DNA of 32,000 bases from Erysipelotrichaceae bacterium (GCA_963676105.1 OY781039.1:960001-992000), one strand, 5' to 3'. Positions 1 to 32,000 are shown, numbered from the stretch's first letter. The notes: generated from the sequence alone by a model not told the origin. A program made the numbers and translations.

Positions 1-750
1 GAAAGCTTCACCTGCAACTTCTGAAGGTGCTTTACATGCTTTCAAGTTTGCCTCAACAACATTTTCAATATAAGTAAAGTCTCTACTTTGCTTTCCATCA
101 CCATTTATTGTCGGTTGCTCACCGGCAAGTAATTGCTTTATAAACTTAGGGATAACTGCAGCATAAGCACCATTCGGGTCTTGTCTTCTTCCAAAGACGT
201 TAAAATATCTTAACCCATAAGTATCTAACCCATAAAGCTTTGAATATAGTTTTCCATATTCTTCATCAACCATTTTTGTCAAAGCATATGGTGATAGTAA
301 ATTCCCTTCTCTGCCTTCTTGTTTGGGGAGATTTGGTTCATCACCATAAACAGAGGAACTTGATGCATAAACAAACTTCTTCACTCCGTTTTGTCTAGCA
401 GCTTCCATCATATTTAGTGTTCCTCGGATATTGATTTCTTCATAAAGCAACGGCATCTCAATGCTTCTAGGAACACTTCCCCAAGCTGCTTGATTAAGTA
501 CATAATCAACACCCTCACAAGCCTTCATGCAAGTATCTAGATCTCTTATATCTCCTTTGATAAAAGTATAATTAGGATTATCAATGAATAAGTCTACATT
601 AGCTTGTTTACCATTAGAAAGATCATCTAGGCATCTTACTTTATAACCTTTAGCTAATAAAACTTCACACAAGTTAGAGCCAATGAAACCTGCTCCACCT
701 GTTACAAGAAAAACACTATCTTGTTCAAATGTTATATTTTCATAACCCAT
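1..750 (-). CDS. NAD-dependent nucleotide-sugar 4-epimerase (WbpP/TviC-like), 3' end beyond window edge
   Basis: Absent from the ORF track because it runs off the window. My translation from ATG (750-748) reads MGYENITFEQDSVFLVTGGAGFIGSNLCEVLL...YASSSSVYG...SPYALTK. This shows a GxxGxxG Rossmann motif and the SDR S...YxxxK catalytic motif. An AGGAAAGG RBS lies upstream. It sits directly downstream of a sugar 6-dehydrogenase, as in wbpO-wbpP and tviB-tviC pairs. Confidence 0.8.
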   Translation of the reverse strand, partial: MGYENITFEQDSVFLVTGGAGFIGSNLCEVLLAKGYKVRCLDDLSNGKQANVDLFIDNPNYTFIKGDIRDLDTCMKACEGVDYVLNQAAWGSVPRSIEMPLLYEEINIRGTLNMMEAARQNGVKKFVYASSSSVYGDEPNLPKQEGREGNLLSPYALTKMVDEEYGKLYSKLYGLDTYGLRYFNVFGRRQDPNGAYAAVIPKFIKQLLAGEQPTINGDGKQSRDFTYIENVVEANLKACKAPSEVAGEAF

Positions 751-768
751 GACATGCACTACCTTTCC

Positions 769-2088
769 TTAAAGTCTCCAGTATTTATATCCTGCTACTT
801 CGTATTCTTTTCTATCTAAGATTCCTTTAATATCAAGCAACACTTTGCTTTCATTAGATCCTTCTTTAAACATCTTATTGAAGTCTTCTTGAGTAAATCT
901 TAAGAACTGGTCATGTCCAACAGCTACAACAATTGCATCGATCTCTTTAATGTCTTCTACTGAATCAAAGTCAATTCCATACTCATTTTTTGCTTCCTCA
1001 GCATCAGCTTCTGGATCTGCAATCATAGGAGTCAATCCATATTCTTTTAGTTCATTTACGATGTCAATAACTCTTGTGTTTCTAGTATCAGGACAGTTTT
1101 CTTTGAATGTGAATCCTAAGATTGCCACTTTTGCATCTTTTACTGGCACATCTGCTTTGATAAGATTTTTAATCAAATTCTCAACAACGTATTTGCCCAT
1201 ATCATCATTGATTCTTCTTCCTGAGAGAATAATTTGCGAATGGTATCCTAGTTGTTCAGCTTTATATGTGAGGTAATAAGGATCTACACCGATACAATGC
1301 CCACCAACTAGTCCAGGGAAGAAGTTTAGGAAGTTCCACTTCGTTCCTGCGGCTTTAAGAACAGCTTTTGTATCAATCCCCATCTTATTGAAAATGATAG
1401 AAAGCTCATTCATAAATGCGATATTGATATCCCTCTGTGAGTTCTCAATAACCTTTGCAGCTTCAGCCACTTTTATAGATTCAGCTCTATGTACTCCGGC
1501 ATCAACAACAAGCTCGTACACTTTCGCAATAATATCAAGAGATTCTTCATCCATAGCTGATACAACTTTTACTATCGTCTCAAGCCTATGTACTTTATCA
1601 CCAGGATTGATTCTTTCTGGTGAATAACCCACCTTGAAATCTTCACCACATTTCATTCCAGACTCTTTTTCAAGAATTGGAATACAGATTTCTTCTGTAA
1701 CACCAGGATAAACAGTAGATTCAAATACAACAATTGAACCTTTAGTAAGATTTTTCCCAACTGTTCTACTTGCAGATTCTACTGGCTTTAAATCAGGTGT
1801 ATGATCAGCATTTACAGGCGTAGGAACTGCAACGATATGAAACTTAGCTTCTTTAAGTTTGGTTTCATCCGCAGTAAACTCAACAGTAGATGCTTTTATG
1901 ACATCATCTCCAACCTCTTTAGTTGGATCGATGCCTTTTTTATATAATTCAACTTTTTCTTTGCTGATATCAAAACCAATAACATCTGCCTTTTTAGCAA
2001 AAGCTACTGCAATTGGCATACCTACATATCCTAGACCAACAAGTGAAATTTTTTCTTCTCTGTTTTTGATTTTTTCGAATAAGTTCAT
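769..2088 (-). CDS. Nucleotide-sugar 6-dehydrogenase (UDP-GlcNAc/UDP-ManNAc dehydrogenase family, WbpO/TviB-like)
   Basis: 439-aa ORF. It has an N-terminal GLGYVGMP Rossmann motif and a catalytic-Cys region GGHCIGVDPYYL, with typical UDPG_MGDP_dh architecture. Confidence 0.85.
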   Translation of the reverse strand: MNLFEKIKNREEKISLVGLGYVGMPIAVAFAKKADVIGFDISKEKVELYKKGIDPTKEVGDDVIKASTVEFTADETKLKEAKFHIVAVPTPVNADHTPDLKPVESASRTVGKNLTKGSIVVFESTVYPGVTEEICIPILEKESGMKCGEDFKVGYSPERINPGDKVHRLETIVKVVSAMDEESLDIIAKVYELVVDAGVHRAESIKVAEAAKVIENSQRDINIAFMNELSIIFNKMGIDTKAVLKAAGTKWNFLNFFPGLVGGHCIGVDPYYLTYKAEQLGYHSQIILSGRRINDDMGKYVVENLIKNLIKADVPVKDAKVAILGFTFKENCPDTRNTRVIDIVNELKEYGLTPMIADPEADAEEAKNEYGIDFDSVEDIKEIDAIVVAVGHDQFLRFTQEDFNKMFKEGSNESKVLLDIKGILDRKEYEVAGYKYWRL

Positions 2089-2106
2089 TTTAACTACTCC
2101 TTCTCA

Positions 2107-3216
2107 CTATATTAATCCCATAGTTTTCATAATAGATTTATTGACTAAATTCACATCATACTTTTCTTCAGCAAGTTTCAAGCTGCGTTCCGCCATAACC
2201 CTATTTGTTTCTTGATCTTCTATTAGGGTTCTCATTTTATCAACTAAACCATTTACGTCTTTAACAGACAAGAGGAACCCATTGTATCCATCTGTGACAG
2301 TTTCTCTACATCCAGGAGCATCACTAGTTATAATTGATCGCCCTATAGCCATTGCCTCTAAGACCGTCTTAGGTGTTCCTTCATGATACGAAGGCAGTAC
2401 ATAAGTACTACATTGTTTTAAATATGGTCTAACGTCGGTCTGCTCTCCAAAATACTCAATAATTCCTTGATCTATGAAAGGCTGCAACTCTTCTGGCTGT
2501 AATGCCGATGGATTGCTATCATAAGGCCCCACAAGCAAACATCTTACTTCAGGATATTCAGCCTTAATTCTCTTACAAGCTTCCAAATACTCCATTACAC
2601 CTTTATCTTTAATTAATCTGCCAATAAACAAAAATGCCGGTGTATCAGGCAACAGTTCAGGCTTAAATTTCTCAAGGTTCACACCTGATCCATTGATAAT
2701 CACGATTTTATCTTCTTTAATAAGTCCGTTATTTATAAATTCATTTTTATCATCATTATTTTGGAAAAACACCTTCTTGCTTGCATTACATGCCAAACGA
2801 TATTCTGTCTTCATTATTGCTTTGATTATTTTGTTTTTAAGCCCTTCTCCCCTGAAAATCGATCCAAGACCTGCTATCAGTGGATATACTTCAGTAATAC
2901 CATTAGCTTTTGCTGCAAGACTTCCATAAACTACAGTTTTTGCTTGGTAAGCAAATATTTTGTCTGGCTTCTCTTCTTTCATAAACTTCTTAAGCTCTCG
3001 ATAAGTCTTTATATCACTAAACGGATTAATACCATTTCGTTCTACAAAGAGCTGTTTATACTGAACACCATATTTCTCAAACTTACCTTTCCAATTTGAT
3101 TCAGGTTCTTGTCCTAAAGCTATGACAGAATGTCCATGTTTTATAAAATCTTTCATCATATCCATACGAAACCAAAATAGTGATGACGTATGGCTTGAGA
3201 GTACAGCTATTTTCAT
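2107..3216 (-). CDS. Glycosyltransferase family 4 (GT-B, group 1)
   Basis: 369-aa ORF. The C-terminal half carries the GT4 signature (...LPSYHEGTPKTVLEAMAIGRSIITSD.PG..E.V.DG.NGFL). Confidence 0.85.
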   Translation of the reverse strand: MKIAVLSSHTSSLFWFRMDMMKDFIKHGHSVIALGQEPESNWKGKFEKYGVQYKQLFVERNGINPFSDIKTYRELKKFMKEEKPDKIFAYQAKTVVYGSLAAKANGITEVYPLIAGLGSIFRGEGLKNKIIKAIMKTEYRLACNASKKVFFQNNDDKNEFINNGLIKEDKIVIINGSGVNLEKFKPELLPDTPAFLFIGRLIKDKGVMEYLEACKRIKAEYPEVRCLLVGPYDSNPSALQPEELQPFIDQGIIEYFGEQTDVRPYLKQCSTYVLPSYHEGTPKTVLEAMAIGRSIITSDAPGCRETVTDGYNGFLLSVKDVNGLVDKMRTLIEDQETNRVMAERSLKLAEEKYDVNLVNKSIMKTMGLI

Positions 3217-3243
3217 ATTGTCAATCCTACTTTCATCACTTAG

Positions 3244-4133
3244 TTACTTCTTTAAATACTGATTCACTTCAAGTTGAATGCCCTCTTCAAAGTTCATCGG
3301 ATTATAGTTGAAATCTTTCTTGGCTTCAGCATGAGGATAACTTCTATCCTCACCCATACGTTGAACTCTTTCTACATAATCTATTTTTCCAAGTGTCAGC
3401 ACCTTGGCAATTTGAGCAAGTACAACCCCAAGTCCTAAAGGAACACTGACAAGTGTTGTTTTCTTATTGAGTTTATCGCTTATCATCTTAAAAACTTCTA
3501 TCATCTGTAGAGGCTTTTCACCTGATAAGTCATAAGCCTTTCCAGCTGTTTTTTCAGGAGATGTCAAAACAGTATAAAATGCTTTTCCTAAATCCCTTGC
3601 ATTTACTGGTTGTATTAAACTTCTCCCACCGTTGATAACCGGCATCATTCTAAATTTATCTATCATCTTAATGAATTTACTCATATTGCTATCACACAGA
3701 TCACCATAAATCATCGTTGGCCTTAGAATAGTAACTTTAGTAGGAGAATTTGATTTTGAAGTCAATTCAGAAACTTTCTTTTCCACATCCTTATATCCTT
3801 GAGAAGCATATTTAAAGTTTGAGTATATTCCTGTTGTATGTACTAAGATTGCTCGCTTTACATTGTTCTCGATAGCTGCTTCTACAATCATCGGTGAATG
3901 ATGGATGTTATAGATGTGCATAATAGCGTCTACTCCTTTGACAGTTTTTCTTATGAACTCCTTGTTGTTGAGATCTCCATAAACCTTCTCAATATTTAAT
4001 CCGCTGTTATCCAACATTGAAGTGTCAGATGTTTCCCTAACAATGCAGCGGATTGGTCTTCATATTTATGATCAATAAGTTCTTGTAAGAAATAGCTGCC
4101 TGTATGTCCTGTAATCCCTGTCACTAATAACAT
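3244..4133 (-). pseudogene. SDR-family NAD(P)-dependent sugar reductase/epimerase split by a 1-nt frameshift
   Basis: The N-terminus MLLVTGITGHTGSYFLQELIDHKYED (ATG 4133-4131, RBS GGGGTGGGAAG) lies in the frame of track ORF 3996..4250. The natural continuation (P)IRCIVRETSDTSMLDNSGLNIEK... is in the frame of ORF 3244..4017. The switch must occur within GAAGACCAATC (about 4050-4060), consistent with loss of one C from GAC-CCA. Confidence 0.7.
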
Positions 4134-4143
4134 CTTCCCACCC

Positions 4144-4767
4144 CTAATGTTTCGCTGACTCTTTATCAGCTTTTTTCGAACCAGTCCCACCTTCAACAAC
4201 ACCATCACTTCTAAGAACACTAAATATCGTCCCAAAGAAGCATCTGACATCCATCATAAACCCAATCTTCTCAGCATACTCTCCATCAAGTCTCGCCTTA
4301 ACATCAATCTCAAGCTCGTCTCTACCATTAATCTGCGCCCAACCTGTAAGACCAACTGGCACGTCATTTGCACCATACTTGTCTCTTTCTTCAATCAAAT
4401 CATATTGATTCCAAAGAGCCGGCCTTGGACCGGTGATGCTCATTTCACCCTTAAAAATATTGATGATTTGTGGTAGTTCATCTAAGCTTGTCTTTCTTAA
4501 GAACTTACCTACCTTCGTAATCCACTGATCAGGATTTTCCAAAAGATGTGTTGGGGTTTCCTTGGGTGTATCAATCCTCATTGTTCTAAACTTCAATATA
4601 TTAAAATGACTCTTTTGGATTCCGACACGTTTTTGTTTGAACAGCACCGGGCCTGGAGAGTCTAGTTTAATCGCTATTATGAGTACTAATAAAACAGGAG
4701 ATAAAATTATAAGACCGAGTGTTGAAAGTATGATATCTATTAATCTTTTGATTTTTAAGTAAACCAT
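4144..4767 (-). CDS. Small phosphoglycosyl transferase (Bac_transf; PglC / WbaP C-terminal type), initiating enzyme
   Basis: 207-aa ORF with a single N-terminal hydrophobic helix. Motifs include PGPVLFKQKRVG, KFRTM, DELPQ and PRP. The RBS is GGCAGGAGGAA. Confidence 0.9.
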   Translation of the reverse strand: MVYLKIKRLIDIILSTLGLIILSPVLLVLIIAIKLDSPGPVLFKQKRVGIQKSHFNILKFRTMRIDTPKETPTHLLENPDQWITKVGKFLRKTSLDELPQIINIFKGEMSITGPRPALWNQYDLIEERDKYGANDVPVGLTGWAQINGRDELEIDVKARLDGEYAEKIGFMMDVRCFFGTIFSVLRSDGVVEGGTGSKKADKESAKH

Positions 4768-5019
4768 GTTTAGTTCCTCCTGCCCTATGTAAATGTATGT
4801 ATGATGTGCTTGAGAGCACTTAATTTTCTTGATCTATATGTAGTGTTTTGATTGATTCTAGGTACTATATCTTGCATAATTCTGTGTTTTGATTGGATGC
4901 TTAGACGTGTAATGCTTCTGTAACATTAGTACATGTGTCTGTTGTTCTGAAACCCTTGATATTACTGACTTACAGCCTGTTTATCCTTTCACCATACTCA
5001 CGTCGTTGTTATAATCCAT

Positions 5020-5349
5020 TCATAAAAAAGGAACTTCATCATCTTCAGTTGATTCATCACAGTACATATGATTATTTGAATAGTAAATTAAATACTTACT
5101 TGTAAACTCACTATAGTTATCATTCAAAAAATCAGTCAATAATAAATCAGAATGATTAACATCGTTTTGAATAAGATGCAATTTGTAGTGGCTTTCAATA
5201 ATTCTACAATTTTTTTCTACTTGAGTTTATTATGCTTTATGTATAAAGGAATAAATACTCGGTATTACTAATAAAGATAAGATTGACATAATTAATATAA
5301 CAACTATTAACACGATTAGCGTAAATCCATTTTTATCTTTTAGAATCAT
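5020..5349 (-). pseudogene. Type IV pilin/pseudopilin-like ORF interrupted by tandem in-frame stops (TAA TAA)
   Basis: My translation is MILKDKNGFTLIVLIVVILIMSILSLLVIPSIYSFIHKA-stop-stop-TQVEKNCRIIESHYKLHLIQNDVNHSDLLLTDFLNDNYSEFTSKYLIYYSNNHMYCDESTEDDEVPFL-stop. It spans 110 codons in a single frame, with stops at 5232-5227. The leader K-x-G/FTLI plus a ~22-aa hydrophobic helix resembles a class III (prepilin) signal, but Glu+5 is Val. No clear RBS. It falls below the ORF-track length cut-off. Confidence 0.35.
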
Positions 5350-5358
5350 CAGTATTTT

Positions 5359-7179
5359 TTACTTTATTGAAGGAACAAGTTGTTTTAAAGATTGTTTTAA
5401 ATAATCAGTATTAAAGAGATCAGAGTGCAAACTATCAATCACTTTTAAAACATCACGATGAGTGATATCTTGTGCTTGAGCTATAAAGATTCCTTCTTGT
5501 TTTGTTGATTGAAGACCTTCTTCTTCTAAAAGAAGTTCTTCATATAGTTTCTCACCAGGTCTTAAACCAATGGTTTCAATCTTTATATCAACATTAGGTG
5601 TAAACCCTGATAACTCGATTAATTGCTTAGCGAGATCTAATATTTTTACAGGTTCTCCCATATCTAAGACAAATATCTCTCCCCCCTTAGCCATAGATCC
5701 TGCTTGAATCACAAGTCTACTTGCTTCAGGTATAGTCATGAAGTATCGCGTAATATCAGGATGAGTTATGGTAACTGGACCCCCTGCCTTTATTTGTTCT
5801 TTAAAAAGTGGAATAACAGAACCATTAGAACCTAATACATTACCAAATCTTACAGCTACAAATTCTGTCTGTGATTCCTTGTTTAGGGATTGAATGATTA
5901 GTTCTGCAACACGTTTTGTTGCACCCATGATATTAGTGGGATTAACAGCTTTATCTGTTGATATAAGAATAAACTTTGTGGTGTTAAATTCATTGGCACA
6001 GTTCGCAACATTTAATGTTCCCATAACATTATTTTTAATAGCTTCCGAAGGATTCTCTTCCATAAACGGCACATGTTTATGAGCAGCCGCATGAAAGACG
6101 ATATGGGGTTGATAAGTTTCAAATATTAAGTCTAATCGTTTTTTATCTCTAACACTTGCGATAATAACTTTTACATTAAGCAAAGGATATTTACGTTTAA
6201 GTTCTTGTTGTAAATCATATGCATTATTTTCATAGATATCTAATATTAAAATTTGTTTTGGAGTATATGGTATAAGTTGTCTAATTATCTCTGAGCCTAT
6301 TGATCCTCCTCCACCAGTAATTAAAACAACCTTATCTTCAATAAATGATTTAATACCAGAAATATCGAGTTTAACTTCATCTCTTCCAAGTAAATCCGTA
6401 ATATCAATATCTCTAAGTTGACTTAATTCAATTTTCCCAGATAATAAATCAGATAAATTAGGAAGTGTTTTAACAGGCACTCCTGATATTTGTGCCAGTT
6501 GTGTAATTTCTTTAAGTCTAGTTTTATTAGCAGATGGAATCGCAATGATAATTTGTTGAAGCTCTTCAATCTCACAAACTTTTTCTATGTCTTTAATCAT
6601 GCCTTTTATAGGAACACCATGAATTGATGTATCTTGTTTCCACTGAGCATCATCCAAGATTGCAATGGGTAAAAACTTACTGTCACTATTATTTAATAAC
6701 TCCTTAATTAAATTAGCACCTGCATCACCTGCACCTATGATCAAAGTTCTTAGCTTATCTTTATGACTATCTGAGTTTTTAATCGCTCGATTAACACGTA
6801 CAATTCGATAAGTAAAGCGTGTACCACCAATCAAGAAAATGGATAATATACCAGTTAGTAAAAGTACAGATCGTGGAATATTAGTTCCTAGCCCCCAGAA
6901 AACCACATAAGTTAAAAGTGTGGATAATGTTGACGACCAAAATATTCCCATCAATTCTTGAATAGACGCATAACGCCACATTTTTCGATAGAGCCCAAAA
7001 AGGATATTATTTACTAAGTATATAGCCACTATAACTAACACATTATCGAAATATTGAACAGAATAATTGCCTAAATTTCCATCAAATCGAAATAAGTATG
7101 CAGCAAAAAAAGCACTAGAAACCAAAATTGTATCAAGTGTTATTAATATACTTTTTCTGACTGTAGAATTCATGACCAT
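5359..7179 (-). CDS. Membrane-anchored CapD/PglF/WbpM-type polysaccharide biosynthesis protein (UDP-GlcNAc 4,6-dehydratase family)
   Basis: It has four N-terminal TM helices followed by two Rossmann-like regions (IIGAGDAG; VLITGGGGSIGSE), then HAAAHKHVP and STDKAV. The track start 7218 is a TTG. I prefer the ATG at 7179 (MVMNST...), which is preceded by GGGGGAAAAAGG. Confidence 0.9.
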   Translation of the reverse strand: MVMNSTVRKSILITLDTILVSSAFFAAYLFRFDGNLGNYSVQYFDNVLVIVAIYLVNNILFGLYRKMWRYASIQELMGIFWSSTLSTLLTYVVFWGLGTNIPRSVLLLTGILSIFLIGGTRFTYRIVRVNRAIKNSDSHKDKLRTLIIGAGDAGANLIKELLNNSDSKFLPIAILDDAQWKQDTSIHGVPIKGMIKDIEKVCEIEELQQIIIAIPSANKTRLKEITQLAQISGVPVKTLPNLSDLLSGKIELSQLRDIDITDLLGRDEVKLDISGIKSFIEDKVVLITGGGGSIGSEIIRQLIPYTPKQILILDIYENNAYDLQQELKRKYPLLNVKVIIASVRDKKRLDLIFETYQPHIVFHAAAHKHVPFMEENPSEAIKNNVMGTLNVANCANEFNTTKFILISTDKAVNPTNIMGATKRVAELIIQSLNKESQTEFVAVRFGNVLGSNGSVIPLFKEQIKAGGPVTITHPDITRYFMTIPEASRLVIQAGSMAKGGEIFVLDMGEPVKILDLAKQLIELSGFTPNVDIKIETIGLRPGEKLYEELLLEEEGLQSTKQEGIFIAQAQDITHRDVLKVIDSLHSDLFNTDYLKQSLKQLVPSIK

Positions 7180-7292
7180 TTCCTTTTTCCCCCATTTCAA
7201 ATATAGCTTCGCCCACAAACATCTAAAAATGCAGTTAACTAATGCTATAAACCATGAAAGTCACTAACATGCCTAATGCAATGATTAATGAC

Positions 7293-7811
7293 TCACACTT
7301 GTTTTGATAATACTTCTAAACTCAATTGTATAACTTGCTTTTGTCCTAGAAAATCAAATTCTAGATAAGCTAGTCGTTTATGTCGATCTATCTTGATAAT
7401 CTGGCTTTCTTTACCAATTAAGGGACCTTCTGTAATGAGTACTTTATCATTAACTTTCAAACCCTTTGATGTTTCTACAATATTATCTTTATTACATAAA
7501 CTTTGAATGAACTCTTTTTCTTCTGGCCATAAAGCTTCGGCATTTGATTTATGTTTTAATACTTTTATTACACCTTCTAAAGGGTTTAATACTTTTGAAT
7601 AAAATTCATAGAAATGTGAATAGTTTTTTTCAGTTTCAATAAAAATATAACCTGGAAATAATGGAACATTTTTATGGTATGAACCACTTCTATTTTTAAA
7701 GATTTTGACACGTTTGGGATAGAAAATTTTATAAGATGAGTCTTGAGATGCCTCTATTGAAATCTTTTCCTCATATCCCCTAAATACCTGAATAACATAC
7801 CATTTTTTCAT
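7293..7811 (-). CDS. Specialised NusG paralog (NGN + KOW domains), LoaP/UpxY/RfaH-like operon antiterminator
   Basis: 172 aa. The NGN-like N-terminus is KWYVIQVFRGYEEKI. The C-terminal KOW is LKVNDKVLITEGPLIGKESQIIKIDRHKRLAYLEFDFLGQKQVIQLSLEVL. It is embedded in a polysaccharide operon. Confidence 0.8.
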   Translation of the reverse strand: MKKWYVIQVFRGYEEKISIEASQDSSYKIFYPKRVKIFKNRSGSYHKNVPLFPGYIFIETEKNYSHFYEFYSKVLNPLEGVIKVLKHKSNAEALWPEEKEFIQSLCNKDNIVETSKGLKVNDKVLITEGPLIGKESQIIKIDRHKRLAYLEFDFLGQKQVIQLSLEVLSKQV

Positions 7812-7826
7812 AAACCAGATTAAGAG

Positions 7827-8750
7827 TTAGACAAGCACTTTCTCACTTTTCCAATACTGAATAAAAAACACTATAAATGTACCTATCATTGCACCTAAAA
7901 CAAGTCCAATAGCCGTATTTAAAAGTAAACCATTATCAATTGGTTCTACTGGTTCACTAATATTTACAGGCAAAGTAATGGTACCTTTTAAAACATTTAA
8001 TTTATCATTGTATTGATTGAGTTGTGCGATTTTATTTAATTCTTCAATATCTGCTTGATAAGTAAGTATTGTAGTTGTAATTTGAGAGTCTCTTAAAGCT
8101 AAATCACTTTCTTGATTTAATACCAAGTAATATAAATGATTATCTGCAGATTCTAATTCACTTACACCTTCATGATAAGTTAATGTTTCTTTATATGCAT
8201 TTAATGAAATAATTTCTGTTCGTAGTGCATTTTGTTCAGAGTATAAACTATCAATCTGAGATTCTCTTTGGGCTATTAATGAATCAACAGCTAGCTGTTG
8301 ATATCTTTCTTCTAAAACTGTTTTAAAACTTTCTAACCATATTTGATGAATTTGAACAGATAATGATGAATCTTCATATTGAACAGAAGTATTAACTAAA
8401 TTAACACCATTGTTTACATCATAAGTGGAGTCTAAATAATCGTTTAATTCTACTCTACTTATGTTTAAACTAAGTGAATCGATAACTTTATCTAGCACTT
8501 CATTATCTGTTAAATAGATTGTATAGTCCGCAACTTTCGTTGATGGTAACTTATAAGTTCCATATTGTGTTTCTACATTCACTGGAATTGTAATATTAAA
8601 ATAACTATTGGATTCATATAATACTGGTTTAAATCCTAATGTAAAAACAATGGCAGCAATTGTTGTTAGAACTGTAATCCCAACAATCCATTTCCAACCT
8701 TTTATTAATATAATAATTAGTTCTTTTAAACTAATTTCTTCATAATCCAT
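7827..8750 (-). CDS. Wzz/CpsC-type polysaccharide co-polymerase (chain-length determinant)
   Basis: It has an N-terminal TM (WKWIVGITVLTTIAAIVF) and a C-terminal TM (LLLNTAIGLVLGAMIGTFIVFFIQYW) flanking a long coiled extracytoplasmic region. The ATG at 8750 has better spacing to the GGGGG RBS than the track start at 8756. Confidence 0.7.
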   Translation of the reverse strand: MDYEEISLKELIIILIKGWKWIVGITVLTTIAAIVFTLGFKPVLYESNSYFNITIPVNVETQYGTYKLPSTKVADYTIYLTDNEVLDKVIDSLSLNISRVELNDYLDSTYDVNNGVNLVNTSVQYEDSSLSVQIHQIWLESFKTVLEERYQQLAVDSLIAQRESQIDSLYSEQNALRTEIISLNAYKETLTYHEGVSELESADNHLYYLVLNQESDLALRDSQITTTILTYQADIEELNKIAQLNQYNDKLNVLKGTITLPVNISEPVEPIDNGLLLNTAIGLVLGAMIGTFIVFFIQYWKSEKVLV

Positions 8751-8782
8751 AATCATCCCCCTATGTGATTTAAAACATTGTT

Positions 8783-8791
8783 ATTATAACA
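8783..8791 (-). promoter_or_regulatory. Candidate extended -10 promoter element (TGtTATAAT) for the polysaccharide operon
   Basis: The minus strand reads TTGTTATAATAAC about 30 nt upstream of the wzz-like start. No convincing -35 element was found. Confidence 0.3.
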
Positions 8792-8897
8792 AATTAAGAT
8801 ACTTTATACATATAAAGAATTAACAAATATTTTGTTCAAATTATTCTGTATTATCATATAAATTTAGAATTAATTGTAAAATTTTAGCCTAATCACC

Positions 8898-8926
8898 TTG
8901 TTTGAACATCATGAAACCCCTATAAT
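8898..8926 (+). promoter_or_regulatory. Candidate sigma-A promoter for the AsnC-aminotransferase pair (TTGTTT-17 nt-TATAAT)
   Basis: Hexamers at 8898-8903 and 8921-8926 with 17-nt spacing, about 22 nt upstream of the ATG at 8948. Confidence 0.4.
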
Positions 8927-8947
8927 CTAATAAACGAGGTGAGAATC

Positions 8948-9433
8948 ATGGAAAAACTCTTAACATTATTAAAAGAAAATGCTAGAACTAGCGTTAAAGA
9001 TTTAGCCATTATGCTAAATCAAAGTGAAGAAGCGGTAGAAGCCGCGATTCGAGCCTATGAAGCCCAAGGGCTTTTAAAAGGTTATACAACCATTATTGAT
9101 GAATCACAATTAGATAATGCTCCAGTTAATGCATTAATCGAACTTAAAGTAGCACCTAAAAAAGAAGCTGGTTTTCAAGACATTGCAGATCGTGTTATGG
9201 CAATGGAAGAAGTGGAGTCTGTTTATTTGATGGCAGGTGTCTATGACTTAGCTGTATTTGTTAAAGGGAATAGTATGCACGATGTTGCGATGTTTGTCGC
9301 AAAACGTTTAAGTACTCTTGATGATGTACTATCAACCGCAACCCATTTTGTTTTATCTAAATATAAAGAAGGTGGCTTCATTCTAGATGATAAAAAAGAT
9401 GTGGATTTAAGAACTGAGTTATCGAAAGAATGA
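8948..9433 (+). CDS. Lrp/AsnC-family transcriptional regulator
   Basis: The N-terminal HTH (LLKENARTSVKDLAIMLNQSEEAVEAAIRAYEAQGLLKGY) is followed by an AsnC-type ligand domain. The ATG at 8948 is preceded by GAGGTGA; the track's GTG at 8939 is less likely. A 4-nt ATGA overlap links it to the aminotransferase, as in the alaR-alaT arrangement of Bacillus. Confidence 0.85.
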   Translation: MEKLLTLLKENARTSVKDLAIMLNQSEEAVEAAIRAYEAQGLLKGYTTIIDESQLDNAPVNALIELKVAPKKEAGFQDIADRVMAMEEVESVYLMAGVYDLAVFVKGNSMHDVAMFVAKRLSTLDDVLSTATHFVLSKYKEGGFILDDKKDVDLRTELSKE

Positions 9434-10590
9434 AACATATCAATCAAAAAATGCGCTTACTTAAGCCAGGTATGTTGCATAAATACTTAGAGATATCATC
9501 AAACCCCGATATCTTATCTTTAAGCATCGGTGAACCAGACTTTGCCACACCTTGGCATATACGTCAAGCTGGTATTGATGCCATAGAAGCAGGTAAAACC
9601 TTCTATACGCCTTCTAAAGGCTTATTAAGTTTAAGAAAAGAAATCACAGCTTTTTATGAACGCAAATATCATTTAAGCTATGATCCCCAAACAGAAGTTC
9701 TAACCACTATTGGTGCTTCTGAAGGCATTGAAATGGCCTTGCGTACCCTTTTAAATGAAGGTGATGAAGTGATTGTGGTTGCCCCAGCATATTTAAGCTA
9801 TGAACCATTAATCCTTATGGCAGGCGCAAAAGTTGTGACAGTTGATACAATTGCAGAAGATGGCTTTAGATTAAAAGCTGATCGATTACTTGAAAAAATT
9901 ACAGATAAAACTCGTGTAATAGTATTGAACTACCCTAATAATCCTACAGGTGCGATTATGACTCTAGCGGATTATGAAGCACTAGCTGATGTTTTAGAGG
10001 ATAAAGATATCTATGTTATCTCTGATGAAATCTATAGTGAACTTAACTATACAGAACATCCACATGCATCTATTGCCCAAATCCCATCAATGAAAGACAA
10101 AACGATTGTCTTAAATGGTTTCTCTAAAGCTTATTCAATGACAGGCTGGCGTTTAGGTTATATTCTAGCCAATAAAGAACTCATTGATTTCTTTGTGAAG
10201 TATCATCAAAATGCTATTCTATGTCCTCCTACTGTGTCACAGTTTGCTGGTATTGAAGCTTTAAAAAATGGGGACAGTGATATTGACTCCATGCGTGAAG
10301 AATATGACATTAGAAGACGATATGCAGTAGATAAACTAAATAACATGGGATTAACGGTTTCAAATCCTGACGGAGCTTTTTATCTCTTTGTCGATGTACA
10401 AAGTAAAACAGGTCTAAAATCTAATGAATTCTGTGAGAAACTCATAGAATCACAAAAAGTCGCTTTAATTCCAGGTATTGGCTTTGGTGAAGCAGGAGAA
10501 GGATTTATACGTTTCTCTTACTGTTATTCATTAGAACACATCAAAGAAGCAATAAGACGATTAGAAATATTTGTTCAAGAATTATCTTAA
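9430..10590 (+). CDS. Pyridoxal-phosphate-dependent class I/II aminotransferase (AlaT/aspartate aminotransferase-like)
   Basis: 386 aa. It carries NPNNPTG and the PLP-lysine motif NGFSKAYSMTGWRLGY, plus a C-terminal FIRFSY. Confidence 0.9.
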   Translation: MKHINQKMRLLKPGMLHKYLEISSNPDILSLSIGEPDFATPWHIRQAGIDAIEAGKTFYTPSKGLLSLRKEITAFYERKYHLSYDPQTEVLTTIGASEGIEMALRTLLNEGDEVIVVAPAYLSYEPLILMAGAKVVTVDTIAEDGFRLKADRLLEKITDKTRVIVLNYPNNPTGAIMTLADYEALADVLEDKDIYVISDEIYSELNYTEHPHASIAQIPSMKDKTIVLNGFSKAYSMTGWRLGYILANKELIDFFVKYHQNAILCPPTVSQFAGIEALKNGDSDIDSMREEYDIRRRYAVDKLNNMGLTVSNPDGAFYLFVDVQSKTGLKSNEFCEKLIESQKVALIPGIGFGEAGEGFIRFSYCYSLEHIKEAIRRLEIFVQELS

Positions 10591-10598
10591 AGTCAAAG

Positions 10599-10630
10599 GG
10601 TTGATACCAATACAAGTATCAACCTTTTTT
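10599..10630 (+). terminator. Rho-independent terminator after the aminotransferase gene
   Basis: 9-bp stem GGTTGATAC / GTATCAACC (10599-10607 and 10616-10624), 8-nt loop, then T6. Confidence 0.75.
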
Positions 10631-10632
10631 AT

Positions 10633-11101
10633 CTATCTTATCGCATAAAACTGTTTAACTTCAACCATTTGATATGCACTATCTAAATAACCTAAATCAA
10701 AGTTATACCACATCCAATGTGCAGTATTATCCAGATTATAATTTACTTCATTTGTATTAAATGAGTCTAAGTCACCTAATCTATACATTATGTAATCTTT
10801 TCCTAAATTCGAAGCAATCGAAGTCCCAAAACATATATAAGCTAAATCATTTGAATCAAATGAATTATTCGACTTTAATAGATAATCAGAATCAATCGTT
10901 GGTCTTGATTCAAATTGACTTAGAGTATAAATAAAATATCCACCTTTTAAAATTAAGTGATTATGATAAGTACTAATAGATAATCGACGTGCAAATTCTT
11001 CTTGAAAAAAATAAATTCAATATTTGTTGAAATGAGATATCTTTACTCACTGAAACGTTTCTAAGCCTTTGTAAAATGGATTGAGTAGTATCGTAACTCA
11101 T
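10633..11101 (-). pseudogene. AbiEii/AbiGii-family nucleotidyltransferase toxin, frameshifted in a homopolymer and only about half the usual length
   Basis: The ATG (11101-11099) overlaps the AbiEi stop as ATGA. Frame 1 gives MSYDTTQSILQRLRNVSVSKDISFQQILNLFF and then hits a stop after 42 codons. After the T7 run (plus-strand A7 at 11005-11011) the next frame reads QEEFARRLSISTYHNHLILKGGYFIYTLSQFESRPTIDSDYLL... down to a stop at 10635-10633. The LKGG and RPT-D-x-D motifs are typical of this family. Confidence 0.65.
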
Positions 11102-11694
11102 AACCACATTCCTACTCTATTTTCTGCTTTTTCACGGATATTAAATATATTTGCATATTCAATGAATTGCGAAATATTTTTTTTAGGATCATTTAAATAA
11201 TTTTTAATGGATTGTGTAACCACTTCTTTTTCCAATTTATTTTCATAGCGCAAAACATCACAGATTGTACGATCTCGATTATAGATTCTTATTATTTGAT
11301 GATTTAGCAAAAATGTACTTAAACCTATATCAAGAAATTCTGGTTTAATGTAAAAAGGTTTAATACTTGGGAAATCAATATTATATTTGCTTTTCTCTTC
11401 ATTTTTATTTATAGCAATCTGCCACTCACTAGGAATTCTATTAGTGTATTCATAATGTAAAAGCGCACTTTCAAGAAAAATAACTGCCTTTGGATACAAT
11501 TTCGAAATAATAATTTGATCTTCAACAAAATCGTTTACCATTTGGTAATAGCCTTGTTTTATTTTCGAAATGATTTGATCATTAACGAGTTTCTTGATTT
11601 GTCGACTACTCAATCCTAATTCATTTAATTGTCTACTCGTCATAACACCATTTTCTTGTGTGAACTCTTTAATCAACTGTTTTGTACCAATCAT
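11098..11694 (-). CDS. AbiEi-family type IV toxin-antitoxin antitoxin / transcriptional regulator
   Basis: 198 aa. The N-terminal wHTH (GVMTSRQLNELGLSSRQIKKLVNDQIISKIKQGYY) is characteristic of the AbiEi_4 domain. It is followed immediately by the AbiEii remnant. Confidence 0.8.
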   Translation of the reverse strand: MIGTKQLIKEFTQENGVMTSRQLNELGLSSRQIKKLVNDQIISKIKQGYYQMVNDFVEDQIIISKLYPKAVIFLESALLHYEYTNRIPSEWQIAINKNEEKSKYNIDFPSIKPFYIKPEFLDIGLSTFLLNHQIIRIYNRDRTICDVLRYENKLEKEVVTQSIKNYLNDPKKNISQFIEYANIFNIREKAENRVGMWL

Positions 11695-11771
11695 TTTGCA
11701 CTTTCATACTCTCTTTTTATTTATACAAGCGTATATCTAAGTGCATTTTAATATGATTCAATTAGCTCAAC

Positions 11772-11805
11772 AAAAAAAAGGATCTCTAGTTTCCTAAAGA
11801 TCCTT
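11772..11805 (-). terminator. Rho-independent terminator after the giant surface-protein gene
   Basis: The minus strand reads AAGGATCT-ttaggaaactag-AGATCCTT followed by T8. It lies 44 nt downstream of the stop at 11849. Confidence 0.75.
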
Positions 11806-11848
11806 CGTTTAACACTATATCATTTATTGGGTTACCCCAACATTTGAC

Positions 11849-14800
11849 TTAGAGCCTATTAAATTTAAATCGATACGTAAAGTAAGCAACAATGCTTACA
11901 ATTAATCCTAAACCTAAATACCAAATAAAGTTATTACTTGAAGTAGCCGTTGTGATTGTACTTGCTTCACTCTCATCAGGTTCGTCTACTCTAGCTTTCA
12001 TTTCCTTTTTCACTAAAGTAAAGGTCGAGAACTTATCAGATACAAAGCTAAAGGTGTAATTATCATTTAATGTTACCGGGAGTATATCAACTTCACCATC
12101 ATGGACACGTAAAACTTCAAGTTGACCAATACCTACAAATTCTGAAGGAAGGGATAAAGTAAACTCTAATTCACCCGTATTGCTTAAAACTGTTTCACCA
12201 TTGCCATTTTTTTGAGTAATAGAAATACTAATAGGATAAATTAAATTTGAATTTAGTAAATGCTCATCCATATAGGATTGTGTTAGAGTTTTATCTTCTT
12301 CACTAATTACGGTAGAAACTGAAATATCATATTCGACCTTTTTACCAGAAATTAAATCATTGAAGTTTAGAATGTTTATTAAACCACTGACTTCAAATTC
12401 AACATCAAATTCTTTATTCAATGTTATTTGATCTTTGTATATATCTAAAACAATACTTTCTAAACTTACTTTTTCTTCATAAGTTAAATACTTAATAAAG
12501 TTTTCATTTGCATTAAAGCTCTCTTTAATAAGTTCTTTCTTAGCGCTTGTACTTAATGTATTTGCACTAAATAAATCTTGAAGTTGAGTAATCGAAGTCA
12601 TTTGTTCCGTTGTAGGAAGTGTAGTTTGTGATGATACGGTAACTGTTGTCGTAGTTGTAGAAGAGCTGGAACTACTAGATGAACTATCAGTAATTGTTTC
12701 AGTTGTTTTAACAGTAATTTCACAGGTATCGATAAACTCATTAACCGTTAATGTAATTGTTGCACTACCAACATCTATTGCCTTGATATTACCTTTCCCA
12801 TCAACACTTACAACACTTGGATCTGAACTTTCCCATGTAATTGTTCTTGGTTGAGTACTTTCTAATGGAAATACATCTGCATAAAGTTTTGATGTATCAT
12901 CTACTTCCATGTTCAAACTAGATTCATTTATTGCGATAGATGTAATCAATTCACCTGTATAAGGCTGTTCACTTAAAGTCGCAATGTAATATTGACCATC
13001 TTTTTGAACTAATGCTTTATTATTTCCTAATAAAATTGCTGATTCATAATCATCAGACAAATCACCTACAACATTCCCATTCTCATCTAAAATCTCTAAT
13101 GCGAATTCATCCTCAGCTGCATTGACATCCAAGAAGAATGTACTCATTAATAATTTCATAAATGGATTATAACTAGTGCTCGTATCAGGTGCAGTCCCAC
13201 TTGTCCCAATCGCAAAACCATCAGTGTATTCACTGACTGAATCATATTTATTATTGAATGAAACAATGAAGTTTTTATCTTCATCCATTACACCTACTTG
13301 ATAGGTTCCGTATGTACTATTATAGATTTCTAAGTTCCATGTATCATTTGTTGTATTTAAACTAATATTTGAATAGTCAAAATCAAGATATACACTACCA
13401 TCACTATTTAAAATACCATAGTAATCATACATAGTATTGAACACTGTGTCATAAACTGAATAACTTGCGATAAAGTATTCATTATCAGTCGTACTTACTC
13501 TACTTAAAGAACTTATATCTAAATCTACATCTAAACTAAATGTTTCAATGTTTGAAGTATTATCACTTAAGAATGTTGTCCATACACTTCCATGCATTTG
13601 AGTATCGGTAATAGCACTATCACTTATAATCATCCAATTTTCATCGAATTTTTTGAGATAAAAATCTCCATCCAGATAATAGGCATATTGATATGCTGCT
13701 CCATCAAAGAGTTCACCATTTTTATCAGCTAAACCAGTATATTGATTATTATTGATTCTAATCAAACCTCGTTCATCAAAACTTGGTGTTAGACTTGTTA
13801 AACTTGTTTGTTTTGTCGAAGTAATAGAAGTATAAATCATATCTAATACGATACCATCACTTTTATTTACCAAACCAAAAGATGCATCTTGGTTAAATAC
13901 TGCATTACCATCACCATCAAAATTATCAATGAGATCATATTCAGGTTCTAACATATATGTTCCATCTAAATTCAAAATTCCAAATTTTCGATTGCTGAAA
14001 GAACTTGAATCAATATTGTCATTACTTGTATCAGAATCTAAATAATTACCAAAGATGCCCACAACAACTACTCCATCTTTGACAAGATCACTAGAATTAT
14101 AGCCTGAATTACCTACAGGAATATATGCTCCTGTAGAAATATCGAAGATATCAAAAACGTTCGCAATCATTCCATCCGAATTTTCACCAGTTATCATTAA
14201 ATCAAATTGATTAGTATTTTCATTAAAACTTATGTTACCGCAAGTTAATTCAACAGGATCTAAACTTGCACATGCCACTGGGTTTCCTTCAAGATCGAAC
14301 AGTCCCCAATTTTGAGACATATTCATACTTGCCTCAAAATAACCTTTTACAATATTTAGATTGTTAAAGTACCCAGTTGGTAATATTTCATTCCCTGCAA
14401 GATCATTAACACCATATGTAAAGTCAACTGCATATACATTGGTATCACTTCCACCTTTGACCATTAGTCTGTATGGGCCAGGTTGTTGTTCCCACAAGAC
14501 ATCTGTACTCAATTCACCCAAAGCATTTACAAACGAGAATCCATCTCGAGTATTTGTATCTAAATAGTTATTTTCATATTTAAAGCTAGAAGTATTAAAA
14601 TCATACACATTTCTTAAATATAAATCTTCATAAGATTCACCACCATTGAAAGAAATCATAAAATTAGTTTCTTGTTTAACTTCTAATTGTCCATTTTCAA
14701 TACTTTGACCTGACGCAATATAAGTACTAAGATCTGAAATTATATTACCGTTTAAATCATAAATCCCTTCATTCGTCCAATCCTGATAATACGGAAGAAT

Positions 14801-17686
14801 GAAATTGTATTCTAAATTAATTTCGAATTGTTGGTATGGATTTGAATTATAAATATCAAACAAAACAGTTCCATCCTTTTTAATAAGTCCTGCTTTTGAG
14901 TAATCATTACTTCTTACTTCAATTAAAGTTGTACTTCCATCAACATTATTTCCGAATGTACCAGGATAATCTAAAACTGTTGTATCAGTTACTAAGGCAA
15001 AACCATTAACACCACTCAATTGATAATTTACTAAAATCCCACTTTGATAAATAGAATCAAAATAAACTGGATTATCACTATCATCTACAAAAGTATAATT
15101 ACCATTACTATCAATGATCGTTGAAGTATTGGAAGTGCTTTGATAAATCACACCTTCACTTACACCGAAGCTATATGTTGTGGAACTTGAATCTTCAACC
15201 CACATCAAACCATTTACATTTAAAATACCTTCTTTATCATTTGATGTATTTACATATGTAAAATATTCATCACTAAAACTTGGAGAAATATTAATGCCTA
15301 AATCATTTAGAACATTGTTTGTTGCATCATAATACATATAACCATCACCAGAACTGGTAGTGTATTTATATAAATTAAAATTTTCTTGAGACCATGATGT
15401 AATAGTTTGACTAGTAATAGAACTAGGTAATTCATGGTAAGCCAATTGGCTTGAAGAATCTAAGTAATAGAATTTAATGGAATTGTCAGCAAAATAGACT
15501 AGATTCCCTTCAATATCATTAGCGTCTGTAATAACACCCAATGAAATATAGGATGTATCGTAAGCTGTTACTGCTCCATTTGTATCTAGTTTTAAAGCAA
15601 TGCCATTTGTGTAGCTTGAAACGGCAGCCGCATCCGTTAAAATAGCTTCATTTTTCGTAATTCCATCAACAAACGCAAAAGTATTTGTTGTTTTAATTAA
15701 AGCTGGTTCCGAGCCATATTTAGTTGCTTGAGTTAAATCAACTATGCTGGTTAAAGTACTATCATTTAAATGGATATAATCATATGTTGAGTCTGAATTA
15801 TATGTAATGACAAGATTTCGAACCCCATCATAGTCAAAATGATCATAAATTGCTGTAATCCCACTTGGATTTAAAACATAATTTCCACTGCCTGATGTAT
15901 TTATTAAGCCATAATTTGAATCTGTAGTAGTGATAGTAGCATAACCACTCTCATTAAATTCAGTAATGTAAACAATGTCATTAAATACTTTTAAACCACT
16001 ATCTGTATTATATGTAAAACCATAAGAAACATACGCGCTATCAACTAACGTTTGATAGGTTCCGCTTATTGTATCATTCATCGGTTCGTTGACAATTAAA
16101 TTGTAAACATCATTTAGGATAAAAGAGCTTGTCTCTTTATCATACAAGCTTGATAAAGCATTCGAATCATCTATTTGTTCATAAACAACCTTGTAACGAC
16201 CATAGGCTTGAAAGACACTACCATTATCGGTTAAACATGCATCAGAGGCAGATAAGTCCTCTAATGATTGTGTTGTAGTTACATTACTTAAATCAAAATA
16301 GTAATTTTGATATTGTGGGTTATTATAGGAATCATTCCCTAAATATTCCATAATATTTACCCAACCAGTACTATCAATATTCAAGTTGCCAGTTACATCA
16401 GATGTAAGTAACTTTACATAAGAACCATTACTCTTAAATAAAAGATTTGATGTAGTTGTTGTATCTTGGCCATTTTGAAGTGTAATAAATCCATCTCTAT
16501 TTGAATAAATACTACTATAGGAATTACCTTCTCCAAAAAGATTTGTCTTACTTGAATCAGATGAATTGTAAAGGTATGAAGAACAATCTAAATTCCCACT
16601 TGTGTATGTACATGATCTTAATTCAGTTAAACTTGAATCTAAATAAGATGTGAATTCATAAGAAAAAACACCTGTCGGATCATATCCAGTAATAAATTCT
16701 TGTGTTTCAGGATCTAAACGACCAATAATCGTTGTAGTTCCAGTATAAGAAACCACTTCAAAATAACCATTAAAATTATCATAGAAAACATAATCATATT
16801 TATCAAAATCTATAACAGCATTTACTACTACAGTATCAGTCTCATCAACACTTAACTCAAACAAACCACTTTGTGTTGAAGCACCAGAATCCATACTAGA
16901 AGAATCTTGTTGTAATAAAACGACATAATCATGATTTTCTGATTTTACATATTGAATTGAATTATATGGCTCAGTAAAACCAATCAAATCACCGTTAACA
17001 TCTACCAACCAAGCTTCATTAGTCGAATAACTTTGGCTATTATTTATACCTACATGCACAATACTATAATTATCAGAAATATTTTCTAGAAAGATATAAT
17101 CATATTCACTAAGTGTTATCGAGCTTGGTTTCCCAATATCACTAAAACTTACATTCGTTGAATCATATTTTTTAACTTCACTTTTCCATACTTCTTGGTT
17201 ATCTATAATCATTTTATAAGATAGTTGAATAATATTATTATTATCGATATTTGGAATATATGCATATTTAATTTCTAAAACTTCAGAACCATCAGTTTGA
17301 GAGTACAAACCTTGGTTTTGTTCAATGTTTTCGCCATTAACAACATACTGTGTTACTAAATAAAAGTTATTATTAGTGTCGAAAGGAATAATCTCATCAT
17401 AGATTGGTGCAAGTTTAACAACACCACTTGAATTCATTAGACCATATTTGGTTTCACCTTCTGTTGTGGTGCTATCTGCAATAATCGCAATCCCATTTGT
17501 ATTAAAACGATCAATACTGTCAATTGAATAACTACCAGTAGCTAAAGCACTACCATCAATTTCTAATACCATTTCTGTTGCTGTTTCAACCGCTTTAACA
17601 TCTAAAACTAAAAAAGATGTAAAACTGTTTGTCGCAAGCAACAAACCTAAACTTACACTTAAAAATTTATGGATTAATGTCTTCAT
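11849..17686 (-). CDS. Giant (1945 aa) secreted surface protein with WG/KWG-type repeats, a Big_2 Ig-like domain, a Ser/Thr linker and a C-terminal TM anchor
   Basis: The signal peptide is MKTLIHKFLSVSLGLLLATNSFTSFLVLDVKA. There are many [WFY]G-[LI]-x-[ND]-x-x-G units (YGLMNSSGVVKLAPIYDEI, WGLFDLEGNPV, FGILNLDGTYMLEPEYDLI, YGILNSDGSVYLDFDY). The Big_2-like segment is ITSIAINESSLNMEVDDTSKLYADVFPL...ITWESSDPSVVSVDGKGNIKAIDVGSATITLTV, followed by S9T5. The terminal FIWYLGLGLIVSIVAYFTYRFKFNRL has no LPXTG. A strong AGGTGGGGG RBS precedes the start. Confidence 0.85.
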   Translation of the reverse strand: MKTLIHKFLSVSLGLLLATNSFTSFLVLDVKAVETATEMVLEIDGSALATGSYSIDSIDRFNTNGIAIIADSTTTEGETKYGLMNSSGVVKLAPIYDEIIPFDTNNNFYLVTQYVVNGENIEQNQGLYSQTDGSEVLEIKYAYIPNIDNNNIIQLSYKMIIDNQEVWKSEVKKYDSTNVSFSDIGKPSSITLSEYDYIFLENISDNYSIVHVGINNSQSYSTNEAWLVDVNGDLIGFTEPYNSIQYVKSENHDYVVLLQQDSSSMDSGASTQSGLFELSVDETDTVVVNAVIDFDKYDYVFYDNFNGYFEVVSYTGTTTIIGRLDPETQEFITGYDPTGVFSYEFTSYLDSSLTELRSCTYTSGNLDCSSYLYNSSDSSKTNLFGEGNSYSSIYSNRDGFITLQNGQDTTTTSNLLFKSNGSYVKLLTSDVTGNLNIDSTGWVNIMEYLGNDSYNNPQYQNYYFDLSNVTTTQSLEDLSASDACLTDNGSVFQAYGRYKVVYEQIDDSNALSSLYDKETSSFILNDVYNLIVNEPMNDTISGTYQTLVDSAYVSYGFTYNTDSGLKVFNDIVYITEFNESGYATITTTDSNYGLINTSGSGNYVLNPSGITAIYDHFDYDGVRNLVITYNSDSTYDYIHLNDSTLTSIVDLTQATKYGSEPALIKTTNTFAFVDGITKNEAILTDAAAVSSYTNGIALKLDTNGAVTAYDTSYISLGVITDANDIEGNLVYFADNSIKFYYLDSSSQLAYHELPSSITSQTITSWSQENFNLYKYTTSSGDGYMYYDATNNVLNDLGINISPSFSDEYFTYVNTSNDKEGILNVNGLMWVEDSSSTTYSFGVSEGVIYQSTSNTSTIIDSNGNYTFVDDSDNPVYFDSIYQSGILVNYQLSGVNGFALVTDTTVLDYPGTFGNNVDGSTTLIEVRSNDYSKAGLIKKDGTVLFDIYNSNPYQQFEINLEYNFILPYYQDWTNEGIYDLNGNIISDLSTYIASGQSIENGQLEVKQETNFMISFNGGESYEDLYLRNVYDFNTSSFKYENNYLDTNTRDGFSFVNALGELSTDVLWEQQPGPYRLMVKGGSDTNVYAVDFTYGVNDLAGNEILPTGYFNNLNIVKGYFEASMNMSQNWGLFDLEGNPVACASLDPVELTCGNISFNENTNQFDLMITGENSDGMIANVFDIFDISTGAYIPVGNSGYNSSDLVKDGVVVVGIFGNYLDSDTSNDNIDSSSFSNRKFGILNLDGTYMLEPEYDLIDNFDGDGNAVFNQDASFGLVNKSDGIVLDMIYTSITSTKQTSLTSLTPSFDERGLIRINNNQYTGLADKNGELFDGAAYQYAYYLDGDFYLKKFDENWMIISDSAITDTQMHGSVWTTFLSDNTSNIETFSLDVDLDISSLSRVSTTDNEYFIASYSVYDTVFNTMYDYYGILNSDGSVYLDFDYSNISLNTTNDTWNLEIYNSTYGTYQVGVMDEDKNFIVSFNNKYDSVSEYTDGFAIGTSGTAPDTSTSYNPFMKLLMSTFFLDVNAAEDEFALEILDENGNVVGDLSDDYESAILLGNNKALVQKDGQYYIATLSEQPYTGELITSIAINESSLNMEVDDTSKLYADVFPLESTQPRTITWESSDPSVVSVDGKGNIKAIDVGSATITLTVNEFIDTCEITVKTTETITDSSSSSSSSSTTTTTVTVSSQTTLPTTEQMTSITQLQDLFSANTLSTSAKKELIKESFNANENFIKYLTYEEKVSLESIVLDIYKDQITLNKEFDVEFEVSGLINILNFNDLISGKKVEYDISVSTVISEEDKTLTQSYMDEHLLNSNLIYPISISITQKNGNGETVLSNTGELEFTLSLPSEFVGIGQLEVLRVHDGEVDILPVTLNDNYTFSFVSDKFSTFTLVKKEMKARVDEPDESEASTITTATSSNNFIWYLGLGLIVSIVAYFTYRFKFNRL

Positions 17687-17757
17687 ATTTCCCCCACCTA
17701 TATTTATTTAAATATATATACTTATATTATAAGGAAATTCACACAATAATGGTAGAA

Positions 17758-17790
17758 ACTGATAGTATGCATTTTATGCATATTATCAGT
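17758..17790. promoter_or_regulatory. 33-bp near-perfect palindrome upstream of the giant-protein gene (candidate operator)
   Basis: ACTGATAGTATGCAT-ttt-ATGCATATTATCAGT, with 14 of 15 arm positions complementary. It lies 72-104 nt upstream of the start codon at 17686, just upstream of a TATAAT box on the minus strand. Confidence 0.4.
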
Positions 17791-17892
17791 GTAGTTTTAT
17801 GTATTTTGTACACGTATATATCCGCTTTCAAATTTTAGAGCAGATTTTTAAGTGCATTTTGAATATTTAATTTCGAAATCTAATTATTGAAA

Positions 17893-18012
17893 TGCTCCAA
17901 TAATTTGATTGTTCTATATAAAAACATATAAACAATCATCAATATCTTTATTATCCACACCCACTAAGATACTAATTTCATCAGTACTTTGGGCATTGGT
18001 TCGTGTGTCAAT
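17893..18012 (-). pseudogene. Decayed duplicate of the aspartokinase gene's 3' end (last ~37 codons)
   Basis: It aligns with 19349-19466 and includes a 23-nt identical core, ATCTTTATTATCCACACCCACTA, at 17944 and 19398. Its minus-strand translation IDTRTNAQSTDEISILVGVDNKDIDDCLYVFI-stop compares with INIRTIAQGTDEISILVGVDNKDFEDSLHVLYEQFIG of the intact gene. Confidence 0.8.
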
Positions 18013-18180
18013 AAAGGGTAATTCAAAATTTTTTTAATTGTACTCTTATTAGACATACTAAATTGTATAAATATTTAAGGCCACTATTAACTGAGTGTAG
18101 AATGTTTATATAAATTCGTTTAAGTTAACTTCAACAATTTTATCGAATGTAGTGGATATGGCTTGTTATAAGATGTACAT

Positions 18181-18239
18181 GGAAAGTCTCTCTTCTCTGA
18201 TTTGTCGTAATTTCAGTATAAGAGATTTTCCGCTTTTTT
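18181..18239 (+). terminator. Terminator-like interrupted hairpin plus T6 inside the leader of the Abi_2 gene
   Basis: Three paired segments: GGAAA/TTTCC, TCTCTT/AAGAGA and CTGA/TCAG, about 15 bp in total. The loop is 12 nt, and GC plus T6 (18234-18239) follow. It is on the same strand as the Abi gene and 155 nt upstream of it. Confidence 0.45.
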
Positions 18240-18394
18240 ATTTCCACACTTATTTTACTCTGTCCCTAGCAGTCCTTTCATTTCGCAAAACAGATATTTG
18301 TGCTATTATAATTGTGCAAGTACCCTGGCGGCTTAATGTTGTAAAACATGCTTACTGACTGGGGGCTTTTTTTATATCTTCTGGGGGAATTCAT

Positions 18395-19342
18395 ATGGCC
18401 GTAAAACCAACTAGTCTTCATAGTCAGTTAAAACTATTAAAAGATAGACATCTAATCATCGATAAGGATGAAGAATATATTTTAAAATTTCTTGAACAGA
18501 ATAATTACTATCGTATTCGTGGTTATTTTGATCATTTATATGAAAACGAAAAACAAGACTCATTTATTAACGGATCTAGTTTTTCATATATTCAAAATAT
18601 ATATGAGTTTGACTCTACACTAAGATTAATAATAAATCATTTTATAGAAGATATTGAAATATTTACGCGATCAATATTTGCACATTATTTTTCTCTCAGT
18701 CTTAATGATGCTTTCTTTTTATACAATGATGATATTTTTCACTTTAATGAATATGGAAGTAAAGTAGAAAAGGTAAGGACAAACTTAAATCGATATATTC
18801 ACAATCATAAAAAATCAAAAATCGTAAAACACTACACAATAGATGATAAATGTTTACTTCCCATTTGGGCATCTATTGAATTTCTATCATTTGGTGATAT
18901 TTCAATGCTATACCAAAGCGTCCAACGACAATACTCAAAAGAATTTTTATCAAAATATTTTAAAATTGATCAAAGAAATGTCTCTCTAATATTAAACAGT
19001 TGGTTGTTTAGTTTGACTAAATTAAGAAACATTTCGCATCACTTTGAAAGACTTTTTGATATCAAGCTAAAAGAATCACCACCTAAACTTTATTCTATAA
19101 CCAACTTAAATCATTTGTATTCAATGACTAGTGATAATCAAATGAGTTTGTTTAGTCATGTTTTTATAGCATCTCTTATTAATCCTAAATCTGAAAGTAT
19201 TGATAAATTTATTGAAGGAATAATAAAGTTACAAATCGAATATCCTAATGTCAGCTTAGAAAATTATGGTTTCCCTTGTAATTGGGAGAATATCTTACGA
19301 TATTCAATTAGTTATTTAGTTCATGAAGATAAGCGACAATAA
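18395..19342 (+). CDS. Abi_2-family abortive infection protein (AbiD/AbiD1/AbiF-like, HEPN-type)
   Basis: 315 aa. The N-terminus (QLKLLKDRHLIIDKDEEYILKFLEQNNYYRIRGYF...FSYIQNIYEFDSTLRLII...EDIEIFTRSIFAHYF) is typical of the family. An R-x4-H HEPN-like motif occurs in KLRNISHHFERLF. The RBS is GGGGGA. Confidence 0.85.
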   Translation: MAVKPTSLHSQLKLLKDRHLIIDKDEEYILKFLEQNNYYRIRGYFDHLYENEKQDSFINGSSFSYIQNIYEFDSTLRLIINHFIEDIEIFTRSIFAHYFSLSLNDAFFLYNDDIFHFNEYGSKVEKVRTNLNRYIHNHKKSKIVKHYTIDDKCLLPIWASIEFLSFGDISMLYQSVQRQYSKEFLSKYFKIDQRNVSLILNSWLFSLTKLRNISHHFERLFDIKLKESPPKLYSITNLNHLYSMTSDNQMSLFSHVFIASLINPKSESIDKFIEGIIKLQIEYPNVSLENYGFPCNWENILRYSISYLVHEDKRQ

Positions 19343-19352
19343 AAACAATCCA

Positions 19353-20660
19353 TTATCCAATGAATTGTTCATATAAAACATGCAAGCTATCTTCAAAATC
19401 TTTATTATCCACACCCACTAGGATACTAATCTCATCAGTCCCTTGGGCGATTGTTCGTATGTTGATTTTACTTTGTGCTAAGGCACTAAAGATTTTACCT
19501 GATACGCCAGCTTGTGTTTTCATTCGACGTCCAACACAAGTAATTAGCGCTAATTCATCTTCTATGTTTAAACGTTCAGGTTGAATCTTATGTTCAATCA
19601 GTTGAATCAGTTTCTCTAAGTTGTTTTTTAGATTAGCTGTTTTTACGGTAATTGTAAAACTATCGATTCCTTTAGTGAGTAGTTCAATGGGTAGATGCAT
19701 ATATTCAAAGATTTCTAAGACATCTCTAAATAGTTTTGGTGATTTAGAAATAGACTCTTTGTGTATCGATAATACTGTAAAATCTTTTACCCCTGAAACA
19801 CCGGTAATAAATTGCTCAGTTGCTTCATCTTTAGGTAAGGTTTCTAAGATAATCGTTCCTGGATGATCAGGTTCATTCGTATTTTTAATATTAAGGGGAA
19901 TATTAACTTTCTTAACCGGCATCATTGCTTCTTCATGTAAAACAGAAGCGCCCATAAAGGCTAGTTCTCTAAGCTCTTGATAGGTCATCTTTTCAATAGA
20001 CTTCGCATATGGAATAATGCGTGGATCAGCCATTAGAACCCCTGATACATCTGTCCAGTTTTCATAAACTTCTGAATTTAAGGCAGCTGAAACTAGACTT
20101 CCTGTAATATCAGATCCTCCACGACCTAATACTTTTATTTCACCTTTTAAATTAGATCCATAAAAGCCAGGAATTACACATGGACCTACTTGATCATAGG
20201 CATCCTTAATTAAATTAAAAGTGGCTTGTTCATTTACACTACTATCTTCATTGAGTTTAATAATATCTTTCGCATCAATAAAAGGAATGTTTAAATAACG
20301 CGCTAAGATTTGCGCATTGGATTTCTCACCAAGTGAAACTAGTTCATCAATGGTTGTATATTTAGATAAATGAGCTTTAAATGTTTCTAACTCTTCACTG
20401 ATTTCTAGTCCACATTCAATTTGTATCTCATTAAAACGTTTGATGATTTCATCAAAGTACTGTGAGATATCTTTTTCTTCTTGAAGCGCATCATAAGTCT
20501 GATACAAAAGATCAGTCATTTTAATTGGATGATCTGCATCCTTACCAGGTGCACTCACCACAATAACTTCTCGATCTTTGTTGGCTTCAATGATTTTTTT
20601 TATTTTATAGAACTGACTCGCATTCGCTAAAGATGTTCCACCAAATTTACATACAATCAT
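19353..20660 (-). CDS. Aspartate kinase (monofunctional, with C-terminal ACT domains)
   Basis: 435 aa. It has KFGGTSL, VVSAPGK, and GRGGSD.TG. Paired ACT regions form the C-terminus. An ATGA overlap links it to hom. Confidence 0.9.
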   Translation of the reverse strand: MIVCKFGGTSLANASQFYKIKKIIEANKDREVIVVSAPGKDADHPIKMTDLLYQTYDALQEEKDISQYFDEIIKRFNEIQIECGLEISEELETFKAHLSKYTTIDELVSLGEKSNAQILARYLNIPFIDAKDIIKLNEDSSVNEQATFNLIKDAYDQVGPCVIPGFYGSNLKGEIKVLGRGGSDITGSLVSAALNSEVYENWTDVSGVLMADPRIIPYAKSIEKMTYQELRELAFMGASVLHEEAMMPVKKVNIPLNIKNTNEPDHPGTIILETLPKDEATEQFITGVSGVKDFTVLSIHKESISKSPKLFRDVLEIFEYMHLPIELLTKGIDSFTITVKTANLKNNLEKLIQLIEHKIQPERLNIEDELALITCVGRRMKTQAGVSGKIFSALAQSKINIRTIAQGTDEISILVGVDNKDFEDSLHVLYEQFIG

Positions 20661-21817
20661 GCTTCACTTACCTTGGCAAAGAATACTTCACCACTCTCTC
20701 TTAATAAGTGTAATACTTTATGGACTTCAAAAGAAGAGATGGTTGGCGTTAAGATATATTGCTTATTGTCAATATCCCATGTTTTTTCAATCCATTCAGG
20801 ATTAATTTTTAAGCCTTTTTCTAAACGAATAAAGTACTGTGACTTTAACTCTTCGTTTTTAGCTGGCTTATGAGTAGTTGTTTCAGGTAACATTTCACTT
20901 TGTCCAGCACGGGTATAAAAGAGATCTCTTAAAACATTATTCGCAGTTGGTTCACCACCTGCACCTTGACCAGATAAATACACTAAATTACCACGTTCTG
21001 GTGTAATCACCGCAATATTATAGTTTTGTAGAATATTCGCTTCTGCACTATGTTCTTTCACTAAAGTTGGTTCAACCGACATATGTAAGTGTTTCTTAAC
21101 TTTTTCACCCTTCGCAATTAAACGAACTCTGTAACCTAGTTTCTTAATTTCTTCAACATCTTGCGCTTGAATATGACGAATTCCCTCTATTAGTATAGAT
21201 TCTTGATCAACCCAAGTATTTAAACCAACCGCAATCGCTAGTCGTATTTTATACAAGGTATCCATGCCATCAATATCACTACTAGGATCTGCTTCTGCAT
21301 ACCCTAGTTTTTGAGCTTGTTTTAAAGCAGTACTAAAATCAATTCCGTTTGTTTCCATTTCATCCAAGATATAATTACAGGTTCCATTTAAAATACCAGA
21401 AATAGCTTGAATGCCTAATGGTTTATTTTCTAAGATCGTAGGTTGAATTGGAATACCACCACCACAAGCAGCCGATAAAAGTAAACCTACTTTTTTCTTA
21501 CGTGCTAAGGCAGATAATTCATCTCCATAAACATTAAATAAAGCTTTATTGGCCGATATGACATGTTTACCAGAATTTAAGGCAGCACGAATATACTCAT
21601 AAGCAGGATGAATCCCACCCATTAACTCTACAACCACATCAATATCATCATTCTCGAGTATTTCTTGAGGATCATCTGTCATAAAGTCTTTAGTTGCTTT
21701 ACCACGACGTCTTAAAACACGGACAACATTAATTCCGCTTTTTACGTGATCAGTTTTATTTAAGAGTTTTAGTAAGGCTTTTGAGACCGTACCATAACCT
21801 AGGACACCAACATTCAT
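20657..21817 (-). CDS. hom: Homoserine dehydrogenase
   Basis: 386 aa. It has an N-terminal GYGTV Rossmann motif, ANK, and ILNGTCNYILDEM, plus AQKLGYAEADPS.DI.G.D. Confidence 0.9.
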   Translation of the reverse strand: MNVGVLGYGTVSKALLKLLNKTDHVKSGINVVRVLRRRGKATKDFMTDDPQEILENDDIDVVVELMGGIHPAYEYIRAALNSGKHVISANKALFNVYGDELSALARKKKVGLLLSAACGGGIPIQPTILENKPLGIQAISGILNGTCNYILDEMETNGIDFSTALKQAQKLGYAEADPSSDIDGMDTLYKIRLAIAVGLNTWVDQESILIEGIRHIQAQDVEEIKKLGYRVRLIAKGEKVKKHLHMSVEPTLVKEHSAEANILQNYNIAVITPERGNLVYLSGQGAGGEPTANNVLRDLFYTRAGQSEMLPETTTHKPAKNEELKSQYFIRLEKGLKINPEWIEKTWDIDNKQYILTPTISSFEVHKVLHLLRESGEVFFAKVSEA

Positions 21818-21839
21818 AAGTTTAACCTGTTTCTATTTC

Positions 21840-21855
21840 GAATACACTTGTATTC
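21840..21855. promoter_or_regulatory. 16-bp palindrome in the 87-bp hom / thrC divergent intergenic region (candidate operator)
   Basis: GAATACA-CT-TGTATTC, with perfect 7-nt arms, centred between the two divergent start codons. Confidence 0.3.
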
Positions 21856-21904
21856 ACATTGAAAACAGTGTAACCTAAGACCATAACAATTTCAAGGTGA
21901 ATAT

Positions 21905-23326
21905 ATGAACTATTTTAGTACAAGAAACAAATCTATTACAAGCACTTCCAAAGATGCCATTCATCAAGGTCTATCCACTGATGGTGGTCTTTTTATTCCA
22001 AGTACATTTCCATCATTTGAATTAGCTAATTTAATCAGTGGAAACTACGCTGATATTCAAAAAAGAATCTTAAAAGCTTTCTTTGAAGATTACACAGATC
22101 AAGAAATAGAAAAGGCTGTTGATCATCAAGTCTCACGCTTTAATCATGAATTAGTTACACCACTTGTTAAAACTGGCAAACCTTATGTTTTGGAACTTTT
22201 TCATGGTCCTTCTGCTGCCTTTAAAGATATTGCTTTACAGATTTTACCAGAACTTTTAAAACCATCTAAACCAACAACCATTCTTACCGCCACATCTGGT
22301 GATACAGGATCAGCTGCGCTAGAAGGTTTTAGAGATAAAGAAAACATCGATATCATTGTCTATTATCCAACCGTCGGTATATCTGATATACAACGTAAAC
22401 AAATGACCTGTGTTAATTCATCTAACACTCATGTCTTTGGAATTGAAGGTAACTTTGATGATGCGCAAAGATCAGTTAAAGAACTCTTTCAAACCAATCA
22501 AGATAAATCTTTATCTTCAGCTAACTCTATAAACATTGGACGCTTAGTCCCTCAAATTGCATACTATGTTTTTGCTTATAAACAACTCATTGATCAAAAA
22601 GCAATTACGTTAGGTCAAGAGATTGTGGTATCTGTTCCAACCGGTAACTTTGGTAATATCTTGGCGGCTTATTATGCAAAGAAAATTGGTTTGCCAATTA
22701 AACACTTTATCTGTGCGTCTAATGAAAATGATGTTTTAACTGAAGTCATTCAAACAGGCACCTATCATTTAGACAGACAATTTATGACCACCACTTCTCC
22801 AAGTATGGATATCTTAATCTCTTCTAACTTTGAACGTTTACTTTATGATCTATCCCAAGATAGTCATCGAGTAGCTGAGTTGATGTCCTCATTAAAAGAT
22901 AATGGTTCTTATAAACTTAATGAAACTGAATTTGAAAAACTCAGTTCATTATTCAGTGCTCAATCTGTTAATCAAAAAGAAGTCAATCATACCATTGAAA
23001 TGACTTATTTAAACACCAAAGAAGTCTTAGATCCACATACTGCCATAGCGATGCATGCAGGCTATGTATATAATCAAAAACACAAAGATGATGTAGTCAT
23101 TATTGCCGCTACTGCTTCTCCTTATAAATTCCCTAAAACGGTTTTAAAAGCACTTAAACAAGATGTTCCATCTAGTGACTTTGAAGCAATGAAACAATTA
23201 CATAAGCATACAGGTGTCAAGATTCCTGAATTCTTACATGTTTTAGAAACAGCTGATGAAGTTCATCAAACAGTGATAAAAACAAACGAAATCACTCAAA
23301 GTTTCGAGACTGTCTATCATGATTAA
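21905..23326 (+). CDS. thrC: Threonine synthase
   Basis: 473 aa. It has an N-terminal YFSTR, the PLP-lysine motif GPSAAFKD, and TSGDTGSA. Confidence 0.92.
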   Translation: MNYFSTRNKSITSTSKDAIHQGLSTDGGLFIPSTFPSFELANLISGNYADIQKRILKAFFEDYTDQEIEKAVDHQVSRFNHELVTPLVKTGKPYVLELFHGPSAAFKDIALQILPELLKPSKPTTILTATSGDTGSAALEGFRDKENIDIIVYYPTVGISDIQRKQMTCVNSSNTHVFGIEGNFDDAQRSVKELFQTNQDKSLSSANSINIGRLVPQIAYYVFAYKQLIDQKAITLGQEIVVSVPTGNFGNILAAYYAKKIGLPIKHFICASNENDVLTEVIQTGTYHLDRQFMTTTSPSMDILISSNFERLLYDLSQDSHRVAELMSSLKDNGSYKLNETEFEKLSSLFSAQSVNQKEVNHTIEMTYLNTKEVLDPHTAIAMHAGYVYNQKHKDDVVIIAATASPYKFPKTVLKALKQDVPSSDFEAMKQLHKHTGVKIPEFLHVLETADEVHQTVIKTNEITQSFETVYHD

Positions 23327-24173
23327 AATTCGAGTACCCGCTACTTCAGCAAATATAGGTTCTGGTTTTGATGAGTTAGGACTAGCTGTAGAACTCTATG
23401 CCTATGTTTCTTTTGACTTTGCTGATGAATATACTTATGAAGGACTAGAAGTACGTTATCAAAAAGATAACTTGATTAAAGAAGCTTATGAGTATACCTG
23501 CAAACAAGAAAACTTTGAGATTAAACCCTTAAGTATCCATTTAAGTTCTGATGTCCCTATTGCGCGTGGTTTAGGATCCTCTTCAAGTTTAATAGTAGCT
23601 GGTGTCACAGCTGCTTATTTACTCAATGACAAAGGCTTAGATAAAGATCAAATTCTAAAACATTCAGTCGACTTAGAAGGTCATCCTGATAATGTAGCTC
23701 CAGCCATTTATGGAGGCTTAATCCACTCTATTAAAGAAAATGGCAGCTATACCATTCATTCATTAGATTTAAGTAATGATTTAATTTTTACTTTCCTAAT
23801 TCCTGACTTTGAACTATCCACTAAACTAGCACGTTCTGTGCTCCCTCAGACTTATCCAGATAAAATACTTGACTTAGCCTCACATAAACTAAAAAACCTG
23901 ATCAAAGGCTTAAAAGAAGCTGATATGGATTTAATCAGTGATGGTTGTGATGATGTGATACATCAACCTTATCGTTTCCCACTCATCAAAGATGTTGAAT
24001 GTATAAAAAAAGAATTGGCTAAACAAGCTATACAATCACTCTTTCTATCAGGAGCTGGCCCTACCTTAGGAATTATCACAAAAAAAGCATTGAAATTAGA
24101 TTTATCACAGTGTGAAGCTGATTGGTCTTTTAATCAATTAAATATTGATCATGAGGGTGTAAAAATCTTATGA
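23319..24173 (+). CDS. thrB: Homoserine kinase (GHMP family)
   Basis: 284 aa. It has VPATSANIGSGFD and the GHMP motif PIARGLGSSSS. It overlaps thrC by 8 nt. Confidence 0.9.
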   Translation: MIKIRVPATSANIGSGFDELGLAVELYAYVSFDFADEYTYEGLEVRYQKDNLIKEAYEYTCKQENFEIKPLSIHLSSDVPIARGLGSSSSLIVAGVTAAYLLNDKGLDKDQILKHSVDLEGHPDNVAPAIYGGLIHSIKENGSYTIHSLDLSNDLIFTFLIPDFELSTKLARSVLPQTYPDKILDLASHKLKNLIKGLKEADMDLISDGCDDVIHQPYRFPLIKDVECIKKELAKQAIQSLFLSGAGPTLGIITKKALKLDLSQCEADWSFNQLNIDHEGVKIL

Positions 24174-24607
24174 ATAAGCAATATCTAATTGTAAATAAAA
24201 AGATATTACCTGATAACTTTGAAAAGGTATTAGAAGCTAAAGCACTATTAGATTCTCACAGCGCAAAAGATATTTCAGACGCCTGTAAAAAAGTCGGTTT
24301 ATCACGCTCAAGCTTTTATAAATTCAAAGATATGGTCTTTAGTGCAGAAGAAGAGAAACAAACGCGTAAAGTCGTTATCTCTTGTAGTTTAAATCATACC
24401 CAAGGGATACTCTCAAATCTACTACATCATATTGCGGCTCATCAAGCTAATATACTAACGATAACTCAAAACTATCCACTACAAAATCATGCTTATGTGG
24501 TTATAATGTTAGATATATCAGATATGTTAATATCTGTCGAAAACTTAATCCAAGAACTAAATGGCATTGATAATGTGACTAATGTAAAACTGATATCCAT
24601 TGAATAG
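24170..24607 (+). CDS. ACT-domain protein (UPF0735 / PheB-like)
   Basis: 145 aa. An HTH-like segment (ISDACKKVGLSRSSFYKFK) precedes a C-terminal ACT fold. An ATGA overlap links it to thrB. Confidence 0.75.
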   Translation: MNKQYLIVNKKILPDNFEKVLEAKALLDSHSAKDISDACKKVGLSRSSFYKFKDMVFSAEEEKQTRKVVISCSLNHTQGILSNLLHHIAAHQANILTITQNYPLQNHAYVVIMLDISDMLISVENLIQELNGIDNVTNVKLISIE

Positions 24608-24620
24608 ATATCAGTTTTTT
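24566..24620 (+). repeat. Direct repeat DR1a: last 13 codons plus terminator of the ACT gene, left boundary of the 3.3-kb islet
   Basis: ATTGATAATGTGACTAATGTAAAACTGATATCCATTGAATAGATATCAGTTTTTT recurs at 27928-27983 with 2 substitutions and one extra T. Confidence 0.9.
24590..24620 (+). terminator. Rho-independent terminator of the thrC-thrB-ACT operon
   Basis: CTGATATC-cattgaata-GATATCAG followed by T6. The stop codon TAG (24605-24607) sits in the loop/stem junction. Confidence 0.8.
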
Positions 24621-24637
24621 ATTTACACACAACCAAT

Positions 24638-24732
24638 ACTATCATAATAATTTTTATACCCTATTGATAGTTGGATAAACAATGGTATACTTTAACTATC
24701 ATAAATATTTTTATATTCTATTGATAGTTGGA
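24638..24732 (+). promoter_or_regulatory. Two 38-bp direct repeats at a 57-bp period, each with an internal inverted repeat, containing a candidate promoter for the kinase operon
   Basis: Copies at 24638-24675 and 24695-24732 are 34/38 identical: ACTATCATAA(T/A)(A/T)ATTTTTATA(CC/TT)CTATTGATAGTTGGA. Each carries AACTATCA...TGATAGTT arms. TTGATA (24664-24669), a 16-nt spacer and TATACT (24686-24691) form a good sigma-A promoter, placing copy 2 just after the predicted start site. Confidence 0.55.
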
Positions 24733-24738
24733 GGACAT

Positions 24739-25599
24739 ATGGATTATAGCGATTTCCCTCTTAATAATAAAATATATTCTGGTGCAGAGAGAAAAATAGG
24801 AATCACAATACAAGATGAAGACTATATATTAAAATTTCAAAAGAAAACAGCTTTTGGATATCGAAACAATCATATCTCCGAATACTTAGCGTGTAGAATC
24901 ATAGGGAGCATGGGTTTTAATGTGCAGGAAACTTATCTTGGTACTTATAATGGCCAAGAAGTCGTCGCAATTAAAGATTTTGTTGAAAATCATCAACAGT
25001 TTGTTGCGTTTAACGATTTAGGAGAAAGTAGTATTGAAGCAGATCGCAAACGTTTCACTTATTCATACGAAGATATCACTGAAATATTGAAATCTAATAA
25101 TAAATTGAAGAATCCAGAAGATACCATACGTCAATTTTGGAACTTATATATATTAGACGCCTTACTTGGCAATTTTGATCGTCATGGTGGTAATTGGGGA
25201 TTTATCAAAGAGAAGAATCAATATACACTTGCGCCAATCTTTGATAATGGTTCTAGTTTATACCCAAGTTTGACAGATGAAACAACGATGTTAAAGATTA
25301 TGTCTGATGTTAATGAGACGAATAAAAGAATTTATACTTTCCCGACATCCCAAATACTACTAAATGGTAAAAAGAGTTCATATTATGAAGTTATCAATAG
25401 TTTAAGATTTAAAGAATGTAATGAATCATTAAAAAAAATTTATGCAAACTTTGATATGAACAAAATAATTTTCATAATTAATCAAACTAACTTTATCACG
25501 AATACGCAAAAAGACTTTTATAAATACATCATAGAAAAAAGGTTTATAACCATAATTAAATCCAGTTATGAAAGGCTAATAAGAAATGAAAGAACATAG
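24739..25599 (+). CDS. Short HipA_C-like Ser/Thr protein kinase (HipA/CtkA family, no HipA N-terminal domains)
   Basis: 286 aa counted from the ATG at 24739, which has a GGAGGA RBS. The track start at 24682 is the duplicated, RBS-less copy 57 nt upstream. The catalytic region is LYILDALLGNFDRHGGNWGFI...YTLAPIFDNGSSLYPS, matching HipA D-x-H-x-x-N and the Mg-binding (F/Y)D. The candidate ATP lysine is in DYILKFQKK. Confidence 0.75.
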   Translation: MDYSDFPLNNKIYSGAERKIGITIQDEDYILKFQKKTAFGYRNNHISEYLACRIIGSMGFNVQETYLGTYNGQEVVAIKDFVENHQQFVAFNDLGESSIEADRKRFTYSYEDITEILKSNNKLKNPEDTIRQFWNLYILDALLGNFDRHGGNWGFIKEKNQYTLAPIFDNGSSLYPSLTDETTMLKIMSDVNETNKRIYTFPTSQILLNGKKSSYYEVINSLRFKECNESLKKIYANFDMNKIIFIINQTNFITNTQKDFYKYIIEKRFITIIKSSYERLIRNERT

Positions 25600-26404
25600 T
25601 ACAAAAGCTATTATATACGCAACAGATCAAAATAATGTAGACTATGCTGTTGCCACAATTGAACAAATCTTATTTGAAGATGATTCCTTCGAATACCGGT
25701 TCATTCCAAATTATAGTGTCATAAATTTAACCAATAGTAGTTTCTTTCAAGGAATACCAGGTTTGAATCTTGAATTAAAAAAAGAACAGTATGTTAGAAA
25801 CGACAGTATTCCAACATTTATATATGAGCGTACTCCTCAAAAAAACAGAGAAGATCTTTGGTCTCTTTTAGAAGAAGTAAAACTAGATTATTATAATCCT
25901 CTAGAATGGTTAATTAGATCAAATAAAATCTATACAGGCGACAAACTAATTGTAAAACCTTATACTGAACCTAGCACAAAAAATACGTTAGATACTATCC
26001 ATGCCAATGATACTTTCAATCTAAAAAGTATTAACGATATCGCAAACACTAATTTTCTAAAGCTTAAAAAAACATTAGAAATTATTGTAAATGGTGCAAA
26101 TTTAAATGCTGGACACTTTGTTATAAACGATGAAAACCGACAATCTTTATATACACTCATATACAATCTTTATATTAATGAGCGAAATTTTAGAAGAATA
26201 AAGCAAAAGCAAGGTATAGAACGTTCTAAAAACAAATATAAAGGTCGATCTAGAAAAAAAATATCCTATCCAAAACTTGTTGAAATAATGACATTGTACG
26301 AAAACAAAGACATAACAAAAGAACAAGCCATGTTATCGCTTGATTTACAATCAGAAGCAACATTTTACAGAAGATTAAAAGAATTTAGAATGCACTCTAA
26401 ATAA
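25586..26404 (+). CDS. Kinase-partner protein: unassigned N-terminal ~190 aa plus C-terminal basic linker and resolvase-type HTH
   Basis: 272 aa. It overlaps the kinase gene by 14 nt. The C-terminus is ERNFRRIKQKQGIERSKNKYKGRSRKKISYPKLVEIMTLYENKDITKEQAMLSLDLQSEATFYRRLKEF. This follows the pattern ER-x9-G...YKGR-x-RK plus an HTH ending S-x-x-T-F-Y-R, as in small serine recombinases. The N-terminus lacks the Y-x-R-V-S-T catalytic motif (it has IIYATDQNN). Confidence 0.6.
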   Translation: MKEHSTKAIIYATDQNNVDYAVATIEQILFEDDSFEYRFIPNYSVINLTNSSFFQGIPGLNLELKKEQYVRNDSIPTFIYERTPQKNREDLWSLLEEVKLDYYNPLEWLIRSNKIYTGDKLIVKPYTEPSTKNTLDTIHANDTFNLKSINDIANTNFLKLKKTLEIIVNGANLNAGHFVINDENRQSLYTLIYNLYINERNFRRIKQKQGIERSKNKYKGRSRKKISYPKLVEIMTLYENKDITKEQAMLSLDLQSEATFYRRLKEFRMHSK

Positions 26405-26478
26405 ACATATATCCCTATTATCAACACAAAATTCGCAATATTATTAGGTCATATTAATTAATTTAATTTAACAACCTT

Positions 26479-26509
26479 ATAATCTACATAATCGTAAGGT
26501 TGCTAATTA
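26479..26509 (+). repeat. Direct repeat DR2a (31 bp, hairpin-forming) upstream of the ATPase gene
   Basis: ATAATCTACATAATCGTAAGGTTGCTAATTA is identical to 28050-28080. With its flank it forms CAACCTTA-15 nt-TAAGGTTG. It contains TTGCTA as a possible -35 for the ATPase gene. Confidence 0.85.
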
Positions 26510-26547
26510 TTATAGTAAGTGTTAAATTAATGATAGAGGTATTTACT

Positions 26548-27918
26548 ATGTTTATTGGAAGAGAAAAAGAACTAGTAGTATTAGAGAATCAATACATAAG
26601 TAATCATTTTGAATTCACTGTTTTATATGGCAGAAGACGAATTGGTAAAACTGAATTATTAAAGCAATTTATCAAAGATAAAGAAGCTATTTATTACATG
26701 GCTATTGAAGCAACACATCAAACAAATCTTGAAATGTTGTCAAAAGCAGTACTTATGAATAATTCACAATCTTTTGCGTCCTTTAAAGATTATGAGCAAA
26801 TATTTAAATATTTAACTAAACACTCTTTAGATAAACGTTTAACGTTCATCATCGATGAATTCCCATACTTAGCACAATCCACACCTGAAATTGCGTCACT
26901 TATCCAACGTTTTTGTGATCATGATTGGAAAGAAACGAAATTGCATTTAATATTATGTGGGTCATCTATGAGTTTTATGGAGGAACAAGTTCTTGGTATC
27001 AAAAGTCCACTTTATGGTAGACGTACTGCTCAGATAAAACTGAAACCTTTTAATTACTTTGAAAGCGAAAAATTTTTAAAACCCATGAAAAAAGAAGATA
27101 TTGCCATATTGCATAGTGTAACTGGTGGTATTGCAGAGTATCTAAGCTACATTGATACAAAAAGAGATCTAGAACATAATATTATCGAATTATTTTTAAA
27201 GGATTCAGGTCGCTTATATGAAGAACCAATTAACTTTTTAAAACAAGAACTTAGAGAACCTAAAGTTTATAACAGTCTTTTAAACGCAATTGCGAATGGC
27301 GCAAGTAAGAATAATACGATTGCGACAAAAGTGAGCATGCAAACAGGTTCTATAAGTAAATATATAAATAACTTATTGGAACTAGGTATCATAAAAAAAG
27401 AAACACCCATACTCAACACTAGTACACGCAAAACAATTTATAGAATTGCTGATGGAACCTATCGTTTTTGGTATATTTTCGTATTACCTAATTTAAGTGC
27501 TATCGAACTTGGTTTGGGAAAGAAAGTTTATACAGATATTATTTATCCAAAACTAAATGAGTTTATGGGCGAAGCATTTGAACAAATATTTTTAGATTAT
27601 TTTGATCAATTAAATAGTTATTCAAAACTACCAGAACTCATTACGTCCAGAGGTCGATGGTGGGGCAACAATCCTAAAGAAAAAAGAGAAGAAGAAATCG
27701 ATTGTATAGGTTTAGGTTTATCCACAACAATTTTTTGCGAAGTCAAATGGACGCATAAACCTATCGACTTGAAAGTGCTTGAAAACTTAATAAGAAAAAG
27801 TGAATTACTCAATAGATTTAATCCACATTACATTCTTTTCAGCAAAAATGGGTTTACAGAAAGTCTTATTACACAAACAAAAAAACATAAGAATATAAGC
27901 TTAATATCTTTTCTCTAA
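26548..27918 (+). CDS. ATP-binding protein: Arch_ATPase (PF01637-type) AAA domain, wHTH and C-terminal DUF234 nuclease-like domain
   Basis: The start is the ATG at 26548 (RBS AGAGGT); the track start at 26500 is a TTG. The N-terminus FIGREKEL is followed by Walker A GRRRIGKT and Walker B FIIDEFPYL. A wHTH-like segment (IATKVSMQTGSISKYINNLLELGIIKKE) precedes the C-terminal RGRWWG...EIDCIGL...CEVKW. Confidence 0.8.
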   Translation: MFIGREKELVVLENQYISNHFEFTVLYGRRRIGKTELLKQFIKDKEAIYYMAIEATHQTNLEMLSKAVLMNNSQSFASFKDYEQIFKYLTKHSLDKRLTFIIDEFPYLAQSTPEIASLIQRFCDHDWKETKLHLILCGSSMSFMEEQVLGIKSPLYGRRTAQIKLKPFNYFESEKFLKPMKKEDIAILHSVTGGIAEYLSYIDTKRDLEHNIIELFLKDSGRLYEEPINFLKQELREPKVYNSLLNAIANGASKNNTIATKVSMQTGSISKYINNLLELGIIKKETPILNTSTRKTIYRIADGTYRFWYIFVLPNLSAIELGLGKKVYTDIIYPKLNEFMGEAFEQIFLDYFDQLNSYSKLPELITSRGRWWGNNPKEKREEEIDCIGLGLSTTIFCEVKWTHKPIDLKVLENLIRKSELLNRFNPHYILFSKNGFTESLITQTKKHKNISLISFL

Positions 27919-27927
27919 ATCAAAAGT

Positions 27928-27983
27928 ATTGATAATGTAACTAATGTAAAACTGATATCCATTCAATAGATATCAGTTTTTTT
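27928..27983 (+). repeat. Direct repeat DR1b: relic copy of the ACT-gene 3' end plus terminator, right boundary of the islet
   Basis: It encodes IDNVTNVKLISIQ-stop, against ...IDNVTNVKLISIE-stop in the intact gene. The hairpin CTGATATC/GATATCAG (27952-27976) plus T7 now lies 34 nt after the ATPase stop and can serve as its terminator. Confidence 0.9.
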
Positions 27984-27989
27984 ACAAAT

Positions 27990-28032
27990 AAAATGAAAAG
28001 TCCCAAAATAAATCAATGACTCTATTGGGACT
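27990..28032 (-). terminator. Candidate terminator of ChW protein gene 1
   Basis: The minus strand reads AGTCCCAA-18 nt loop-TTGGGACT followed by TTTTCATTTT. The large loop lowers confidence. Confidence 0.45.
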
Positions 28033-28049
28033 AATCAATTAGCAATAAC

Positions 28050-28080
28050 ATAATCTACATAATCGTAAGGTTGCTAATTA
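28050..28080 (+). repeat. Direct repeat DR2b, immediately downstream of the ChW gene 1 stop
   Basis: 31/31 identical to 26479-26509. Degenerate similarity extends about 11 nt further upstream. Confidence 0.85.
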
Positions 28081-28085
28081 GTGGC

Positions 28086-29480
28086 TTATGATTCTGGATT
28101 AATCCCAACACATTCCATCTCATCAATTTCTGTATATGTATAGTCAGATGAACCCGCTGTTGTATTAATTGTAAACATATACCATGTACAATTTCCACCA
28201 CTTACCCCATTTAAAACATTCGCAATTGTAGGAGCATCACCATCATAAGAAAGTTGATAATCCAAAGTTGTTGATAGCGATAGTGTTAATGAATGTTCTA
28301 ACTCTGTGCCACGATATAAATTAACTACATCCCCAAAGTTATAACTACCACCTGATAATTCACCATAATAAATATATGTTCCTGTATATGAATCATAAGC
28401 AGTTGTAACAATTGTTTCTGTGAAAGGTCTGTTTGCTTCACTATCACTTTGTTCATCATTTAACAGCTCTACATTATGATACGTCATAAAGTTATAATAA
28501 ACAGTTGTAGCATCATTCCCATCATCCACATTAACTAAGAAGTCCAAATTACCATCGGATGCCCATATAAATTTGGCTGTTAAATCCGTAGAAGTGTTTG
28601 AGACAGTGGTAGCAGGTGCTGGTGCAACATAAACTCTTTGTACAATCTCTATTCTATATGCAGTAAGTGCTTTATTAATGCCTGGTGCACCAGCTGTTTG
28701 TCCATCATAGACGTATCCCCACCACTCACCTTCTACTTGTGGTTGAATTTGTACACTGTATTGTGGTAAATCAACTAATCGTGCTTCTATTGCTTCAATG
28801 ATGGAACCACTTGAACCTAGAACTGATCCATTACTTGCCCAATTAGTCCATCCACTATTTCTAATATAGGCTCTGTATTCAATAGAACCACTATCAGCTG
28901 ATATTAGATTCATGGATACTGTTTCAAGTGAACCAGTTCCTTGTGTTTCACCATTCGCTCTTAAGACTTGTGTTACTCCACCAATACTTGATTGATAGTT
29001 AACACCTATTTCATCGACTTTAACTCTAAAACCAGTAATTGGATAAGCAGAGTTTAATTGACCACTTGTTGATCCATTACTTACCCATATACCCCAACCT
29101 AAGCCTTTACGATAGCTTTGATAATAGACATTCGCGTTTGGAAAGTCTTTAAGCTGTATTTGTAAACCTAAGATATCTTCATTATTATGGTTAGCTCTTT
29201 GCCAAGTACTAAACCACTCTGACCAACCAGATGCAGTATAAACTCGATACTCTACACCTGATGCATAAGGACTATCCACTAGATGAATTTCTAGACTATC
29301 TAAAGGATCTCCTCCTTCAGTTCCGGCTAATGCTCCACCATAGGCAAAGTCAGTCCATACCCCATCATTTTGCCCTTGATAACCAACATTTACATTAAAG
29401 TAGTCTGTAGCCAACACAGGCATTTGCATCATGAAAAAAGCACATGATGCGACTATAATCTTTATTATCTTTTTAAGCAT
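28086..29480 (-). CDS. Secreted ChW-repeat (clostridial hydrophobic W) protein with a unique C-terminal domain
   Basis: The start is the ATG at 29480 (MLKKIIKIIVASCAFFMMQMPVLA signal peptide, RBS AAGGGAGG) rather than the track start at 29504. Repeats include VEYRVYTASGWSEWFS, VYYQSYRKGLGWGIWVSNGSTSG and IEYRAYIRNSGWTNWASNGSVLGSSGSIIEAIEARL. A VYVAPAP hinge is followed by a ~175-aa unassigned C-terminus. Confidence 0.8.
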   Translation of the reverse strand: MLKKIIKIIVASCAFFMMQMPVLATDYFNVNVGYQGQNDGVWTDFAYGGALAGTEGGDPLDSLEIHLVDSPYASGVEYRVYTASGWSEWFSTWQRANHNNEDILGLQIQLKDFPNANVYYQSYRKGLGWGIWVSNGSTSGQLNSAYPITGFRVKVDEIGVNYQSSIGGVTQVLRANGETQGTGSLETVSMNLISADSGSIEYRAYIRNSGWTNWASNGSVLGSSGSIIEAIEARLVDLPQYSVQIQPQVEGEWWGYVYDGQTAGAPGINKALTAYRIEIVQRVYVAPAPATTVSNTSTDLTAKFIWASDGNLDFLVNVDDGNDATTVYYNFMTYHNVELLNDEQSDSEANRPFTETIVTTAYDSYTGTYIYYGELSGGSYNFGDVVNLYRGTELEHSLTLSLSTTLDYQLSYDGDAPTIANVLNGVSGGNCTWYMFTINTTAGSSDYTYTEIDEMECVGINPES

Positions 29481-29713
29481 TTCAAATGCCTCCCTTTTAA
29501 TCACATCATAAGAAGGTGAAATGGAAAATTAAATAGAACGAAAGTGCTAATTTAGAGATTAAATAGTTCTATATAAGCTTAAAAGTATAGTACATGTAAA
29601 ACACTAGAAATTATGAGTACTGATTTAACAAATAATTAGCAAAATCACAATATACAAGAACATGTTCTTTCTAACTGAATGTTATCTTGTATATATAGCA
29701 ACAAGGAATCTAA

Positions 29714-29797
29714 ACATTTTTATGAAGAGAAAAAGAACTAGAATTATTAAACCAACAATATTATTTAGATCAATTTTAACTTACATTAATCTATGAA
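29714..29797 (+). pseudogene. Decayed 5' remnant of a second Arch_ATPase/DUF234 paralog
   Basis: It aligns codon for codon with the start of the 26548 gene. The remnant reads TFL*REKELELLNQQYYLDQF*LTLIYE, against MFIGREKELVVLENQYISNHFEFTVLYG. An 18-nt block, GAAGAGAAAAAGAACTAG, is identical at 29724-29741 and 26558-26575. The start codon is lost and there are two in-frame stops. Homology is lost before the IS30 end at 29851. Confidence 0.6.
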
Positions 29798-29850
29798 TAT
29801 AACGTGTTGGTCTCCAATTTCCCACTTCTTTCTTATATTTTATATTATTC

Positions 29851-31065
29851 CTAAATTGCAATATCAAGTTGTCCACTTTTTGAAATAAAGAAAACAAGAA
29901 TCATTAAGTTGTTTGTATTTGATTAAAGTGGAAGAGAATTGATTCAGTTGGTGTTTGATAGTTGAGTATCTTACGAAGTAAGTGGTTCATGGAATGAACC
30001 ACATGGTCGATTGTTTATTTAGATATCGTTTTTAATGATTTGCCTTTAGGGATAGATCGTCTTATCAAACTATTATGTCGCTCATTAGTGCCTCGTTCCC
30101 AAGAAGAATAGGAATGAGCGAAGTAGACATCGCTTAAGTCATTTATCATTTCAGTTAATCCTGCAAACTCGGAACCATTATCACTGGTAATCGATTTGAA
30201 GATCTGTGGAAGATGTGGATGACTTTGATTTAGTTGTTTAGCTCCTTCATTAACAGCTTCTTCATATTTGCCTTTAATCTTAAGAATGATTTGATAACGA
30301 GTTAGTCTTTCAGTCATGGTAAGCAAAACCGATTCATCCTTTTTCTTCTTTCCGATGACTGTATCAATCTCCAAATATCCAAAGGTGCTTCGATTATTGA
30401 TCGCTTGAGGTCTTAAATCGATTGATTGACCTACTACTCTACGATGATCTCTAACTTTCTTAGATTTGGTCTTACGTCGAAGTTTTAACCATAGATTTAG
30501 ATTATTCAATTCTTTGATTAAACCTCTATCAATATAGTTGTATAGGGTCTTAGCACAGACTGTTTCAGTTTGATCAAATAAACCTTCTTTTAAAGCTTGC
30601 CCAACAACATTATCAGGTGATCATTTATCAACACTTATCTTTTGAGTAGCGTAACCGATGAAAGCTTGTACTTTGGCCAGCTTTGGCTGTGGTCTACACT
30701 TCCAACGATATTTCTCATAAAGAATTGGCCAGTCTCTGCATAGTAGTTCTCAGAATAATAAGTATAACCATTCACAATCTTCTTTTGTATCGCTAATCTA
30801 CGTTTGATTTCATCATTAATCGTTGAGTGACTCCGCTTGAGATTTATAGCAATTCGTCGTTTTGAATAGCCTAATCGTTTCTGTGTTTGAATTTCAATTC
30901 GTTCAGACAAACTTAAATGTTGTCCTTTAGTTCTAGTCGTTATATCATTGTGTTTCATCATCCATAAGCCCTTTCTCATGTGTTTCACAACTTAATGAAA
31001 CTAGGATTCTTATGAATGGTGCTTTTTTTTTTTTAATGGGTGGACGACTTCATTTTACAATCGAG
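29851..31065 (-). mobile_element. IS30-family insertion sequence (~1.2 kb), inactivated
   Basis: The terminal inverted repeats CTAAATTGCAATATCAAGTTGTCCAC (29851-29876) and the reverse complement of 31040-31065 (CTCGATTGTAAAATGAAGTCGTCCAC) match at 20 of 26 positions. They enclose IS30-type transposase reading frames. No matching target-site duplication was seen at these ends. Confidence 0.75.
29904..30988 (-). pseudogene. IS30-family DDE transposase with two frameshifts and one in-frame TGA
   Basis: The N-terminal HTH is HLSLSERIEIQTQKRLGYSKRRIAINLKRSHSTINDEIKRR. The first frameshift is near 30735-30745 (YYAETGQ / LYEKYRWKCRPQPKL). A TGA at 30621-30623 replaces the conserved Trp of K-W-SPD. 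The DDE core is EIDTV...ITSDNGSEF...WERGTNE. The second frameshift is near 30015, before TIDHVVHSMNHLLRKILNYQTPTESILF. Confidence 0.8.
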
Positions 31066-31157
31066 GGTTTTTAATAATAATTAAACTGATAGTATGAATA
31101 CAATAAAAAGTGAAGCTATTAACGCTCCACTTTGTAATTCTATCTATTCGAAGTTAA

Positions 31158-32000
31158 TTAAGATGCAATCCAAACAAGGTAATTTTGTTCAGGATCAGTA
31201 TCATCAATATCCCAATAACCATCACCATTGTCATTTTCTTCTTCATAAACACCTAGCATTACAATACCATTTAGATGTTCTGGATCACCACTTGGATAGA
31301 CATCTGTGTATCCATCAACTGTTGAATCTTCGTTGTCAAATAAAATCATTGTATGCGTTGGAACAGGGTCTGTTAAATATGAATAGCTATTAAAATCACC
31401 ACCTGTAATAGTAAAGATGTTGTCAACATAAGTACCTAAATAAACTTCATATTGGCTACTATTAACAGCATCGTCACCACTGTTATTAAAAGTATCGATA
31501 ACAGGGATTTGATCGTCAGCTCCACTAAATTCAACAACTGTTAAACCAGTAACTCGATAAGGTGAGACTAATTGAGTATTACTCCAACTTACATTTTCAG
31601 TACCTGAACCAAACGGATCGTCAAAACCATCCCCATCAACATCCAACGTTAATGGTGTTGTGTTTATTGTGCTACCACCACCAACTATAACTGCAGGTTC
31701 TTCAACAACTACAACTGGTGCTGGTGCCACATAGACTTGTCGTACAATTTGTACTCGATAAGCTGTTAAAGCTGTAGTATAGGATCCTGCCATTGCACCA
31801 TCATAAGCCCAGTCCCACCATACACCATCTACTTGTGGTTGAATACCGACATGATAAGAACTTAAACCAACTAATCGGGCTTCTAAACCTGTAATCACAT
31901 CCCCTGAACGCTCTGATCCTACAACAGCCATATTACTTGACCACTCAGACCAGCCACTATTCATAAAGTGTGCTCTATATTCAATTAAATCTTCAGTATC
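31158..32000 (-). CDS. ChW-repeat secreted protein paralog 2, 5' end beyond window edge
   Basis: The frame stays open past the track's Met: my translation of 32000-31965 gives DTEDLIEYRAHF, continuing into MNSGWSEWSSN..., which is a ChW repeat. It shares ...LEARLV.L..Y.V.IQPQV.G.WW...YDG..AG....ALTAYR..IV..VYVAPAP with gene 1, and then has a different Asp/Gly-rich C-terminal domain. Confidence 0.75.
   Translation of the reverse strand, partial: DTEDLIEYRAHFMNSGWSEWSSNMAVVGSERSGDVITGLEARLVGLSSYHVGIQPQVDGVWWDWAYDGAMAGSYTTALTAYRVQIVRQVYVAPAPVVVVEEPAVIVGGGSTINTTPLTLDVDGDGFDDPFGSGTENVSWSNTQLVSPYRVTGLTVVEFSGADDQIPVIDTFNNSGDDAVNSSQYEVYLGTYVDNIFTITGGDFNSYSYLTDPVPTHTMILFDNEDSTVDGYTDVYPSGDPEHLNGIVMLGVYEEENDNGDGYWDIDDTDPEQNYLVWIAS

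Follow-up and report, generated by a model that had tools for sequence, protein, structure and literature searches.

The locus lies within a window of 32,000 nucleotides, the whole stretch of Erysipelotrichaceae bacterium DNA that was analysed. It begins at the end of a threonine operon whose final gene, a core gene encoding an ACT-domain protein (24170-24607; NCBIfam PRK04435, 1e-49), shares 91-99% identity with its counterparts in sister genomes. This gene's last 13 codons, together with a terminator hairpin with a 12-bp stem and a T-run, form the first copy of a direct repeat (24566-24620); the second copy (27928-27983) is a non-coding relic of the same gene end and terminator. Between the copies are three genes, all on the plus strand like the ACT gene and the repeats: a 286-residue HipA-family kinase (24739-25599), a 272-residue partner protein whose gene overlaps that of the kinase by 14 nt (25586-26404) and, after a 143-nt spacer, a 456-residue ATPase (26548-27918). 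A check on the window showed the repeat, the three genes, the overlap and the spacer to be as the original prediction had described them. The further claim that no integrase, transposase or tRNA lies in or beside the islet stands in part: there is no tRNA anywhere in the window and no integrase between the repeats, but a decayed IS30-type transposase gene, the only nearby candidate, lies 2 kb downstream. It is a minus-strand pseudogene (30015-30988) whose HTH_38 and rve ORFs are out of frame with each other.

The kinase contains a HipA_C domain alone (Pfam, 1e-20) and, as had been predicted, lacks the HipA N-terminal domains. It matches the PADLOC PDC-M03A HMM over its full length (6e-31). A Gly-rich SGAERK motif is found at residues 14-19, and an alignment of 30 family members shows that G15, E17, K19, K32, the D147-R-H-G-G-N152 segment and D169-N-G are invariant. 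The catalytic GNFDRHGGNWGF and APIFDNGS motifs are likewise invariant in 66 family members. By analogy with the HipA family and with a tested HipA-like/DUF3037 system, we infer that this presumed toxin would be a growth-arresting effector.

The partner divides into two parts: a conserved domain at residues 1 to about 130, and a resolvase-like region at about 137-272. The C-terminal half is homologous to gamma-delta/Tn3 resolvase, including the helix-turn-helix (HTH) that had already been recognised at its end. An hmmsearch of a partner profile against PDB chains matched residues 54-181 of gamma-delta/Tn3 resolvase (E 7e-4 to 1e-3), and a structural model of the partner (pLDDT 92.5) gave Tn3 resolvase as its top Foldseek match (E 1e-4). 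The model contains a helix (185-217), an invariant Gly220-Arg221 pair and an HTH (228-271), equivalent to the E-helix, GR arm and C-terminal HTH of the resolvases. Distant relatives of the partner match the Pfam Resolvase family at positions 50-145 only. In the partner itself the homology starts at about resolvase residue 54, so that the catalytic region with the Ser10 nucleophile is missing, and the positions equivalent to the D67/R68/R71 pocket fall in variable alignment columns. This half is a resolvase-like module without the catalytic serine region.

The N-terminal domain of the partner resembles neither HipS nor HipA N-subdomain-1 (hhalign probability 0.2%) and has no fold match in the PDB (best E 0.055). 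Pfam detects no HIRAN domain in the partner. PADLOC models were found for the kinase and, as described below, for the ATPase, but none matched the partner even at E <= 10. Among 304 clusters the domain is almost always N-terminal, in proteins of 245-320 residues. There are two exceptions, in which it is carried on STAND NTPases of 1,472-1,476 residues; on all four contigs that carry such a fusion a HipA_C gene is immediately upstream, and comparison of the two complete kinases with the window kinase gave identities of 41% and 49%. We propose that the N-terminal domain is the kinase-facing part of the partner, although a role as sensor or substrate is an alternative.

The kinase and partner genes form a tight two-gene accessory module of toxin-antitoxin (TA) or defence type, kinase first, that is found in at least 282 species genomes. 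When only loci with room on the contig were counted, an intact kinase was directly upstream of the partner in 65 of 73 partner-anchored loci, mostly with gaps of -44 to +15 nt; the remainder comprised four kinase remnants and four solo partners. In the reciprocal count the partner was directly downstream in 73/73 kinase-anchored loci. Both the pairing and the kinase-first order put forward in the original prediction are borne out by these loci. Decay is one-sided, with an intact partner beside a broken or missing kinase at six loci with room and the reverse at none, and this fits a toxic kinase and a partner that is its antidote. The organisation, which had been thought to match no system that could be named, is that of hipMP, in which a short kinase is encoded first and is followed by a putative antitoxin resembling gamma-delta resolvase (Gerdes et al. 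2021, mBio; PMC8262856).

Upstream of the kinase gene a motif, nnnnTCAAAAATAAA...ATnCTATTGAnnnn, recurs across phyla. In the window it corresponds to an operator-like palindrome, ACTATCA-N21-TGATAGT (24638-24675), the right arm of which contains a -35-like TTGATA. A consensus scan places a putative promoter here on the plus strand (24664-24691), comprising TTGATA, 16 nt and TG-TATACT, with 10 of 12 matches and an extended -10 element. A second operator-like palindrome, 57 nt past the first (24695-24732), abuts the GGAGGA ribosome-binding site; it is kept at loci L082/L083 and L001-L003. Across the family the four outermost bases of one operator arm co-vary with those of the other (ACTA/TAGT, TGTG/CACA, TGCG/CGCA, AGTA/TACT and TTTG/CAAA), and 28 of 66 loci have perfect 8-bp arms, compared with 11 of 330 shuffles. 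The coincidence of the -35 box with the right operator arm explains part of the conservation of that arm, and leaves the co-varying left arm unexplained.

The two repeat copies (24566-24620 and 27928-27982) are identical at 53 of 55 positions, with a single additional T in copy 2. A search for a 35-nt repeat core that allowed up to 3 mismatches gave exactly two occurrences in the window (0.00 expected from shuffles). The repeated material is larger than first described, since it includes a second repeat pair and a relic operator. This second pair, of 42 nt and 88% identity with the last 28 nt identical, is interleaved with the first: one copy, element D3a (26468-26509), is a hairpin-forming sequence just 5' of the ATPase gene, and the other, D3b (28039-28080), abuts the 3' end of the ChW gene. 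The relic operator, AGTCCCAA-N18-TTGGGACT (27992-28031), is of the hipMP type with no gene behind it, and over 47 nt it shares 85% identity with the operator that directly precedes the kinase start in L091.

Comparison with relatives shows that the site just downstream of the threonine operon is variable between lineages and is occupied by different anti-phage genes, which agrees with the earlier view of the locus as accessory. The pair is missing from the sister genomes L081 and L089. In L081 unrelated genes lie between the end of the ACT gene and an 81-nt relic of that end, which is orthologous to the copy-2 relic; the relic operator is also orthologous to the L081 spacer. L089/L090 have AbiE at the site. 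hipMP lies at the same junction in L083/L082, with no second repeat copy, and at the same site in L091/L092; in L083 it is there alone, and its proteins are about 70-72% identical to those of the window in full-length comparison. In L091 AbiLi/AbiLii intervene between the ACT gene and hipM, without a repeat.

These comparisons bear on the possibility that the islet is a 3.3-kb integrative element, targeted site-specifically to the ACT-gene 3' end, for which it carried a replacement, and mobilised by an integrase in trans, such that the repeats are attL and attR. A direct repeat at a gene 3' end, here 53/55, is the hallmark of elements of this kind, the different cargo between the ACT end and its relic in L081 could reflect repeated use of an att site, and the GC content is 28.9-30.1% compared with 33.9% in the thr operon. 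Neither cargo, however, encodes an integrase, recombinase or excisionase, no tRNA is present, and the resolvase-like part of the partner lacks the catalytic region. Copy 2 is moreover followed by the relic operator and D3b, and the supposed att site would therefore belong to a second, degenerate copy of the module's flanks; nor do L083/L082 or L091, as described above, have a second repeat copy to accompany hipMP. We consider an integrative element unlikely. A recent, discrete insertion of the islet finds no support either, as hipMP is at the same site in L083/L082 and L091/L092, and copy 2 is followed by the remnant of a different hipMP allele. No precise empty site (ACT gene, one repeat, ChW gene) was found among five related lineages. 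From the reconstruction based on these lineages, the duplicated ACT-gene end is probably a scar of allele turnover rather than a clean att site.

Because the pair adjoins the thr operon both in this genome and in three relatives, one may ask whether it consists of a signalling kinase and its transcription factor, with a role in host physiology such as the control of threonine or aminoacyl-tRNA metabolism. Of about 60 other loci, 3 have ThrRS-like genes flanking the pair, and aminoacyl-tRNA synthetases are targets of HipA-family kinases (Gerdes 2021, PMC8262856). Against this, the neighbourhoods of hipMP across 80 genomes are heterogeneous, without a conserved metabolic partner. The distribution is patchy, with losses in L081 and L089, and decay of the kinase with retention of the partner is typical of toxins. 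AbiL or AbiE occupies the same site in relatives, and the STAND-fused versions point to conflict systems. A role in host signalling is thus quite improbable, and the evidence suggests a role in defence. Two observations weigh the other way: elsewhere the neighbours of hipMP are mostly housekeeping genes, defence and mobile-element genes being a minority, and no copy was found among 2.9 million viral contigs.

The third gene was correctly predicted to encode an ATPase with DUF234. It contains ATPase_2 (7e-24) and DUF234 (7e-19) domains in Pfam together with a winged helix, and residues 2-423 match positions 4-436 of the 474 in the PADLOC PDC-S27 HMM (7e-59). PDC-S27 is a one-gene candidate by definition, and according to the literature validation is pending for most such PADLOC candidates. 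The original prediction had the ATPase, taken to be nuclease-like, riding along with the pair, all three genes forming one three-component TA or defence system; they are indeed adjacent on the same strand within one repeat bracket, and both parts match PADLOC candidate models. Yet no ATPase/DUF234 homologue was found at any of 80 partner-anchored loci (within 6 kb) or 80 kinase-anchored loci (within 3.5 kb), and L083/L082 carry the pair without it. The ATPase gene has its own upstream element and the 143-nt spacer, and the window holds a second, truncated ATPase_2/DUF234 gene, of which the first ~25 codons follow a diverged third D3-like copy (29634-29800, plus strand). We regard a three-gene system as very improbable. 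The ATPase would instead be a stand-alone unit, a candidate PDC-S27 protein functionally not tied to the kinase pair.

The resolvase homology of the partner, and the palindromic sites resembling res subsites, of which two are 57 nt apart, might suggest that it works as a serine recombinase to move or invert the cassette. This is extremely improbable, as the Ser10 region is replaced by an unrelated domain, the D67, R68 and R71 equivalents fall in variable alignment columns, and the operators lie at the promoter in every locus and not at the cassette ends.

The organisation of the locus is probably best explained by two independent accessory units, the hipMP pair (24638-26404) and the ATPase (26548-27918), that lie side by side in a hotspot. 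For the pair, we suggest that the short HipA-family Ser/Thr kinase would be a growth-arresting effector, held in check by the conserved N-terminal domain of the partner. The catalytically dead, resolvase-derived half of the partner, with its E-helix dimer, GR arm and HTH, would bind the two operators, which overlap the promoter and the ribosome-binding site, and thereby repress the operon. Were the partner lost or inactivated, through proteolysis or a phage cue, the kinase would be freed to stop growth, in a TA or abortive-infection role. The second unit would be the ATPase/winged-helix/DUF234 protein of PDC-S27 type. As to the hotspot itself, copy 2, the relic operator and D3b may represent the flanks of an earlier occupant rather than the att site of a self-mobile element.

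Several known systems resemble one or other of these units. The third gene matches the PDC-S27 model nearly end to end, in ATPase_2, winged helix and DUF234, with no notable difference. The kinase shares its superfamily and catalytic motifs with HipBA and HipBST, and lacks N-subdomain-1 like HipT. The order is reversed, however, the upstream neighbour is the ACT gene rather than hipB, and the DNA-binding module is of resolvase type, not Xre/HipB type. Membership of HipBA/HipBST is ruled out by the lack of an upstream HipB and of any HipS-like sequence or fold. The kinase of hipIN/PDC-M03 is related, as the PDC-M03A match indicates, and is also encoded first; its partner, PDC-M03B, combines a HipS-like with a HIRAN domain, and the window partner has neither, which together with the hhalign result rules out its membership, and PADLOC would not be expected to call PDC-M03 at this locus.

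A functional model for the pair is offered by the two-gene system of a HipA-like kinase and a DUF3037 protein (PADLOC PDC-M66, similar to the validated DS-6 and tested in Retron-Sda1), in which deletion of the kinase abolishes phage defence and deletion of the partner is toxic (PMC12548924). The partner family differs here, with no DUF3037 match in Pfam at E <= 10, and the kinase has no PDC-M66 match. STAND/NLR-like immune proteins are connected to the module through the two partner relatives in which the N-terminal domain is joined to an nSTAND3/NB-ARC-type NTPase of about 1,475 residues, directly downstream of a short kinase; the window partner itself lacks an NTPase and is linked to these proteins without belonging to them.

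The closest counterpart is hipMP, and the window pair, assigned by its architecture, matches every descriptive feature of it. In the published classification HipM is a subclade of main clade XI (PMC8262856). The HipM-type kinase is short and core-only, with the Gly-rich loop near its N terminus, and at 286 residues lies within the 279-321 reported for hipMP (PMC8262856). The HipP-type partner is encoded immediately downstream and resembles gamma-delta resolvase by both hmmsearch and Foldseek; for hipMP the antitoxin is postulated to bind DNA and autoregulate (PMC8262856). This architecture is thus already classified, contrary to the idea of an undescribed module: hipMP has been described from sequence, and toxicity of the kinase, neutralisation by the partner and DNA binding are its predicted properties. 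Compared with the five examples described previously without domain dissection (PMC8262856), the family now extends over the species genomes counted above. Its partner can be divided into a conserved N-terminal domain, also found fused to STAND NTPases next to a short kinase, and a resolvase derivative without the catalytic part, and it has a candidate palindromic operator whose arms co-vary across the family.

The kinase gene (positions 24739-25599; 286 residues, with HipA_C, 1e-20, as its only Pfam domain) and its partner gene (25586-26404; 272 residues), which overlap by 14 nt, form a pair of the hipMP type, comprising a HipM kinase and the putative antitoxin HipP, and behave as an obligate two-gene unit. 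The partner has 456 database relatives, mostly ∼260-285 residues long and lacking any Pfam domain among the matches listed, and a scan of species-representative genomes found it encoded in at least 282. Neighbourhoods were compared for the best 80 loci of that set, 73 of which had room upstream. An intact kinase homologue lay directly upstream of the partner in 65 of the 73, mostly with a 4-nt overlap or a 4-nt gap between the genes; four had kinase remnants only and four had a solo partner. In the converse, kinase-anchored comparison on metagenome contigs, a partner homologue was present downstream of 73/73 kinases with room, so that the predicted co-occurrence of the two genes in other genomes held from both sides. 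Decay of the pair is one-sided. A split, truncated or absent kinase adjoins an intact partner at six loci with room, and an intact kinase next to a broken partner was found at none of the loci in the examined set, which is the pattern expected if the kinase is harmful without its partner. Across 66 homologues there is little or no variation in the SGAERK Gly-rich motif, Lys32, the DRHGGN catalytic loop or the FDNGS magnesium site and, judged by these motifs, the kinase is catalytically intact.

The hipMP organisation occurs commonly in Bacillota and spirochaetes. In other genomes the neighbours of the pair (148 genes) are heterogeneous, with none conserved, and include regulators, SpoVA, glycoside hydrolases and three ThrRS-like genes. 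Mobile-element functions are present (Relaxase-domain matches in four proteins and MobA/MobL in two, possibly overlapping, plus two recombinases), as are defence functions (PDC-S01 in four, JetB in two, PsyrT in two and CapH in two). No partner homologue was found on viral contigs. The pair behaves as an independent module of two genes that is shuffled horizontally. The accessory kinase module of toxin-antitoxin or defence type at a variable site that had been proposed is real. The three ThrRS-like proteins, from hipMP loci L001-L063, carry tRNA-synt_2b, HGTP_anticodon and tRNA_SAD domains, and in the window the pair adjoins the threonine operon, an association that may be due to chance or to common descent of a few loci, or may hint at the kinase target.

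A profile of 30 partners matches the gamma-delta and Tn3 resolvases over resolvase residues 54-181 (E 7e-4 to 1e-3), the AlphaFold model of the partner (pLDDT 92.5) has Tn3 resolvase as its top Foldseek match (E 1e-4), and two distant relatives match Pfam Resolvase, at positions 50-145 only. The C-terminal half of the partner therefore keeps three resolvase features, namely the long E-helix, an invariant Gly220-Arg221 arm and the helix-turn-helix. The N-terminal strand and the helix bearing the resolvase serine nucleophile are missing, and the equivalents of resolvase Asp67, Arg68 and Arg71 fall in variable columns of the partner alignment. We read the C-terminal half as a putative non-catalytic, dimerising, DNA-binding resolvase derivative.

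Two 35-nt palindromes, ACTATCA-N21-TGATAGT, spaced 57 nt apart, lie upstream of the kinase. The first (24638-24675) overlaps a promoter-like TTGATA-16-TGnTATACT and the second (24695-24732) abuts the ribosome-binding site. The motif TCAAAAATAAA...ATnCTATTGA lies ahead of the kinase in most of 66 loci from Bacillota and spirochaetes; its outer four arm bases co-vary (ACTA/TAGT, TGTG/CACA, TGCG/CGCA, AGTA/TACT and TTTG/CAAA), and perfect 8-bp arms are found in 28/66 loci compared with 11/330 shuffles. The right arm is conserved in part because it doubles as the -35 box, but this role leaves the compensating changes in the left arm unaccounted for. As the partner is the sole DNA-binding protein of the module, the natural interpretation is that it would repress its own operon, binding these palindromic putative operators as a dimer. 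We infer that the co-varying palindrome is a recognisable candidate operator of hipMP.

The best conserved part of the partner is its N-terminal domain of ∼130 residues, with 28 invariant positions that fall in motifs including FQGIPG, PxFIxERxPxxNR and LEWL. This domain matched no Pfam family at E <= 10, and neither PDB nor viral structures provided a fold match for its confident model (pLDDT 90.2; best E 0.055 and 0.028). A HipS-like identity of the domain was rejected at the level tested (hhalign probability of 0.2% against HipA N-subdomain-1). No HipA or HipS chain was found with the partner profile among PDB sequences at E <= 10, nor among the Foldseek PDB matches listed for the whole model and the domain model.

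Exhaustive HMM searching with the N-terminal domain returned 304 clusters, almost all of them proteins of 245-320 residues with the domain at the N terminus. In the two exceptions, P0220 and P0221 (1,472 and 1,476 residues), a STAND NTPase (nSTAND3, AAA_16, NB-ARC) comes after the domain. A HipA_C gene lies immediately upstream of the STAND fusion in 4/4 contigs (L085-L088); the two complete STAND-linked kinases compared, of 258 and 287 residues, are 49% and 41% identical to the window kinase, and the fused N-terminal domain is 33% identical to that of the window partner. The kinase accompanies the N-terminal domain whatever its fusion partner, and the domain is therefore the likely kinase-facing part of the partner. 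The domain also links the partner family to NLR-like conflict systems. The STAND fusions with their upstream kinases may themselves form an NLR-like system in which the kinase is the effector. A wider model, which we offer tentatively and consider rather doubtful, is that the N-terminal domain is an undescribed kinase-control domain coupling HipM-type kinases either to a resolvase-derived repressor, as in hipMP, or to a STAND NTPase sensor. Under this model hipMP would be the simplest form of an immune system with a kinase as effector, its partner having two roles, repression of the operon and restraint of the kinase until a phage signal arrives.

The end of the ACT-domain gene (24170-24607; NCBIfam PRK04435, 1e-49) is duplicated, as originally noticed. 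Its last 13 codons and hairpin terminator (24566-24620) recur at 27928-27982 with 53/55 identity and one extra T in the T-run of the second copy. Between the copies are the three predicted genes on one strand, the pair being followed after 143 nt by an ATPase_2 plus DUF234 gene (26548-27918; 456 residues). A second repeat pair (26468-26509 and 28039-28080; 42 nt, 88% identical, with the last 28 nt identical) is interleaved with the first and had been overlooked. Its first copy, D3a, lies between the partner stop codon and the ATPase start and could fold into a hairpin whose 12-bp stem (TTAACAACCTTA / TAAGGTTGCTAA) is paired at 11/12 positions; it may serve as a terminator, a regulatory site or a site of recombination. 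The original prediction had found no tRNA or transposase in or beside the islet. No tRNA was detected in the whole window by a tRNA scan, and an Rfam scan of the window matched no family. The absence of a transposase holds between the repeats, but an IS30-type transposase pseudogene (30015-30988, minus strand, with its HTH_38 and rve parts in separate frames) had been missed 2 kb downstream.

The region after the ACT gene was compared in five related lineages whose ACT proteins are 76-99% identical to that of the window. They were reached through cluster members, as exact-sequence searches with the window partner and ACT proteins gave no recorded contig. One lineage (L083/L082) has hipMP only, without the ATPase and without a second repeat copy. 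Another (L091/L092) has AbiLi and AbiLii, after which come operators of the form AGTACCAA..TTGGTACT and the beginning of a hipM kinase gene (L091 1658-3505 and 3590-3690), and a third (L089/L090) has an AbiEii fragment and AbiEi (L089 7419-7916; L090 1637-2251). In L081, four unrelated minus-strand genes are followed by an 81-nt relic of the ACT end (77%), a spacer orthologous to that of the window and a ChW gene, so that the bracket is shared with the window but the cargo differs. The comparison with sister strains, proposed as a search for an empty site, thus bore out the variability of the locus, but it returned the same bracket with other cargo in L081 and hipMP without a second repeat in L083/L082. 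The bracket is better explained as a recombination scar than as proof of a discrete mobile islet.

The sequence beyond the second repeat copy also bears on its origin. The 40 nt at 27992-28031 form a perfect palindrome, AGTCCCAA-N18-TTGGGACT. Over 47 nt this relic shares 85% identity with the operator directly before the L091 kinase, and after it comes the ATPase upstream element in its second copy (28039-28080). Compared within the window, the sequences after copies 1 and 2 have no significant similarity (score 15 against a shuffle mean of 17), and their likeness surfaced only via L081 and L091. Positions 27928-28080 resemble flanks left behind by a previous occupant, with an ACT end and terminator, a putative operator from another hipMP allele, and the upstream element of the ATPase. 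An integrative element driven by an integrase in trans is possible, but is a less economical reading than a recombination scar. The segment does not resemble a simple target duplication. A dispersed repeat is ruled out within the window, as the 35-nt core with <=3 mismatches has exactly two copies in 32 kb (0.00 expected).

Between the window and L083 the kinases are 72% and the partners 70% identical, compared with 87-99% for flanking core genes, as would be expected from rapid evolution or from exchange of alleles at a long-occupied site. On its other flank, the thr operon carries an Abi_2 (AbiD/AbiF-like) gene in the window (18395-19342, plus strand; Pfam 3e-35) and AbiEi/AbiEii with a DEAD/AEP helicase in L083, and both sides of the operon therefore look like variable defence sites. 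The locus clearly exemplifies a small hotspot of defence genes next to a biosynthetic operon. The ChW-repeat (clostridial hydrophobic W) genes around it (28086-29504 and 31158-31964 in the window, minus strand; 3628-5037 and 13321-14676 in L081) are paralogous, share 70-80% DNA identity and probably encode surface proteins; they are substrates on which homologous recombination near the hotspot could act.

Contrary to what had been suggested, the ATPase does not belong to the module. No homologue was found near 160 other hipMP loci, partner- and kinase-anchored, and sister lineages hold the pair without it. The protein matches PDC-S27, a single-gene PADLOC candidate, almost end to end (7e-59), and it appears to be an unrelated neighbour or passenger that should be scored apart from the kinase pair in annotation. 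A diverged ATPase-upstream element with the start (∼25 codons) of another ATPase_2/DUF234 gene (29634-29800, plus strand) is cut off beside the IS30 remnant.

Although the architecture was first taken to be undescribed, it had already been classified as hipMP by Gerdes, Baerentsen and Brodersen (mBio 2021; PMC8262856), who sorted HipA homologues by gene organisation and postulated that HipP binds DNA and autoregulates. The window pair agrees with every descriptive feature of hipMP, a match of description alone. The survey included five hipMP modules, presented without experiments, and our literature search found no later paper on it, placing hipMP among the least studied branches of HipA kinases. 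The present analysis adds how widespread and how strict the coupling is, the dissection of the partner domains, the co-varying candidate operator, the STAND-fused relatives and the hotspot picture. The frequency of hipMP, its obligate pairing, its candidate operator and the N-terminal domain that recurs on STAND NTPases combine into a concrete model, with predicted toxicity and rescue, operator binding and phage response, and also connect toxin-antitoxin kinases with NLR-like immunity. PADLOC holds the sister organisation hipIN, a HipA-like kinase with a HIRAN protein, as PDC-M03 (PMC13245101). The window kinase matches PDC-M03A (6e-31) whereas the partner matches no PADLOC model, and because the partner is not modelled, current defence finders of this type would be expected to miss the pair. 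The functional precedent is the pair of a HipA-like kinase and a DUF3037 protein (PDC-M66; similar to the validated DS-6), in which deletion of the kinase abolishes defence against phage Bas51 and deletion of the partner is toxic (PMC12548924).
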